Source: Microcoleus sp.
GTDB taxonomy: Bacteria > Cyanobacteriota > Cyanobacteriia > Cyanobacteriales > Microcoleaceae
Reading direction: 5' to 3'
NCBI GenBank assembly: GCA_042408215.1
Contig: JAYFMW010000005.1
Location: 160,001 to 224,000, forward strand
DNA length: 64,000 nt
Positions 1-64,000 of the stretch are shown one piece after another. The position numbers were made by a program, and so were the translations under genes. The notes below the pieces were generated by a model. It saw only the letters and a program-made list of their open reading frames with translations, searched no databases and was not told where the DNA came from. How positions within the stretch are numbered: position 1 is the first letter of the stretch; every line of letters starts with the position of its first letter.

Positions 1-595
1 GATTTCGTAGCAAGTACGATGGGTGAAAAATTGGCATACACAAACGATTTTCCCATTCTATCCATTGACCTCTAATTTTACTAATTGGTCGCTTGTCGCT
101 AAGCAAACCTTTGAGGGCTGTTGCACCGGTTAATAAGATAATTTTGGGGTCTAATATGCGAATTTGTTCGAGTAAGTAAGGTTTGCAGGCTTCTATTTCT
201 TTTACTGTGGGAGGGCGGTTGTTGGGGGGGCGACATTTGATGACGTTGGCAATGAATACGTCGGTTTCTGTATTGAGTCCTACTGATTCTAAAATCTTAT
301 CTAAAAGTTGACCCGATCGCCCAACGAATGGCAATCCAGTTTCATCTTCGTTTTGTCCCGGCGCTTCTCCCACAATCAAGATTTTTGCTTGAGGATTGCC
401 GCGCCCGATGACGGCGTGAGTGCGGCTGTTGCCTAATTCGCAGCGGTGACAGCGGTTGCAGTGTTCGGTTATTTGCTGGATATTTTGATAAGTGCCCGGA
501 GGAATGGGAATTTTGACATTTGTCGGTATTGAGTCGGTTACGAAAGAGGTATTTTGACTGGTGTCAAAAAGGCTGAGTTGCAAGTCGCTGGACAT
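1..595 (-). CDS. Uracil-DNA glycosylase family 4 (Fe-S), runs off the window start
   Basis: Manual translation from the ATG at 595: MSSDLQLSLF...HCNRCHRCEL...VGEAPGQNED..G.PFVG...KCRPPNNR...FHPSYLLRN, the family-4 UDG motifs. Not in the ORF track. Confidence 0.93.
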   Translation of the reverse strand, partial: MSSDLQLSLFDTSQNTSFVTDSIPTNVKIPIPPGTYQNIQQITEHCNRCHRCELGNSRTHAVIGRGNPQAKILIVGEAPGQNEDETGLPFVGRSGQLLDKILESVGLNTETDVFIANVIKCRPPNNRPPTVKEIEACKPYLLEQIRILDPKIILLTGATALKGLLSDKRPISKIRGQWIEWENRLCMPIFHPSYLLRN

Positions 596-762
596 ATATT
601 TAACGATCGGGGAGATTTTTTTGATGCTAGAATTTATAGTGTATATCGGGTTGAGTGATTTGAGATTGGCAAAAAGCTTGTATGCGATGCAGTCGATCGC
701 AAAATCTCAAATTGTTACTCTCAAATCTACAATTGTTTGGTAGAGCTCGTACAGGCAGGAAT

Positions 763-1434
763 ATGTTCTCTAACCCGTTGTTTGATAATCGCGCCGATGC
801 TGGCGAAAGACTCGCCGCAGCAGTTTTCGCAGAGATCGGAAAATTGAATTTAACCGCACCAGAGGCTGTTAAACCGATTGTTTATGCTTTACCACGGGGG
901 GGTTTGCCGATTGCAGTGCCCATAGCCCGCTTGTTGGGTTGTCCTTTGGATGTGGTTGTGGCCAAGAAAATTACTCGTCCAGATAATCCAGAATACGCGA
1001 TCGGGGCTGTAACTGCTGATGGGCACGTTATATGGCAAAAGCAAAAGTCGCGCAATTTTCGCTTTCAAACTCTAGCACTCCAGCAGGCTCAAGATAAAGC
1101 CCAATCTCTACTGGCAGATTTGGCTCCGGGATGCCCAAATGTCAGCGCTGCGGGGGCTTTGGCGATTTTGGTGGATGATGGGATTGCGACGGGGATGACG
1201 ATGGCTGTGGCGGCGAAGGCTTTGCGGGCGCAGCAGCCGGCGGCTTTGTGGATTTGTGTGCCGGTTGCACCGGAGGATTTGCTAGAATTTTTGGAGGAAA
1301 TGTGCGATCGCGCGATCGTCCTGGAAACCCCAGATCCTTTTTACAGTGTGAGTCGCTTTTATGGGGAATTTCCGCAGGTTGAGACGGAAGAGGTTTTAAG
1401 GTGTTTACGGCAACAAAGTGAGTGGCGATCGTAA
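763..1434 (+). CDS. Phosphoribosyltransferase family protein
   Basis: LPRGG motif and PRPP-binding ILVDDGIATG. Start moved to ATG 763, which follows AGGA. Confidence 0.88.
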   Translation: MFSNPLFDNRADAGERLAAAVFAEIGKLNLTAPEAVKPIVYALPRGGLPIAVPIARLLGCPLDVVVAKKITRPDNPEYAIGAVTADGHVIWQKQKSRNFRFQTLALQQAQDKAQSLLADLAPGCPNVSAAGALAILVDDGIATGMTMAVAAKALRAQQPAALWICVPVAPEDLLEFLEEMCDRAIVLETPDPFYSVSRFYGEFPQVETEEVLRCLRQQSEWRS

Positions 1435-1476
1435 GTTAAGCTAGAAGGCTAAATCCAAAAGTTCGATCGCTAACTC

Positions 1477-1767
1477 ATGAGACCTTGGCAATTTTGGTTG
1501 GATACTTTGATTCTGTCTAGTCAGCACAATCCTCCTCGTTTTGTTGAGTTGGTGATGTTGATTTTGGCGATGATGTTATTGGGAATCTGGAGTGTGACAG
1601 CGCAGTGGCCATATTTAGTGCTGTCTCTGAGTTATATAATTGGCTCGTCTTTTTCAATTTTGGTGCGGGAATCCCTCGGCCCGCGGCCTCAATTTCAGCT
1701 AACTCATTTGACAGCAGTGCTGTTGTTAATTATTAGTTTTTATAGTTTTGCTGAACTGATTAGATAG
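1477..1767 (+). CDS. Small hypothetical membrane protein
   Basis: 96 aa with about 3 hydrophobic segments. Confidence 0.7.
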   Translation: MRPWQFWLDTLILSSQHNPPRFVELVMLILAMMLLGIWSVTAQWPYLVLSLSYIIGSSFSILVRESLGPRPQFQLTHLTAVLLLIISFYSFAELIR

Positions 1768-1870
1768 GTAAATCCAGGGAGACAAAAACCCGGTTTCTTA
1801 ACCTAATTGTGTGATTTGAGGTTGATAACGATCGCCAGAAACCGGGTTTTTTCGGTTGTTCTATTTAGGG

Positions 1871-2242
1871 CTAATGAGATTGATGTAAAATTAAGCGGTT
1901 GCCGGCGGGATCGAAGGCGTAGATTTCGCGGCCGTGAGAAGCTGTAATAATTTCTCCCGGTGGCGGACACCCTAAAGTCCAAATTCGGGCGATCGCAATT
2001 TCGATGTCGCTGACTTCCAAACACAAACTCATGCCTGTTTTTGCGCGGCCTGCAAATTCTGATTTATGGGAATCCTTGGGTTTGAATATGCCAAGTCTTA
2101 ACCCCGGCAGTTGAAATTCAGCATAAGTATTCGGGATGTAAGGATTCGGTTCTAGGTCAAGAAATTTTGTGTAAAATTTGACGAGAACTTCATTATTAAG
2201 GTCTGCTAACGTAACTAGGGCGGCGCTGTACAGGAAACTCAT
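1871..2242 (-). CDS. VOC/glyoxalase family protein
   Basis: FY..FL, LCLEVSDIE and HGREIYAFDPAGNRL motifs; probable start MSFLYS at 2242. Confidence 0.85.
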   Translation of the reverse strand: MSFLYSAALVTLADLNNEVLVKFYTKFLDLEPNPYIPNTYAEFQLPGLRLGIFKPKDSHKSEFAGRAKTGMSLCLEVSDIEIAIARIWTLGCPPPGEIITASHGREIYAFDPAGNRLILHQSH

Positions 2243-2330
2243 ATTATTGGGAAGGAAGAAGGAAGAAGGAAGAAGGAACAAAAAATATATTATCATATTC
2301 TGATACAACAAATACAACAAGTATTTTTTT

Positions 2331-2798
2331 ATGGAAATCACAAATTTTATTGCCCTGTCTGTCATTGTTGCGGCCGTGTTGGGGATTGGCTTGGGAACAA
2401 TGACTTGGGCTTACTTCGGCAAGGGCAGCATTTCTGTGTTGTTTAAAGAACCAATTTTAAGTTCGCCAGAATTTCTAGCTACCGATGCTGGTAGCAAAGC
2501 CTCGGTTTATTTTCAAGCAGGAATTGAGGCTTATCAATCGGGAAATTATCGAAAAGCTAAAGACAAATTTAGCAGTGCCATACAACTTGTTTCTACTTGG
2601 GCGGAAGCTTACCACAATCGCGGTTTAGCTTGTGCTAATTTGCGATCGGACGACGATGCGGTGGCAAATTTAATCAGTGCGAGCGAGTTTTACCAACAGC
2701 AGGGGAATGGATTTGCGATCGACCTAATCAAACAAAACCTTGCCGCCTTAAAGCAGCGGAAATTAGAACGGGAAAAGCAAAAAGCCATAAAAAAATAG
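2331..2798 (+). CDS. TPR protein with N-terminal membrane anchor
   Basis: AEAYHNRGLA TPR motif and hydrophobic N-terminus. Confidence 0.85.
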   Translation: MEITNFIALSVIVAAVLGIGLGTMTWAYFGKGSISVLFKEPILSSPEFLATDAGSKASVYFQAGIEAYQSGNYRKAKDKFSSAIQLVSTWAEAYHNRGLACANLRSDDDAVANLISASEFYQQQGNGFAIDLIKQNLAALKQRKLEREKQKAIKK

Positions 2799-2895
2799 AA
2801 TACTAAGAACCCCGACTTCTGGGGGAAGTCAGGGTTCTAACAGCGATGGAATTTTACTTTTGCTTTCGGTCAAAATTTGATATTATCCCTGGATT

Positions 2896-3222
2896 TTAAA
2901 CTTGTCTACCATTTTCGATTATGTCAATTTTAGCAATCAGCATTTCTCGGCTAAATGCAACGACTCGATAATTAGTAATTGGATCGTAGGCTTCCCATTC
3001 TTGAGTCACTTCGCTGTCTTGCCACAAAAACCATTCTCGGTAAATTTCGCCGTCATCAATATCGCCACACAGAGGAAGCCAATCATCTCCTGCTAAAGTA
3101 TCAACATCTCCTCCTACTAAGTCTAGCCAAGCCGCAGCAATACAAGAGTCAATAGCGTTACGATCGAAATTAACTGTGTTAGACTGTATAGAGGTTTCGG
3201 GGAAGCAAAAAGTGGATTTCAT
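2896..3222 (-). CDS. Hypothetical acidic protein
   Basis: 108-aa ORF with protein-like composition; no family recognised. Confidence 0.5.
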   Translation of the reverse strand: MKSTFCFPETSIQSNTVNFDRNAIDSCIAAAWLDLVGGDVDTLAGDDWLPLCGDIDDGEIYREWFLWQDSEVTQEWEAYDPITNYRVVAFSREMLIAKIDIIENGRQV

Positions 3223-3457
3223 AAATCTTTCCTAAACGTTATGTTATTAATTTATGAAATTTTTAGGACTGGTGGCGATCGCAAAATGCCACTATCTCAA
3301 CCTCCACATTCCCCGGTCAAGAAACCGTGACAGCCGATCGCACTCCAATGCCGATGGTGTATAACTTGAGAGTGCTTTGGCGTCCACTCCCAGCCTTGGC
3401 TGAATTTAGCCAATTCTCCAACTGGCACAGGCGATGGGACTTCCCTCTTCTCAAGGA

Positions 3458-3773
3458 GTGTCAACTTAAGCCTGAAAGCCATGAGAAATCTCGCTTTCAC
3501 CCCAGTCTAGATCCCCCTAAATCCCCCTTAATAAGGGGGACGAAAGAGAAGATTCCTGTCCCCCCCTTAAGAAGGGGGACGAAAGAGAAGATTCCTGTCC
3601 CCCCCCTTAAGAAGGGAGTAGAGTGTGAGTAGGGGTTGACGAAAGAGACTCTTTCTCCCCCCTTGTGAAGGGGGGCCGGGGGGGATCTTAGAGTTTGAAA
3701 ACACGCCCTAGGGGGGATCTAAGTTTAATAGTCAAACAGCAGTCTCTGACTGAGTTTAACGTTAAGTTGACAC
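3458..3773. mobile_element. MITE-like element with TIR GTGTCAACTTAA...TTAAGTTGACAC
   Basis: 12-bp terminal inverted repeats, internal CCCCCTTAAGAAGGGGG hairpins and an internal ~39-bp duplication. Same family as the 18.6-19.9 kb array, opposite orientation. Confidence 0.8.
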
Positions 3774-3810
3774 CTCTTCCCTCTTCCTTCTTCCCTCTTC
3801 CTTCTTCAAA

Positions 3811-4674
3811 ATGCTAGAACTTCACTGTCACACGACTTATTCCGACGGTACTCTCACCCCTGCTGAACTCGTAGCCGCCGCTGCTGCGTCAGGAGTTCAG
3901 GCTTTAGCCGTCACGGATCATGATACTATCTCCGGCTGGGACGAAGCCTTCGCCGCCGCTGGCTTGTACAATATAGAAATAGTGCCTGGGCTCGAACTCA
4001 GTACAGTTCATAATGGTCGATCGCTGCACATTTTAGGTTTTTATCCCGATGGAAATAAGTTGCGAAATCCTTTGAACGATCGCCTGGAAGGAAGATTTCG
4101 CCGATCGCAGGAAATGGTGGACAAATTAGCAGCAATGGGATACCCGATCGAACTGGCAAAAACCTCCCCAGGAATGGCACCGGGAAGGCCTCATATTGCC
4201 TCTGCATTGGTAACAGCAGGTTACGCCAAATCATCGCGGGAAGCCTTCGATAAGTGGCTGGGAGATGACGGCCCAGCTTACGTTCATTACGAGAAATTCT
4301 CGATCGCCGAAGGCATTGATTTATTGCGAAGTTGTGGCGCAGTACCAGTCTGGGCTCACCCTTATTTATTTCGCGGCGGAGTTGTTGAGGAAGTATTAAA
4401 AGAATTAGTAGATGCTGGTTTAATGGGAGTTGAAGTATACCATCCCAGCCACAGTTCCAGCCAAATAGAAAAATTGAAGAAATTGTGTCTTGATTACGGT
4501 TTGTTGGTAACTGGTGGCAGCGATTATCACGGCCCAGATCTCGAAAGGAATGAAAGAAAAGGAATTCAAAGTACCGCCCTTAATATGCTGCATTTACCCT
4601 TAGAATTACTGGAACCAGTTAAAGTTGCTGCGGCAAGTTTGAAGGAGTTGGCAAGTGTGAGTATTACTACTTAA
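3811..4674 (+). CDS. PHP-domain phosphoesterase (TrpH/YciV-like)
   Basis: LHCHTTYSDG, AVTDHDT, AHP and GGSDYHG motifs. Confidence 0.93.
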   Translation: MLELHCHTTYSDGTLTPAELVAAAAASGVQALAVTDHDTISGWDEAFAAAGLYNIEIVPGLELSTVHNGRSLHILGFYPDGNKLRNPLNDRLEGRFRRSQEMVDKLAAMGYPIELAKTSPGMAPGRPHIASALVTAGYAKSSREAFDKWLGDDGPAYVHYEKFSIAEGIDLLRSCGAVPVWAHPYLFRGGVVEEVLKELVDAGLMGVEVYHPSHSSSQIEKLKKLCLDYGLLVTGGSDYHGPDLERNERKGIQSTALNMLHLPLELLEPVKVAAASLKELASVSITT

Positions 4675-4792
4675 TTTTTGCTACAGGGAGAGAGACTTAA
4701 ACCAGAATATTAATTAATATGAATTAAAACACAATTGCCAGGGAGTTAATTGTATAATGGTAGCAACCTTAAATTGCTTAGCGGAGTGTGTC

Positions 4793-5002
4793 ATGAGTAC
4801 AGAAGACAGAGCGAAGGCGATCGGCAAAAATGTAGAAGGTAAGGTTCAGGAAATAGTCGGGAATATCACTGGTAGCAAAAAAGACCAGGTTGAAGGTCAA
4901 GCAAAACAAGCCGAAGCTGCCGCCCGCCACGCAGCAGAAGATGTGAAAGATGCGGTAAAAAATCTGAGTGACAAGGCTAAAAGGGCGATCGACAAATTGT
5001 AG
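4793..5002 (+). CDS. csbD: CsbD-like stress protein
   Basis: EGKVQE.VG..TG.....EGQAKQ pattern. Confidence 0.85.
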   Translation: MSTEDRAKAIGKNVEGKVQEIVGNITGSKKDQVEGQAKQAEAAARHAAEDVKDAVKNLSDKAKRAIDKL

Positions 5003-5095
5003 AAACCGCGCTTTACCCAATCCTGGCTAATAGAATTCGCTTCCTATCAAATCCTGTGTCATCAATTGGGTTTGATATGATTTATTTTTGGGCTT

Positions 5096-5123
5096 TGCAT
5101 AAAACTGGCTGACTCCTGCGACA
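5096..5123 (+). promoter_or_regulatory. Putative alternative-sigma promoter, copy 1 (TGCATAA-N16-CGACA)
   Basis: Ends 30 nt before ATG 5154; motif shared by four units of this locus. Confidence 0.65.
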
Positions 5124-5153
5124 TCTCTTCAAAAGCGCAGTGGAGAAGCCCCT

Positions 5154-5876
5154 ATGATGATTAATTATACAACTGAATCGGAGAAAGCTTGGTACAAGTC
5201 TCCTGCAATTGTAGCTGCTGTAGGTGTCAGCGCGATCGCCCTTGGAGCATTCATTTACCCAGAACTCGCCAGTCAACCCATTGTACACTACCGCGCTGAC
5301 GATAATTCGCTGTCAGCAGATCGCTACACCTTACAGCGACAATTGCACTGTCAAATCAGCAGCCAACATTATAAACCGGGAGATACCGCTGTCAGCATTC
5401 CGTTTGCCGATCGCGCCGTCGTCACTAAAACCATCTCCATTGCTAACAGTTTAACCCTGATGGGGGAATGTCAACACAACGGGCGAGCCATCACCAACAA
5501 ACAACCCGGAACCTCTCTAACAGCCTTGTTAGAACGCAGTCAATCTGCCATTCAACAACAACATCAAACCAACAACAAAAATCCAGGCATCCTCACCATT
5601 GTAGCAAACGACTTTGAGCCGCGTCAAGGGGATCATGGTATAGATTTTAGTCGAGTCAAAACCCTCGTTGACGACATCGAAAAACAGGGAGTAGTTATCT
5701 CATTTATCGTGCCACAAGGGCAATTATACGAAGACTTGACTAACCAGTTGAGCGGCAAAGAGAGTGTCTGCGTTTTAGATGAAAGCAAAGACGAAGATGC
5801 AGTAAGGCGATCGATGAATCCCTGCATTGATGCAGCCTTCACCCAAGCCAGAAAAATGACACCTAAATCAAATTAA
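5154..5876 (+). CDS. Membrane-anchored vWA-like protein
   Basis: N-terminal TM helix; DNSLS fits the DxSxS MIDAS motif, with later PGTS (T) and IVAND (D). Confidence 0.6.
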   Translation: MMINYTTESEKAWYKSPAIVAAVGVSAIALGAFIYPELASQPIVHYRADDNSLSADRYTLQRQLHCQISSQHYKPGDTAVSIPFADRAVVTKTISIANSLTLMGECQHNGRAITNKQPGTSLTALLERSQSAIQQQHQTNNKNPGILTIVANDFEPRQGDHGIDFSRVKTLVDDIEKQGVVISFIVPQGQLYEDLTNQLSGKESVCVLDESKDEDAVRRSMNPCIDAAFTQARKMTPKSN

Positions 5877-5980
5877 TTGGGTTGGTAATAAGGACTTTAT
5901 TCCTTCTTGTGAGGACTAAAGTCCTGACTACGAACCTAGGATTTCCTGTATCTACAACAACAGTAAAAGCAGTTCAGTTA

Positions 5981-6018
5981 CATCCGTTAAATCCGTTACA
6001 AAATCCGCTGCCGAACTT
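5981..6018. repeat. Dispersed ~40-bp repeat CATCCGTTAAATCCGTTAC..AATCCG.TGCCGAACTT
   Basis: Other copies at ~62049-62086 and, reverse complemented, ~40339-40376. Confidence 0.75.
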
Positions 6019-6032
6019 TTTTCCCCGAATTC

Positions 6033-6059
6033 TGCATAAACCTTCAACCCGTAGCGACA
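6033..6059 (+). promoter_or_regulatory. Putative alternative-sigma promoter, copy 2 (TGCATAA-N15-CGACA)
   Basis: Ends 26 nt before GTG 6086. Confidence 0.65.
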
Positions 6060-6085
6060 CTATCTTATAAAGCAAAAAAATCAAG

Positions 6086-7375
6086 GTGACACCAATGAAT
6101 TCTATCACCCATCATAACCACAATTCTGCCGCCAGCATCGTAGCATGGCAATACCTGCACCAAGAATTGACAGCCCTACTCCCCGAACAAATCAAATCCC
6201 AAATGAGTCAGCGGGAAAAACGATACGCAGAAGGAGAAAAAGCCAAAACACGGATTAACGACTTAACCCCTTTAGCGAGGCGCAACCCCAACCCGGAAAC
6301 CAAGAAAATAGTCAATATTTCGGTAGGGTTAATCAGCGCGATTACCTTCAGTGCGGGAGCGCGAATATTGACTTCCGGCTTTGGAAGTATGAGCATTCCA
6401 GCGAGTTTGTTCATCGGGGGCGCAGCGGGGGTAGTCGCGGATAAAAAAGTGATGAAAGTCATGGAGCATTCTCGCAAGAAAAGCAGCACCACGCAAGCAT
6501 TGCAAGATATCCAAAAACAAAAACAGGCTCATCCCGCTAAAAATCCATTTGGCGAACTTTATTACGAATCTCAAACCGCCTTAGTGCTACAAGTCGAAGG
6601 TCAATATTTGAATAAACTACCCTTTAGCGATGTCGGGTTGGCGCTGGGATTGAGCGGCACCGAATATGCGATGTCTCTGGGGATTGTGATCGGGTTGGGA
6701 TTACCGGGGGGAATTCTTTTAAATGCGATCGCAGCCAGCCTACCCGTAGTAATGTTATGGGGAGCAGCATCACTGCAAAACGACGCCTTTGAAATGCCCG
6801 GACACGCCCGTGCCCTAATCGGACAATACGAAAGCAGCCTCCCCCAAGAAATCACCGAATTGGAGGCAAATCAGATTGCCGGAATCGACGAAGAAGTTGC
6901 TCTGAAACAGCGAGAACTCGCCTATGAGCAAGCCTTAAACCTGCGTCGTGAAAAATTTGTCAGCGAAGGCGATACCAGCGGGCGATTGAAGAATTGGGAC
7001 ATGGTAGAAGCTGACTTTCAAATCGGGTGGTACGAGAAAGAAAAGCATCAAATCGAAAAAGACCAGGACGAAAAACGAGAACAGCGTTACTTTAAGTTTA
7101 AAGCCGATGTTGCTCAAATTGCCGAACAGCATCAACCCCCCGCCGGCACTTACTCACCGGAACAAATGGCCCAGTTAAAAAATGAATGGGTGGAAGTCCA
7201 AGAACAAAAATTGAAGGAAATTCTCGCCCATGACATTCAGTGGTTGAATCACAAATACGGCAACAAAATCAAGCATTACGAGGAGGAAATCACCACAGCG
7301 CGACAGCGTTACGCAGAAGCCGAATCTCGGTGGCGGCAAGAACGACATTCTAATGCAATGAAGGATACTGTTTGA
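6086..7375 (+). CDS. Hypothetical membrane protein with Gly-rich hydrophobic hairpins and a C-terminal coiled coil
   Basis: Two Gly/Ala-rich hydrophobic helix pairs followed by an E/K/Q-rich helical C-terminus; 429 aa intact. Confidence 0.75.
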   Translation: MTPMNSITHHNHNSAASIVAWQYLHQELTALLPEQIKSQMSQREKRYAEGEKAKTRINDLTPLARRNPNPETKKIVNISVGLISAITFSAGARILTSGFGSMSIPASLFIGGAAGVVADKKVMKVMEHSRKKSSTTQALQDIQKQKQAHPAKNPFGELYYESQTALVLQVEGQYLNKLPFSDVGLALGLSGTEYAMSLGIVIGLGLPGGILLNAIAASLPVVMLWGAASLQNDAFEMPGHARALIGQYESSLPQEITELEANQIAGIDEEVALKQRELAYEQALNLRREKFVSEGDTSGRLKNWDMVEADFQIGWYEKEKHQIEKDQDEKREQRYFKFKADVAQIAEQHQPPAGTYSPEQMAQLKNEWVEVQEQKLKEILAHDIQWLNHKYGNKIKHYEEEITTARQRYAEAESRWRQERHSNAMKDTV

Positions 7376-7377
7376 GA

Positions 7378-7600
7378 CTGAAACCCTCTGTATCTCTCGT
7401 TTGTATCGCAGTCTCGATCCCCCTAAATCCCCCTTAAGAAGGGGGACTTTGATCCGAATTCTTGATCTCCCCCGTGTTTTCTCAACAGACTTTGAACTGC
7501 TCTTGTCCCCCCCTTCTTAAGGGGGGCTAGGGGGGATCTGGCCTTAATCGCCAAACAGCAGTCTCTGATTCGGTTTGACCTTAAATTGATCCCAATGGGC
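7378..7600. mobile_element. Degenerate MITE copy, same family as 3458-3773
   Basis: GATCCCCCTAAATCCCCCTTAAGAAGGGGGACTTT core, AAACAGCAGTCTCTGA, and a degenerate right TIR TTAAATTGATCCCAATGGGC. Confidence 0.65.
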
Positions 7601-7653
7601 GCAGTACGATGTCCTCGCATCAGGGGCACCGCAAAAAAAACTTTCCCTAAATC

Positions 7654-7680
7654 TGCATAAACCCCCCAACCCCTGCGACA
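7654..7680 (+). promoter_or_regulatory. Putative alternative-sigma promoter, copy 3 (TGCATAA-N15-CGACA)
   Basis: Ends 29 nt before ATG 7710, the likely start of the sigma-like gene. Confidence 0.65.
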
Positions 7681-7709
7681 TCAAAGTATCAACACCCAAA
7701 AACTAGACT

Positions 7710-8646
7710 ATGACGAGACATGATACCCCCGTCGAACCCTTACCAGGCTTGGTTCCTGTAGCCACAAACTTCAACTTGTGGCTGCACCTTCGGAACTCAA
7801 GCCGATTTCCTTGACTTTGTTCTTCCTGGCACGTTACAGCGCTATTTTCTCTGGGATAATTGAACTATCCCGACGTGATAGCAACGTGCCTGTGAACACC
7901 GACGAACGGAGTTACGCGAACTTCTACAACTCTTGAAAGACTCCCAAGCACGGGGAGTCAGAAACACAGAAAGATTCAAAAGATCAATTGTCTAACTCGA
8001 TTCCCGACTCTTGCCCGGAAGTCGCAAATATCGCGACGACCTGAGTCCTACAGATCTGATTTTGATGGACGCACTCCGAATGACGGCCTATGGCGGTTTT
8101 TCAAAACGCTGCCGATATTTTTCGGGACAATTGACCTCGATAATCCACTCGCTGATGATGTCTTGCGAACCAGAGCTGGTTAAGCGGTTGTAATAAACTC
8201 AATATCGCGACTGATTGCAAGATATGCGACGCAGGCACAGAAACATCAGATTTGTCCATTTGGACGAACCTACAAGCGAAGAAAATGCCACAACCAAATC
8301 AGATATTACACCCGATCCGCGACCAGAACCGCCCATCGATTATGTAGAACAGCAAGAGCGTTTTCTGCAACTAAAAGCTTATTTAGAGCAAGACCCGGAA
8401 CAAAGATTGTCTAACTGCTGTACGCGGAAATACCCGATTTGTAACTGTTGGGAACTGATTAAGCGAAGGGTATTAACATCCCCGCCCCAGACCTTTAAAC
8501 AAATCAAAAAAGACCTGGATATTCCCCTCGATAATATTACCAGACTTTGGTACAATAAGTGTGTCCCTCTGTTGGCAGAGATAGCTCAACAAATTGGCTA
8601 CGAAATCGAACCCAGAAGATTACAACAAAAAGAGGATGAGGAATAA
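7710..8646 (+). CDS. Divergent sigma-70-like factor; 5' half broken by frameshifts and stops as given
   Basis: The 8215-8646 part (YLEQDPEQRL..C..RKYP.CNC..L..R.....PP...QI..DL.IP...I..LW..KC.PLL) resembles cyanobacterial sigma-like proteins found next to DUF1822, with a region-4-like HTH. The start coordinate is inferred. Confidence 0.55.
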
Positions 8647-8648
8647 TC

Positions 8649-9490
8649 ATGACTAACACTACTGAACATTGTATCACAATTCGTTTTCAGAAACAAGACT
8701 GCGAGTTGGCGGAAAAATTCGCCGCTTCTCAACCGAATGCTGAGAAAAATCAACAAGTTTATCGCAATACTCTGGCTGTTTTAGCGGTGAACACCTTTGT
8801 GCAAGAATTACGTTATGAAACTGACTTGGATGCTGGCGAAAGTTGGCATCCGGTGCTCAGAATGTTTCATAATGTTGCTGATTTAGTCTTACCGGGAATT
8901 GGCAAGATTGAATGCTGTCCGGTTCTACTTGGAGAAACGGCGATTTCTCTGCCGGAAGTGCGCGAAAATCGCATTGCTTATATCGCAGTTCAGTTTGCGG
9001 AACCTTTCGATAAAGTCAAACTTTTGGGCTTTATTCCGGCTGTGGAAATTGTGGAGGAAACTGAAGCGATTTCTCTCACTAATCTCCAACCAATTGAGGA
9101 ATTGTTGGATTATTTGGATCGAATTGAGTTGGGAATTCCGGTGGCGCAAGTTCTACTTGAAGAAGTGCTATCGGATTTGGCAGAAGATGACCCCGTACAA
9201 GCACAAGCACGAGTTCGGGAGATTTTCCAAAACCAATCTATTGCTGAAATTGTGGCAATTTTGAATCAAGTTTATCGCAGCAACGAGAAATCTGACTGGG
9301 GATATGAAGGGGGGAAGGCTTTAGCGGGAATTGGTGCTAGCAGTGGAGGTTTGGGAGGTATAAATCGATGTTTATCAATTCATCAATCTTCACCGGGGTG
9401 GTTGAGGAGGGTGTGAAAGTGGAACTGAATATAATTGCTGAAGATTTGTTGGAAAAGTTGGCTGAGATTTGGGGAGATGGTGATGAATAA
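8649..9490 (+). CDS. DUF1822 family protein (frameshift near the 3' end)
   Basis: QQVYRNTLAVLAV, ADLVLPGIGKIECCPV, RIAYIAVQ and LLGF motifs. Another frame continues ...ELNIIAEDLLEKLAEIWGDGDE to TAA at 9490. Confidence 0.8.
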
Positions 9491-9499
9491 TCTGGGGAG

Positions 9500-9760
9500 T
9501 CGGTGGGTAGCGAGAAACCGGGTTTCTACGAGTTTTTTAGTTGAGTGACGAGAAATCTCCCAAGAAACCCGGTTTCTGGGGAGTCGATGGGTAGCGAGAA
9601 ACCGGGTTTCTACGAGTTTTTTGGTTGAGTGACGAGAAATCTCCCAAGAAACCCGGTTTCTGAGACAAGGTGGGTAGCGAGAAACCGGGTTTCTACGAGT
9701 TTTTTGGTTGAGTGACGAGAAATCTCCCAAGAAACCCGGTTTCTGAGAGTCGGTGGGTAA
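9500..9760. repeat. Three tandem copies of an ~85-bp AGAAACCGGGTTTCT...AGAAACCCGGTTTCT palindromic REP-like unit
   Basis: Directly visible; single relatives at ~1786-1855, 14472-14535, 23795-23860 and 46572-46606. Confidence 0.85.
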
Positions 9761-9786
9761 TTGCTGAAAACATTTTTCGGGAATTT

Positions 9787-9814
9787 TGCATAATTTTCCC
9801 CCAAATTGCCGATA
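9787..9814 (+). promoter_or_regulatory. Putative alternative-sigma promoter, copy 4 (TGCATAA-N16-CGATA)
   Basis: Ends 33 nt before ATG 9848 of the TPR-CHAT gene. Confidence 0.55.
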
Positions 9815-9847
9815 CATATATATACACAGAATCAAAGGTAAACTCCA

Positions 9848-12800
9848 ATGGACGAACAACGCCTCGCCGCCTATCTCCAACTGATTCAAGCCCTGCTTGA
9901 GTGCCCTAGCGGTGAAGAAGATGATATTCTCGAACGCCCATCGAGAGTTAGTTGATGCGGATTTTGTGCAAGTCATGGAAGCAGTGGCGGCGAATATGGC
10001 AGAAAAGGGCGAATCCAATGCAGGTTGGTTGCAGAATCTGGCGGCACAATTGGCAAATTATGTCCGCAGTACAGCAACTCCTGAAGAGTATTTATCTTTC
10101 TTGATGGAGGTGTTGCAAGCAACGCATGAAAGTCGACGGAAATCCTCAAGTTGTCTATCCTATTTTACAACAAAACTTCGACAAATTGGATTTGAATTTT
10201 GCTCAAATATTGCAAGCTTGGGCCACATCCACATTCACAGAAGTTACCTCAGAACAAGCTGCATCATCGCAGCAGTTATTGGCAATTTTGGCAACTTAAT
10301 TCAGCAGTTTCCCCTGGGGCGGCGGGCATGGAATTTAGAAATAGGTATTGCTTGTTATACCGCAGCCTTAAAAGTCTATACCCGCGAGAATTATCCCGAA
10401 TATTGGGCAACGACTCAAAATTATTTGGGGGCTGCTTATAGTAACAGAATAGAAGGAGTCAGGGCGGCGAATATTGAAGAGGCGATCGCCTGTTATACCG
10501 CAGCCTTAGAAGTCTATACCCGCGAGAATTATCCCGAAGATTGGGCTATGACTCAAAATAATTTGGGGATTGCCTATAGTGACAGAATAGAGGGAGTCAG
10601 GGCGGCGAATATTGAACAGGCGATCGCCTGTTATCGGGAAGCTTTAAAAGTCCGTACCCCTGAGAATTATCCCGAAAAATGGGCTATGACTCAAAATAAT
10701 TTGGGGATGCCTATAGTGACAGAATAGAGGGAGTCAGGGCGGCGAATATTGAAGAGGCAATTTCCTGTTATCGGGAAGCTTTAAAAGTCCGTACCCCTGA
10801 GAATTATCCCGAAGATTGGGCTATGACTCAAAATAATTTGGGGGCTGCCTATAGTGACAGAATAGAGGGACTCAGGGCGGCGAATATAGAACTTGCGATC
10901 GCCTGTTATCGGGAAGCTTTAAAAGTCCGTACCCCTGAGAATTATCCCGAATATTGGGCTATGACTCAAAATAATTTGGGGAATGCCTATAGTAACAGAA
11001 TAGAGGGAGTCAGGGCGGCGAATATTGAACAGGCGATCGCCTGTTATCGGGAAGCTTTAATAGTCCGTACCCCTGAGAATTATCCCGAAAAATGGGCAGG
11101 GACTCAAAATAATTTGGGGGCTGCCTATAGTGACAGAATAGAGGGACTCAGGGCGGCGAATATAGAACTTGCGATCGCCTGTTATCGGGAAGCTTTAAAA
11201 GTCCGTACCCCTGAGAATTATCCCGAAGATTGGGCAGGGACTCAAAATAATTTGGGGGCTGCCTATAGAGACAGAATAGAGGGAGTCAGGGCGGCGAATA
11301 TAGAACTTGCGATCGCCTGTTATCGGGAAGCTTTAAAAGTCCGTACCCCTGAGAATTATCCCGAACAATGGGCAGATGACTCAAAATAATTTGGGGAATG
11401 CCTATAGAAACAGAATAGAGGGAGTCAGGGCGGCGAATATAGAACTTGCGATCGCCTGTTATCGGGAAGCCTTAATAGTCCGTACCCCTGAAAATTATCC
11501 CGAACAATGGGCTATGACTCAAAATGGTTTGGGGAATGCCTATGGTAACAGAATAGAGGGAGTCAGGGCGGCGAATATTGAAGAGGCAATTTCCTGTTAT
11601 CGGGAAGCTTTAAAAGTCTATACCCGCAAGGATTATCCCGAAGATTGGGCTATGACTCAAAATAATTTGGGGGCTGCCTATAGTGACAGAATAGAGGGAG
11701 TCAGGGCGGTGAATATTGAAGAGGCAATTTCCTGTTATCGGGAAGCTTTAATAGTCTATACCCGCAAGGATTATCCCGAAGATTGGGCAATGACTCAAAA
11801 TAATTTGGGGACTGCCTATAGTAACAGAATAGAGGGAGTCAGGGCGGCGAATATAGAACTTGCGATCGCCTGTTATCGGGAAGCTTTAATAGTCTATACC
11901 CCCGAAAATTATCCCGAAAATTGGGCTATGACTCAAAATAATTTGGGGGTTGCCTATAGAGACAGAATAGAGGGAGTCAGGGCGGCGAATATAGAACTTG
12001 CGATCGCCTGTTATCGGGAAGCTTTAATAGTCTATACCCCCGAGAATTATCCCGAACAATGGGCTATGACTCAAAATAATTTGGGGGTTGCCTATAGAGA
12101 CAGAATAGAGGGAGTCAGGGCGGCGAATATAGAACTTGCGATCGCCTGTTATCGGGAAGCTTTAATAGTCCGTACCCCCGAGAATTATCCCGAACATTGG
12201 GCAACGACTCAAAATAATTTGGGGATTGCCTATAAAAACAGAATAGAGGGAGTCAGGGCCGAGAATATAGAAGAGGCAATTTCCTGTTACCGCTTAGCCT
12301 TAGAAATTCGCACTCCTACTGCTTTCCCTTTAGACTGCTTGCAATCAGGTAGAAACCTCGGCAATACCGCTTTCACTGCTGGCTTCTGGGACATCGCCCT
12401 GGAAGGATTCGAGAAAGCAATTCAAGCAGTAGAAAAAAGCAGAAGTTGGGCAACTTCCGACGATATCCGCCAACAGATGATAGCAGAATCCATCGGTGTT
12501 TACGAAAAGGCAATTCAAGCTGCTGTCAACAACAACCAACTGGAAAAAGCCATAGAATATTGCGACAGAACCCGTGCTCAGCGGTTAGTGGATTTAATGC
12601 ACAGCAATGACTTGTATGCTAGCGGCGAAATTCCGCCCGCAGTGCAAAAGTATTTGGATGAATTTGAAGCGAAGCAGCAGGAAATTGACGCAGAAGTCGA
12701 ACAACTCCGCAATCCATCGGAGGGGAATAAGGGATTAGCTGGTGTGGGGAGTTCGTCGCGGAGTCGGGCGGATACTTCTGCTTACACGAAGAAGATTCAA

Positions 12801-14448
12801 GAATTGGAAGGGGAGAAACAGCAAATCTGGGAAAACATCCGCAGTTTAGATCCAGTTTTAGCGGGACAAGTTCAAGTTGTGCCGATGCAGTTTGCGGCGA
12901 TGCAGCAGTTGATTGATAATTCCCAGACGGCGATTCTCTGTTTTTATACGACGGATGATGACACTCATGTTTTTGTGATTTACAAGGATAAAGCGCCGCA
13001 GATTCACACTTGTCAGGGTGAGGGTTGGGGAAGTTTTCAGAAGTGGATTCGCTGAGAGTTGGTTGTCGCCTTATTTGGAGGATAGGAAAGGTTGGCAGCA
13101 GGGGATGGGTGAGTTTTTGTCTCAGTTGTCGCGGCGGTTGAAGGTTGATGAGTTGATTGGTAATTGTTTGGATGGGATTGAGGAATTGATTGTGATTCCG
13201 CATTTGTATTTGCATCAGATTCCGTTGGCGGCTTTGCCGGTTAATACCCTCGCAACCGAGGAGGGCGGGCACGGGGGCACCGCCCCTACAAATCCAGGGC
13301 TTGAGAGGGGGCTTGGTGTAGAACCCCCCCAACCCCCCCTTGGTGAGGGGGGGCTTAAGACTGTAGAACCCCACCTTGGTAAGGGGGGGCTTAAGAGTGA
13401 GACCCCCCCCCTTGGTGGGGGGGAAGAACCCCCCCAACCCCCCCTTGCTAAGGGGGGGCTTAAGAGTGAGATTTCTGCCCTGACGAAGGAACAAAAACTT
13501 GTTCTTTCTCCCCCCCTTAGCAAGGGGGGGCCGGGGGGGGTTCTTAGCGATTATTTCCTAATTCGTTACATTCCCAGTTGCCGAATTTTGGAGTATTGCA
13601 GTCAACGTCCCACCATTGAATCGCCGAAATACGGGATTGTGGAAAATGCCACGGATGATTTGTACTTCACTCCTTTTGAGTGCGAACAAATTGCCGAAAT
13701 TGTGACGGTAACTGAACGCTTAAAAGGAAGTCAAGAAGCAACAGTCGCCGCCTATCGAAACCTGACCCAAAATGTGAATGTCATCCACTCCAGTCACCAC
13801 GCTGTCTCGCGTTTGGACAATCCTTTAGAATCGCGGTTGTTTTTAGGAGACGGGAGTATCACGTTAGGGGAATTGATGACTCCTGGTTGGCGCTTACCGC
13901 AGTTATCGGATGTGTTTATGTCTTGCTGCGAAACTAATTTAGGAGATACGGAAATTACGGATAATCTGCTGAGTTTGGGTACGGGGTTTTTGTGTGCTGG
14001 AGCTCGCAGTGTGGTGAGCACTTTGTGGGAGGTGGATGATTTTGCTACTTCGTTGTTTTCGATTTTTTACTATCAGTATCGTCGGGAAGGTTTGAGTCGT
14101 CCAGAGGCTTTGTGGCGGGCACAGGTGCGGTTGCGGACGATTTCGGGCGCGGAGTTGGAAGGGCTTTATAAATCGCAAATTGATGCGCTGCTTCCGAAAG
14201 TTATTGGGGATTTAAAATCTCAATTGGCTGTGGTTCAAAAGGACAAAAAGGAGTTGAAAAAGCATCCAAATCGCTCGATCCAGGGAACGGATGAGTTTAA
14301 GAAGTTTAAGGAAATAGTGAAGCAGGAGAATAAGATTCAGGATCGAAAGAAAGGATATGAAAGTTGGAAAACAAATCTTTACACTATGTCAAATCCTTTT
14401 GATGATTTGATTTATTGGTCGGGGTTTATTTGTCAGGGTTTGCATTGA
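9848..14448 (+). CDS. Large TPR-repeat CHAT (caspase/HetF-like) protease, split by about 6 single-base indels
   Basis: Start MDEQRLAAYLQLIQALLECPSGEE; 46-aa TPR units; CHAT motifs IIVIPH-like (LIVIPHLYLHQIP), IHSSHH (His), FMSCCET (Cys), GARSVVSTLWEVDD and YWSGF. Frame changes near 9931, 10134, 10265, 10707, 11375 and 13050. Confidence 0.85.
10340..12324 (+). repeat. About 14 near-identical 138-bp tandem coding repeats (46-aa TPR units)
   Basis: TATCCCGAA recurs about every 138 bp from ~10392 to ~12186. Confidence 0.9.
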
Positions 14449-14550
14449 CAAGAGTTACGCACTCCCACTAAAGAAACCGGGTTTTTTACCAAATCTGCGG
14501 GCTGCGACGAAATATTTTCGTAAAAACCCGGTTTCTGGGCCCCCATCAAG

Positions 14551-14778
14551 TTAAAAATCGGGTTCAGTAGCCAAAAGTTCGATCGACAAATCCATCTTTT
14601 CCTTCCCCCGCGCCAAAAAACTTTCGCACTCCTGCAAACACTCGACAGCCACCGCAAATTGCTCGAAAACCTTTTCTAAAGGCAATTCTCCCGATTCCAC
14701 TCGCTTAATAATTGCTTCTATGCGATCGACTGTTTCTTCATAATTCCAGTCAGACTGGCGCAACTGCGAATCAATCAT
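14551..14778 (-). CDS. xseB: Exodeoxyribonuclease VII small subunit
   Basis: YEE...RIE.I...VESGELPLE pattern; adjacent to xseA. Confidence 0.92.
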
Positions 14779-14783
14779 AACTT

Positions 14784-15945
14784 TTATTCCGCATCCAATA
14801 TTTCTACAATGTTAACTCTCAAAACGCCGCGACTCAACCTCACAGTCAATTCCTCTCCCAATTGCAAACCCTCAGTCGTGCGGGCGATGGTACCGTCATT
14901 TTGTTTAACCGCAGCATAACCTCTTTGCAAAACCGCCGCCGGATTTAATGCGGACAATTTTTGTTGCAGCACTTCTAGTTTACCACTTGCCTGCTGCAAA
15001 GTTCGCGATGTCAAAGGCAATCGTTTTAAGCGATTTTGTAACAGTTGCAAATGCTGTTCTTCCCTCTGAAATCTTCCCCGCACAGCACTTGACAAATCCC
15101 TCGTTCTCTGCTTGTGTTGTTGGTAAATATTTGCTAAAACTGGCACTGCTTGTTCCGCTGCTGCTGTGGGAGTGTGAGCTCGTTTATCTGCTACTAAATC
15201 TGCCAGAGATTCATCTCTTTCGTGCCCGATACCGGTGATAATTGGAATCGCACAATTGACGATCGCCCTGACAACTCTTTCATCATTAAAACAAGCCAAA
15301 TCCTCCGCAGAACCGCCGCCACGGGCTAAAATGATCGCATCGGCCCTACCGTCCAATTCTACAAGGGCGATCGCCCTGACAATGGCAGCAGCAGCCAATT
15401 CTCCCTGCACTCCTGTCGGCGACAGCAACACCCGCAAACCTGGATATCTTTGGGCTAGAGTGCGCTGAATGTCTCCCCAAGCCGCACCGGTATCGGATGT
15501 TACTACGGCGACAATTTGCGGGTGTGGGGGGAGTGGGCGTTTTCGGGCGCGATCGAAAAAACCCTCAGCCTCCAAGCGCGATCGCAATTGCTGCAACCGC
15601 AAAGCTTGTAATCCTTCCCCGGTGGTTAGACATTGGGAAACATTCAACTGGTATTCGCCGCGATTTTTGTAAACCCGGAGGCTTCCCGATACCAGCAATT
15701 GCGCTCCTTTTGTCGGTGTCTGTATTAATTTTTGCCGCTGAGATTTCCAGACTACGCAGCGAATCGCAGCGCTTTTGTCGCGCATCGCACAGGGTGAAAT
15801 AGGTGCCGCTGGGGTGTTCGGAAACGCTGGCTACCTCCCCTGTTACCCAGAGGGATTGCAAGTGGCGATCGCCCTCCAACAAGTCTTGGAGGTATGATGT
15901 TAGTCGAGCCACAGATAAAGCTATGTCGGAAATAGTTGAAGTCAT
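14784..15945 (-). CDS. xseA: Exodeoxyribonuclease VII large subunit (one frameshift at ~15780)
   Basis: LSV..LT.YL, WVTGEV, YFTL.D in one frame, then [12 protein letters not shown] and GIGHERD...PTAAAE in the next. Confidence 0.92.
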
Positions 15946-16037
15946 CGACCGTCCTAATTTGACAAATCTAGGCTAATATATCTAAGGTAATTTATTTGTG
16001 GGTCGATCTGGCGATCGAAAACAAACTCAATACACTT

Positions 16038-16787
16038 ATGATATCAGATATAACGACTGCAATAAATATGCTCCGCCACGCAGCAACGGCGATCGGTATT
16101 ACCGAGTCAGAAGCCAGGAAATATGGCGACATTCGACACAGAAGAACTTGGTCTTTGGCGATCGAACATCACCTCTCAATGCAAGGAGAAGGCGATCGCC
16201 AAAAATCATCCTTGGTAACTCCCTCTCCCGATTTCTCGAATCTGCACAACCCCTCTCAGGCTTCGGGGAATGTCGGAGAGTCGTCTAAGTATAGTAGCAT
16301 TGATCTAACCGCGAATCAAGGCGAATCTCTGGTCAAAGTCCAGAAGCAAACAGCCACCGTTGTTGCGCCACAACAGCCAGTACAACACCCAGGGCGATCG
16401 TACAATAAAGCCAGCCAGCGCATCAGAAAAGCTAAAGGTTTTGAGCAAGTAGTTCAAAATCATATCAAAGCCTTAAAAGCCGCATCCTCTGTTCCCACAA
16501 ATCAGTCAAATTTGTCGATCGACAATTGGGTTTGTCCTGAGTGTGGGCCGCAAGGTGAAACTAGCTGTAACCTCTGTGCGGGTACGGGAAATGTAGACGA
16601 TATTGCAGCTATTGGATGGACGCTAGCTTATATGGAAATGTTGGGCTGTTCTGCTCGCGAACTAGAACCGATCAGGAGATTTTATCCAGCCTCAAATATT
16701 CTGGAATTGAATCTAAAAGTTTGTGTTGCTATCAAAGAAAGTAGCGAAGTTTTAGCCCGGACTGAAAAATTAGTCATTAGTCATTAG
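16038..16787 (+). CDS. Hypothetical protein with a CxxC...CxxCxGxG zinc-finger-like motif
   Basis: CPECGPQGETSCNLCAGTG; the stop codon lies inside the heptamer repeat. Confidence 0.6.
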   Translation: MISDITTAINMLRHAATAIGITESEARKYGDIRHRRTWSLAIEHHLSMQGEGDRQKSSLVTPSPDFSNLHNPSQASGNVGESSKYSSIDLTANQGESLVKVQKQTATVVAPQQPVQHPGRSYNKASQRIRKAKGFEQVVQNHIKALKAASSVPTNQSNLSIDNWVCPECGPQGETSCNLCAGTGNVDDIAAIGWTLAYMEMLGCSARELEPIRRFYPASNILELNLKVCVAIKESSEVLARTEKLVISH

Positions 16788-17062
16788 TCATTAGTCATTA
16801 GTCATTGGTCATTAGTCATTAGTCATTGGTCATTAGTCATTGGTCATTAGTCATTGGTCATTAGTCATTGGTCATTGGTCATTGGTCATTGGTCATTGGT
16901 CATTGGTCATTAGTCATTAGTCATTGGTCATTGGTCATTGGTCATTGGTCATTGGTCATTAGTCATTAGTCATTGGTCATTAGTCATTGGTCATTGGTCA
17001 TTAGTCATTAGTCATTGGTAATTCGTAATTGGTAATTCGTAATTCGTAATTCGTAATTAGTC
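16770..17062. repeat. STRR heptamer tandem repeat (TT[A/G]GTCA)n grading into (TAATTCG)n
   Basis: More than 30 visible units. Shorter heptamer tracts at ~18438-18509, 22355-22410, 32104-32156, 35655-35686, 45956-45984 and 61919-61970. Confidence 0.95.
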
Positions 17063-17162
17063 ATGAGTTGCTAGTTATTAGTCATGAGTTGCTAGTTATT
17101 AGTCGCGAGCGATCGCAAAGAACAAATAACTAATAACAAATAACTCCTGACCAACCTCAAAA

Positions 17163-17717
17163 TTACTCACAATCAAGTATTGATTCCAGCCCTTTTAAAG
17201 CAACTTCCAAATCATCGTTAACGACTTGGACATCAAATTCGCCCGCCGCTGCAATTTCTGCTTTAGCCCGCAATAACCGACGGGCGATCGCACTTTCGGA
17301 ATCTTGACCCCGACTCCGCAAACGCCGTTCCAACTCATCCCAAGAAGGAGGTAAAATAAAAATTCGCAGCGCCTCTGGAAAATTATTCCTAATTTGTCTA
17401 GCCCCTTCCAACTCAATTTCGAGGATTACCCATTTTCCCTCACCAATTCCTTGCTTGAGACCAAAATAAGGAGTACCGTAAAAATTACCGGCAAACTCAG
17501 CCCATTCCGCCAACTCCCCAGCCTCAACCATTTCTTCAAAGCGGGCGCGGCTGACAAAATAGTAATGTTGTCCCTCAACTTCTCCCTCGCGGGGCTCACG
17601 AGTCGTCACCGATATCGAAAGATACAATTCCCCATGACGATTCAGGAGCGATCGTACTAATGTGCCTTTCCCTACACCGCTAGGCCCCGTCAGAACAATT
17701 AATTTACCTACTTTCAT
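17163..17717 (-). CDS. gmk: Guanylate kinase
   Basis: [20 protein letters not shown] and YGTP motifs. Confidence 0.97.
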
Positions 17718-17795
17718 GTTGACAATAGAAACATCTAAGACATTAAGTTTTCGCTTACTTTAAACTGTAGGCGCTTAAATTGCAACTCACAAACC

Positions 17796-18062
17796 TTAAT
17801 CATCCCGGCCCAGAGCCTCTTTGCTAACCACAAAACGATTAGCAACAGTTTCCGGTTGAATCGCCGAGAGGATGACGTGACTCGAATCAGTAATAATTAC
17901 CGCCCTAGTGCGGCGCCCGTAAGTCGCATCAACCAGTTGTCCCCGCTCCCGCGCATCAGTAATTATACGCTTAATTGGCGCCGACTCTGGACTGACAATG
18001 GCAATAACTCGATTAGCAGACACAATATTGCCAAAACCGATATTAATTAATTGAATATCCAT
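17796..18062 (-). CDS. remA: RemA/DUF370 family regulator
   Basis: [14 protein letters not shown]...SAPIKR...[11 protein letters not shown]; conserved position upstream of gmk. Confidence 0.93.
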
Positions 18063-18617
18063 GAAAATCTTAATGTATAGGTGAACGCTCAACTGTTAAT
18101 CCTTACTTCTCATCATATATACAAATATTTTTTCTTACAAGCATCAACCTACTTTATGCTGATTTTTGTAGTTGTTACTGGCAATTTTTGTACTTCTACT
18201 GACGCCGATGACCCCACTCTTTATCAAAACTTAAAAAAACAGTCGCTATTGCTGGCTTTATATTAAAGATTTGGTAAAATATCCGATTTCTAGTTGCGAA
18301 TCAAAGCATTATCTGTATCCAGACAAAATCAAGTAAATATTAAGAAATATCAACTACTCTGTTTAAGTAAAATTACAGGTGTAACTGAACACAAAGTTAA
18401 TCCTAGTGTTTATACTGACAGTAATAATACTGAGGCTGGGAATCGGGAATTGGGAATTGGGAATTGGGAATTGGGAATTGGGCATCGGGAATCGGGAATT
18501 GGGAATTGGTTCTTTGTCGCTGTTAGATCCCCGACTTCGTAAAAGTTGTCGGGGATCTGAGTATTCCTCTTGTCCCCCCCTTGTTAGATCAATTCCGGTA
18601 ACACCGGAATGATATAG

Positions 18618-19857
18618 AGGACACGGCAGTGCCCATTGGTGTCAACTTAAGCTCAAACCCAGTCAGAGACTGCTGTTTGACTATTAAATCTAGATCCCCC
18701 CTAGCCCCCCTTAAGAAGGGGGGGACAGGAGTCTTCTCAAAGTCCCCCTTCTTAAGGGGGATTTAGGGGGATCTAGACTTAGGTAAAAGCAAGAGATACC
18801 AAGGGTTTCAGGCTTAAGTTGACACCTATGGGCACCCGAAAAGTGTCCCTACCGTGATTAATTGTAGGGACACTCAAGCGTGCCCATTGGTGTCAACTTA
18901 ACGTTAAACCCAGTCACAGATTGCTGTTTGACCATTAAGCCTAGATCCCCCCTAGCCCCCCTTAAGAAGGGGGGGACAGGAGTCTTCTCAAAGTCCCCCT
19001 TCTTAAGGGGGATTTAGGGGGATCTAGACTTAGGTAAAAGCAAGAGATACCAAGGGTTTCAGGCTTAAGTTGACACCTATGGGCACCCGAAAAGTGTCCC
19101 TACCGTGATTAATTGTAGGGACACTCAAGCGTGCCCATTGGTGTCAACTTAACGTTAAACCCAGTCACAGATTGCTGTTTGACCATTAAGCCTAGATCCC
19201 CCCTAGCCCCCCTTAAGAAGGGGGGGACAGGAGTCTTCTCAAAGTCCCCCTTCTTAAGGGGGATTTAGGGGGATCTAGACTTAGGTAAAAGCAAGAGATA
19301 CCAAGGGTTTCAGGCTTAAGTTGACACCTATGGGCACCCGAAAAGTGTCCCTACCGTGATTAATTGTAGGGACACTCAAGCGTGCCCATTGGTGTCAACT
19401 TAACGTTAAACCCAGTCACAGATTGCTGTTTGACCATTAAGCCTAGATCCCCCCTAGCCCCCCTTAAGAAGGGGGGGACAGGAGTCTTCTCAAAGTCCCC
19501 CTTCTTAAGGGGGATTTAGGGGGATCTAGACTTAGGTAAAAGCAAGAGATACCAAGGGTTTCAGGCTTAAGTTGACACCTATGGGCACCCGAAAAGTGTC
19601 CCTACCGTGATTAATTGTAGGGACACTCAAGCGTGCCCATTGGTGTCAACTTAACGTTAAACCCAGTCACAGATTGCTGTTTGACCATTAAGCCTAGATC
19701 CCCCCTAGCCCCCCTTAAGAAGGGGGGGACAGGAAGCCTCTTTCAAAGTCCCCCTTCTTAAGGGGGATTTAGGGGGATCTAGACTTAGGTAAAAGCAAGA
19801 GATACCAAGGGTTTCAGGCTTAAGTTGACACCTATGGGCACGCTTGAGTGTCCCTAC
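18618..19857. repeat. Tandem array of five ~189-bp MITE units joined by GTAG-REP hairpins (251-bp period)
   Basis: GGTGTCAACTTAA at 18638, 18889, 19140, 19391 and 19642; linker GTGTCCCTAC-CGTGATTAATT-GTAGGGACAC. Confidence 0.93.
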
Positions 19858-19969
19858 CTTTGGGTAATATTAATTCCGATGCTACCGGATTTGATATTAA
19901 GGGGAGTAGGGGTTGAGTAGGGAGCAAGAAGACGGGGCGATGGAGAAGACTGTGGACTCAAACGGTTGA

Positions 19970-22072
19970 TTAAGCTGTCGCTAAACCGCTGTGCTTTAAT
20001 AAAGCTTGAGTGCTCGGTTCTCGTCCCCGGAAAGTTTTAAACACTTCCATCGGGTGCAAACTCCCGCCCAATCCTAACACTGTATCTCGGAATCGCTGAC
20101 CTGTAGATGCGATCGCACTTTCATCTTCCAAACCCGCTTCCTCAAACGCGGCAAAAGCATCAGCGCTGAGCACTTCCGCCCATTTATAACTGTAATAACC
20201 AGCAGCGTAACCGCCTGCAAAAATATGCCCGAAAGCACACAACAATGCGTCTTCTTTCAGAGGAGGTAAAACCGTCGTAGTTTTCGCAATCCGATTGCGG
20301 ACATCGGCCACAGTTTCGCTACCTCCCGACTGATAGCGGTGGTGCAATTCGATGTCAACACTGCTCAAATACACTTGTCTGAGCATGGCGCTACCACTCA
20401 TATAATGACGCGCTGCTAGCAGTTTTTGGTAATAGTGTTCTGGCAAAGTTTCCCCGGTTTCGTAATGCTTTGCCATCCCGAACAAAGTGGCGCGATCGTA
20501 ACACCAATTTTCCATAAATTGACTGGGCAATTCCACTGCATCCCACTCAACATTATTGATGCCAGATGCCCCCGGATAGTCTACGTTTGTCAGCATATGC
20601 TGCAAGCCGTGACCGAATTCGTGAAACAAAGTTTCTACTTCCAAAAAAGTCATTAAACTCGGTTTACCGTCAACTGGCGGACTTTGATTGCACACCAAAT
20701 ATGCTATCGGTAAGCGCGTTGTGGTTGTTCCCGCTTGCACAAATTTAGCGCGCACCACGCACTCGTCCATCCAAGCACCGCCACGCTTTTCACCGGGGCG
20801 GCTGTAAGGATCTAAATAGAAATAGGCGATCGCATTTCCGGCTTCATCATCTATTTGGAAATAGCGCAGGTCTTCGTGCCAAACTGGAGCTTGACCGTCC
20901 GCAGCAGTTACTGTGATGCCGAACAGCCGCTTGACTAATCCAAATAACCCCTCTAATACCTGCGGCAAAGCAAAATAAGGACGCAATTCTTCAGCACTAA
21001 AAGCAAACTTTGATTCCCGTTGCCGTTCCGACCAAAAACCGACATCCCAGTGCTTAAAATCCTCAGCTTCCGGTGCGCCTTTTTCGGCAGCAAAAGCTTT
21101 CAATTCTGCTAAATCTTTGACAGCAGCGTCATAACTCGCGAGGCGCAATTCTTCTAACAAAGCCTCGACTGCTTCAACGTTGGGAGCCATTTTGCTAGCC
21201 AAGCTTAATTCCGCATAACTGAAGAAGCCAAGCAAAGCAGCTTTTTCCTGGCGCAGTGCTAAAATGCGATCGGTCAATGGCCAGTTATTTAACTCACCGC
21301 TAGAAGCACGACTGATAAAAGCTTTGTACAGTTGTTCGCGCAACTCGCGGCGAGTGCTATGCTGCATGAAAGGGCCGTAACTTGGGAAGTCTAAAGTGAT
21401 CCGCCAAGGCCCGTTTTCGGCCGAAGCATTTTCTGCACCGGCGGCGCGAGCTGCTTGGGCTGCTAAACTTAACAAACTTGGGGGTAAACCATCAATGTCT
21501 GCTTGGTTTGTCAGAGTAAGACTAAAGGCTTTGGTAGCATCAAGAACGTGATTAGAAAACTTGGTAGTAATTTCGGCCAGTTCTAATTGAATCGCATTGA
21601 AACGATCTTTTTGCTCGCCTTCCAAACCAACGCCGGAAAGTTGGGCATCTCGAATAGCTGCTTCTACAATTCGCTTTTGAGCTGATTCTAATTCATCCCA
21701 ATTTTCGCTGGCCCGCAGTGCTTTAAAAGCTTCGTAAAATGGTTTACTTTGATTGAGCTTGTTCGCAAATTGTACTACTTGCGGCTGTACTGTTTCGTGG
21801 GCCGATCGCAATTCCGGGCTATTTTTCACACCCATCAAATGTCCGACAATGCTCCAAGTCCAAGTTAAACGCTCTCCGAGGAGCTGGAGAGGTTCTACTA
21901 ACTCACTCCAAGTCGGCTTGACAGAGGCTTCTAAGACCGCTAGCTCTGTCTCTAGTGCCACCAAAAGTTGGGTAACAGCGGGGACTACGTGTTCGGGTGC
22001 GATCGCGTCAAATGGAGGCAATCCTTGACCAATCAGTAACGGGTTATCAGTAATAGTGGCAGTTGCAGTCAT
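19970..22072 (-). CDS. prlC: Oligopeptidase A (M3 peptidase)
   Basis: FHEFGHGLQH, VELPSQ and HIFAGGYAAGYYSY motifs. Confidence 0.96.
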   Translation of the reverse strand: MTATATITDNPLLIGQGLPPFDAIAPEHVVPAVTQLLVALETELAVLEASVKPTWSELVEPLQLLGERLTWTWSIVGHLMGVKNSPELRSAHETVQPQVVQFANKLNQSKPFYEAFKALRASENWDELESAQKRIVEAAIRDAQLSGVGLEGEQKDRFNAIQLELAEITTKFSNHVLDATKAFSLTLTNQADIDGLPPSLLSLAAQAARAAGAENASAENGPWRITLDFPSYGPFMQHSTRRELREQLYKAFISRASSGELNNWPLTDRILALRQEKAALLGFFSYAELSLASKMAPNVEAVEALLEELRLASYDAAVKDLAELKAFAAEKGAPEAEDFKHWDVGFWSERQRESKFAFSAEELRPYFALPQVLEGLFGLVKRLFGITVTAADGQAPVWHEDLRYFQIDDEAGNAIAYFYLDPYSRPGEKRGGAWMDECVVRAKFVQAGTTTTRLPIAYLVCNQSPPVDGKPSLMTFLEVETLFHEFGHGLQHMLTNVDYPGASGINNVEWDAVELPSQFMENWCYDRATLFGMAKHYETGETLPEHYYQKLLAARHYMSGSAMLRQVYLSSVDIELHHRYQSGGSETVADVRNRIAKTTTVLPPLKEDALLCAFGHIFAGGYAAGYYSYKWAEVLSADAFAAFEEAGLEDESAIASTGQRFRDTVLGLGGSLHPMEVFKTFRGREPSTQALLKHSGLATA

Positions 22073-22161
22073 TTAATTTTCTTGTAACAGGTTGAAAACA
22101 GGTGAACTAGACAGGTTAGCTTTTAATCTTTTAACACAGTTGTCGAAAAACTTGGGAGTAA

Positions 22162-22214
22162 GTAGGGACACGGCATTGCCGTGTCCCTACTTGGAAGCAA
22201 TGCCGTGTCCCTAC
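22162..22214. repeat. GTAG-type REP palindrome GTAGGGACACGGCATTGCCGTGTCCCTAC plus a partial copy
   Basis: Near-perfect hairpin. Other GTAG REP types at ~24870-24930, 32488-32548, 38571-38634, 60341-60400 and 60570-60631. Confidence 0.8.
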
Positions 22215-22399
22215 GGGGATCGCTCTCAGGTTTACTTCATAAACTTGCAATCTGCTATAATATCCTACACTCATTGGGATGCTCCCAAAAAGTTGGATTC
22301 GTGAGGGCGAGAGTCGGAGAGTGTCTGAATGTCTGAGCCGGAAAATCTTCCTTCTGACTGATGACTAATGACTGATGACTAATGACTAATGACTAATGA

Positions 22400-23242
22400 C
22401 TAATGACTACTCTCTTGTGTATGCTCCAACTGCTTCAGCACCGTGATTAAGCGCTTGAGGTGAGGTTTGACAACTTGTTGCTGCTCCTGCTCCAAACGGT
22501 GGATTTGAGCCTGCACCACGGACAAATCTGGGGTCGATTGGTTCTGTTGAGCCTGCACTTGAGTTTGGAGATTGGCTATTACTTTCTGGATTTCCAAAAA
22601 TCTATTATTTACCCCTTCCCAGTCATCTTGAGTAATCGTAGTTTCTGCCAATTGTTGCATCGCGATTTGCAGTTGCTCGATGGCTTGTTCAACAGATTCT
22701 AAGTTTGTCGGCTGCGCCACCGATAAATCTTGTAGTTGTTCCTTCACCTGCTGGCGGATATCAATTACAGCAGATGCGACGATTTCTTGCAAAGAAGCTA
22801 CTGACTGTCCCAAACTCAGCAACTGCTGCTCAATTGCGACGCTCGACGACGAGTCAAAGCTTTGATTCCGGGAGAGTGTAGCCATTTGCTGGCTCAGCGA
22901 TGCAATATCTGCTGACAACTGCTTGCGGAGTTTAACAATTACCGTCACTGCGGTTTTCTCGACTTTATTTACAGATTTTTGTACTTGGGTAATTTCGGAG
23001 TTTTGATACACCCGCACTTGCTGCTCGAATCGGTATCGGTTAGCAACGTTGAGCGATAAAGCTAAAGTTAGGGGAGCCACTCCGTAAAAAGCTTGACCCG
23101 AAACTGCTACGGCGAGGGAACCGACACCAGAGGCTGCGAGGGACGCATACTCTGCGAATTCCAGCCAGTGTCTTTGAGGAAAAGTTGGCCTCAAGTGGTT
23201 GGTAGCTGAGGGGTTTGGCTGGCGTATGGCTCTTTGGGTCAT
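22400..23242 (-). CDS. Hypothetical coiled-coil protein with N-terminal hydrophobic hairpin
   Basis: WLE.AEYASL...G......PLTLALSLN.ANR followed by Q-rich heptads; start uncertain. Confidence 0.7.
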   Translation of the reverse strand: MTQRAIRQPNPSATNHLRPTFPQRHWLEFAEYASLAASGVGSLAVAVSGQAFYGVAPLTLALSLNVANRYRFEQQVRVYQNSEITQVQKSVNKVEKTAVTVIVKLRKQLSADIASLSQQMATLSRNQSFDSSSSVAIEQQLLSLGQSVASLQEIVASAVIDIRQQVKEQLQDLSVAQPTNLESVEQAIEQLQIAMQQLAETTITQDDWEGVNNRFLEIQKVIANLQTQVQAQQNQSTPDLSVVQAQIHRLEQEQQQVVKPHLKRLITVLKQLEHTQESSH

Positions 23243-23890
23243 GGTATCTTCCCGTTGTTGGTAAGGTTGCGATAATTGCTGGAGCATTGCTTCTATCCTT
23301 TTTTTTAACTTATGTGTTTTTGATAACTGGCTGCTACTCTGAGTATTTTGAAGTATGAAAGTATACAACAGGCTGTAGAAAAACTCTGCCAAATGCGGAG
23401 CGCCCGTGCGATCGGCTCTCAAGAAGCCAACTGCATAATATGATGTATCTGGCAGTTTGTGCCGCTCGTCCCCAATTCGGGCTATTTTAAGAGTTACTCC
23501 CACACGCACCCTATTTTACAGGAGTTAGCGCTCTGAGGGTTAGGGCGATCGACTATAGCTTTAGTGGCAAAGCAATCGCCGCCTAATTTCCTCGATTTAA
23601 TTGGCCTGTCCCAAATTTACTGCAAAGCTTGACAAATGAATTCAGAAAAACCCGGAATTGGCGATCGGCTCAAGTCTATTTTCAGTATCGCACTCTTTGT
23701 GATTCTGGTAGTGGGAGTCGGCTTTTTAAGCATCAATTTTATTTTAGCTATTTCTGCAAAATTTTCTTAAAATTAGGACTTAGCACGGGTGCTCAGAAAC
23801 CGGGTTTTTTGCGAAAATATTTCGTGATAGCCACAGATTCGGTAAAAAACCCGGTTTCTTTAGCAAGGTCGAAAGTAACTTATAATAATT

Positions 23891-24325
23891 TCAACTGTAA
23901 AGATTGTGGTCGGGGTCTAGCCAGACAATATAAAAAACATTTTCACTAAAGAATCCATGCACCCTGCCGTATTCATTAGCAGATATTTGAAACTGGTAGG
24001 GAACATTTACTAGGATATCTTCATTGGGAATCCCGAAGCCATTAGGCTCAGTTGTATCTTTCCAAACTATACCATGACAGCGCAGACTTTTACTCTGATT
24101 ATTGATAACTTCTTGAGCGTTCAATTGTGACAAATCGCGCAGCCTTCTCAAGAGAGATGCTAGATATCTAGAATCTCGACCGCTCAGGGAAAATTTATCT
24201 TTGTCATCCTGATAATACCTGAAAGAAAAACTAATTCCTTCGGGGATTTTTACATCTAGACGCTTGATGCTAGATAAAGATTGCTGGCGGCGTATATCTG
24301 CTTTTTTAATTTTATTCGATGACAC
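23891..24325 (-). CDS. Putative toxin (RelE-like / MAG6450-like) partner of the Panacea antitoxin
   Basis: Overlaps the Panacea gene; ISFSFRY, LRCH.I, GRVHGF and FYIVWLDPDH motifs. Confidence 0.6.
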   Translation of the reverse strand: MSSNKIKKADIRRQQSLSSIKRLDVKIPEGISFSFRYYQDDKDKFSLSGRDSRYLASLLRRLRDLSQLNAQEVINNQSKSLRCHGIVWKDTTEPNGFGIPNEDILVNVPYQFQISANEYGRVHGFFSENVFYIVWLDPDHNLYS

Positions 24326-24782
24326 GGCTTTTGTAAAATTCTCTCATTGATTCCTTCGTAATAATAGCATGAGAAGGTTCATCTTTTGGCAATTCGCCTC
24401 TAGCCTTAATCCAAGGGTCTTCGCGGCGCACCATCAATTCTAACTCATAAGCATCGCAAAAGAAATACTCGTCGGCTAACTCGTCTAAAAACTCTTGTAC
24501 TTCTTTGGTAAATTCTGGTTTTTCGACTTCTTTGAGAATTGGCTTAAACCCAAATTGTTCTTTGTATTCGTAAAATAAAGCCGGGATAGTCGGCCCGTGC
24601 ACCCAAGCTTCAAAATCCTCATCAAAAAGCGGTGTATCCTCAAAGGCTAAATACCATGCTTGGGCATAGTACAAGAGTTTTTGTAGCTTGTGGTTGCTGA
24701 GGTAGGAACCTACGTCATTGGCGAACCAGATGTAGTAATCCGCGAGTTTGGAGGCTGTTGTCACTGTAGTTATTGTGGTCAT
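24312..24782 (-). CDS. Panacea (DUF4065/SocA-like) antitoxin
   Basis: KLQKLLYYAQ, FEAWVHGP and E.PW..AR motifs. Confidence 0.9.
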   Translation of the reverse strand: MTTITTVTTASKLADYYIWFANDVGSYLSNHKLQKLLYYAQAWYLAFEDTPLFDEDFEAWVHGPTIPALFYEYKEQFGFKPILKEVEKPEFTKEVQEFLDELADEYFFCDAYELELMVRREDPWIKARGELPKDEPSHAIITKESMREFYKSRVIE

Positions 24783-24946
24783 CTAACTCGACTCAATAAG
24801 TTTTGTATTCTATGATAGCACAGGGCGATTTTGGTTATAACTGAGATATTACACAATTCTCAACTAGCTGTAGGGGCGGGTTCACCAGCAACCTTAAACG
24901 GTGCAAACAGGTTAAATAAACCCGCCCCCACCCACAAAAAAGCCCC

Positions 24947-25113
24947 TTATACCAATTTTTTATGAGGCTGCATAGAATCCGATCCCCCCTAACCCCCTTA
25001 ATAAGGGGAGTAGAGGAGTAGGGGGTGTGGGACAAGAACGTACTCAAAGTCCCCCTTATTAAGGGGGATTTAGGGGGATCTGGATATGTGCAACTTGACA
25101 TTAAATTGGTATT
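24947..25113. mobile_element. MITE-like element with ATACCAATT...AATTGGTAT ends
   Basis: Inverted ends around the same GATCCCCCCT/CCCCCTT.TTAAGGGGG core. Confidence 0.6.
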
Positions 25114-25137
25114 ATTGATATTGGTGTAATATCTCAG

Positions 25138-26509
25138 TTACAACTCTTTGATATACTGCTTCAGTACAGGTGGCAAAGTGTAAAAGTTTTCTAGTTTTTC
25201 GATCAAGCAGCGCCGCGATAGAGATTGCAATGCGTTTAGCAAATCTGATGATGATATTTGTCCATTTTGTAGCAATTTGGCGAAGTTGAGTGGCTGGTTT
25301 TCTGTCGCCAACAATGACATGACTTGTTTTTCTAGTTCGGAAGTGCGATCGAACTGCTCATCTAAAACATCCTTCAAATCTTCCGGCAACAATATGGTAT
25401 CATCTATTAATAACTCAGTCGCGCCGATTCCCAACTCTTGCATCAAAGTCGCCACGCTTTTTAACCAAAAGGGATTTCCTTGGTAGCGGTGAATGAGTGC
25501 TTCGCAGTCGTCGGTTTCTGCTAATCCTTTATCTCTGAGAATTTCCCGTGCGGCTGCGGTGTCTAAACCAGTGAGTTGTAAGGTACGAATGGGAGTATTT
25601 TCGCTGGTGAGTTGAGGAACTTCTTTCGGTGGTTCCCAACCGATTAGCAGAAAGCAACTTTGATGGGATAATTTTTCTATTTGTTTGAATAGGGAGCGAT
25701 ATTCTTCGTAATCTGGTTTATACTTTCCTGCCAATTCTCCGCTAGAAAAAAGGTTGTGAACGTCATCTAAGACTACTAAACAACGATGGTTTTGTAAATA
25801 CTTAATCAGCGGTAAGCGTTTCTGGTTGGTTGGGGATGAATCAGGGTTTTCTGACTGGGAAAACAACTGTCTTAGGTTAGATTGAAATTTATCTATGGTG
25901 GGGAATTCGTCTAGAGTGTACCAAACTGCGTACTCAAACTCGTTTTTGATTTGTTTTACGAGTTGTACTGCTAGGGATGTTTTGCCGATGCCGCTGATTC
26001 CGGTGAGGGCTGATGAGGCGGCAGTTTTGTTGTAGAATCCATGTGGTGAGGGTTTGGAGTTCGTGGGTGCGATCGAAGAAATTACCCAATTCCGGCATTT
26101 CGCTTAAATCTTGATGCGAAGTTTTAGTTTGTTTTGAGTTAGCTGTTTCCTGATTTGGTGGGTGTGAGTTGGGTATATCTGGTGGGTGTCTACCTTCTCC
26201 ACAGATATTGAAACTACCGCTCACGTTATGTGCAAAGTTTAAAACATTAGAGTTTTGCAACCTCTCTATTGCCGATCGCAAATTTGATTTACTAACATCT
26301 TCTCCTAACTCTTCTGAAAGTATTTCCCATAATTCTGCTCCCACTTTCCGAACACTACTTTCCGAACAGTCAAAGTCTTTGGCTATGTGCTTGTATGTTT
26401 CACGTTCGAGAGTGCCTTTGAGTACCGCTGCTTGTAAATCGTCAAGGTGTTGACCAGTTTTCTCGAAGACTATCTTATTGGCGAGGTTTAAAGCTTCTTT
26501 TAGGTTCAT
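25138..26509 (-). CDS. wHTH + NB-ARC/STAND NTPase without C-terminal repeats (single frameshift at ~26012)
   Basis: Removing one base joins the two ORFs into RLIALTGISGIGKT (Walker A); LVVLDD (Walker B); YQGNP; N-terminal wHTH. Confidence 0.85.
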
Positions 26510-26716
26510 TGGGAAGAGAGAGATGAGTTTTTTGTATTATAGCTCACATTCAGGAACAATTTAGTACATTTATCTACATTTTTGTACAAAACTAGATTAA
26601 AGAGGTGGAAATGGCTGACAAGCCGCTCACAAAATTGAACATTTTTGGGCTAGACAAATCTTTGTTTTGTAAGGACAATAGTATAAACATTCAAGAAGCT
26701 AATACTCAAGACTGCA

Positions 26717-27091
26717 ATGAATACATTACAAAAGAGAGTTGCTTTACCTGACATTGGTGAAGTGTCTCCTATCTCAGATAAAGACAGAGCTTGCTTCAAT
26801 GAAATCCGGGAGGTTCTTCTGCGATATAATAACCTTGATCGCCTTGGAATTTGCTTATTGCATGACCATTTTTCAATTTATGACGATGAGGTTTTACTAG
26901 AAGTTTGCGATCGAGAAAATCGCACACTAACAATACAACCAGTGAAGCGGACGCACCCAGATTTAGATAACTCTATTGGTACACAATATCGATTAGATGT
27001 TGAGGAAACAGAGCAATTTACTTTAGGATGCAAACTCGAGTGCAAAAGAGGTCAAGATAATAAACATTACGGTTACAAAGAACATTTTTAA
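26717..27091 (+). CDS. Hypothetical protein divergent from the STAND gene
   Basis: 124 aa; LPDI.EV.P....D..CF.EIR.VL and LLH.HF patterns. Confidence 0.7.
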   Translation: MNTLQKRVALPDIGEVSPISDKDRACFNEIREVLLRYNNLDRLGICLLHDHFSIYDDEVLLEVCDRENRTLTIQPVKRTHPDLDNSIGTQYRLDVEETEQFTLGCKLECKRGQDNKHYGYKEHF

Positions 27092-27338
27092 ATGTTAACG
27101 TCTTAATTTCACCTACAAAGTGCGATCGCCCTTACTTAGAGGTTGGGTTGAAGCAAGGAAACCCAACCTCTTTTTCCGCTCAGAATCTTATCTATTTCTA
27201 CCATTTTCATGCCACGCTTGTACAGATAGCGATGGCCTACGGCACGCTTCACGAAAGCGCCTCATATTAACTTTTAGTTCCACTCACAAATATTTATCAG
27301 CTTTTAGTTTCACTTAGGCAGCAAACTTGGGAGATAAG

Positions 27339-27800
27339 ATGACTGAGAATCGAAAGCCAGAAAAAGCAAAAGATTTCGTCGAAAAGTTCCTGCAAATATC
27401 AGGTAAGGTCTTTGAAGTTCTTGGGAAAATCATCAAATGGTGGTTCTGGATCTCAATGTTTTTAGTTGGAGTAATATTTTGGCTTCTTGACCTTTGGTTA
27501 GGTGATGGTCGTAATCCTATCCCTGCTCCTTGGGACAATAAGCAACCTGAATTTGATCCAAATCAGTTCCGACAAGAGTTTCCAAACATCAAAGTCAAAG
27601 ACGTGAAAGAGTTTCAAGAAAAACTAGAGCAACTGGAGCGACAAGATAGGTTGGACTCTAAGCAAAAAGATGTTGTTCGGAAACTTCGGCAGTTTGATGG
27701 CTCGAAATATGACAGTCGGCTGCGAGATGTTTTTGAGGACGATGAGCTAGAGGAACTCATACTGCTCATTCTGATTCTTCTTGGAGTGGAGATAAGCTGA
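27339..27800 (+). CDS. Hypothetical membrane protein, translationally coupled to the AHH gene
   Basis: One TM segment; TGATG stop/start overlap at 27798-27802. Confidence 0.65.
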   Translation: MTENRKPEKAKDFVEKFLQISGKVFEVLGKIIKWWFWISMFLVGVIFWLLDLWLGDGRNPIPAPWDNKQPEFDPNQFRQEFPNIKVKDVKEFQEKLEQLERQDRLDSKQKDVVRKLRQFDGSKYDSRLRDVFEDDELEELILLILILLGVEIS

Positions 27801-28411
27801 TGTCAGGCAATCTTTATTTTGATGATTTTCGGATTCCACCGGATTCTCCGCTACTTAGATATCTTGATATTAAGCCAGGAAGCTACGACGCTAAGTGGGA
27901 TGCTTCATCAGCAACATTATTGCTGAAAAAAAAATTAGGAAAAAAAATAACTACCTTAAATATCACTTTTGAACAGTTGAATATGATTCTTATGACTGTT
28001 CAATCACAGCGAGACAAATTTACTGCTGAAGACCTCGAAATAATAGAGCAGATAAAACGAAAAAAAAGTCCTTCGGTAGCGAAGGACTATGAAAGCCACC
28101 ATATAATTCCTATCGAGATTTGTGAGCGTAGTCTATTAGTGATCAGAGCAAAAAAATTTGCTTTTGACGAAGATAAAGATCCAAATAGAATCACTCTTCC
28201 CGTCACTTTTCATAGGGGTTCGCACCCAAGATACTCGGATTTTGTACAAGGTATTCTCGAAGATGAGTGGGCAGATTTGATTAAAGATGAGGCAGAAAAT
28301 GATCGCGAATCTGTTCTGAAAATCCTGTATGGGGCAATTGGCTATTTTAAAGATAAATTAAGGGAAATGAGCAAAAAAGGGCTATGCAAAATCAACCAAA
28401 TGTTTATGTAA
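27800..28411 (+). CDS. AHH-family (HNH/EndoVII fold) nuclease domain protein
   Basis: ESHHIIP...NRITLP..FHRGSHPRY. Confidence 0.75.
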   Translation: MSGNLYFDDFRIPPDSPLLRYLDIKPGSYDAKWDASSATLLLKKKLGKKITTLNITFEQLNMILMTVQSQRDKFTAEDLEIIEQIKRKKSPSVAKDYESHHIIPIEICERSLLVIRAKKFAFDEDKDPNRITLPVTFHRGSHPRYSDFVQGILEDEWADLIKDEAENDRESVLKILYGAIGYFKDKLREMSKKGLCKINQMFM

Positions 28412-28613
28412 AAGCCAACAGGCTAACAATTCTGTTGCAGTGGACTAGCAAGAATAATCGGTGTTTTGGCAAGATATCGCGCCCATAACGCATAAAGATC
28501 GATCGCCCTTTCTTGTTTCTGATGACCGATCGCCTAAAATCAAAGAGCGATCGCCCCATAACGAATAAAGTGCGATCGCCTTTTCTTGTTTCTGATGAGC
28601 GATCGCCTAATAA

Positions 28614-29054
28614 TCATCGCTCCGTCTCTGGCATTTCTCCATCAACAACAACCAACTCCACACCACAGCGAATTGCCGCTTCCGCCAAGCGAGTATCCAG
28701 TGTTGCGATCGGCAATTCCAATCGTATTGCTAACTCTAAATAAGCTGCATCATAAGCAGCTAAACCTTCTTGTCTTCCTAGTACCAGAGTTGACGAAAGT
28801 GCGTTGCTATCCGTAGCTTCATCCACCTGAATTAAAAGTGATTGTAACAAAGCAATAGCCATCTCAGATTGCTCAGTCGTCATGCGGTTGCGTCGCTCAG
28901 CAACTAGGATAGTATTAGCAACTTCTAGCGACCAAATGCCTGGTACAAATGCTTCGCAATCTGGCATCATCGCGAGTATAGCATTGGCATAATCGTTATC
29001 TTCATCGACTAAGCACCAACTAATGGCTACAGAACAATCCAATACAAACTGCAT
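28614..29054 (-). CDS. vapC: VapC/PIN toxin
   Basis: FVLDCS, W.LEVAN, YDAAYLELA and ATLD motifs. Confidence 0.92.
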   Translation of the reverse strand: MQFVLDCSVAISWCLVDEDNDYANAILAMMPDCEAFVPGIWSLEVANTILVAERRNRMTTEQSEMAIALLQSLLIQVDEATDSNALSSTLVLGRQEGLAAYDAAYLELAIRLELPIATLDTRLAEAAIRCGVELVVVDGEMPETER

Positions 29055-29326
29055 TAAAACCTGCGCCCTTCTTCTATCATTTCACGGATTGAGCTTTGAG
29101 CCAAAGCAATTTCTTTCCGCAGTTGTAGCATTCTAGCAATTGCTGCTTGAATTGATTTTTTAGTAGTCACCTTTCCCCAAGCGTTATACTTCGGTTTAAC
29201 TTCCTCAGATGGTAGATGCTGTACAACTACTACCACTTCAACAGAAGTATCTTTAAACTCAGCGGGCATTTGGAGAAGCAATATGCCATCTGTTCCAATA
29301 TGCGATCGCAGTTTCATTGTTTCCAT
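29054..29326 (-). CDS. Antitoxin-like protein upstream of vapC (copy 1)
   Basis: Coupled to vapC; ends SIREMIEEGRRF. Confidence 0.75.
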   Translation of the reverse strand: METMKLRSHIGTDGILLLQMPAEFKDTSVEVVVVVQHLPSEEVKPKYNAWGKVTTKKSIQAAIARMLQLRKEIALAQSSIREMIEEGRRF

Positions 29327-29538
29327 GCAAGACTCCAGAAACTTCGAGCAATTCTACTTTACCTCAAAGCTGTTCACCTTTGCCAGTATCTTGACCGATC
29401 GCATAGGTGCTATTGAATGGTTGCGCGATCGCCCTTCACAGCAAATACCAAACAGTGCGATGATTGTACAAGTTGCGCGTGCGTAGCTATCCCGTAGGGA
29501 ATCGCCCTTCGCACCAAATACCTTCTGGCTGCAATTAC

Positions 29539-30895
29539 CAAAATTTTGGGTCTAAAGCCCCGTCCTTCTAGGACGGCTTTAATTTCTATAAAGTGTAAAC
29601 AATTATTAAATATATGCACTTTGCGAATACAATGCTCTGCAAAGGCAATAGAATAATAGCATGATTGTACTAGAGTTCAAGTTAAAAGGTAAAGCGCAGC
29701 AGTATCGGGTCATAGACGAAATGCTCCGCACAGCGCAATTTGTCCGAAACAAAACTCTTAGACACTGGATCGATAATCAAGTAGTTAAGTTAGTTGAGCT
29801 ATACAAACAATGCGCTATCATGGCGAAAGAGTTTGAATGGGCGGGTAAACTTAACTCAACGGCACGTCAAGCTTCGGCTGAACGGGCCATTTTTGCTATT
29901 CAACGTTTTTTCTCGAATTGCCAAGCTAAAAAACCAGGGAAAAAAGGATACCCACAGTTTAAGAAACACACCCGTTCAGTAGAGTACAAACAGTCAGGTT
30001 GGGCGCTTTCTAACGACAAAAGATGCTTGACGTTTAAAGACGGCTTCGCTGCGGGAAAATTCAAGTTACTCGGTAGTCGAGACTTGCACTTTTATGCGCC
30101 TGGTGAAATCAAACGAATCAGAGTAATCCGTCGTGCCGATGGCTACTACGCTCAGTTTTGTATCAACGTAGAACGGACAGAGGAAACAATTCCTACTGGC
30201 AAAGCCGTAGGGTTGGACGTGGGTTTAAACCATTTCTATACCGATAGTACCGGGGCAACAGTTCCAAATCCTCGACACCTCCATAAAAGTGAAAAAGCTT
30301 TAAAGCGGTCGCAGAAAAGGGTTTCCAGAAAAAAGAAAGGTTCTGGCAATCGTAAAAAAGCTATCAATAAGTTAGGAAGAAAACACTTGAAAGTCAGTAG
30401 GCAACGCAAAGACTTCGCCATCAAGACGGCGTTGTGCGTAGTGAAATCTAACGATTTTGTAGCCTACGAAAACCTTCAGGTAAAAAATATGGTGAAAAAC
30501 CATAAGCTTGCTAAATCAATCAGTGATGCAGCGTGGTCGCAGTTTGCTCAATGGTTGCAATACTTTGGAAAAGTGTACGGTAAAACGGTAATTGCTGTTG
30601 CTCCTCAGTACAGTTCCCAAGATTGTTCAAGTTGTGGGAATCTAGTTAAGAAATCGCTGTCGATCAGAACCCATATTTGCAGTTGCGGTACGATACTAGA
30701 CCGCGACCATAACGCAGCTCTGAATATTCTGGCAAAAGGATTGAAAGCCCGTGCAGGAATTAATCTAAATACGGTGGGGCACACCGGAATTAACGCTTGG
30801 GGACAGAACGACCTCTACTCGTTGGTGGTGACATCAACGGGCAAGCCGACTGATTGAACCAAGAATCCTCGTGCCTGATAGCCGAGGAGTGTCAA
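29539..30895 (+). mobile_element. IS200/IS605-group TnpB-only (IS1341-like) element
   Basis: Follows TTAC (29535-29538); left-end hairpin AAAGCCCCGTCCTTCTAGGACGGCTTT; right-end hairpin ending TGTCAA. Confidence 0.88.
29661..30857 (+). CDS. tnpB: RNA-guided endonuclease TnpB
   Basis: RuvC residues GLDVG, AYENL and DRDHNAA, plus a Zn ribbon. Confidence 0.95.
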   Translation: MIVLEFKLKGKAQQYRVIDEMLRTAQFVRNKTLRHWIDNQVVKLVELYKQCAIMAKEFEWAGKLNSTARQASAERAIFAIQRFFSNCQAKKPGKKGYPQFKKHTRSVEYKQSGWALSNDKRCLTFKDGFAAGKFKLLGSRDLHFYAPGEIKRIRVIRRADGYYAQFCINVERTEETIPTGKAVGLDVGLNHFYTDSTGATVPNPRHLHKSEKALKRSQKRVSRKKKGSGNRKKAINKLGRKHLKVSRQRKDFAIKTALCVVKSNDFVAYENLQVKNMVKNHKLAKSISDAAWSQFAQWLQYFGKVYGKTVIAVAPQYSSQDCSSCGNLVKKSLSIRTHICSCGTILDRDHNAALNILAKGLKARAGINLNTVGHTGINAWGQNDLYSLVVTSTGKPTD

Positions 30896-30940
30896 AGTAT
30901 AATGAGGGAACATGATCAGCGTAAAAATTGCACAAAAATC

Positions 30941-31162
30941 ATGACTATCGATCTAGAGATTTTTCAAACAGTCGTCAAGATGCCAGAATCTCTCAAACAA
31001 GAGATCTTGCATTATGCAAAATATTTACTTGAGAAACACGCAAAAACTGAATCATCTCCAGAACAACTTGAACAACCTCATGGTTATGGTAGTTGGGCCG
31101 GTCAAATCGTTATGTCTGATGATTTCGATGAACCGCTGGAAGATTTAAAGGAATATATGTAA
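30941..31162 (+). CDS. DUF2281-like antitoxin
   Basis: MPESLKQEILHYAKYL...GYGSWAGQIVMSDDFDEPLED. Confidence 0.85.
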   Translation: MTIDLEIFQTVVKMPESLKQEILHYAKYLLEKHAKTESSPEQLEQPHGYGSWAGQIVMSDDFDEPLEDLKEYM

Positions 31163-31163
31163 C

Positions 31164-31544
31164 ATGGAATGCCTTTTAGATACTCATGCCTTTCTGTGGT
31201 ACTTGCTTGGCGATTCCAATCTAGGTAGTAAAGCAAAAGAAGCGATCGATACTAAAACAGGTTTGTATTTCAGTATTGCCAGCCTGTGGGAAATATCCAT
31301 TAAAATTAATGTCGGTAAGCTTCAACTGAATCGACCATTTGAAGATTTTCCGAAGGAATTGCAATACATTAACGCTCAAATTCTACCAATTACATTTGAA
31401 GACACTGAGATTTACACAAGTCTTCCCCTGCATCATCGAGATCCTTTCGATCGCATTTTGGTAGCACAGACGATGAATCATTCGCTGGTTTTGATTAGTC
31501 GTGATGAGGCTTTTGATGCTTATCCAATTCAGCGGGTGTGGTAA
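31164..31544 (+). CDS. vapC: VapC/PIN toxin
   Basis: LLDTHAFLW, ASLWEISIK and HRDPFDRIL motifs. Confidence 0.93.
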   Translation: MECLLDTHAFLWYLLGDSNLGSKAKEAIDTKTGLYFSIASLWEISIKINVGKLQLNRPFEDFPKELQYINAQILPITFEDTEIYTSLPLHHRDPFDRILVAQTMNHSLVLISRDEAFDAYPIQRVW

Positions 31545-31581
31545 TAAAGAAGGCAAACAGAACAATCCAATACAAACTGCA

Positions 31582-31854
31582 TTAAAACCTGCGTCCTTCT
31601 TCAATCATTTCACGGATTGAGCTTTGAGCCAAAGCAATTTCTTTCCGCAGTTGTAGCATTCTAGCAATTGCTGCTTGAATTGATTTTTTAGTAGTCACCT
31701 TTCCCCAAGCGTTATACTTCGGTTTAACTTCCTCAGATGGTAGATGCTGTACAACTACTACCACTTCAACAGAAGTATCTTTAAACTCAGCGGGCATTTG
31801 GAGAAGCAATATGCCATCTGTTCCAATATGCGATCGCAGTTTCATTGTTTCCAT
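31582..31854 (-). CDS. Antitoxin-like protein, copy 2 (identical protein to 29054-29326)
   Basis: Part of an ~420-bp direct repeat; followed only by the first 8 codons of vapC. Confidence 0.75.
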   Translation of the reverse strand: METMKLRSHIGTDGILLLQMPAEFKDTSVEVVVVVQHLPSEEVKPKYNAWGKVTTKKSIQAAIARMLQLRKEIALAQSSIREMIEEGRRF

Positions 31855-31998
31855 GCAAGACTCCAGAAACTTCGAGCAATTCTACTTTACCTCAAAGCTG
31901 TTCACCTTTACCAGTATCTTGACCGATCGCATAGGTGCTATTGAATGGTTGCGCGATCGCCCTTCACACCAAATACCAAACACTCCAATGATGGTAAT

Positions 31999-32104
31999 GA
32001 TATCAAATCCGGTAGCATCGGAATTATTCATCTCTCTCTTCTCTCCCTCTGCGCCCTCTGCGCCCTCTGCGGTTAAATCATTCCGATGCAACCGGAAACG
32101 ATAT
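31999..32104. repeat. Dispersed element ATATCAAATCCGGTAGCATCGG...CCGATGCAACCGGAAACGATAT
   Basis: Near-identical copy at ~60429-60532; related ends flank the 18.6-19.9 kb array and occur at ~45856-46036. Confidence 0.75.
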
Positions 32105-32152
32105 GACTAATAACTAATGACTAATGACTAATGACTAATGACTAATGACTAA

Positions 32153-32446
32153 CTAATGTAAAAACTTGCGGACTTGATATTCGCGGCTTTCCGCGAGCGG
32201 CATTTGCAAATCCCCCATTTTGGCATCCAACTCATCGATGACGCTTTGCGGAACCGACTTCCAAAGCTCTTTAGTTTGCCAGCGAATCACTATCACCACC
32301 TCATTTTGTACCGGATCTACCCAAATTTATTTTCCCAAAAAACCGGGAACACTTCTTAATCCAGCAGTCCAAACTTCCTCATCTCGCTGAATAAATTCCT
32401 CCCACTTTTCTGGAGGTACTTGAAATTTAAGCCACTCGATTACCAT
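32153..32446 (-). pseudogene. TIGR03792-like cyanobacterial protein with an internal stop and a frameshift
   Basis: Manual translation: MVIEWLKFQVPPEKWEEFIQRDEEVWT...GFLGK*IWVDP...VIRWQTKELWK...REYQVRKFLH. Confidence 0.7.
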
Positions 32447-32551
32447 ATTATTTATTTTCCGGTTGCATTGTTATTATTTTAGTAGTAATGTGCGTCAAAA
32501 TGGCGTTATTTCCTCGATTATCGATCGGCCAATAGCTGACGCACCCTACAA

Positions 32552-34771
32552 TTAACTTTTGCCTATCGCAATTTTAACGATCAACTCTGTTCCCTCTCCG
32601 GGGCGAGAAAAACACTGCAATTGACCGCCGTGTTTTTCGACTACTAAATGGTGAGATATTGACAGGCCCAAACCTGTGTTCGTTACTAGGGGTTTAGTAG
32701 TAAATAAAGGGTCAAAGATGCAGCCCAGGACTTCTGGTGTCATGCCAGGGCCATTGTCGCTAATGGCGATCGCCACTTCACTTTCCCCTACCAACTCCGT
32801 CCGAATCCGAATTTCAGGATTCAATATTTGAGATTCCGATTTGTCTGAAAATAACGGAGACTGACTTGGGATTATACCATATTTTTCGGGATTTTTACCC
32901 CCTTCTTCCAAAGCATCGAGCGCATTTGTTAACAAGTGCATGAACACTTGATTTAGCTGTCCGGCATAGCACTGGACTCGCGGCAAATCTCCGTATTCTT
33001 TAACGAGAGAAATACCAGGTCGTCCCCCTTTAGCTTGCAGGCGATTTTGCAAGATTAGCAAAGTGCTGTCCAAACCTTCATGGATGTCTGCAAACTTCAT
33101 TTCGGCTTCGTCGGGACGCGAGAACAAGCGGAGCGATCGCACTACATCCCGAATCCTTTCCGAACCCAGTTTCATTGAATTAAGCAGTTTTATCAAGTCT
33201 TGTTTAACAAATTCTAAGTCTAAGTCTTCGGTCAGATCTTGAATTTCCCGCCCTGGATTGGGATAATACTTTTGGTAAAGTTCCACTAAGCGCAGCAGAT
33301 CTTTAACGTACTCGCTGGCGTGGCTGATATTCCCATAAATAAAACTAACAGGATTGTTAATTTCGTGAGCTACTCCTGCTACCAACTGCCCCAGAGACGA
33401 CATCTTTTCTGTTTGAATCAATTGAGTTTGAGTGCGCTGCAATACTAACAGCATTTCCTCCAACTTCGCCGCTTGTTCCCGCAGGCTTTGCTCGGATTCT
33501 TGCAAAGCCAAAAGATCCGATTTGCGTTCTGTAATATCCAATCCCACAAACACCGCAGCCGTACTTTTTTGGTATTTTTGAGCCACGATTAAATAAGTTT
33601 TGTTCTCTCCTCGGATCCTAGCTGTTACTTCTTGAGATGTCTTTTTCTCACTGGTGGCAAAAAAATCGTATACTAAATCATTAAATTTGGGGCTGGTCTC
33701 TAAAAAACCTACTTGTTGACCATTAAATATTTCGGCGGGTAATTGATAAGCAGCAGCTAAATGCCGATTTACTCCCAAATAACGCAAATCGGAACTTACC
33801 CAAGAAACTAATCCGGGCACAGCGTCCAAGACAGCTTGAAGTTGCTCTTTAGCCTCTAAAAGGGTGGATTCTGCTACTTGGCGATCGCAGATATCGCGGG
33901 CGATCGCCCAGCCGTATTCACAACCAGCGTATTCTAAATAATTGACCTTAACTTCTACGGGCAAACTTGCCCCGCCTTTGGTTGTGTAACAGGATTCAAA
34001 AGTGAGGTTACTTTGGTGTTTGAGTTCCCTCCAGTGCGCGGGCCAATCCGCTGGTGACAACTGCGAATCGATGTCGATAACTCTTAGTTTAAGTATTTCG
34101 GATTGCGAGTATCCTAAAAGATGACAAGCTGCTTGGTTAGCATAGCAAATTTGACCGTCTGAGCTAGTGCATAAAACTACATCAGCGGCACTATCTAGGG
34201 CAATTTGAGTGAGTTCCGATCTTATTTCTAACTGCGGAATTTTGAACTCTGATCTCAATTTTTGGGGGCGATTTATTGATAATTTTTGGTCAGCTACTTC
34301 CTCAATAGATATCATCAAGCCCCCGATGGAACTATCGCTATTTTTCCAAGGCTGAAATGACCATTTTACCCATTCGCCTCCGTCCAATCCGATTTGCTCG
34401 CGCTTAGATGTAGTCCATCGCGCTGCCACAAACTCACTGTATTGCAACACTCCCGCCAAACAAGCCCGGGCATTTTGCCACCAATATTCCGGGAGATTGG
34501 GAAACAGTTCCCAATGATACCCACCAATTGCGTCGCCGCCACAGGAGTCAAAATCTGTTTCCCAGCGACGAGAAACACACAGATAGCGCATTTCGGCATC
34601 TACCATTGCTACGGCATCGGGTGAGTGTTCCACCAACCGCTGAAATCGCTCTTTCTCTTTGATAACACCTTCGGACACGGCTGCCTCTGCGGATTGGTGG
34701 ACCATCAAAGTTTTCCCCTCTGCATACCCGATCAGTACCTGACTTTTTTGCTGAACTGGCTTAGTTTGCAC
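32552..34771 (-). CDS. Multi-PAS sensor histidine kinase
   Basis: PAS domains; AGVAHEINNP H-box; NQVFM, DNGPG and GLGLS boxes. Confidence 0.92.
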   Translation of the reverse strand: MQTKPVQQKSQVLIGYAEGKTLMVHQSAEAAVSEGVIKEKERFQRLVEHSPDAVAMVDAEMRYLCVSRRWETDFDSCGGDAIGGYHWELFPNLPEYWWQNARACLAGVLQYSEFVAARWTTSKREQIGLDGGEWVKWSFQPWKNSDSSIGGLMISIEEVADQKLSINRPQKLRSEFKIPQLEIRSELTQIALDSAADVVLCTSSDGQICYANQAACHLLGYSQSEILKLRVIDIDSQLSPADWPAHWRELKHQSNLTFESCYTTKGGASLPVEVKVNYLEYAGCEYGWAIARDICDRQVAESTLLEAKEQLQAVLDAVPGLVSWVSSDLRYLGVNRHLAAAYQLPAEIFNGQQVGFLETSPKFNDLVYDFFATSEKKTSQEVTARIRGENKTYLIVAQKYQKSTAAVFVGLDITERKSDLLALQESEQSLREQAAKLEEMLLVLQRTQTQLIQTEKMSSLGQLVAGVAHEINNPVSFIYGNISHASEYVKDLLRLVELYQKYYPNPGREIQDLTEDLDLEFVKQDLIKLLNSMKLGSERIRDVVRSLRLFSRPDEAEMKFADIHEGLDSTLLILQNRLQAKGGRPGISLVKEYGDLPRVQCYAGQLNQVFMHLLTNALDALEEGGKNPEKYGIIPSQSPLFSDKSESQILNPEIRIRTELVGESEVAIAISDNGPGMTPEVLGCIFDPLFTTKPLVTNTGLGLSISHHLVVEKHGGQLQCFSRPGEGTELIVKIAIGKS

Positions 34772-35008
34772 GGTTTGGGCTTTCCTCCATATTTGTCAAC
34801 TTGGCAAAATTTTGTTTAACAGCAAAAGTGTTTTTACCCTGATTTGATCGATCGCACCAACCCCCTGGAGGGTCTCACCCATCATTCATATCATTTTTGA
34901 TGGGGATTTGTCTATAGGTGCTAGAGGTGCTAGCAAAATTTTTGCGGAAATCGTGACCATTCAAGGATTTTCTAGTTTGAGACTCCCTGCTCTTTGATCT
35001 CATACCGC

Positions 35009-35330
35009 TCAGACAAATTTGTGCGTAAATTCACTGATAAAATCCACTCTCCCTTGGCGTAACATTGCGGTATCTAGTCTTTCAGTCCTGTTGCACGTCA
35101 TCAAAACTACGAGTTTCTGCTGAAATTGAATACCATCTTCATCAATCACCTCTTTGATAACATATTGATACAAAGTTCCATCCAGCCAACTCACAATGTG
35201 TTCGGTTTTGTTAGTGCGCTGGGCTGAGGCCGTCGATCTATCTTGTGCATTATTATCAGCTTCATTGATAATAATGCAAATCCGCTCTAAATAACTGGGA
35301 GGCACAAAACTCTTTGATAACATCTCACAG
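35009..35330 (-). pseudogene. AAA+ ATPase C-terminal fragment
   Basis: VLMTCNRTERLD.AMLR.GRVD (SRH-like motif); no Walker A. Confidence 0.5.
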
Positions 35331-35808
35331 CATCGTGGTCTCAGATAAAAATTACATAACCCAGAGGTACTAAACTCTTTGATAACATACTCTTCGCAGA
35401 CTGACTGACGGGAGGAATTCTCAAATCTCAAATCTCAAATCGGCTGACAGGGGCGATCTGAGAAAATCAGTCCTCAGATTGATAAAATCCTATCCAACTG
35501 CCAATAAAATTTGATGTAACTCGCTGACAGTGACTGCCTGACGCCGAGTCCAGATTTAAACGAAGAGGTAAAAAATATTGCAGCCGCTGGTACAACTTAA
35601 AAAATAGAGATAATGGATATGGATGCGAGTAGATTAGGTGTCAGCAGTCAATCGATTTTAGATTTTAGATTTTAGATTTTAGATTTACCCCACGTATAAA
35701 TGCGGGGGCTTGAGGATTTTAGATTTGGGATTTTGGATTGATTCCACGGATAAATCCGGGGGCTTGTACCACCTTTGAAATTATTGGTCAGGGGAGAAAA
35801 AACAAACA

Positions 35809-38550
35809 ATGGAAATTGAACCACGCATTCCGGGTAAAGCCGAGCGCGATCTACCGGACTCGGGCGATCGTCCCAGCAACCTCTTTGACAACATACTGAT
35901 CGCAAAAAAACTAGACTCGTCGCTTCAAGAATGTTTAGATTTCCGCATAGCGATCGACCGATCGGCACTGGCGGTGAGGACAGACGGCGAAGGAATTATC
36001 AATTACGTCAGCGATCGAGTTTGCTCGATTTCTAAATATTCGCGAACCGAACTACTCGGCTCCCACTTCGGCATCCTCCATTCGGAATATAAATCTTCAG
36101 AATTAATCATACTTTTCGATAACATACTGCGGTCGATATTGACAAAAGGTGAAGTTTGGGAAGGAGAAATTAAAAATTTAGCCAAAGATGGCACTGATTA
36201 TTGGGTACAGGGGGTGATAGTTCCATTCCTGGATTTTAAAGGAAAGCCAGAGCAATATTTAGCGATCGGATTCGACATCACACAGCACAAAGCCGTCGCA
36301 GCAGCACTAGCAGCAGTCAACCGCGCCAAAGACGAATTTTTGGGGATCGCCTCCCACGAACTGCGATCGCCCCTCAGCGCCATTTTGGGTTGGGTGCAGC
36401 TAGCGCGATCGCGGAAACTAAACGAAGCCACTACCAGCCGTGCTTTGGAAATCATCGAGCGCAACGCCAGAGTACAAAACCAGCAAATAGACAATCTCCT
36501 CGATCTTTCGCGGCTGTTGCGTGGCCAAGTGAGCCTCAACATCGGTCGAGTTTACATCCCATCAGTCATAGAATCCGCGATCGACATTCTGGGCCCTATG
36601 GCAGATGCCAAAAACATTCGCATCGAAAAATCTTTCGACCCCGCAGTCAGCTACATTTTGGGAGATGCAGAACGGTTGCAGCAAGTAGTCTGGAACCTGC
36701 TTTCCAACGCCATCAAATTTACCCCGGAATCGGTGGCGGGGGTAATTCAAATAGCGATCGAGTCTACTCCCTCATCCGTCCTGATTCGGTTTAGCGACAG
36801 CGGTTACGGGATCGACGGGAAATTTCTGCCTCACATCTTTGACTACTTCCGCCCCGCAGATTCCTGGAATCACAAGGAACAGCACCGGCTCGGCCTGGGA
36901 CTCTCAATTGTACGACAGTTGGTGGAACTGCACGGGGGAACTATTTCGGCTGCGAGTCCCGGAATCGGTGAGGGGACTACGTTTGTGGTGCAGCTACCGC
37001 TGGTGAACAGTCAAAATGCGATCGATCGCCGCATCGCGATCGGCCCAATCGAGAAACCGGAGGCAGTTCCTAAACCCCTAGCGGGGAAGCAAGTGCTGGT
37101 GGTTGACAGCAGCGCCGAGAGCGGGGAATTTCCGAAAAGTGCGATCGAAGCACTTGGAGCCCAAGTCAAGGTAGTGGCTACGGTGGGCGAAGCCATGAGC
37201 GAGTTAGAACAGTCGCGGCCCGACCTGTTGGTCAGCGACATTGGGATGCCAGAATCAGATGGGTGGGATTTGATCCGTCGCCTCAGAACTATGGAAACCT
37301 CCCAGCAAAGGCAACTGCTACCCGCCCTAGCGCTCACCGACCGCCTCTTTGAAGAGGATTCGGCATCCGTTCTGGAGGCGGGTTTTCAGAAGCATTTGTC
37401 GAAGCCGGTGACACCGAATCAGTTGGTGAGCGCGATCGTCCAATTGGCGGGAGTGACTGGACTCGACCCGGGAGAGTGGGGCCTCGGAAATAAGGAAGCG
37501 ATCGCCCCTCAAAATGTACTGCTAGAGGCTAACAGTTCCGCAGCGAAAATAACAGAGGAAAAATCAGCAATTGATCGCGAAGAGTTACCGCTGATCCTCG
37601 TAGTAGAAGATAACAATTTTTTACTAACTTACCTGCAAACTTTACTGAAGCCCTACTACCGAGTAGCTGTGGCTGGTGACGGTATTGAAGGCTTGGAAAA
37701 AGCCAAAAAATTGCTACCAAATTTGATTTTGAGCGACCAAATCATGCCCCTAAAAAACGGGCTGGATTTGCTCAAGGAAATTCGGAATACAGCGGAATTG
37801 AGAGCGACTCCAGTCATCTTTTTGACAGCGCGATCGGGCATGGAAGCTCGAATTGAAAGTTTGGATGCTGGTGCTGACGATTATATTTCTAAGCCCTGTG
37901 ACGAGAGGGAACTGCTGGCGAGGGTGAGAAATTTATTGCGATCGCACGCAGCCGAACAGCAATTGGCGCTACTCAACCGTCAGTTACAGGAGCAAAAACA
38001 GCAATTAGAAACCGCAAATCAAGCCTTACAGTATTTAGCAACCTATGACAGTTTAACGGAGCTAAAAAATCGTCGGTGTTTAAATGAATATCTCGATACT
38101 GAATGGCGGCGTTTGGCGAGGGAAGAAGCGCCACTGTCTTTGATTATGTGCGATATTGATTATTTCAAACTTTACAACGACACCTACGGCCACCAAGCCG
38201 GGGATGAATGTTTGCGACAAGTGGCTGGTGTTTTACGGAGCTCGTTGAAGCGTCCCGCCGATTTAGTGGCGCGTTACGGGGGCGAGGAATTTGTGGTTGT
38301 TTTGCCAAATACGGATATTGAAGGTGCGACTCGCGTTGCTGAATTTATCCGCGCCGAAGTGCAGGGTTTGCAGATAATTCACGCTAAGTCCGCTGTCAGT
38401 CAATATGTCACGCTGAGTCTGGGGGTAGCTTGGTGCATTCCGGCGCCCCACAAGCCGCCTGAAACGCTAATTGCGATCGCCGACGAGTATCTCTACCGCG
38501 CGAAAAACGAAGGGCGCGATCGGGTTTCGGTTGCCAAATTTCAAGGATAA
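35809..38550 (+). CDS. Hybrid PAS-histidine kinase-REC-REC-GGDEF protein
   Basis: SHELRSPL H-box, NLLSNAIKF, two receiver domains and ARYGGEEF. Confidence 0.92.
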   Translation: MEIEPRIPGKAERDLPDSGDRPSNLFDNILIAKKLDSSLQECLDFRIAIDRSALAVRTDGEGIINYVSDRVCSISKYSRTELLGSHFGILHSEYKSSELIILFDNILRSILTKGEVWEGEIKNLAKDGTDYWVQGVIVPFLDFKGKPEQYLAIGFDITQHKAVAAALAAVNRAKDEFLGIASHELRSPLSAILGWVQLARSRKLNEATTSRALEIIERNARVQNQQIDNLLDLSRLLRGQVSLNIGRVYIPSVIESAIDILGPMADAKNIRIEKSFDPAVSYILGDAERLQQVVWNLLSNAIKFTPESVAGVIQIAIESTPSSVLIRFSDSGYGIDGKFLPHIFDYFRPADSWNHKEQHRLGLGLSIVRQLVELHGGTISAASPGIGEGTTFVVQLPLVNSQNAIDRRIAIGPIEKPEAVPKPLAGKQVLVVDSSAESGEFPKSAIEALGAQVKVVATVGEAMSELEQSRPDLLVSDIGMPESDGWDLIRRLRTMETSQQRQLLPALALTDRLFEEDSASVLEAGFQKHLSKPVTPNQLVSAIVQLAGVTGLDPGEWGLGNKEAIAPQNVLLEANSSAAKITEEKSAIDREELPLILVVEDNNFLLTYLQTLLKPYYRVAVAGDGIEGLEKAKKLLPNLILSDQIMPLKNGLDLLKEIRNTAELRATPVIFLTARSGMEARIESLDAGADDYISKPCDERELLARVRNLLRSHAAEQQLALLNRQLQEQKQQLETANQALQYLATYDSLTELKNRRCLNEYLDTEWRRLAREEAPLSLIMCDIDYFKLYNDTYGHQAGDECLRQVAGVLRSSLKRPADLVARYGGEEFVVVLPNTDIEGATRVAEFIRAEVQGLQIIHAKSAVSQYVTLSLGVAWCIPAPHKPPETLIAIADEYLYRAKNEGRDRVSVAKFQG

Positions 38551-38682
38551 TATAATAGTTAAATCAACTTGTAGGGTGCGTCAGACATCGATAGTTTCGA
38601 TTTAAACTGGTTTTTCGGCTCTGACGCACCCTACCAATGTGCGAATTCAAATTGCTATAAAATAGTTAAAGGAGGTCGTGCC

Positions 38683-39095
38683 ATGACAGCAACATTAGAC
38701 AAACCAAAAGACCAGCGGCTAATTCACTCCGGGATTGATTGGCAACAATTCAAGCTAATCGAGCAGGGGTTTTATGACGAAGTAGAAATCTTGGCAGTTT
38801 CGCATTCGTCACGATATCAAGTCCTCTTGATTAGCTGTCATTCTGAATGCAGTGAAGAATCTCGCCCGATGCAACGCTTGACTACGTTCCACTCAGCATG
38901 ACAAGCAAGTACCCGAAGTTTGGTTTTGGGAAGACGGATTATTGGCCCTCGATCACTTGCGATCGCAGGGTTATGAAAAAAGTGCATGAAGCGAAATGTT
39001 GCCAGATTTAGACATGAATTTGTTGTCTCGCTGTCTGCTGATGGCTTCTAGGATTGAAGCTGTTAAAGAGTTCCGGCGTGGCTCTGGAGATTAGA
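38683..39095 (+). pseudogene. Uma2-family endonuclease pseudogene with internal deletion and REP-like insertion
   Basis: MTATLDKPKDQRLIHSGIDWQQF..., then a TGTCATTCTGA...TCAGCATGACA hairpin (~38836-38903), then VPEVWFWEDG...LPDLD. Confidence 0.7.
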
Positions 39096-39457
39096 TAAAA
39101 AGTGTATTCTACTTCACAAATTATTCAGCAACTTAACAGGAATATGTGACAATTCCTATTGCTCATGGTGAAATTGACTCCCAACTCATTGTTTACGTTG
39201 TAAATGCCGTATTTGACGATCGCGAATCTGTTGCTGTTATCAGAAATTCTTAAACCAGGCTCTTGACTTATTGTAGTATACTCGTACTATAACACGAAGA
39301 AGAAGCCCACCCTCGATGGAAGGTGGGCTCAGTTCATACCAGCTTACGGACAGCTAGGTAATCGGGTCTCTGGAAAGCTAGACGAACAAATTCATAAAAA
39401 GATCCATTCCTTCGGAAAAACCGATCGCCAACAGTTAAGCTTCAGCTAACCGATCGA

Positions 39458-40303
39458 CTAAGCATCGTCATCGTGAGCAAAGCGATGGAACAGGAAATCT
39501 AGAGCGTAGTTCCGCAGGTTGTAGTATTCTGGATCTTCCATAATCTGAACCCGATCGCGCGGGCGAGGAAAAGGAATCTCCAAAACCTCGCCAATTGTCG
39601 CCGATGGGCCATTAGTCATCATCACCAGGCGATCGGCCAAAAACAAAGCCTCATCAATATCGTGAGTAATCATCAACACAGTACAGCGGTGATCGTTCCA
39701 GATTTTCAGCAACTCTTCCTGCAATTCCTCCTTAGTAATTGCGTCCAGAGCACCAAAAGGTTCGTCTAAAATCAGCACTTTCGGGCGAATTGCCAAAGCG
39801 CGGGCGATGGAAACCCGCTGCTTCATCCCCCCCGAAATTTGCGGAGGTCTTTTCTCAGCAGCTTCAGTCAATCCCACCATCGCCAAATGCTCATTGACGA
39901 TCGCATTTTTTTCCACCTTCGACTTATCGGGAAATACAGCATTAACAGCTAGATAAACATTTTCAAACACCGTCCGCCAAGGTAGCAAAGCATAACCCTG
40001 AAACACCACCATGCGATCGGGGCCCGGCTGCGTAATCTGCTGGCCGTTAATCATCACCCTACCTTCGCTAGGATGGCTAAAACCGGACACCATATTTAAC
40101 AGCGTTGACTTACCACAACCTGAGTGTCCAATGAGCGTAATAAACTCACCCTCAGCTACAGTCAAGTTGACGTTTTCTAAAGCTCTGTAACCGTTTGGAT
40201 ATGATTTGTGAACATTGTCCATCACCAAAAAAGGTTTCCGGCGATCCTGTCCTTTCTTGTTTTGCTTTTTGGTGTCGATCTGCGTCGTAGTGGTTTTGAG
40301 CAT
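39458..40303 (-). CDS. cmpD: Bicarbonate ABC transporter ATP-binding subunit
   Basis: GHSGCGKS, ISGGMKQR and LDEPFGALD motifs; operon context. Confidence 0.85.
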   Translation of the reverse strand: MLKTTTTQIDTKKQNKKGQDRRKPFLVMDNVHKSYPNGYRALENVNLTVAEGEFITLIGHSGCGKSTLLNMVSGFSHPSEGRVMINGQQITQPGPDRMVVFQGYALLPWRTVFENVYLAVNAVFPDKSKVEKNAIVNEHLAMVGLTEAAEKRPPQISGGMKQRVSIARALAIRPKVLILDEPFGALDAITKEELQEELLKIWNDHRCTVLMITHDIDEALFLADRLVMMTNGPSATIGEVLEIPFPRPRDRVQIMEDPEYYNLRNYALDFLFHRFAHDDDA

Positions 40304-40581
40304 GATTTTGGAAATTGTTAGTGGGTTATTGGCGAAGGAAGTTCGGCAACGGATTCTGTAACGGATTTAACGGATGTAACGGAAGTCAGGAAGAGGGAAT
40401 TACCAACTAACAATTAGCAATTACCCTATTTTCATGCAACTGAAAACTGCTCTAACTCATATGTTGCACCATTCTCAAGAAGAGGCAAGATGCCTGTTCC
40501 ACAAAGAGTGAGTTTTATTGTGGGGTGGGCAGGAGATCCCGCCCGTAAAAGGCTTATGGCAAATGGTGCAAAATCTCTGTT

Positions 40582-42582
40582 CTAAGCAGCTCTGCGGCCG
40601 GAATCGAGTATAACTTCGGCCATCGTGAAATCCCGTTTAATTTTCAGATTGTTGAGGTAGCCAATCGGATCGTCAGCATTAAACACCGAACCATCAAATA
40701 AAGGGAGAGAACCGCGATTGTAAGTAATATCCGACATCCCCAACTCTCGCGCCGCCGTGCTGAACGCGCCGACTCGCACAACCCGCTCCAGAATTTCCAC
40801 CCAATTGCGCGGGAAAACAGTATCGCCCCAGCGCGCCATCTGCACCATGTGCCACAGTTGTTCAGTGCGACTCGGACGATTCACCCCGTCTCCGCAGAAC
40901 AAGTGGTGGGCGTATTCCCGCATCGGACTATCGAGGTTACAAGCAACAGAGCTGGGGTCGCCGAGTTGGATGTAACTCTTGTCGGTGGCGACATACTCCC
41001 GTCCCGCCACAATTTCCGAAACCTCGGCGGCGTGAGCTGGATCGGCACAATAGTGAGAAGCTTCCAGCAAAGCTTTGACCAGAGCAATGTGAGTGTTTGG
41101 GTAAGCAGTCGCCCAGTCTTCCCGCACCCCCAGAATTTTCGCGGGATGTCCGGGCCAGAGTTCCAAATCTGTCGCGACTGTAAAGCCGACTCCTTCCATA
41201 GAGGCCCGCAAGTTCCAAGGTTCGCCGACGCAGAAACCGTCAATAGTGCCGCCCTGCAAGTCAACGATCATCTGAGCCGGAGGGATGTTTTTCAGCAACA
41301 CATCGTGATCCGGGTCAATCCCGCCAGCAGCCAGCCAGTAGCGCAGCAGCAGGTTGTGCATGGAAGAAGGGTGCACGATCGCCATACGGTGAGTTTGGGC
41401 GGGCGTTCTCTGGAGCATTTTTTTAAAGTCAGCCAGAGTGTATATCCCTTCGTCGTAAAAGCGCCTCGCGAGGGTAATTCCGTTGCCATTGCGGCTCATA
41501 GTGAGGGCTGTAACCGTTGGTATCGGCTGCTCTTGATGCCCCCCTAAGCTTAACCACATCGCCATCCCAGAGGGCATTTGGGCTGCGTCTAAGTAACCTC
41601 CAGCGATGCCGTCTACGATGCCGCGCCAACTGGTTTCCCGGACGAGGTGGACTTCATCGAGGCCGTGTTTAGCAAACAAGCCTTTTTCTTTGGCGACAGC
41701 GAGGGGAGCGCAGGCTGCGAGGGGGACAAAGCCGAGTTCGAGGTTGACTTTTTCTAGGCCGTGACGGGCGATCGCCGGTACTTTCCGCGCCCGCAGTTTT
41801 TTCACCCGTTTCTGCTGGTTAAGGAAGTAAATCATTTCGCTGCGTAGAGCGTAGTAGCTGGGATGTGTGACGACTTCCATCCGCTTGCGGGGGCGGGGGA
41901 TGTCCACTTCGAGAATCCCGCCAATCTTCGATTCTGGGCCATTGGTGAGCATGACGATGCGATCGCTCAGCAACACCGCCTCATCCACATCGTGAGTCAC
42001 CATCAGAGCACTAATTTCGTACTCTTGGCAAATTTCCATTAATTTCTCTTGCAAATTGCCGCGAGTCAATGCGTCTAGAGCGCCGAAGGGTTCGTCCAAG
42101 AGTAACAGTTTGGGACGCAGGGCCAAAGCGCGGGCGATCGCCACACGCTGTTTTTGTCCGCCGGAAAGCAATGCGGGCTGTTTCTCCGAGTGAGGGCCCA
42201 AGCCCACCATATCGATGTGTTTTTGAATGATGTCGAGGCGCTCGGCTTGCGGTAAACCGTTCATCACCGAGTCTACGGCTAGAGTAATGTTTTCCCTGAC
42301 TGTCCGCCAAGGAAGCAGCGAATAGTTTTGGAATACTACCATGCGATCGGGGCCTGGTTGGGTAATTCTTTGTCCTTCAATTGTCACCAACCCTTCCGTC
42401 GGCAGATCCAAACCTGCGACCATATTTAGCAGCGTAGATTTGCCGCAGCCAGAGTGTCCAATTAAGGAAATAAATTCGCCTTTTTCAATTTCCAGATCGA
42501 TGCCTTTGAGGGCAACATATTTGCCACCATCTGACAAATTAAAAACTTTTTCGAGTTGTTCTACCGCAATCAAAACAGACAT
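40582..42582 (-). CDS. cmpC: Bicarbonate ABC transporter ATP-binding subunit with C-terminal NrtA-like domain
   Basis: ABC domain fused to a binding-protein-like domain; operon context. Confidence 0.87.
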   Translation of the reverse strand: MSVLIAVEQLEKVFNLSDGGKYVALKGIDLEIEKGEFISLIGHSGCGKSTLLNMVAGLDLPTEGLVTIEGQRITQPGPDRMVVFQNYSLLPWRTVRENITLAVDSVMNGLPQAERLDIIQKHIDMVGLGPHSEKQPALLSGGQKQRVAIARALALRPKLLLLDEPFGALDALTRGNLQEKLMEICQEYEISALMVTHDVDEAVLLSDRIVMLTNGPESKIGGILEVDIPRPRKRMEVVTHPSYYALRSEMIYFLNQQKRVKKLRARKVPAIARHGLEKVNLELGFVPLAACAPLAVAKEKGLFAKHGLDEVHLVRETSWRGIVDGIAGGYLDAAQMPSGMAMWLSLGGHQEQPIPTVTALTMSRNGNGITLARRFYDEGIYTLADFKKMLQRTPAQTHRMAIVHPSSMHNLLLRYWLAAGGIDPDHDVLLKNIPPAQMIVDLQGGTIDGFCVGEPWNLRASMEGVGFTVATDLELWPGHPAKILGVREDWATAYPNTHIALVKALLEASHYCADPAHAAEVSEIVAGREYVATDKSYIQLGDPSSVACNLDSPMREYAHHLFCGDGVNRPSRTEQLWHMVQMARWGDTVFPRNWVEILERVVRVGAFSTAARELGMSDITYNRGSLPLFDGSVFNADDPIGYLNNLKIKRDFTMAEVILDSGRRAA

Positions 42583-42639
42583 GATCTTCTTGCCTTTTTT
42601 GTAGGTTTGTTATTTCGATAGATGTCGCTTTTAGTCGAG

Positions 42640-42793
42640 TCTAGAAACCCCTAAATCCCCCTTAATAAATGGAGTAGGGGTTGACTTTGATCCATTTCCG
42701 GTTCCCCCCTTCTTAAGGGGGGTTAGGGGGGATCTGGGCCTAATCATCAAACAGCAGACCGGTATTACCTTTGACGTTAAGTTGTCACCAATA
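42640..42793. mobile_element. Partial MITE copy inside the cmp operon
   Basis: CCCTAAATCCCCCTTAATA...AAACAGCAG...GTTAAGTTGTCACCAAT right end. Confidence 0.6.
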
Positions 42794-42933
42794 GCCAGAG
42801 CCTGGAAGTAGAAATACTTTTACCCCCTTCCGGTAAAAGATGATCTACTTCTTCCCTCTTCTTCCTTCGTGTCCTTCGCGTCTTCGCGGTTAAATAATCC
42901 TAATTCTTCCGGCCCAAAAGAAGTAACTAAAAA

Positions 42934-43779
42934 CTACTTTCCTTGAGAAGGAGCAATCTTTTGCTGCAACCAAGCCATCATGCGATCGAGCATCAAACCC
43001 ACCGCCCCAATGTAGAACACCGCTAACAGAATTTCGCTGATGTAGTTTTGCTGGTAAGCATTCCAAATAAAGAAGCCAATACCAGTAATCCCCGACATCA
43101 CAATTTCCGCAGCAATAATCGCCAGCCAAGCCAAACCGATCGCAATTCTCAATCCTGTGAAGATATAAGGAAGCGCTGACGGAAACAAGATATTGATGTA
43201 ATACTCCTGACGAGAAAGTTGCAGCACTTTCGCAACGTTGTTATAGTCATCAGGAATTTGGCGGACACCTTCCGCCGTGTTGATCAAAATCGGCCAAACT
43301 GAAGTGATAAAAATCACGAACAAAGCAGCAGGTTCATTTTGTTGTAATGCAGCCAGGGCGATCGGCACCCAAGCCAAAGGAGCCACCATCCGCAAAAACT
43401 GAAAAATCGGATCTAAAGCCTTATTTAGAAAAGGATTTGTACCTACCACAACCCCCATGCCAATTCCCACGATCGCAGCGAGAGTGTAGCCTTTGGCCAC
43501 CCGTTCCAAACTCGCCAAAGTCTGCCAAAATAAGCCGACTCCGTAGGTTTTGGAATTCATGAAAGGATACAACAACAAGATCCGCGTCCGTTCATCAGTC
43601 CAAACGCTAGTCGGCCCCGGTAATTTGATAATTCCCGAACTTGACAGGAATTGCCAAACAAACAGAAATCCAATTAATCCCCAAATTGGCGGCAAGATAT
43701 TCTGGGAATTCTTCTTCCAAAATTCGCCAAAAGCTCCTTGGACATTGACTCCGCCCTTTCGACTTGTGCTTACAGCCAT
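42934..43779 (-). CDS. cmpB: Bicarbonate ABC transporter permease
   Basis: PLAWVPI, WPILINT and GLRIAIGLAWLAIIAAE motifs. Confidence 0.87.
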   Translation of the reverse strand: MAVSTSRKGGVNVQGAFGEFWKKNSQNILPPIWGLIGFLFVWQFLSSSGIIKLPGPTSVWTDERTRILLLYPFMNSKTYGVGLFWQTLASLERVAKGYTLAAIVGIGMGVVVGTNPFLNKALDPIFQFLRMVAPLAWVPIALAALQQNEPAALFVIFITSVWPILINTAEGVRQIPDDYNNVAKVLQLSRQEYYINILFPSALPYIFTGLRIAIGLAWLAIIAAEIVMSGITGIGFFIWNAYQQNYISEILLAVFYIGAVGLMLDRMMAWLQQKIAPSQGK

Positions 43780-43872
43780 GCTGCTAATCTCCTATGTTTC
43801 TGCTGTTTGTTTGCGAGACTAATTTTTCGAGACCAAATTTTCGAGACTAAATTATGGGAAGCTAAGACCCCA

Positions 43873-45273
43873 TCACACTTTTTTAATGACCAAACTCTTG
43901 AGATAAGCTTCTGGACTATCTGGGTTGAATTCTGTGCCATCAAAGAACTTCTCAATGCCACGAGACGTACTTTTCGGAATGTCGGCATCAGCAACTCCAG
44001 CTAATTTGGCTGCTTTTTTCCAGATATCTGCGCGGTTGACTTTACCGATTAGTGTCTTTTTGTCTGCCAAGGTTTTTGTCGGTAAGAAACCCCAGCGAAC
44101 ACTCTCGGTTAAGAACCACAAATCGTGACTTGCGTAAGGATAAGAAACGTTACCGACGCCATCGTTCCAGTACAGCGGGCCCATTTTGAAGTCGTTGATG
44201 TCTGGTTTGCTGTCGCCCATGGCATACTTGCCTTCATAGGGCGGTGTCAAAACTAGCGGAGATACGTCAAAGAAGCCTTTACCAGAAACGATCGCCACCA
44301 ATTCAGCTCGATGTTCGGGCTTGTCACACCATTGCTGCGCTTCCATTAGTCCTGCTAGCAGGGCTTCGGTGGCTTTCGGGTGTTTGTCTACCCAGTCGCC
44401 GCGAATTGCTAGATATTCCTCTGGGTGAGCTTTCCAGATTTCGGCAGTCAGGGCTGACATGAAGCCGATTTTTTCTTTGACGATTCGCAGGGGCCAAGGA
44501 TCGCCGGTGCTGAAACCGTCCATACTGCCGGTTTTCATGTTGGCCACGGTTTGGGCTGCCGGTACTGTTAGCAAGCTGACATCTGTATCGGGATTGATGC
44601 CGTTAGCGGCTAACCAGTAGCGAATCCACAAATCCTGGTTAACTTTGGGGAAGGTGTAGGCTGCCTTGAAGGGAGTGCCTGCTTTGGCTAGACCTTTGAT
44701 ATAGTCCTGGGCAGCTTGGTCTAGTTTAAGTCCGATGCCTTTGCCTTCGTGTTTGGACGCGATCGCAATTCCATTTCCCTGAGTGTTCAACTGAGCCAGA
44801 ACATACATCGGAAGTCCGTCTTTGTTCTTGGTGATCAGGCCTTTACTAATTAGATAAGGCATCGGCATTTGCCACTGGCCGCCGTCTATACCACCGCCTG
44901 CCGATCCGATTTCTACGTTATCTCTGGCGGAGCCCCAGTTAGCTTGCTTAGCAACTGTGACCTCAGTCATGCCGTATTTGGCAAAAAAGCCTTTTTCTTG
45001 GGCAATGATTAAAGGTGCTGCTTCGACGATCGGGATATATCCCAATGTGATTTTAGTGCTTTCAATTCCTTCTACTCTTTTCTCGTTGGCAACAGCAACT
45101 ACTGAGGTGGCCGCAGGCGCTGTCCCTGCGCCAGCAGTGGCACCAGTGCCAGCACTAGCGCCCGGTTCTGGGGGATTTCCCAGACAGCCTTTGAGCAATA
45201 CTGAACTGACGGCAGATGCACCTGCTGTCACGATAAATTTACGTCTGGAAAAATTCTCGGAAAATTTTGTCAT
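43873..45273 (-). CDS. cmpA: Bicarbonate-binding lipoprotein
   Basis: SRRKF...KGCLGNPP signal; [21 protein letters not shown] and HPEEY are CmpA-type (NrtA has HPEK). Confidence 0.9.
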
Positions 45274-46070
45274 AGCCTAGCCTCGCTGCAAACCTAAATC
45301 TTCTGTAACGACATCACTGAAGTTTATCTAAGCGCTTTTTTTCGAGTTCACTGTTGGACTTTAGCGAACTCTTTTGAGCGGCCGTTGGTAAAGGCGATCG
45401 GAGGACAAGCGACTGGCTCTTCGCCGGCCGGACTGTCCTCTTTGGTTGATTTAAAACCCTCGATCAACTCAATACCTTTGTCAGCTCAATGGTGTTAACT
45501 CAGTTTTTGTGAGTAGCACATTTAAACTTGCTTGATTATTCAGCTTACCGCACTCTGCGTGAAATTCTAAAACAAATATTAAATTTGATTGATAAGTAAA
45601 TATTTTCGGATGCTGCTGTCAATAAGTAACCTTTGTTTGGGCGATCGGGTTTACTTATCAAAAACCTTTCAAACTAAGACTTTCTGGGCAACGGTTGTAG
45701 CTAATGGCGATCCGGGGGCATTCAAATCCATTGTCAATAAGCTGCCAACATCGCTGTCACCTCACATTTACTTTGTTAATATATGTCTATTTTTTTTAAG
45801 CTATCGGTTTACTGTATTCTAGGATACAGAAATAATTGTGGTGAAGTGCATATCTAGTTGGATCGGAATGATTTAACCGCAGAGTACGCAGAGAACGCAG
45901 AGTCAGAGAAGAGAGAGAGATGAATATAGCCTTTCTCAGTAACAGTGCGGTGCTATAGGGCATAGGGCATAGGGCATAGGGCATACCTCACTTTCTTGAG
46001 AACCGCTATAATTCCGGTGCAACCGGAATTGATATGATATCACAACAGAACCCACCCTACCTATTCATTT

Positions 46071-46478
46071 ATGAATCTCACAAAAGGTGCTGCAATAAGA
46101 CTAACAATTCTCTTTGTTTTGCTCGGAATAGGTGGTGCTTATTCATGGCAAATTATGTCAAATCCGGCTTCTTTATCGCAATCTAAATTATTAGAGGACA
46201 TCTATGTAAAGGGCAATTATATTGAAGCATTTATCTGGTTTTGCTTTGCTGTTGGTTTCGCTCTTGATGCCGTGAAAACATCAGGAAAAACCAGAATTCA
46301 TCGCCTGATTACTACCCTGATTTTTTTCTTGTTTGGTTGCTCAGATATTGTCGAAGTACAAACGGGCGCGTGGTGGAGTCCTTGGTGGTTATTTGTTTGG
46401 AAAGTTTCTTGTGGTTTATCTATGATGCTCTTATTTTGGGTTTATTTACGCGATCGCGCCCTTTCTAATAAACCATAA
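46071..46478 (+). CDS. Hypothetical membrane protein
   Basis: About 4 TM segments; FG.SD.VEV.TGAWW.PWWL. Confidence 0.75.
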   Translation: MNLTKGAAIRLTILFVLLGIGGAYSWQIMSNPASLSQSKLLEDIYVKGNYIEAFIWFCFAVGFALDAVKTSGKTRIHRLITTLIFFLFGCSDIVEVQTGAWWSPWWLFVWKVSCGLSMMLLFWVYLRDRALSNKP

Positions 46479-46621
46479 ATTTTCTGGTCGGTAAGAGGGG
46501 GCGGGTTTACGGGATGCTGAGTTTTAAACATAGATGGTTGGTAAAACCCGCCCCTAGGAGTGCTCTAAAACCGAGAAACCTGGTTTCTTGAAGAAACCCA
46601 GTTTCTGAAAGCCCGGTACTT

Positions 46622-49387
46622 TTAGTTCGGCGGGTCAAAGCGGTTGACGGAGAGAGCAACACCGATCATTGGTAGCGCGACGCCGAAGCAAATTAGCCAC
46701 TGATCCAGATTCATCGGAGCCGTCTCAAATATGCTATTGATAAACGGAGAATTAGCAAAGATAATCTGCAAAATTATCGCCAAAACAATTCCGACACCGA
46801 GGGCGGGAGCGCCGCTAACTTCTTTCTTAGAACCGCTAAATTTAGCAATCAAAGAAGGTAACAACTGGCTGAGACTCAACAGGTAAAAAATTCTCCCCAT
46901 TACCAAGGCTTGAATGGCCATCGTGCGGGCGAGTTGGATCGTCCCCCAATCCGCTTGGCGTACCCATTCAAACATTCCGAAAATCAGAGTCCAGTTGTAT
47001 AGAGAAATAGCGATGATCCGCTTGATCCGATTTGCAGTCAGTAAAGGTTCATTGGCCGGTCGGGGCTGTTGTTGCATGACTCCCGCTGACTTGGGCTCGA
47101 AAGCCAGGGGCACAGTCATCGTAATCGAGTTGAGCATATTCAGCCAGAGAATTTGCAGCGACAAAATCGGCAATTCTCGACCGAGGAGGGTGCTGAGCAA
47201 GATTGTCATTGACTCCCCGCCGTTGACTGGGAGAATGAAGCTGATTGCTTTGAGCAGATTTTTGTAGACCGATCGCCCTTCTTCGACAGCAGATTCGATC
47301 GACGCAAAGTTATCATCGGTGAGGATCATGTCGGCGGCTTCCTTTGAAACTTCGGTACCGCTACCCATCGCAATCCCGATATCCGCTTGTTTGAGCGCCG
47401 GCGCATCGTTAACGCCGTCTCCCGTCATCGCCACAATTTCGCCTTTTTGCTGCAAAGCTTCCACGAGGCGGAGTTTTTGTTCTGGGGCGACGCGGGCAAA
47501 AACTGAGCCTGCTGCTACAGCTTCGGCGAGTTCGCTCTTGTTCATTTCGGCGAGCTCGGCGCCGGTGTAGGCTACAAGTTCTCTGTTGTGTTTCGTTTTG
47601 CGGAATCCCATTCGGCGGGCGATCGCCTTGGCTGTAGCGATGTGGTCGCCGGTAATCATTTTGACTTGAATGCCGGCGGTTTGACAAGCTTGGACGGCGG
47701 CGATCGCTTCAGCCCGTGGCGGGTCGATCATACCTTGGAGTCCCAAAAAAATCAGCCCAGATTCCAAATCCGAGTGATCGACGGAATTTTGGTTTTCGGG
47801 TACGGGCTTTTTCGCTAAAGCCAAGACGCGCAAACCTTGCTGCGCCATTTCCTCGACAGAAAGGTGAGTTTGTTCGCGATCGACTTGTACCGGATTTCCT
47901 TGGGTATCGAGACTGGAACCGCAGCGACTGAGAACTGATTCTACGGAACCTTTGACGTACAAAATTTTGCCAGTGGGAGTTTTGTGCAACGTCGCCATGT
48001 ATTGAAACTGCGATTCAAAGGGAATTGAATCCAGTCGCGGCATGGATTTTTCTAAACTTGGCTGACTCAATTCTGCTTTTTTTGCAACAGCAATTAACGC
48101 TCCTTCTGTCGGATCTCCAACGACAATCCAATTATCGTTTTTGAATTCCAGGTGAGAGTCATTGCAAATCAGTCCGGCTTGCAAACATTCTTGCAAAGTT
48201 GGAGCTTGACTGACAGTAATTGGCAGTTGGTTGAGCTGAATTTCACCTTCGGGGCTGTATCCCGTACCCGTAACTGAGTAGGATTCGCCACCAGAATAGA
48301 TTTCTTGCACCGTCATCTGGTTTTCCGTCAAAGTTCCCGTTTTGTCGGAACAGATGACTGTAGCGCCGCCTAGGGTCTCTACAGCGGGCAATTTGCGGAC
48401 GATCGCGTGGCGAGTTGCCATCCGCGAAACGCCCACGGCGAGGGTAACGGTGATGACGGCGGGTAGGCCTTCGGGAATTGCGCCGACAATCAGGGCGACT
48501 GCGGGTTCTACTGCTTCTTTAAAGGCTGAAACTCCCGCAGGGACTGGTCTGCCCAACCTGACGGCGAAGGTCAAGGTTGCCATTCCCAGGACGAATAACA
48601 GCCAGTTTTGACTGAATTCGTTGAATTTGCGGGTTAAGGGGGTGGTGAGATCGATGTGCCGGTCTAATAGTTGGGAGATTTTGCCGGTTTCGGTTTTATT
48701 GGCGATCGCAATTACGATGCCGCTACCTTGGCCAAAAGTTACAAAACTGCCGGCATAGGCCATGTTATCCCGTTCTGCTAGTGGCGTTTCTTCTGGCAGA
48801 ACCAAGTCTCCCGACGTTCCTAATTCTTTTTCGACAGCAACAGATTCCCCAGTAAGTCCTGATTCGTCGATTTGCAAGTCGCGCACTTTAACTAATCGCA
48901 AGTCTGCCGGTACTTTGTCACCGGAAGTCAGGGTTACTAAGTCGCCGACAACAAGTTCTTTCGAGGGAATTTTTAATTTTTTGCCGCCCCGAATGACTGT
49001 AGCTTCGGTGGTGACAGCTTTGGCTAGGGCTTCGATTTTTTTCTCGGCTCCAGCTTCTTGGATGAAACTAATAGTAGCGTTGGTGGTTGTTACGCCCCAA
49101 ATTACGCTGGCATTCAGCCATTCTCCAATCAGTGCTTTGATTAAACCTGCACTCAATAAGATGATCAACAGGGGTTGGTTGAATTGCAGGATGAATTTTA
49201 ACCAGGCGGGTTTCCCTGCTTTAACTGTTAGTTCGTTGGAGCCGAATAGCTGTTGGCGACTAGCGGCTTCTGTCGGTTCTAAACCGCTTTCCAGGTTGGT
49301 TTCTAAGATAGTTGCAACCTTTGATCTTTCTAGGTAGTGCCAATATTGCTCTGCTACGTCTACATCGTTTGCGGCTGTTGCTGGCAT
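46622..49387 (-). CDS. Cation-transporting P-type ATPase (P2A/PacL-like)
   Basis: TGES, PEGLP, DKTGTLT and [11 protein letters not shown] motifs. Confidence 0.95.
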
Positions 49388-49671
49388 GATTCTTCCTGAA
49401 TATTTTGGTAGGCTTCGGGCGAGCTTTTATAGCTCCTGAATGGGCGCGCTGAATACAACTCCTCGCTGGTTGGAGCGTGAATATATTGAGCGACTTAATT
49501 GTTTGTTATTTAGTTTTACGGGCTGTGACTTAGATCAATATTACAAGGGATCGGTCCGTCTGTGGCAATAGATTTTGGGAATTCTTTTCGGCGCTAAATC
49601 TTTTTTGGGACTTGGCGGCTAAGGTGAGAAAAAGTTGCTCAGATCCTTGACATTTTGCAGATTTTAGTTGT

Positions 49672-50005
49672 GATTGAGGAACGAAACCCAAACATCGTCA
49701 AATTCTCTCCCCCTCTCTTCCTCTCTCCCACTCTTGATTTTTGGGTGCAAGTCGATCGCCAGAGTGTTAAAACCTAGTTAAGCAACCATATTCTGAACTT
49801 ATGGAAATACTTGTGACGCTGGTGCTGGGTTCGGTGCTGTTGCTCTGGGGAATGGGTTCGGAAAGCTGTTAGTTCGATCGTCCGTTACTGCTAATGATTT
49901 GTTTAAGGGCAGAAATTCGATCGCCCAGGCTGTAGCGATGCGATCGCCTGCGATCGTTTTGACTTGGATGCCGGCGGTTTGACAAGCTGGGACGGCTGCG
50001 ATCGC
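49672..50005. pseudogene. Chimeric duplication: promoter and 5' end of the C39 gene joined to an 88-bp ATPase fragment
   Basis: ~49672-49926 matches ~54531-54786, and 49918-50005 matches 47620-47707. Confidence 0.85.
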
Positions 50006-50067
50006 AATTCAAGACTCAATGTTATCAATTGCTAGTCTGCTAGCCCAAAAGACCGATCGCCATTTAC

Positions 50068-51406
50068 CAAAAAGCTGGGTCTAAAGCCCCGTCCTTATAG
50101 GACGGCTTTAATTTCTCCAGAACTCTGTTATAGTCTTTATATTCACTCACTCGACGTAAATGTTAGTATTTGAAGCCAAGCTAGAAGGGAAAAGCGAGCA
50201 GTACGAACGGCTAGACGAAGCCATTCGTACTGCTCGCTTCATTCGTAATAGCTGCATCAGGTACTGGATGGATACCCCAGGGGTAGGTCGCTACGACTTA
50301 AGCGCTTATTGCGTAGTTCTTGCCAAAGAATTTCCTTGGGCCAGTAAGCTCAACTCAATGGCAAGGCAAGCTTCTGCTGAAAGAGCTTGGTCAGCGATTG
50401 CACGATTCTTCGACAACTGCAAGAAGGCAAAACCAGGAAAGAAAGGTTTTCCGCACTTCAAAAAGCATGAAACGCACGGTTCTGTTGAATACAAGACCTG
50501 TGGGTGGAAGCTTTCTGAAGACCGACGAAATATAACTTTCACTGATGGATTTAAAGCCGGAATTTTTAAATTATGGGGAACTCGTGACCTACATTTCTAT
50601 CAGCTAAGTCAAGTTAAACGAGTGCGCGTAGTTCGTCGAGCCGATGGCTACTACGTGCAATTTTGTATTGACGCTGAACGAAACGAAAAGCGGGAGCCGA
50701 CCGGAAAAACAATCGGTTTGGATGTAGGGCTAACTCATTTCTACACAGACTCTGACGGTAATACCGTAGAGAACCCGCGCCATCTAAGAAAGTCCGAAAG
50801 ATCGTTAAAAAAGCTTAATCGTAGACTTTCTCGAACGCAGAAAGGTTCTAAAAATAGAGCTAAGGCTCGAAATCGTTTAAGTAGAAAACACCTCAAGGTA
50901 AGCAGGCGGCGTAAAGACTTTGCTGTGAAATTAGCAAGGTGCGTAGTCCAGTCTAACGACTTGGTAGCCTATGAAGACTTGCAGGTGCGTAACATGGTCA
51001 AAAACAAAAAGCTATCCAAGTCGATATCAGATGCGGCTTGGACAGCTTTTAGAAATTGGATTGAATATTTTGGCAAAGTGTTTGGGGTGGCAACTGTTGC
51101 AGTACCGCCACACTATACAAGTCAAAATTGTTCTAGTTGTGGGAAAGTGGCGAAAAAGTCATTAAGTCAAAGAACACATATTTGTCCACATTGTGGATTC
51201 GTTTTAGACCGAGATTGGAACGCCGCTCGCAACATATTAGAACTTGGATTGCGTACCGTGGGGCACACGGAAACCTCAAACGCCTCTGGAGATATCGACA
51301 AGAGTTTGAATGAGGAAACTCTTTTAAATAAGTCGGATCGCCGAAAGAGGAAGCCTAAACAGTGATGTTTAGAATCACCGTGGCTTCAGCCCGGTGAGAA
51401 TGTCAA
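50068..51406 (+). mobile_element. IS200/IS605-group TnpB-only element
   Basis: Follows TTAC (50064-50067); left end GGGTCTAAAGCCCCGTCCTTATAGGACGGCTTT; ends TGTCAA. Confidence 0.88.
50160..51365 (+). CDS. tnpB: RNA-guided endonuclease TnpB
   Basis: GLDVG, AYEDL and DRDWNAA; CSSC/CPHC Zn ribbon. Confidence 0.95.
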   Translation: MLVFEAKLEGKSEQYERLDEAIRTARFIRNSCIRYWMDTPGVGRYDLSAYCVVLAKEFPWASKLNSMARQASAERAWSAIARFFDNCKKAKPGKKGFPHFKKHETHGSVEYKTCGWKLSEDRRNITFTDGFKAGIFKLWGTRDLHFYQLSQVKRVRVVRRADGYYVQFCIDAERNEKREPTGKTIGLDVGLTHFYTDSDGNTVENPRHLRKSERSLKKLNRRLSRTQKGSKNRAKARNRLSRKHLKVSRRRKDFAVKLARCVVQSNDLVAYEDLQVRNMVKNKKLSKSISDAAWTAFRNWIEYFGKVFGVATVAVPPHYTSQNCSSCGKVAKKSLSQRTHICPHCGFVLDRDWNAARNILELGLRTVGHTETSNASGDIDKSLNEETLLNKSDRRKRKPKQ

Positions 51407-52854
51407 ACAATTGAATTGAGACTTTGGGCTGCATCGTTCAATTGTTGAGCGCCTACTTTGGTGTGAGTAATACCACTAGCGGTTTCTTTGGCCGATTGGT
51501 TGAGGCTGTTCATAGCATCGACTACTTGTTGAATGGCGATCGCCTGTTGTTGAGCAGTTAGAGAAATTTGTTGATTGTTCAATACCACATTGTTAAAAGC
51601 ATAAGCCACTTCCGAGAAAGCTGCTGCCGTTTGTTGACTAATTTTGTTTCCTGATTCTACTGTGTTAGTACCTTCATTTGTCACCGTTACAGTGGAATCG
51701 ATCGCATTCTCGATCTCAGCGACAAGGTTGTTAATCTTCTCAGCAGATTTCTTACTTTGATCTGCTAGTTTGCGGATTTCTGTTGCTATGACAGTAAAAC
51801 CTTTGCCGTTTTCGCCCGCCCGCACCGCTTCTATTGCGGCATTTATCGCTAACATATTCGTTTGATTGGCTAAATCTGTCACCACACTAGAGATATTGCC
51901 AATCTGATTGGTTTGTTCGCTCAATCGCATAATTTGTTGGGCGATCGCCCCGACATTTTCTTTCAATATTGTCATATATTCCAGAGTTTCCTTCACTGCT
52001 AGGGTTCCCCCTTCAGCGATCTTTAAAGCTTTCCGTGCAGATTCAGCACCAGCTTGGGCTTGCTGGGCTGATTGTTGGGAAGAAGCGCCCAACTCATCCA
52101 TTACGATCGTAGTTTGATTCACAGCAGCAGATTGCTGTGCGGCGGTGCGTTCCTGCTGTTCAACTGTGGTCGCAATCTCTGTCGAAGAACTGGCGATCGC
52201 ATTTACTGCTTCACCAATCGTTTTAGCAATACCTGAAGAGATTAAAAAGGCAGTAATCAAGGCGATCGTGATGCCTAAGACTGCCCCAACCAAAACGGCA
52301 GAGACTAAAAAGCGGATATTTTCCTCTGCGTTGGAAGTTACAGCGTCAAGAAGTTCCTGCTCTTTTTCACCAAAGTAGTTATTTAATTCGTAATACTCAT
52401 TCAGAATTAATGCCCCTTTTTTTGTGGAAAACAATTCCAGCGCTTCTTTTTGTTTTCCTTGCTTTACTAACTTAATCATTTTCCCATAATAATCATCATA
52501 TTCTTTTTGTAAGTCAATTAATGTTTTCAGAAGCTCTTTCTGGCTGGTATTTTCAATCGTATTGCCGAGAGATTTTGCTAATTTCTGAAATTTTAGTAAG
52601 TTGTTCTGATAATCCTTTAAAAAATATTCATCCCTGTTCAGAATATAGCCTCTCGTATCTCCCACCATTTGGGCCAGGTAAAAACCCATACGATCCACCC
52701 CTTCTATGGTAGTTATTGAGATTTTTGTTTGTCTATAGGACTCCCCTACCTTACTGGCGCTTGAGAAGACTGGTATCACTAATCCTAAAAATAAAGAAAT
52801 GGGAACTGCATATCCGAGTAACATCCGGTTTCTCAGCTTCAAGTTGGTGAACAT
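51403..52854 (-). CDS. Methyl-accepting chemotaxis protein (CHASE3-like sensor)
   Basis: 2 TM segments, RGYIL, and [21 protein letters not shown]. Confidence 0.93.
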
Positions 52855-52893
52855 GATAATATCTCCTTTTAAGTTAAGTAGCCCTAGGGCCTG

Positions 52894-54345
52894 CTAAACT
52901 ATTGAATTGAGACTTTGGGCAGCATCGTTCAATTGTTGAGCGCCTACTTTGGTTTGAGTAATGCCACTAGCGGTTTCTTTGGCCGATTGGTTGAGGCTGT
53001 TCATAGCATCGACTACTTGTTGAATAGCAACTGCCTGTTGTTGGGCCGTTAGATAAATTTGTTGATTGTCCAATACCACATTGTTAAAAGCCTTTGTCAC
53101 TTCCGAGAAAGCTCCTGCCGTTTTTAGACTAATTTTGTTTCCTTCTTCTACTGTCTTACTGCCTTCATTTGTCACCGTTACAGTGGAATTGAGCGCATTC
53201 TTGATATCAGCGACAAGGTTGTTAATCTTCTCAGCAGATTTCTTACTTATATCTGCTAGTTTGCGGATTTCTGTTGCTATGACATTAAAACCTTTGCCGT
53301 TTTCGCCCGCCCGCACCGCTTCTACTGCGGCATTTAGCGCTAACATATTCGTTTGATTGGCTAAATCTGTCACCACACTAGAGATATTGCCAATCTGATT
53401 GGTTTGTTCGTTCAAGCGCATAATTTGTTGGGCGATCGCCCCTACTTTTTCTTTCAATATTGTCATCGATTCCAGGTTTTGCTCCACTGCTAGGGCTCCC
53501 CCTTCAGTGATCTTTAAAGCTTGCCGTGCAGCGCCCGCAGCAGCTTGGGCTTGCTGGGCTGATTGTTGAGAAGCAGCGCCCAACTCATCCATTGTGATCG
53601 TAGTTTGATTTACAGAGCTAGATTGCTGTAGGGCTGTGCGTTCCTGCTGTTCAACTGTGGTCGCAATCTCTGTCGAAGAACTGGCGATCGCACTAACTGC
53701 TTCACCAATCGTTTTAGCAATACCTGAAGAGATTAAAAAGGCAGTAATCAAGGCGATCGTGATGCCTAAGACTGCCCCAACCAAAACGGCAAAGACTAAA
53801 AAGCGGATAGTTTCTTCTGCTTTGGAAGTTGCAGCGCCCAGAATTTCATGCTCTTTTTGATTAAAGGAGCGATTTATTTCGTCAACCTCATTCATAATTA
53901 ATACTTCTTTTTTGGTGGCAAAAACATCCAGCGCTTCTTTTTGCTTTCCTTGTTTTACTAACTCAATCATTTGTTCGGAATAATACTCATATTTTTTTTG
54001 TAAGTCCAGGGCTTTTTTTAATCGCTCTTTCTGGCTGAAATTTTCAATCGTATTGCTTACAGATTCTGCTGATTCCTGAAATTTTTCTAAGTCTGTCTTA
54101 TAAGCCTTTAAATAATCTTCATCTCTGCTCAAAATATAGCCTCTCGTATCTCCCACCATTTGGGAAATGGAAAAATTCATAGCATTCACCCCCTCGATGG
54201 AAGTAATTGATCTTGTTGTTTGTCTATAGGACTCGGCTATCTGACTGGCGCTTGAGAATACTGGTATCACTAATCCTAAAAATAAAACAATGGGAATTAT
54301 ATATCCGAGGAACATCCGGTTCCTCAGCTTCAAGTTGGCGAACAT
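52894..54345 (-). CDS. Methyl-accepting chemotaxis protein, tandem paralog
   Basis: Same architecture and length (483 aa). Confidence 0.93.
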
Positions 54346-54658
54346 AGCAAGCTCTCCTTTTAGGTGAAGTGGCTGAATTATCTGATTCTAAACCATTGAC
54401 TCAGACTTATCAATAAAAATCGGGCAAAACTTAATATCGAGCCAGCGATGCAGGTCAAAGTCTTTAGGATTGAGGGTTGTTTTGTTTGCTTCGATTTTGG
54501 ATAAATCCTGTTTATTCGATTGTAGCGGGGAATTGAGGAACGAAACCCAAACATCGTCAAATTCTCTCCCCCACTCTTCCTCTCTCCCACTCTTGATTGG
54601 GGTGCAAGTCGATCGCAAAGCGTGTTAAAACCTAGTTAAACGACCGAATTCTCAACTT

Positions 54659-55681
54659 ATGGAAATACTTGTGACGCTGCTGCTGGGTTCGGTGTTGTTT
54701 GTCTGGGGAATGAGGTTCGGAAAGGTGTTAGTTCGATCGGGAGCGACCGCTAATGACTTGTTTAAGGGCCGAAATTCGATCGCCCTGCTGTTTTTAGGTT
54801 TTTATATTGCTTTGCTGCTACTGGCTCTAAACCTGCCACAAATACCAGCTTTGCCGATCGAGTGGCGCGGGCACGGGATGCAAGTTACCTGGACTTTGTT
54901 ACGAGTAATGTTGATGGGAGTCTGCGGTATTGGTTTTACTATAAGCTGGCAGACGGCGCGATCGCAAGTAATTGCAGTCATTTTAATTGGCTGCTTGGGA
55001 TTAGGAGGATTTACTAGCGCTGAATCCTATTTCATGGCACCAATTTACGCTGATTTAGTTGACAATTTGCAGCCAAACGGTGTATTTCGCCAAACATCTA
55101 ACAGCAGTTGCGCCCCCGCCGCCCTAGCAACAATATTGAGAAAGTGGGGAATGAATGCGACGGAATCGAGTGTAGCTAAGGAGGCGAAAACCAGTCGTTT
55201 GGGAACTTCCATGCCACAGTTAATCGTAGCAGCAAGAGCTTTAGGAATGCAAGGAATTGAACTGACTCCGAGTTGGGAGCAAATGCAGCAAATTAATCGC
55301 CCCGGAGTATTAGCAGTTTGGCTATTTGACGGCCTTCGTAAACTTCCCCACGCCGTCTCTTTACTGGGAATGAACGACAATACCGCTGTAATTGGAGATC
55401 CGGCGCGGGGCAGAATTTTCTATTTAGACAGAGCAACTTTTGCCCAGATTTGGCGCGAACAATACGTGCCAATTTTTAAGCCGGCTGATATCTTGTTAAC
55501 TGACAAAGAAGCCATTGATTATTTGACTAAGTTGGGATATAAATCTGGGATTTTACAAACAGATCTTGAGCGCTTTCAAACAGATAAAAAGTTGCAAGTC
55601 AGCGGGGAGTTAGACTCAATTACTGCGTTAATGTTGAGTGGCAGTTTTTTGGAAAAAGTCCCCAGATTGGATGGCAAATAG
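54659..55681 (+). CDS. Membrane C39-like cysteine peptidase with a C-terminal peptidoglycan-binding-like domain
   Basis: QTSNSSCAPAALA (Cys), HAV, IGDPA and FQ....L..SG.LD..T. Confidence 0.8.
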   Translation: MEILVTLLLGSVLFVWGMRFGKVLVRSGATANDLFKGRNSIALLFLGFYIALLLLALNLPQIPALPIEWRGHGMQVTWTLLRVMLMGVCGIGFTISWQTARSQVIAVILIGCLGLGGFTSAESYFMAPIYADLVDNLQPNGVFRQTSNSSCAPAALATILRKWGMNATESSVAKEAKTSRLGTSMPQLIVAARALGMQGIELTPSWEQMQQINRPGVLAVWLFDGLRKLPHAVSLLGMNDNTAVIGDPARGRIFYLDRATFAQIWREQYVPIFKPADILLTDKEAIDYLTKLGYKSGILQTDLERFQTDKKLQVSGELDSITALMLSGSFLEKVPRLDGK

Positions 55682-56044
55682 TTATTGGAAATCATCCATC
55701 GCAGAGGCACTCTTGACGCAGAGGGAAGAGGAATCATGGGAGTTCACTCAAACAAGAGTTGAGTCATTCGTTCATAGCAATCGCAAAAATTCGATCGCCC
55801 CAGCAGATCGTCAACGATCGCACCTTCGTAGCGTAGCTGCATGAAATTACCAATGTAACCCTAGGCAGTTGCATCTCATATGGTGCGTTTAAATCCCATA
55901 AATAAAAAACGATTTTTCTGCCAGAAAGTCCGAGAAGGCTTTAAAATCAGCGCCGATTATCTGACTAATTTATTCATGACTATGACGACCGATTCCATAC
56001 ATTTTCATCCTGTCTTTTTACTGTCGATCGCAGTTTTTCCACCC

Positions 56045-56533
56045 TCACCGTTTTTGACAATTGGGAACAGTAGAATCGCTCATTTGAGGCTCAGACAGCT
56101 TGACTTCCCAGCCCGGTAAATTCCACCAATTAACTCGCTGATCCGGCTGAATCCAGAAGTTTAGTTGCGCGATCTTGCCATCCTCAAATCTGAGTTTTGG
56201 AAAGGTGGGATAACTGGTATCATCAGTTTCGCGGTAAGTGCGTTCAAGGTAATTCATGCAGGTCGTTAATCCCTCAGCAATTCCCAATTCTTCCACTCCT
56301 GTTCCCTTCAATTTCGCATCATCATAGCTGAAGGAGCCGTTGAATGAATTGCCCGCTAATCGGCCTTGGGTAACAGCGATCGTGAAATCGTAGGTGACGG
56401 GAACTGCGTAGGCTTGGGTTGCAGTAACAACTGTACTCAGAAGAGTCGTGGCGATCGCCACCGAGAGTTTTGAAATGGCTGGCACACTCGCATTCCGAAA
56501 AAGAACAACACTATAAATTTCGCTTTCAGTCAT
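56045..56533 (-). CDS. Hypothetical secreted protein
   Basis: Signal-like segment ending AQAYA, then G.FSYDD; start uncertain. Confidence 0.65.
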   Translation of the reverse strand: MTESEIYSVVLFRNASVPAISKLSVAIATTLLSTVVTATQAYAVPVTYDFTIAVTQGRLAGNSFNGSFSYDDAKLKGTGVEELGIAEGLTTCMNYLERTYRETDDTSYPTFPKLRFEDGKIAQLNFWIQPDQRVNWWNLPGWEVKLSEPQMSDSTVPNCQKR

Positions 56534-56704
56534 CGGGAAACTCCTTGATTACACTTCTATAGTCAGTGTGCGTTTCGGATATGATATCATAAGCAATGAG
56601 TTAAATGCGATCGCAGCAGACTGCCAAGCCAACAAAATTTACCGCCTATGGTTAATAGTGTATACTTTTTGGGTACTGAAAACCCCAACAGAAAACCCTC
56701 GTCT

Positions 56705-57733
56705 TTAATCGCCCAGCATTAACTCAGTAGATTTAACCACATTCATACCCGCCGCCGCAAATCTTTGAAAAGCCGCATCTGCGGGTTCCGTAAAATCAAC
56801 AACACCCGGAACAACCACAGGCGAAGTACAATCTTCCAGCAAATAAACCTTCTTCGCCAACTCCGAATCTCGCGCCAAAATTTCCGTCAGCAAATCATCA
56901 ATCGTCCAAGCAACGCAGTGACTTTTAGCTTGTCCGGCAATAATTACCGCATCAAAATCCAGCAACTTATCAATAAAACCAACATTCTTTTGAGCAATCG
57001 GATTACCGTCGAATCCATCTAAAACTTCCGGCCGCAAAACAGAATAGTTTTCTGTTAGCGGATTCCCACCTTTGATTTCAAAAAGTGCTTGACTTTCGCG
57101 AGCAATGCTATGAAAAAATATTGCTTCTTCCACAGCGGAAACCAGCGCGTGTCCGATGCCGCCAAGCATAGAGTGATAGGGCCAAATTGTCAAAGGATAT
57201 TTCCCAAGATCGCTAAGTTTTTTCACATAGTGCAGAGCGTGTTTTTCCAGAGCAGAAAAATTGCCAGCGCTGATGCTGTCAGCCACGGCTGGATTAACTT
57301 TCCAAATGCCTTTTTCGACATCTTCTAGGGTGATAGAAGTTGCGGCTGGTTGCGGGTGTTCGCCTGCTTCATTTATCCAAAAAATTGGATGAAAAATTTG
57401 CATAGCCTTGTGCGTGTCCATTGTGGGCGCAATGGCTGTAATTCTGTCTAAATTGCGGTAAATAAACTCGCACAGCCGCAGATTGTCATCAATAGCAGCG
57501 CTACCAGAACGCCCACCGACGAATAGTTCAAATTCCGGCAAACAAAAAGTATTTTGGGCATCAATTATCAACAAACAAATGCGGTTTATATCCCTAGCAG
57601 CCGGCATAATACTGTGTTTTACAGCCCATTCTTTAGCTTGAACAGCGCGTTCTTGATAAAGGACACGCCAGACTTCGCTGACTTTCTTCGGGTCAAAATA
57701 CTCAGGAATGGGGAGTAAGCTTTTTGCAGTCAT
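56705..57733 (-). CDS. Isochorismatase/nicotinamidase-like cysteine hydrolase
   Basis: LLIIDAQNTFC, DTH, WPYH and AGQAKSHCV motifs. Confidence 0.88.
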   Translation of the reverse strand: MTAKSLLPIPEYFDPKKVSEVWRVLYQERAVQAKEWAVKHSIMPAARDINRICLLIIDAQNTFCLPEFELFVGGRSGSAAIDDNLRLCEFIYRNLDRITAIAPTMDTHKAMQIFHPIFWINEAGEHPQPAATSITLEDVEKGIWKVNPAVADSISAGNFSALEKHALHYVKKLSDLGKYPLTIWPYHSMLGGIGHALVSAVEEAIFFHSIARESQALFEIKGGNPLTENYSVLRPEVLDGFDGNPIAQKNVGFIDKLLDFDAVIIAGQAKSHCVAWTIDDLLTEILARDSELAKKVYLLEDCTSPVVVPGVVDFTEPADAAFQRFAAAGMNVVKSTELMLGD

Positions 57734-58016
57734 GGCTAATTTACTTGACAGTGGATTGTAACAAAAACTTAAATTAACAGTAAAAAATATTCAATCATTC
57801 GTCAACCTTTCCTTCTCTCTTTTCTTTCTCAGCGCTCTCTGCGCCCTCTGCGGTAAAAAAAAATCAAAAATCTCATCGGATTAGAGTATAATAATCAATG
57901 ATAACACAATTATCATGCCTTGCAAACTAATTTTAAGGTTTCGTTATGACCCAGAGGCGTAACTATGAACCTGTCAATGTGTAACTCATAATCCAAATAG
58001 CTATTGAGGGTGAATT

Positions 58017-58748
58017 ATGCCACAAGCACAAAATCCCAATTATCCCCGGAACATTTTTAAACGCAGATTGTTGTTTTTCTCGATCGCCCTTTTTCTCACT
58101 CTCTTAATTCTAGCAACTAAATCTTCCTACGTTCAAGATTTTTGCAGAAATGTGTTAATGCGGATCGAGGACTTAGGCGCTTGGAGACCGATCGCATTTG
58201 TAATCACATACAACTTAGCTACTATACTATTTATACCGGGCTCTGTGTTGACTTTGGGAGGCGGCGTGCTGTTTGGCCTGTGGTGGGGCTCAATCTACGT
58301 GTTTGTGGCCGCAACTTTAGGGGCTACCTTTGCTTTCCTAATTGGGCGATACTTGTCCCGCGATCGCGTGGTAAAATACATGGAAGCCCATCCCAAATTC
58401 CAAGCTCTGGATCGCGCCGTTTCCCAAGAAGGATTAAAAATAGTATTTTTGACTCGTCTTTGTCCTTTATTTCCTTTCAATTTATTGAATTACGCTTTAG
58501 GAATTACCCAAGTTTCTTTGAAAGATTATATACTAGGTTCCTTCGGCATGATACCGGGAACTGTCATGTATGTTTACTCCGGTTCTTTGGTGGGAGATCT
58601 TGCTGCGATCGGCGCGGCAACAGGGTGTACTAATCCCCAAGATTCAGCAGTAAAATGGTTGATTAATATCATCAGTTTTATTGCTACTGTCGCTGTTACT
58701 GTCTCTATCACTCGGATAGCGAACAAAGCTTTGGAAGAAAGTGTTTAA
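58017..58748 (+). CDS. TVP38/TMEM64 (DedA/VTT) membrane protein
   Basis: PGSVLTLGGG.LFG and RL.PLFPFNLLNY motifs. Confidence 0.92.
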   Translation: MPQAQNPNYPRNIFKRRLLFFSIALFLTLLILATKSSYVQDFCRNVLMRIEDLGAWRPIAFVITYNLATILFIPGSVLTLGGGVLFGLWWGSIYVFVAATLGATFAFLIGRYLSRDRVVKYMEAHPKFQALDRAVSQEGLKIVFLTRLCPLFPFNLLNYALGITQVSLKDYILGSFGMIPGTVMYVYSGSLVGDLAAIGAATGCTNPQDSAVKWLINIISFIATVAVTVSITRIANKALEESV

Positions 58749-58764
58749 TTAGGAGAATTTGCCA

Positions 58765-60300
58765 ATGTCGCAGTCAAAAGTCGATCGCCTAAATGTCCCC
58801 CCGATGGACGAACACAACCAAAAATTAGTCTCCTATTTACATCCGCCAGATTGGGTAAATCCCCAGCCAGCCAACTGTTACAATTTAGTAGTAATTGGAG
58901 CAGGCCCCGCTGGATTAATTGTGGCCGCCGGTGCCGCAGGTTTGGGCGCGAAAGTTGCTTTGATTGAAAAACATTTGATGGGCGGCGATTGTTTGAATGT
59001 AGGTTGTGTACCTTCAAAAGCGCTGATTCGTTCGTCTCGTACTGTCGGCGATATCTGGGAAGCGAGTAAATTTGGTGTTAAGGTTTCTGACAGTGCAGAA
59101 GTGGATTTTCCGGCTGTGATGGAAAGAATGCGGCGCATCAGGGCGGGAATCAGTGATGTTGATTCTGTTCAACGCTATCAACACAAATTAGGCGTAGATG
59201 TTTTTCTAGGTTCTGGTCGTTTTACTAGCAATAATACAGTAGAAGTGGCTGGTCAAACTCTCCCCTTTAAAAAAGCAGTAATTGCGACCGGTGCAAGGGC
59301 GCTACAACCGCAAATTTCCGGTTTACAAGAAGCTGGATATCTGACTAATGAAACTGTGTTTAACCTCACGGAAAAGCCGCAACGTTTGGCAATAATTGGC
59401 GCAGGTCCGATCGGCTGCGAATTGGCTCAAGCCTTCCGGCGGCTGGGTTCGGAAGTCGTGTTGCTGCACAAAAATCCTCACATTTTGGACAAGGAAGATG
59501 TCGATGCTGCTAACATTGTGCAGCAGGCTTTTGTGAGGGAAGAAATTCAGCTAATACTTGAATGCAAAGTCGATCGCGTTGAGCAAACAAATACAGGCAA
59601 AGTAATTTATTATCAATCTCAGGGTAAAGTAGGTACTGTGACTGTAGATGAAATTCTGATTAGCACCGGGCGATCGCCCAATGTGGAAGGATTGAATTTG
59701 GAGGCGATCGGCGTTGAATACGATACACAAACGGGCGTATTTGTCAATGACAATTTGCAAACTACTAATCCCCGCATTTATGCTGCTGGCGATATCTGCA
59801 TGAAGCATAAATTTACTCATGCTGCTGATTTTGCGGCGAGGATTGTCATTCAAAATACGCTGTTTTTTGGACGCAAAAAGCTCAGTGCTTTGACTATACC
59901 TTGGTGTACATATACTAGCCCGGAGGTGGCGCACGTTGGAATGGGCGATCGCGAAATTCAAGCCAAAGGGATTGATGTCGATACATTTTTGATTCCTTTC
60001 AGTCAAGTCGATCGGGCAATTCTTGACGGAGAAGATGAGGGTTTTGTGAAAATTCACGTCAAGAAAGGCAGCGACAAAATATTAGGTGCAACTATTGTTG
60101 CTAGAAACGCTGGGGATATGATTAGCGAAATTACTTTAGCAATGATTAACAATATTGGTTTAGGCAAAATTGCGAGTGTAATTCATCCCTATCCGACGCA
60201 AGCTGAGGCTATTCGCAAAGCTGGGGATGCGTACAATCGCACTCGTTTGACACCGTTTGTCAAGAATTTGTTCAATCGCTGGCTGGCTTGGACTAGGTAG
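58765..60300 (+). CDS. MerA-like FAD-dependent disulfide oxidoreductase
   Basis: GAGPAG, GGDCLNVGCVPSK and HPYPT; no C-terminal Cys-Cys. Confidence 0.88.
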   Translation: MSQSKVDRLNVPPMDEHNQKLVSYLHPPDWVNPQPANCYNLVVIGAGPAGLIVAAGAAGLGAKVALIEKHLMGGDCLNVGCVPSKALIRSSRTVGDIWEASKFGVKVSDSAEVDFPAVMERMRRIRAGISDVDSVQRYQHKLGVDVFLGSGRFTSNNTVEVAGQTLPFKKAVIATGARALQPQISGLQEAGYLTNETVFNLTEKPQRLAIIGAGPIGCELAQAFRRLGSEVVLLHKNPHILDKEDVDAANIVQQAFVREEIQLILECKVDRVEQTNTGKVIYYQSQGKVGTVTVDEILISTGRSPNVEGLNLEAIGVEYDTQTGVFVNDNLQTTNPRIYAAGDICMKHKFTHAADFAARIVIQNTLFFGRKKLSALTIPWCTYTSPEVAHVGMGDREIQAKGIDVDTFLIPFSQVDRAILDGEDEGFVKIHVKKGSDKILGATIVARNAGDMISEITLAMINNIGLGKIASVIHPYPTQAEAIRKAGDAYNRTRLTPFVKNLFNRWLAWTR

Positions 60301-60681
60301 TTTGAAGTGTATTGAATCAACACCAGGTACAATTGAACCGTAGGGGCGGGTTCACCAACAATATATAACAAGAACCAACAATCTCAATAAACCCGCCCCC
60401 ACTGATAGAAAATACAAATTTACCATTAATATCAAATCCGGTAGCATCGTCCTGTATTCATCTCTCTTCTCTCCCTCTGTGTTCTCTGCGTTCTCTGCGG
60501 TTAAATCATTCCGATGCAACCGGAAACGATATAATTTATTGAATCAAATGTTGATGTAAAATTGGGCGTTGGAGGGCGGGTTTATCAGATTGTTTGATTT
60601 GTGTTCGGGATTTCGGCGAACCCGCCCCTACGCGGATTTCGGTTTTCAACATTCCCATTTACGTTTCCGTACATTGATTGA

Positions 60682-61059
60682 CTAATCAATTAAATTCAAT
60701 CTATTTTCATACCCCCGCATTATCTTCTGTAATACGTGCCTTAACCTTTCAAAGTCAGCGTCTTCTAAGGAGAAAGTAATTGCAACCTCATCATACTCTG
60801 GAAGAGTTATTGTATCGGAACCGAAACGAACAGTAAATCGATCGCGACTAAGAGTAACCCAATCGATGCCTACATCTTCTATCCAATCTCCATCGTCCAG
60901 CTCTGCATAGATATTTTTTCTGTTAGGAACAGTCTCTTCTTCAGACCCTTCTTCTCGTGTCAGGATGAAATAATGTTCGCCCCCCTTAGCTTCAGAAAAA
61001 CCCACATACAAATTGGCTTCAATAGCATCAAAGCAAGGGGCAAAAAATTCAGTTGTCAT
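60682..61059 (-). CDS. Imm10-like immunity-type protein
   Basis: Acidic 125-aa protein with VGF....YF.L.R....Y.E.DD.......I..V.L.R pattern; recognised from memory. Confidence 0.5.
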   Translation of the reverse strand: MTTEFFAPCFDAIEANLYVGFSEAKGGEHYFILTREEGSEEETVPNRKNIYAELDDGDWIEDVGIDWVTLSRDRFTVRFGSDTITLPEYDEVAITFSLEDADFERLRHVLQKIMRGYENRLNLID

Positions 61060-61063
61060 AATT

Positions 61064-61912
61064 TTAAAAATCCCCTTCATCTACTTGAAATACAGTCATT
61101 CCCAAGCCTCTCCACATATCCACAACTTGCTGGCGATCGTCCAACACAAACTTAATGTTATACTTCCCATCAATATGCTGGCGATACAACTCTTCCTTCA
61201 TAATCGCATCCTTCCTCATGTCTCCCGTTTTCCGCATATAAAGACCAGCGTAATTCACCTCATACTGCTGCAACCATTTTTCAGTTTGAGGCTGACAATC
61301 ATCGGTGCGGCCCGACACTACAATAATATTAACGCTCGACTGCCACTTGCGAACAGTATCTAAAACTGGCTGATTCGGTAAATCGCGATCGCACATTGAA
61401 GCATCGAAAGGATTTCTGCCATTGAGAAGCGCTAAAGTGCCATCCATATCAACAATAATTGCATCGGGCAAATCGGGATTATATTCCGGTGGCGGAACGG
61501 GAACCCGCACATACCTATTATACATCTTCATAATCACATCTTTGCCAACAGAATTGAGCCTTTTCAAATCCCGTTTAATACATTCCTCCACCGGAACTTG
61601 CAGAAAAGAATCATTAACTTCGACAACAGCTTGGCCTTTGACCAACTCTTTAATATGTTCGATATGGGGCCCAAAATTAGTATCATCAACAATGACGTGA
61701 TTGCCGCTTTCCAAAGCCATCAAAATGATTCGATCTCTCAATTCCATAATAAACTTTTCATTCCCAGGCGACCAATGAGAAGCGTGAGCCATTTCTCGCA
61801 ATAAATCTTTATTGGTGCGAACCCATCTAGCCGGTTCAGACAGCAGCAATTCCCTAGCAAATTGAGATTTTCCAGAAGCAGGTAAACCGACAAGTACAAT
61901 AACTCTTTTCAT
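61064..61912 (-). CDS. T4-type polynucleotide 5'-kinase / 3'-phosphatase (Pnkp)
   Basis: GLPASGKS P-loop, NKD.LR, IVDDTN; HAD DMDGTL, SGR and LDDRQQVVDMW. Confidence 0.92.
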   Translation of the reverse strand: MKRVIVLVGLPASGKSQFARELLLSEPARWVRTNKDLLREMAHASHWSPGNEKFIMELRDRIILMALESGNHVIVDDTNFGPHIEHIKELVKGQAVVEVNDSFLQVPVEECIKRDLKRLNSVGKDVIMKMYNRYVRVPVPPPEYNPDLPDAIIVDMDGTLALLNGRNPFDASMCDRDLPNQPVLDTVRKWQSSVNIIVVSGRTDDCQPQTEKWLQQYEVNYAGLYMRKTGDMRKDAIMKEELYRQHIDGKYNIKFVLDDRQQVVDMWRGLGMTVFQVDEGDF

Positions 61913-62089
61913 GACAATTGGTAATGGGTAATGGGTAATGGGTAATTGGGCATTGGGCATCGGGCATTGGTTAGTCGTTATTGTTTATTGGTAGAGCCTC
62001 ACTAATAACAAATAAAAAATAACAAATAACTACTCACACTCGATAATTCATCCGTTAAATCCGTTACATAATCCGTTGCCGAACTTCTT

Positions 62090-63175
62090 CTACAAACCTA
62101 AATTGATGTAATCTAAACCCAATAGCTCCTCTATCTTATAAAGATTAACATCGCGGAGAGCTTCTTTGACACCAGCAACTCTCCGGGCACGCAAGGAAAA
62201 CAAAATCCCGGCATAGGGCAAATGCTTCACAGCTAACGCAAAATCTTTCTGAACTTCGATAGATTCATGCTGTCGGTAAACCTCCTCAATTTCTTGAACC
62301 AAACATTGATATTTGTCCTTAAATTGTTGGTACAATTCAGTCCACTCTGGAAAATAAGCTAAAAATTCTTCTCCTTCATTAGTTAAAACAATCTCGATCA
62401 TCCGGCGAGTAGAAAACCCTTCTCGGAGATGGGAAATCGCGACATATTGAGGAGATTTGACTTTAACTCGGTTGAAATCAGCGTCGCAGATAATATACCC
62501 TTCAGAATCCATCGGGTCTAAGTTTTGAGCCGCTTCGATCGCTTCTTTCCAGCTAGTTAAAGGATAGGATTTTACTAATTTCCATCCATATTTATTAGCC
62601 CAAATACTGGGGTTACTTTCTAGCAGTGTTTGAGTGTTGCGAACGCCGTGCAGCACGATTTGATTGTCGTTTTGCTGGACAACTATTCTATTGTAAGGCG
62701 TCATCAACTCAAAAATAAAACATTGGTCGGTTTCTGTCGGCAATTTATATCCTAACTCTTGCCATACTTTCCAAAAAAGTTCGGCAAAGCTAAATCCAAA
62801 ACCGTTAACTTCGCCCGCTGCGTCGGGAGTGCCGCTAGATTGCACTCTCCATTCTCCATTATAAAAATAGAGTGCAGTCAGAGAACCATCGAGTTTTTCA
62901 TAGACTTTGGCATTGTTCCAATCAATTGTAGCGGCGTGAATTTCTCCGTAGTTGAAAAATTTGTCGTAGGGATAAGAAACTATTTGCCAATCTTGGGATG
63001 AATCTAAAATGATACCTCGGCACTGTTGCACTATTTTTTCTCCCAGCGGGGATTCTATCTGCGAGTATTTCAGACAGACTAGATGAGGGTATTGCCGATC
63101 GCGCGTAACTTTGATCTGATAAGTTTCGGACAAATTTTCTAATCCGTGCTGGCGTAAATACTCTTGCAGTTCCAC
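62090..63175 (-). CDS. T4 Rnl1-like ATP-dependent RNA ligase
   Basis: KFFN, EKLDGS (motif I), FEL, EGYI and RVKVK motifs; GTG start. Confidence 0.88.
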   Translation of the reverse strand: MELQEYLRQHGLENLSETYQIKVTRDRQYPHLVCLKYSQIESPLGEKIVQQCRGIILDSSQDWQIVSYPYDKFFNYGEIHAATIDWNNAKVYEKLDGSLTALYFYNGEWRVQSSGTPDAAGEVNGFGFSFAELFWKVWQELGYKLPTETDQCFIFELMTPYNRIVVQQNDNQIVLHGVRNTQTLLESNPSIWANKYGWKLVKSYPLTSWKEAIEAAQNLDPMDSEGYIICDADFNRVKVKSPQYVAISHLREGFSTRRMIEIVLTNEGEEFLAYFPEWTELYQQFKDKYQCLVQEIEEVYRQHESIEVQKDFALAVKHLPYAGILFSLRARRVAGVKEALRDVNLYKIEELLGLDYINLGL

Positions 63176-63374
63176 GATTGACTCCTAAATTGCTCGCCTT
63201 CTCTATATTATAGATCGCTGCATATTCTAGCAACTTTGTCAAGACAATATAAAATTAGTTGGTTACTGAAATGGTTACTGAAAAGCTATTATTATTTCTG
63301 TATTTTGAATTATGGTTGTATATAGGTGAATACGGTTCGGCTGCTGGACTGTTTGAATATCAAGGAAAAAGACA

Positions 63375-63932
63375 GTGAAGAACAAATTATTACTTTTGGC
63401 GACTTCTGCGTGTGTATTGACTGCTTTAGTACCTGCATCGGTAGTTTTTGGGGCCTCGGAATTGTCGCAGCGACAACCGGAAACACAAAAACTTGCTCAA
63501 GGTGATACTGCTGTTGCGGTAAGTGAAATTTTGCCAAACTTAAAAGGCAAAACGCAAGTGCCAATTTTCATTCCCAGTATTCCTGCTTCAGAGAAACTTT
63601 ACTATCAAATCACGGCAAAAGCAGACAGCTATACTATTTCAATGGAGTATACAGCAGATTGTCGTGGTGCGGGAGCTTGCTCTTTTGGGGAAATTCGAGG
63701 TCAAAAAGGTGGTGAGTTTTCTACAAAAATAGAAGGGGTAACTAAGACATTAAAAAATGTGCAACTTGCCGGCGGTGTGAAAGGAGTTTTTCATAACGGT
63801 TGTGGGGCTTACTGTACGGCAAGTATTGAGTGGAAAAATCAGGGATTTTTCTATACCATAGCAATTAAAAATGGAGGGGAAGCTGATTTAATTAAGATGG
63901 CTAATTCGGCGATTCAAGCTGGTAAGCGTTAA
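63375..63932 (+). CDS. Hypothetical secreted protein
   Basis: Signal peptide; CRGAGAC and CGAYC cysteine pairs. Confidence 0.75.
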   Translation: MKNKLLLLATSACVLTALVPASVVFGASELSQRQPETQKLAQGDTAVAVSEILPNLKGKTQVPIFIPSIPASEKLYYQITAKADSYTISMEYTADCRGAGACSFGEIRGQKGGEFSTKIEGVTKTLKNVQLAGGVKGVFHNGCGAYCTASIEWKNQGFFYTIAIKNGGEADLIKMANSAIQAGKR

Positions 63933-64000
63933 ATGTTCCAAATCCCCGACTTCTGATAGAAGTCGGGGATTTGAACTCAAATGGATGGTTATAGAATAGT

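Follow-up and report, generated by a model that had tools for sequence, protein, structure and literature searches.

Organisation of the locus

We analysed a 64,000-nucleotide stretch of Microcoleus sp. DNA (GCA_042408215.1, JAYFMW010000005.1:160001-224000; hereafter the window). As claimed in a first-pass annotation and borne out by coordinates, Pfam matches and motifs, five co-oriented genes and four promoter-like motifs lie on its plus strand between positions 5096 and 14448. The first gene (5154-5876), intact, encodes a single-pass, membrane-anchored vWA protein of 240 residues, assigned through the ESM Atlas and residue conservation. The second (6086-7375), also intact, encodes an all-helical membrane/coiled-coil protein of 429 residues, recognised by hydropathy and AlphaFold. 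These are followed by a frameshifted ECF-type sigma-70 gene (7710-8646), identified by the fold of an intact relative, L016, and by a short DUF1822 gene (8649-9490) with an N-terminal domain, a Gly-rich linker and an acidic tail, which Pfam, alignment and its joint exchange with sigma make a candidate anti-sigma gene. About three tandem repeats of 83-84 nt (9497-9759) separate the latter from the gene for a predicted cytoplasmic TPR-CHAT protease (9848-14448), which has 14 repeats of 46 residues (138 nt), SSHHA/SCCE catalytic motifs and, within its CHAT domain, an in-frame 36-nt GC-rich repeat insert (13331-13471). In relatives, other small genes occupy the site of the 9497-9759 repeats. Relatives with an intact cassette were found in five cyanobacterial families.

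The window copy is frameshifted

The annotation had proposed a working circuit. As written, the window copy is not intact, since frameshifts, at least eight breaks in all, disrupt the genes for sigma, DUF1822 and TPR-CHAT, and only the vWA and membrane genes are open. The sigma gene carries a +2 shift at ~7787 and many indels in 7903-8220, the frame of DUF1822 shifts near 9393-9400, and the TPR-CHAT gene contains six 1-bp indels (at ~9932, 10137, 10265, 10708, 11377 and 13050), and, the shifts aside, no stop codon interrupts its frame. Two natural alleles are combined in the sigma gene, which follows allele A with many extra bases from 7903 to 8220 and allele B from 8220 onward; this mosaic is probably an artefact of a mixed-strain consensus. 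We consider it quite probable that the copy is intact in the organism and was scrambled by a consensus of mixed alleles. An RNA-labelled run (X12) gave two contigs, the first covering 7809-8144 with 20 gaps and the second beginning at 8220, which fits two alleles in one sample; these contigs show neither transcription nor start sites. The source reads behind such an artefact were not found: no sequencing run contained half of the words, which excludes these runs as the source, and the contigs of 4 of the 23 listed runs belonged to other strains.

Genuine decay of the switch into a pseudogene cluster in this strain is unlikely. In its favour, at least eight breaks fall within 6.7 kb, whereas other parts of the assembly have 0.4-0.7 per 10 kb, and a decayed second copy lies in the same genome (G000:C5:495-506 kb). 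However, TPR-CHAT contains no nonsense codon, and the breaks are indels, for the most part insertions; within sigma and DUF1822 they are concentrated at sites of difference between the alleles; the conserved neighbour xseA also carries a +1 shift; and broken orthologues in the assembly number 4/86 and 4/43, against 0/22 and 0/21 in controls. This question is separate from what the system does elsewhere.

The sigma factor and the TPR-CHAT protease

A sigma fold had been proposed for the 7710-8646 gene, and the proposal holds on the predicted structure of L016, which contains both sigma2 and sigma4. Of the 50 best structural matches to this model, the majority were sigma factors, over residues 9-120 and 143-239. 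Residues 4-139 matched sigma2 of SigE, SigW and CnrH (Z 7.2-7.9) and residues 143-239 the sigma4 HTH of SigL and SigH (Z 7.1-7.4); the best Z was 7.9, all fold Z-scores lying below 8, and SigW gave an rmsd of 3.1 over 92 residues. Among sequence profiles, Sigma70_r4_2 (Pfam) exceeded its cut-off in L020, and TIGR02937 matched 4 of 19 sigma members (best E 1.2e-11), the folded L016 scoring 16.6 bits against a cut-off of 42.9. The L016 protein is predicted to be an ECF sigma-70 with sigma2 and sigma4 domains. The large HTH protein of L019 gave no alignment to the sigma profile (probability 1%). The core of the window gene probably starts at GTG 7892, and the cores of alleles A and B are 25-28% identical.

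The CHAT domain matched PF12770 with 101 bits (cut-off 24, E 9.4e-29). Its His (13798-13800) and Cys (13927-13929), already noted as catalytic-like, coincide in the alignment with the HG and AC motifs of Csx29, which is the nearest relative of the domain among solved structures, and SSHHA/SCCE-type motifs are common to 19 TPR-CHATs. Most intact proteins have no hydrophobic segment, a few have one, and none carries a sensor fusion. A home-made profile of EACC2-type N-termini matched other CHATs and not the TPR-CHATs; the EACC2-type label was assigned from the description in Kaur et al. 2021 (PMC8195603).

The vWA and membrane proteins as probable exchangeable cargo

The MIDAS of the vWA protein is complete (D50-S52-S54, T120, E155) and conserved in 121 homologs (D50 99%, S52 98%, S54 99%, T120 99%, E/D155 100%), and the Cys pairs 66/106 and 206/224 point to a domain lying outside the cytoplasm. 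In the ESM Atlas the protein matched VWA clusters at 0.91-0.93; it had no Pfam match, VWA_2 reaching E 0.048 in one homolog. Its near-obligate partner, the membrane protein (AlphaFold pLDDT 86), has hydrophobic hairpins at ~74-117 (weak) and ~183-231, followed by a C-terminal coiled-coil hairpin. No Pfam, NCBIfam or PADLOC model matched its family, the best ESM Atlas hits (0.83) were to unnamed clusters, and Foldseek gave no clear match to its fold (best E 0.5). VIA aligned the C-terminal hairpin only (best Z 9.4), with LXG, WXG100, PspA, Snf7 and others tied; we treat this match as a generic helical hairpin. The protein was not found in viral contigs or plasmids, nor in a phylum-wide draw (0/400). 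PADLOC matched none of four of the five cassette proteins and gave weak partial matches to TPR-CHAT.

A neighbourhood survey found the vWA and membrane genes linked to the sigma, DUF1822 and TPR-CHAT triad in other families, as the annotation had supposed. The pair has been deleted in L112, L113 and L126, where the promoter and first codons remain and the triad is intact. Because it is repeatedly lost while the triad stays, the pair is cargo, and a role as obligatory sensor was rejected; the label of effector fits this dispensability. We found no published description of the pair in the mostly freely accessible literature covered.

It is rather unlikely that the pair is instead the input, with the metal site of the vWA domain binding a ligand outside the cell and the cytoplasmic coiled coil of the membrane protein activating TPR-CHAT. 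The intact MIDAS and probable disulfides are in keeping with such a role, as is a TPR-CHAT with neither membrane segment nor sensor fusion. In fusion proteins with a receptor-like layout, TM-vWA domains homologous to this one follow TIR, ParA-like and tubulin-like/HTH modules, and the pair adjoins DUF1822 and EACC2-type CHAT genes without this sigma in L022, L075 and L078. Against it, not only the three deletion loci but also L116, L124, L125, L127 and L128 have an intact triad and no pair, and the sigma family occurs in 111 of 400 genomes of the cyanobacterial order, with the membrane gene adjacent in only 12. With the pair as input, the promoter would give positive feedback.

DUF1822 as a candidate anti-sigma factor

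The window DUF1822 protein matched PF08852 (E 1.4e-40) over its N-terminal half only, and a profile search gave no meaningful solved relative. DUF1822 proteins have no hydrophobic segment. Three comparative observations support a candidate anti-sigma role. Firstly, two lineages have exchanged the core of sigma together with residues 1-75 of DUF1822 as a unit: between alleles, in two backgrounds, residues 1-75 are 39-41% identical and residues 76-175 are 89-98% identical. This argument is weakened because adjacent genes co-recombine anyway. Secondly, the DUF1822 N-domain is fused to the TPR region of the protease in two genomes (L056, L057). Thirdly, protein size follows the protease: among 29 DUF1822 genes behind sigma, 12 are short and accompany TPR-CHAT and 9 are long and accompany EACC2-type CHAT, the rest being one split gene with an EACC2-type CHAT and seven with no protease within 2.6 kb.

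DUF1822 might instead be a scaffold or adaptor, with the protease activating itself or cutting another target and sigma being released without proteolysis; we regard this as quite unlikely. The two fusions lack the Gly-rich linker, which therefore cannot hold a general cut site, and Kaur et al. (PMC8195603), in the parts drawn on here, proposed autopeptidase activation. The membrane gene is also naturally split into two or three genes in L069, L070, L071, L072, L075 and L079. The membrane protein and the N-terminal extension of sigma would be examples of such other targets. In contrast, three CHAT-sigma systems, characterised or proposed, run through an anti-sigma factor according to the parts of their descriptions used here, and the low-complexity linker contains Lys or Arg in 22 of 24 DUF1822 rows inspected by eye, the exceptions being fusion L056 and L061.

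A promoter-like motif that tracks the adjacent sigma gene

The motif TGCATAA-N15/16-CGAYA occurs four times, confirming the earlier report of a shared promoter-like element. P1 (5096-5123, TGCATAA-N16-CGACA) lies upstream of the vWA gene, P2 (6033-6059, N15) is also present in L017, L024 and L052, P3 (7654-7680, N15) lies upstream of the sigma gene, and P4 (9787-9814, TGCATAA-N16-CGATA), upstream of TPR-CHAT, is kept in L015, L017, L018 and L024. Together the motifs suggest four transcription units. All three matches to the strict form in the 7.36-Mb genome fall within this locus. Of six genomic matches to TGCATAA-N15/16-CGAYA four do so, against an average of 1.03 matches for each of the other 34 spacings, and chance was rejected.

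With at most one mismatch, a copy of the motif lies upstream of vWA in 12 of the 14 loci where a sigma gene is adjacent (the exceptions being L069 and L021), in 0 of the 10 where none is, and in 0 of 236 background windows. Its presence thus tracks the adjacent sigma, which would be the factor that reads it. Counts per genome are 3-7 in eight genomes with a sigma-linked membrane gene or fragment and 0-3 in 12 others. The motif was defined on Microcoleus loci, which are kin to each other; in loci that are not Microcoleus-like, a copy for the sigma gene itself is usually absent, and none was seen at four sigma/short-DUF1822/TPR-CHAT loci (L124, L125, L127 and L128). It was not found described in the mostly freely accessible literature covered. 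A host-wide factor reading the motif while the local sigma serves other promoters is very unlikely: two sigma alleles ~28% identical do sit behind the same motif, and in G645, G463 and G715 unlinked genes have it upstream as well, but the motif falls to chance level in genomes without the sigma family (0-2 per genome, 5/5) and is missing from stand-alone vWA pairs.

Comparison with known systems

The comparisons below draw on parts of the papers cited. The core of sigma, DUF1822 and caspase was already predicted in 2021, when Kaur et al. (PMC8195603) described such neighbourhoods with ECF sigma in cyanobacteria and proposed protease-triggered transcription; the switch is a variant of that system. 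The claim of an undescribed circuit fails for the core triad; the vWA/membrane output was not found in the literature covered, most of it freely accessible. Both systems place ECF sigma and DUF1822 genes next to a caspase-like gene. In theirs, an N-terminal EACC2 and caspase are followed by a variable sensor; here a C-terminal CHAT lies behind TPRs with no sensor fusion, and DUF1822 lacks the C-terminal domain of theirs. The passages drawn on and the Figure 3 source data searched contain neither the motif nor the pair, and the TPR-CHAT subtype was not found in the mostly freely accessible literature covered.

In Anabaena PCC 7120, HetZ is an ECF sigma factor inhibited by PatU3 (PMC13342950), which is cut by HetF after Arg117 (PMC9457339). 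The cassette shares with this system a cyanobacterial CHAT protease, an inhibitor (here a candidate) encoded with sigma and a divergent ECF sigma. HetF, however, is membrane-bound with periplasmic TPRs (PMC9457339), unlike the TPR-CHATs here, and HetZ reads DIF1-type TCCGGA-N16/17-TGNA. The inhibitor is PatU3 there and, as a candidate, DUF1822 here. HetF-PatU3-HetZ is a developmental core, whereas the cassette is patchy in distribution.

Type III-E CASP (PMC10028731) likewise combines a cytoplasmic TPR-CHAT (Csx29), an anti-sigma (Csx30) and a CASP-sigma with several binding motifs in its own locus, one target being a membrane protein, as here by motif. Its partner is Csx30 rather than DUF1822, and membership of type III-E was rejected (Csx29 model NF041237, 57.9 bits against a cut-off of 300). 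Neither Cas7-11 nor another cas gene was found among 12 locus proteins scanned, and the repeats of 4900-14700 included no CRISPR array. In Myxococcus xanthus, the DdvA-DdvS system (PMC11506125) also comprises an ECF sigma, an anti-sigma tied to TPR-CHAT, a tie paralleled by the DUF1822-TPR fusions, and a defence island with several promoters. DdvA spans the membrane and carries a zinc anti-sigma domain and a periplasmic CHAT, in contrast to the DUF1822 and TPR-CHAT proteins without membrane segments here.

Proposed mechanism and implications

On balance, we favour the reading of the cassette as a HetF-PatU3-HetZ-like, protease-gated ECF sigma regulon of filamentous cyanobacteria. In the resting state, the first ~75 residues of the short DUF1822 protein would sequester sigma. 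A cytoplasmic signal would activate the TPR-CHAT protease; that the TPRs sense a ligand is something we purely infer. By analogy to HetF and PatU3, the protease would then cut DUF1822, perhaps after a basic residue in the Gly-rich linker. Once free, sigma would use TGCATAA-N15/16-CGAYA promoters to transcribe its own operon and the protease gene, together with an exchangeable cargo that in this locus comprises the surface vWA protein and its membrane partner, for which motif and linkage are observed. The role is likely a conflict or envelope response.

A decidedly unlikely extension is a CRISPR-free, two-armed immune circuit, in which TPR-CHAT both frees sigma by cutting DUF1822 and clips the coiled-coil hairpin of the sigma-induced membrane protein. 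If true, the latter would be a protease-activated membrane effector of unassigned fold, aimed or gated by the surface vWA protein; the burden of carrying it would account for the recurrent loss of the pair, and the sigma/anti-sigma allele swaps would reflect an arms race.

For experiments on the regulon itself, the TPR-CHAT subtype offers a promoter that can be recognised in the DNA sequence, residues 1-75 of DUF1822 as a putative sigma-binding segment, a pair of naturally occurring alleles between which specificity could be swapped, fusions and deletions that exist in nature, and an Arg as candidate cleavage site. The vWA and membrane pair, which adjoins protease switches or type III CRISPR genes, may represent a new conflict module.

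Cassette layout and gene integrity

The five same-strand genes proposed by the first-pass annotation are flanked, in the window (G000:C5:160001-224000), by a CsbD-like gene and xseA, and encode a vWA-like protein (5154-5876), a membrane protein (6086-7375), an ECF-type sigma factor (7710-8646), DUF1822 (8649-9490) and a TPR-CHAT protease (9848-14448). Their co-orientation held. Only the vWA-like and membrane genes are open, and the other three are readable only across frames. Compared with intact relatives, TPR-CHAT carries six 1-bp indels (four insertions and two deletions), DUF1822 a frame shift near 9393-9400, and the sigma gene a +2 at about 7787 plus about 20 small gaps in 7903-8220.

Two sigma alleles, A and B, occur among relatives. 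The window sigma follows allele A over 7900-8220 (95 A-only and 10 B-only 9-mers, the majority in neither) and switches to allele B at 8220, and several surplus bases in the allele-A stretch agree, as judged by eye, with B. Ordinary genes are broken too in this 7.36 Mb assembly (4/86 and 4/43 orthologues, against 0/22 and 0/21 between two relatives). On these sequence comparisons, the three broken genes quite likely represent a consensus over mixed alleles; genuine decay in the strain is a possible alternative, since the source reads were not found. As the three are broken in the window, their proteins were analysed in intact relatives; open pieces of the window were used in scans.

In Microcoleus-like loci the sigma core has a conserved hydrophobic stretch of 60 codons in front of it (7710-7891 in the window), perhaps an untranslated leader or else a pro-sequence; most distant loci lack it. 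Downstream, a 1-bp insertion near 15781, which probably reflects an assembly error, interrupts xseA (exonuclease VII large subunit, 14784-15945); beyond this gene lie a 7-nt repeat in 48 copies (16769-17104) and a 251-nt repeat in 4.8 copies of 98% identity (18629-19841).

Protein features

The AlphaFold model of an intact allele-B sigma (pLDDT 80.6) retrieved mainly sigma factors, with sigma2 and sigma4 matching separately, so that the sigma fold on which the earlier proposal depended was recovered. These matches score modestly (best Z 7.9, best Foldseek E 0.011), and SigA was the top match of the sequence profile (E 0.053). The CHAT His and Cys, previously noted at catalytic-like positions, are in register with those of Csx29.

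The 240-aa vWA-like protein has a single, N-terminal hydrophobic segment, two Cys pairs and a MIDAS kept in 98-100% of 121 homologs, and groups with VWA clusters in the Atlas. Elsewhere, a TM-vWA domain is fused C-terminal to TIR, tubulin-like/HTH and ParA-like modules (proteins P0131, P0124, P0162 and P0169). The 429-aa membrane protein is all-helical and comprises two hydrophobic hairpins plus an extended coiled-coil hairpin; its nearest named relatives share 86-94% identity and belong mostly to Microcoleus and Tychonema, and family and fold searches returned no family and no clear fold match.

Promoter-like motif

TGCATAA-N15/16-CGAYA, the downstream box of which may resemble the sigma28 -10 element, has six matches in the genome, four of them in the cassette (mean at other spacings 1.03); the strict form has three, all within the cassette. 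When the regions upstream of 25 vWA genes were scored allowing at most one mismatch, the motif preceded 12/14 with an adjacent sigma, 0/10 without sigma and 0/236 of the background, and was absent from an additional tandem vWA copy in locus L020. Five of the 14 sigma-adjacent loci are close kin of the window, and the remainder carried the motif in 7/9. Genomes with a sigma-linked membrane gene or fragment held 5, 5, 7, 6, 7, 3, 7 and 5 sites. Counts were 2 in each of two genus members lacking the membrane gene, 0-2 in five genomes that lack the sigma family, and 1-3 in five whose vWA-membrane pair stands alone.

The motif also precedes other genes in genomes G645, G715, G605 and G463, including those for GIY-YIG and NYN proteins and for EACC2-type CHATs, as well as a small gene 5' of a JAB-ThiF fusion. 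At L061:12713-17315, immediately upstream of a cassette and adjoining a primase-polymerase gene, three further copies of the motif lie ahead of genes for a GIY-YIG protein, a type IV coupling protein and a NYN protein.

Linkage, distribution and loss

The membrane gene was found in 9/36 same-genus genomes, 23/400 in the order and 0/400 in a phylum-wide draw. In the same order-level set the vWA gene occurred in 19/400, adjoining the membrane gene in 17, and the sigma family was far wider (111/400). The membrane gene or a fragment stood beside sigma in 12/23; an adjacent sigma was not seen in 11/23, with G631, G651 and G543 not judgeable (contig ends or sequence not covered). The proposed linkage of the vWA and membrane genes to the trio extends to other genomes, the complete set being present in families f1, f11, f16, f20 and f55; in f60 the cassette has an EACC2-type CHAT.

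In gene content, the vWA-membrane pair is dispensable to the triad of sigma, DUF1822 and TPR-CHAT: in loci L112, L113 and L126 the triad is intact, and all that is left of the pair, its promoter and initial codons, lies 145 bp ahead of the sigma promoter. Remnants also occur in L067, L068, L076 and a second locus of this genome (G000), which points to repeated loss of the pair.

That second, decayed cassette (G000:C5:495000-506200, outside the window) contains TPR-CHAT, a motif variant, a broken sigma, a long DUF1822, an EACC2-type CHAT, a vWA gene in two parts separated by an unrelated stretch of about 450 bp, and a membrane gene reduced to its last codons. Genome-wide, G000 has 33 CHAT and 7 DUF1822 matches, and the six DUF1822 genes other than the window's each adjoin a CHAT gene. 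At L072:8817-10939 and L079:8607-10714, the vWA gene and a membrane gene split in three occur without sigma or motif beside CRISPR genes (RAMP, Cas_APE2256, Csx3, RT-Cas1). Small gene pairs inserted between DUF1822 and TPR-CHAT in several relatives (L015:10235-10540, L016:8036-8419, L017:10439-11196, L018:2286-3130) resemble PIN-type toxin-antitoxin modules; PADLOC gave no match to them.

DUF1822 as a candidate link

Between the alleles, in two separate backgrounds, the core of sigma and residues 1-75 of DUF1822 diverge strongly, the rest of DUF1822 does not, and trees of both segments show the same split. By home-made profiles, 12 of 29 DUF1822 cases were short and paired with TPR-CHAT and 9 long and paired with EACC2-type CHAT; the remainder comprised 1 split gene and 7 without a nearby protease. 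This sorting of short and long forms by protease class suggests that the N-domain may serve sigma and the C-part the protease. In the fusions at L056 and L057, DUF1822-N is joined to the TPR region, with an assembly gap between repeats and CHAT.

HetF cleaves PatU3 after Arg117 (PMC9457339). The low-complexity DUF1822 linker holds a basic residue in 22/24 rows, which we regard only as a candidate cut site because the L056 and L057 fusions lack the linker.

Relation to known systems and proposed role

Kaur et al. 2021 (PMC8195603) describe ECF sigma and DUF1822 genes adjoining EACC2-caspases. The earlier proposal knew of no description of such a circuit with these effectors; the neighbourhood of sigma, DUF1822 and caspase is already known, and the window locus shares it but lacks the EACC2 architecture described there. 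The cassette would be similar in working to HetF-PatU3-HetZ, CASP and DdvA-DdvS and is a member of none.

In the mechanism we propose, the local sigma would read the motif, DUF1822 would inhibit sigma, and CHAT, triggered by a signal, would cut DUF1822. Counting against it, both alleles share one motif, some triads lack the motif, and a defence-library search gave no match for four of the five proteins and weak partial ones for TPR-CHAT. Because of its patchy presence, the nuclease-type co-regulated genes, the stand-alone L072 and L079 pairs by CRISPR genes and the known analogues, we infer that the cassette may have a role in conflict.

Follow-up and report, generated by a model that had tools for sequence, protein, structure and literature searches.

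Four copies of a bipartite motif, TGCATAA-N15/16-CGAYA, precede genes of a patchy island in Microcoleus, a mat-forming cyanobacterium, and raise the question of whether these copies are promoters and which sigma factor would read them. We give a probability of roughly 55% to the reading in which all four are -35/-10 promoters recognized by the divergent ECF-type sigma encoded at the locus itself, together with the circuit proposed below.

The motif copies and the genes behind them

Within the window (the whole stretch of 64,000 nucleotides analysed), the four exact copies lie on the + strand at the positions given by the initial annotation, with spacers of 16, 15, 15 and 16 nt. As only 0.07 copies (sd 0.26) are expected in the window and none of 100 shuffles reached four, chance is ruled out as their origin. 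Copy 1 (TGCATAA-N16-CGACA, 5096-5123) precedes orfA (5154-5876, + strand), which encodes 240 aa with an N-terminal hydrophobic anchor and is vWA-like by language-model features; its Atlas neighbours are vWA clusters at 0.93-0.94, a lead only, and it has no Pfam, NCBIfam or PADLOC match. Copy 2 (TGCATAA-N15-CGACA, 6033-6059) precedes orfB (6095-7375, + strand; ∼426 aa, with a charged tail of helical appearance after hydrophobic segments), for which Pfam, NCBIfam, Atlas and PADLOC give no family. Copy 3 (TGCATAA-N15-CGACA, 7654-7680) precedes the sigma-like gene (7710-8646, + strand), and the gene of a DUF1822 protein, the predicted anti-sigma, follows (8649-9416, + strand; PF08852, E 1.4e-40), beginning 2 nt past the sigma stop and lacking a copy of its own. 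Copy 4 (TGCATAA-N16-CGATA, 9787-9814) precedes the gene of a TPR-CHAT (caspase-like) protease (9848-14448, + strand; TPR repeats, Pfam CHAT E 9.4e-29). The motif therefore heads four transcription units (orfA, orfB, sigma-like gene plus DUF1822, and protease) rather than every gene of the locus, as had been claimed. Two of these genes are disturbed here: the DUF1822 frame is shifted near 9397-9401 with respect to relatives, whose proteins are ∼30 aa longer, and the protease gene is split by frameshifts into ORFs 9897-10727, 10823-11389, 11376-13055 and 13018-14448, with single-base indels against related locus L038; the last ORF shows the CHAT motifs that contain His and Cys. PADLOC matches neither the sigma nor DUF1822, and no Cas protein occurs among nine nearby ORFs scanned.

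The motif copies end 30 (ATG 5154), 26 (GTG 6086), 29 (ATG 7710) and 33 nt (ATG 9848) before the start codons, in agreement with the annotated distances. The longest ORF of orfB opens with GTG 6086, but the start is likelier ATG 6095, 35 nt off, because relatives that show copy 2 have this ATG and not the GTG. Such fixed geometry (a 15-16 nt spacer, 29-35 nt upstream of the starts) counts toward promoter activity, which we infer for all four copies, and no sigma70-type consensus is present within 100 nt upstream of any of the four starts. The A/T tract said to precede each copy is present, although interrupted by C/G runs.

Among 26 related Microcoleus-type loci, copy 3 is kept exactly in 25, the remaining locus having one mismatch, and its 18 distinct sites carry 11 distinct spacers. 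Copy 1 is exact in 18 of 24 related loci covering the site and copy 4 in 14 of 19 covering the start of the protease gene, whereas copy 2 is the least conserved, being exact in 5 of 13 orfB-bearing relatives and missing in the other 8. Moreover, copy 1 persists at empty sites, with no gene behind it, in strains without the cassette. Given these gene-less copies and the frequent loss of copy 2, conservation alone is no proof of use. The copies might instead be remnants of local duplication, mark the ends at which a mobile cassette recombines, or be operators of a regulator other than a sigma, an account we consider improbable. The persistence of copy 1 at empty sites favours it, as do the 74% likeness of copies 2 and 3 over 39 nt, the only longer-range likeness between any copies, and a spacer conservation that is also fairly high within the genus. 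Against it, the motif is neither a palindrome nor a direct repeat, and many families show both boxes again, with unrelated spacers between them, on the coding strand next to sigma, DUF1822 and CHAT genes, mostly some tens of bases upstream of a start codon. Islands of this kind include five copies in 17 kb in genome G120 and five around the sigma gene of locus L064; G125, which belongs to the genus of G120, lacks both the motif and any match to the two DUF1822-linked sigma families described below.

The sigma-like gene, its alleles and its DUF1822 neighbour

ECF (group 4) sigma-70 factors consist of region 2 and region 4, without region 3. The model of an intact homologue (these span 293-338 aa) aligns with the ECF region 2 of SigW over 92 residues (model 66-181, Z 7.8, rmsd 3.4) and with region 4 of SigL over 80 residues (model 200-296, Z 7.0, rmsd 3.3). 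Both Z values lie below 8, under the confidence level of the structure-comparison tool; the top 29 rows of the comparison contain only sigma factors and transcription complexes that include a sigma. Searches with curated sigma models give no Pfam match and no NCBIfam match above cut-off (best TIGR02937 E 0.0052, in 3 of 15 members), the search of solved structures by sequence yields nothing below E 1.3, and Foldseek nothing at E<=0.001 (best E 0.055).

The sigma occurs as two alleles in the 26 related loci, A in 4 and B in 22, that are about 35-40% identical (26-39% by best tblastn segment) and differ along the whole recognition helix of region 4.2, whereas the -35 box in front of them is identical. 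In the window, where the reading is frameshifted, 7902-8219 follows allele B with ∼23 gap openings and 8220-8646 is allele A without gaps. The apparently broken gene is thus probably an assembly chimera of the two alleles, which lowers the value of the window taken alone; as intact alleles exist in relatives, A for example in L036 and B in L040, the gene is not in need of the repair that had been envisaged.

The N-terminal stretch of DUF1822 co-segregates with the sigma allele across related loci. Modelling of the sigma with DUF1822(1-170) from locus L036 predicts that the adjacent DUF1822 binds the sigma, with a complex score of 0.86 against 0.00 for the best of three controls, agreement between runs in at least 67% of contacts and a partner pLDDT of at least 85; 116 of 157 solved pairs attain the score mark, as do 2 of 215 mismatched ones, counts that hold only roughly for the custom alignments used. 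Of the 32 partner residues in the predicted interface, 23 fall in the first 74, which form the co-segregating stretch, and the sigma side includes D168 and R171.

Both alleles carry the DxxR motif, which is found in 22/27 members of their subclade, 0/36 of the sister clade and 4/61 of clade I, in a tally read by eye and not scripted. The accessible text of PMC3397946 describes an ECF sigma in which the DxxR aspartate recognizes the G within a CG -10 box. In agreement with this, CGAY-type copies occur in 15-kb loci outside the present one in 6/17 cases for the subclade, 0/20 for the sister clade and 1/20 for clade I (Fisher 0.005 for subclade against sister clade, with kin not independent). A de novo search of the 17 subclade loci places CATAA..CGAT among the top three pairs, and 10 of them have no exact copy. 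The pairing of DxxR with CGAY has exceptions: L062 and L065 have CGATA copies without DxxR at that column, and the sister-clade locus L120 carries a motif copy. De novo searches around the sigmas of the sister clade and of clade I turned up no convincing alternative. A CAGTT..AAAAC pair appeared in 6-7 of 20 sister loci.

Taken with the geometry and conservation of the copies, the fold of the sigma, its predicted anti-sigma partner and this clade-level match of -10 box and DxxR make an alternative-sigma (ECF-type) promoter well supported. The ECF-type part of the initial annotation is thereby supported; its claim of autoregulation, which is still our leading reading, is weakened by the presence of two dissimilar alleles behind one promoter and by the sibling motif at 16 sites across the genome.

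The motif and its sibling beyond the locus

As the initial annotation had expected, the exact N15/16 motif is rare and clustered, with six matches in the 7.36-Mb genome, four of them at this locus. A dispersed repeat as the source of the four copies is ruled out by these few matches and by the lack of likeness beyond the motif in all but copies 2 and 3. A weight matrix trained on the locus in relatives gives six matches at a score of at least 24 (0-3 for wrong spacers) and no clear further member, the two extra matches lying inside long ORFs. A wider genome-wide set of sites emerged only with the GATA form of the motif.

This sibling motif, TGCATAA-N18-GATA, has 16 sites in the genome, one upstream of psbU and many upstream of genes for RTX-repeat proteins, lipases, peptidases and giant proteins. 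Each of the 61 genus genomes has 7-25 matches to TGCATAA-N17/18-GATA against 0-6 for controls, whereas the locus itself is present in only 25 of the 61. Other apparent peaks were discarded: spacer 13 reflects 12 copies of one repeat among 15 matches, spacer 22 largely recounts N18 sites, and in G137, as in small AT-rich genomes, the high counts come from scattered sites or repeats.

The short sigma family, to which the local sigma belongs, is carried by 91 of 121 genomes of the order, so that the module is widespread. TGCATAA-N16-20-GAYA stands within 900 nt upstream of only 8 of 110 family members. TGCATAA..GATA also stands before a second, long DUF1822-linked sigma family (6 of 30 loci) that does not align with the short one (hhalign probability 0.5). 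Because the -35 box precedes such unrelated sigmas and the sibling motif occurs in strains without the locus, the motif is not private to one sigma family, contrary to what had been predicted.

These data bear on two other possible readers. A conserved host sigma (SigF, SigG, another ECF or HetZ-related protein 2), from which the island merely borrows, is very improbable. It would account for the sibling motif in all 61 genus genomes, including G004 and G269, which have no short-family match (both have DUF1822), and for the site before psbU, and the genome does encode several ECFs and HetZ_rel_2. The motif excess is, however, small in the 16 order genomes without either DUF1822-linked sigma family (49 matches against 33 controls, or 41 against 33 when G100, which has DUF1822, is left out) and large in the 105 genomes with one (724 against 239). 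Known or predicted motifs of such sigmas also differ in the accessible text of the sources, HetZ reading TCCGGA (PMC13342950) and the predicted motifs being GGAAC/GTC for SigG and CATCC/CGTA for SigI (PMC8155712); TGCATAA is absent from five text supplements of PMC8155712.

Alternatively, the sites may be promoters read by another DUF1822-linked sigma, in a cascade or by cross-talk, with the local sigma as a downstream output having targets of its own; we regard this as possible, if rather unlikely. A single promoter in front of two very different alleles, a -35 box common to the short and long families, the 16 N18-GATA sites and a genus-wide excess of the sibling motif that is independent of this locus all speak for such a reader. 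Candidate readers are four other short-family members encoded in the same genome (G000; C28:16341-17099, C17:768038-768742, C5:500970-501845 and C17:319301-320077). On the other hand, within this genome the CGAY class with short spacers is restricted to the present locus (four of six exact matches) and elsewhere tracks the subclade of the local sigma, and among the matches listed at the threshold used no single paralogue is common to all motif-rich genus genomes. The long family was rejected as reader in this genome, where no member was found. A conserved clade-I sigma as master reader is likewise not supported by motif counts: short-family carriers G255, G227, G240 and G254 (clade I where placed: G255, G227 and G240) have 0-1 copies, and 13-28 copies occur in G174, G222 and G236, which lack a clade-I match. 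We infer the local sigma as the likely reader. Two alleles behind one promoter imply either a shared specificity reached through different helices, which would be unusual for sigmas, or a sigma cascade, and both would be informative.

Proposed circuit and known systems

In the preferred reading, TGCATAA would serve as the -35 and CGAY as the -10 box for the ECF-type sigma of 7710-8646. The sigma would activate its own operon, which includes DUF1822, as well as orfA, orfB and the gene of the TPR-CHAT protease. According to the modelled complex, DUF1822 would lie over the DxxR-bearing helix of region 2.4 and thereby keep the sigma inactive. By analogy with Csx29, Csx30 and CASP-sigma, the protease may cut DUF1822 and so free the sigma, closing a positive loop. 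A broader proposal, which we put forward only tentatively, is that throughout the cyanobacteria DUF1822-linked sigmas share a constant -35 TGCATAA with a -10 set by clade (CGAY for the DxxR subclade; TGATA, GGATA or AGATA elsewhere). At this locus, the core of the sigma would be exchanged together with the first ∼70 residues of the anti-sigma, as a single cassette flanked by fixed sequence, with the regulon kept and both alleles maintained in two lineages. If true, a wholesale change of the pair with the regulon retained is what would be expected if the pair were a target of phage or competitor inhibitors. This cassette swap and the clade-linked -10 variants are what is new here, and among the matches listed, the literature on cyanobacterial promoters and ECF sigmas contains no description of a TGCATAA/CGATA promoter.

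The gene module, by contrast, is already described in print, although the initial annotation had called the sigma family uncharacterised. In 2021, Kaur, Iyer, Burroughs and Aravind (PMC8195603) catalogued neighbourhoods in which an EACC2-caspase accompanies an ECF sigma and DUF1822 (there called a TPR protein), and they propose transcriptional output through the sigma. In both cases, as far as the accessible text goes, the sigma-like gene adjoins DUF1822 and a caspase-like (CHAT) protease lies nearby. Their protease has N-terminal EACC2 and caspase domains and a variable C-terminus, whereas here TPR repeats precede a C-terminal CHAT; the paralogous cluster L021 does encode an N-terminal CHAT protein. 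The sigma/DUF1822 section of that paper gives no promoter, targets, anti-sigma role or allelic cassettes, and the accessible part of the paper holds no promoter of the module. DUF1822, CHAT and caspase are unmentioned in the accessible main text of the ECF reclassification paper (PMC7826278), and no experimental test of the sigma/DUF1822/CHAT module was found among the matches listed in the DUF1822, EACC2 and CHAT/CHASE2 literature.

Type III-E CASP systems, as far as described in the accessible text of PMC10028731 (Strecker et al. 2022), likewise combine a TPR-CHAT protease (Csx29), an anti-sigma (Csx30) and an ECF-like CASP-sigma with three binding motifs within its own locus. Distant members of the present family give weak matches to the model of CASP-sigma, at E about 1e-4 and far short of the cut-off. 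The CHAT piece, the C-terminal part only, scores 57.9 bits with the Csx29 model against a cut-off of 300, DUF1822 lacks a Csx30 annotation, and the RNA-guided trigger is a CASP feature with none known here. The DdvS/DdvA pair of Myxococcus xanthus, in the accessible part of PMC11506125, also places an ECF sigma over a defence island with TPR-CHAT in the circuit, and the anti-sigma binds regions 2 and 4. There, TPR-CHAT lies within the membrane anti-sigma and its active site is incomplete, whereas here the protease has a gene of its own, apart from that of the predicted anti-sigma.

Sigma-HetZ/PatU3 of Anabaena, in the accessible text of PMC13342950, likewise pairs a divergent cyanobacterial ECF-type sigma that escapes standard models with an anti-sigma transcribed together with it, and its promoter has two boxes 16-17 bp apart. 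The HetZ sigma belongs to a different family and differs in its DIF1 -35 box (TCCGGA against TGCATAA) and in its core developmental role as opposed to a patchy island; moreover, HetZ models NF037963, NF037964 and NF037965 do not match allele A or B, although they do detect the genome's own HetZ_rel_2 elsewhere. Given the predicted promoter and anti-sigma interface and the two natural alleles, the present module is directly testable in the Escherichia coli system built for HetZ.

Motif copies in the window and among relatives

The window contains exactly four matches to TGCATAA-N14-17-CGAYA (chance expectation 0.07), at the positions reported in the initial annotation (5096-5123, 6033-6059, 7654-7680 and 9787-9814; copies 1-4). 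Its expectation that a genome-wide scan would return few, clustered matches was borne out, the N15/16 form occurring six times in 7.36 Mb with four of the six in the window (C5:160001-224000 of this genome). A copy had been proposed before each gene; four units are headed in this way (orfA, orfB, the sigma-like gene with DUF1822, and the TPR-CHAT protease gene), whereas no separate copy precedes DUF1822. The proposed fixed gap to the start codon holds for orfA, the sigma-like gene and the TPR-CHAT gene at 30, 29 and 33 nt, respectively, and for orfB is either 26 nt (GTG) or 35 nt (ATG at 6095).

Several repeats accompany these units. GC-rich inverted repeat elements that are very common across the genus lie at 3515-3720 and 7416-7538, the latter between orfB and copy 3; a 25-bp hairpin, possibly a terminator or small repeat, separates orfA from copy 2 (5880-5936); and three tandem 84-nt repeats with internal inverted arms, of a family dispersed in the genus, fill 9491-9741 between DUF1822 and copy 4. 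Elsewhere in the genome, a dispersed repeat with TGCATAA-N13-GATA is present in 12 copies (e.g. C1:110250, C12:84385 and C26:114804) and probably belongs to a mobile element.

The closest named records to the locus are from Microcoleus and Tychonema, and conservation was counted over 26 named loci with the sigma gene, of which 25 have an exact copy 3. Copies 1 and 4 are exact in 18/24 and 14/19 of the loci covering the site, respectively, and copy 2 in only 5/13. The 18 distinct copy-3 sites have 11 different spacers, and the invariance of their boxes is by construction because the boxes formed part of the search pattern. The locus is patchily distributed (25/61 genus genomes). Loci of the M. 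vaginatus type lack orfA and orfB and have copies 1 and 3 ~145 nt apart upstream of the sigma gene. In strains without the cassette copy 1 persists directly after csbD, and the orfA start codon is lost in those inspected. Many M. vaginatus-type relatives also have a fifth copy, TGCATAA-N16/17-CGAT, on the minus strand ~1.5-2 kb upstream of csbD (L037:1319, L043:1615, L047:3972 and others), which is absent from the window. We consider the four sites a real and conserved candidate for an alternative-sigma promoter, with a probability of about 0.9.

Alleles of the sigma-like gene and its predicted DUF1822 partner

Intact homologues of the sigma-like protein have 293-338 residues, and no Pfam or NCBIfam model exceeds its cut-off on the protein. 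The AlphaFold model of a homologue (mean pLDDT 72; residues 1-61 unreliable) resembles ECF region 2 (SigW; Z 7.8, rmsd 3.4, 92 aligned) as well as ECF region 4 (SigL; Z 7.0, rmsd 3.3, 80 aligned). Sigma factors, alone or in transcription complexes, occupy all of the top 29 rows of its structure comparison; most Foldseek matches were likewise sigma factors, with no match at E≤0.001. A profile of the family gathers 391 clusters at 50% identity, with members in 91/121 genomes of the order. Identity with HetZ was rejected using HetZ models.

An identical promoter and first ~60 codons precede two divergent versions of the gene, allele A in 4/26 loci and allele B in 22/26, which are only about 26-39% identical. 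A full DUF1822 protein was recovered from 16 loci (two of 18 were mis-called by the script); in these, its first ~70 residues change with the sigma allele, whereas the remainder is common to both. A distinct DUF1822 tail is common to L039 (A) and L061 (B), which places each allele in two or more lineages. The window's gene (7710-8646) matches allele A from 8220 onwards (409/427 bases, no gap) and allele B at 7902-8197 (269/299 columns, 23 gap openings). Contigs from three of the four environmental DNA runs pass from 7902 to 8220 via 309 other letters, and one run has a further contig that tracks the window's middle segment without its extra bases. The mosaic is best accounted for by a consensus mixed from two strains, probably an assembly artefact; a real, decayed recombinant is the less likely reading. 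The DUF1822 and TPR-CHAT genes of the window carry small indels relative to relatives, and the CHAT reading frame (13018-14448) has a low-complexity insert built from the GC-rich repeat, translated in frame.

For the natural intact allele A locus (L036), the predicted sigma-DUF1822 complex scored 0.86 against 0.00 for the best control, contacts agreeing between runs to at least 67% and the pLDDT of the partner being no lower than 85; the mark for this score was reached by 116/157 solved and 2/215 mismatched pairs, counts that are only rough for the alignments used here. The predicted interface comprises sigma residues 156-171, including D168 and R171, with parts of the region-4 half, and on DUF1822 places 23 of 32 residues within the first 74. 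DUF1822 is a predicted anti-sigma of the local sigma.

Candidate readers of the motif

Evidence in favour of the local sigma comes from sorting 124 sigma-family members on a tree and, for 20 members apiece from its subclade, the sister clade and clade I, retrieving ~15 kb of surrounding sequence. Motif copies occur in 10, 1 and 6 loci, respectively (18, 1 and 8 copies, against 1, 1 and 2 in reversed-sequence controls). Excluding L315-L317, chosen after motif or homologue matches were seen, leaves 11 copies in 7/17 subclade loci, some already known to have an upstream copy although membership was set by the tree. CGAY-type copies are found in 6/17 subclade, 0/20 sister-clade and 1/20 clade-I loci, the last clade having mostly TGAYA. 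The DxxR motif, read by eye, splits likewise (22/27, 0/36 and 4/61). Of the four clade-I exceptions, L137 and the C5:500970 paralogue of the window's genome come with a CGAT copy in their own clusters. For an ECF sigma, recognition of the G in a CGTC -10 box is assigned to the D of DxxR (PMC3397946). The paralogous cluster L021 (C5:494000-505000; motif copy at C5:494036) encodes an NYN protein, TPR-CHAT, an interrupted orfA homologue, a frameshifted sigma-like gene, DUF1822 and an N-terminal-CHAT protein. Islands in other families (L062-L065) likewise group the motif with sigma, DUF1822 and CHAT genes. However, among the 16 further regions retrieved on the basis of motif matches, 15 have no sigma or DUF1822 tag, and L080 has a long-family sigma only.

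Against reading by the local sigma, the region-4.2 helices differ between alleles A and B, and a copy lies in the 900 nt upstream of only 8/110 family members. A sibling form, TGCATAA-N18-GATA, is in excess in 61/61 genus genomes and has 16 sites in the window's genome versus 1-4 at neighbouring spacers (e.g. C5:255324, C6:228902, C8:22752, C17:295478, C17:295657, C28:162218, C28:179517 and C30:579404-579788), often in tandem ~178 nt apart, upstream of psbU and of genes for RTX-repeat proteins, lipase, peptidase and giant proteins of surface type. Ten downstream proteins, drawn from this set and a one-mismatch variant, comprise three RTX-repeat proteins (one also has a CAP domain and another a peptidase), one lipase, two giant DUF4394 or DUF4114 proteins, one PsbU and three without clear family. 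The N18-GATA sites are probably the regulon of another DUF1822-linked sigma. A longer DUF1822-linked family, which does not align with the short family of the local sigma, has the motif upstream in 6/30 loci. Genomes with this family only reach 26-28 copies with an ACTGATA -10; three of this kind (G174, G222 and G236; e.g. G222:C1:4013742, L225 and L268) hold 13-28 copies of TGCATAA-N17/18-GATA, mostly ACTGATA or CCTGATA, and in G174 and G222 a copy directly precedes the gene for the long sigma (about 460-480 aa).

Across the order, 16 genomes with neither family have 49 motif copies against 33 in controls and 105 with one have 724 against 239 (Mann-Whitney 0.013, a significance that kinship overstates). 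The excess depends on the presence of either family, and the motif is therefore a property of DUF1822-sigma systems as a class, which have the -35 in common and -10 variants linked to clade. The autoregulated ECF-type promoter first proposed stands as a promoter candidate with clade-linked CGAY and DxxR; its assignment to the local sigma is likely only, at odds we put slightly better than even.

Proposed mechanism and known systems

In a mechanism proposed by analogy with Csx29/Csx30/CASP-sigma and HetZ/PatU3, DUF1822 would keep the sigma inactive until the TPR repeats detect a signal and switch on the CHAT protease, whose cleavage may free the sigma; the freed sigma would then transcribe orfA (whose product is membrane-anchored and vWA-like), orfB, its own gene, inhibitor and protease. 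We found no description of a TGCATAA..CGAY promoter in the literature searched. Section 9 of Kaur et al. 2021 (PMC8195603) catalogues ECF sigma and DUF1822 adjoining caspase genes, with no promoter given there. The sigma/DUF1822/protease module was already catalogued, and the present analysis adds the sigma/anti-sigma cassette with its two alleles and the -10 variants that follow sigma clade. Csx29/Csx30/CASP-sigma likewise has motifs, three in number, inside its own locus (PMC10028731), and HetZ/PatU3 (PMC13342950) offers a second analogy for the proposed sigma/anti-sigma mechanism.
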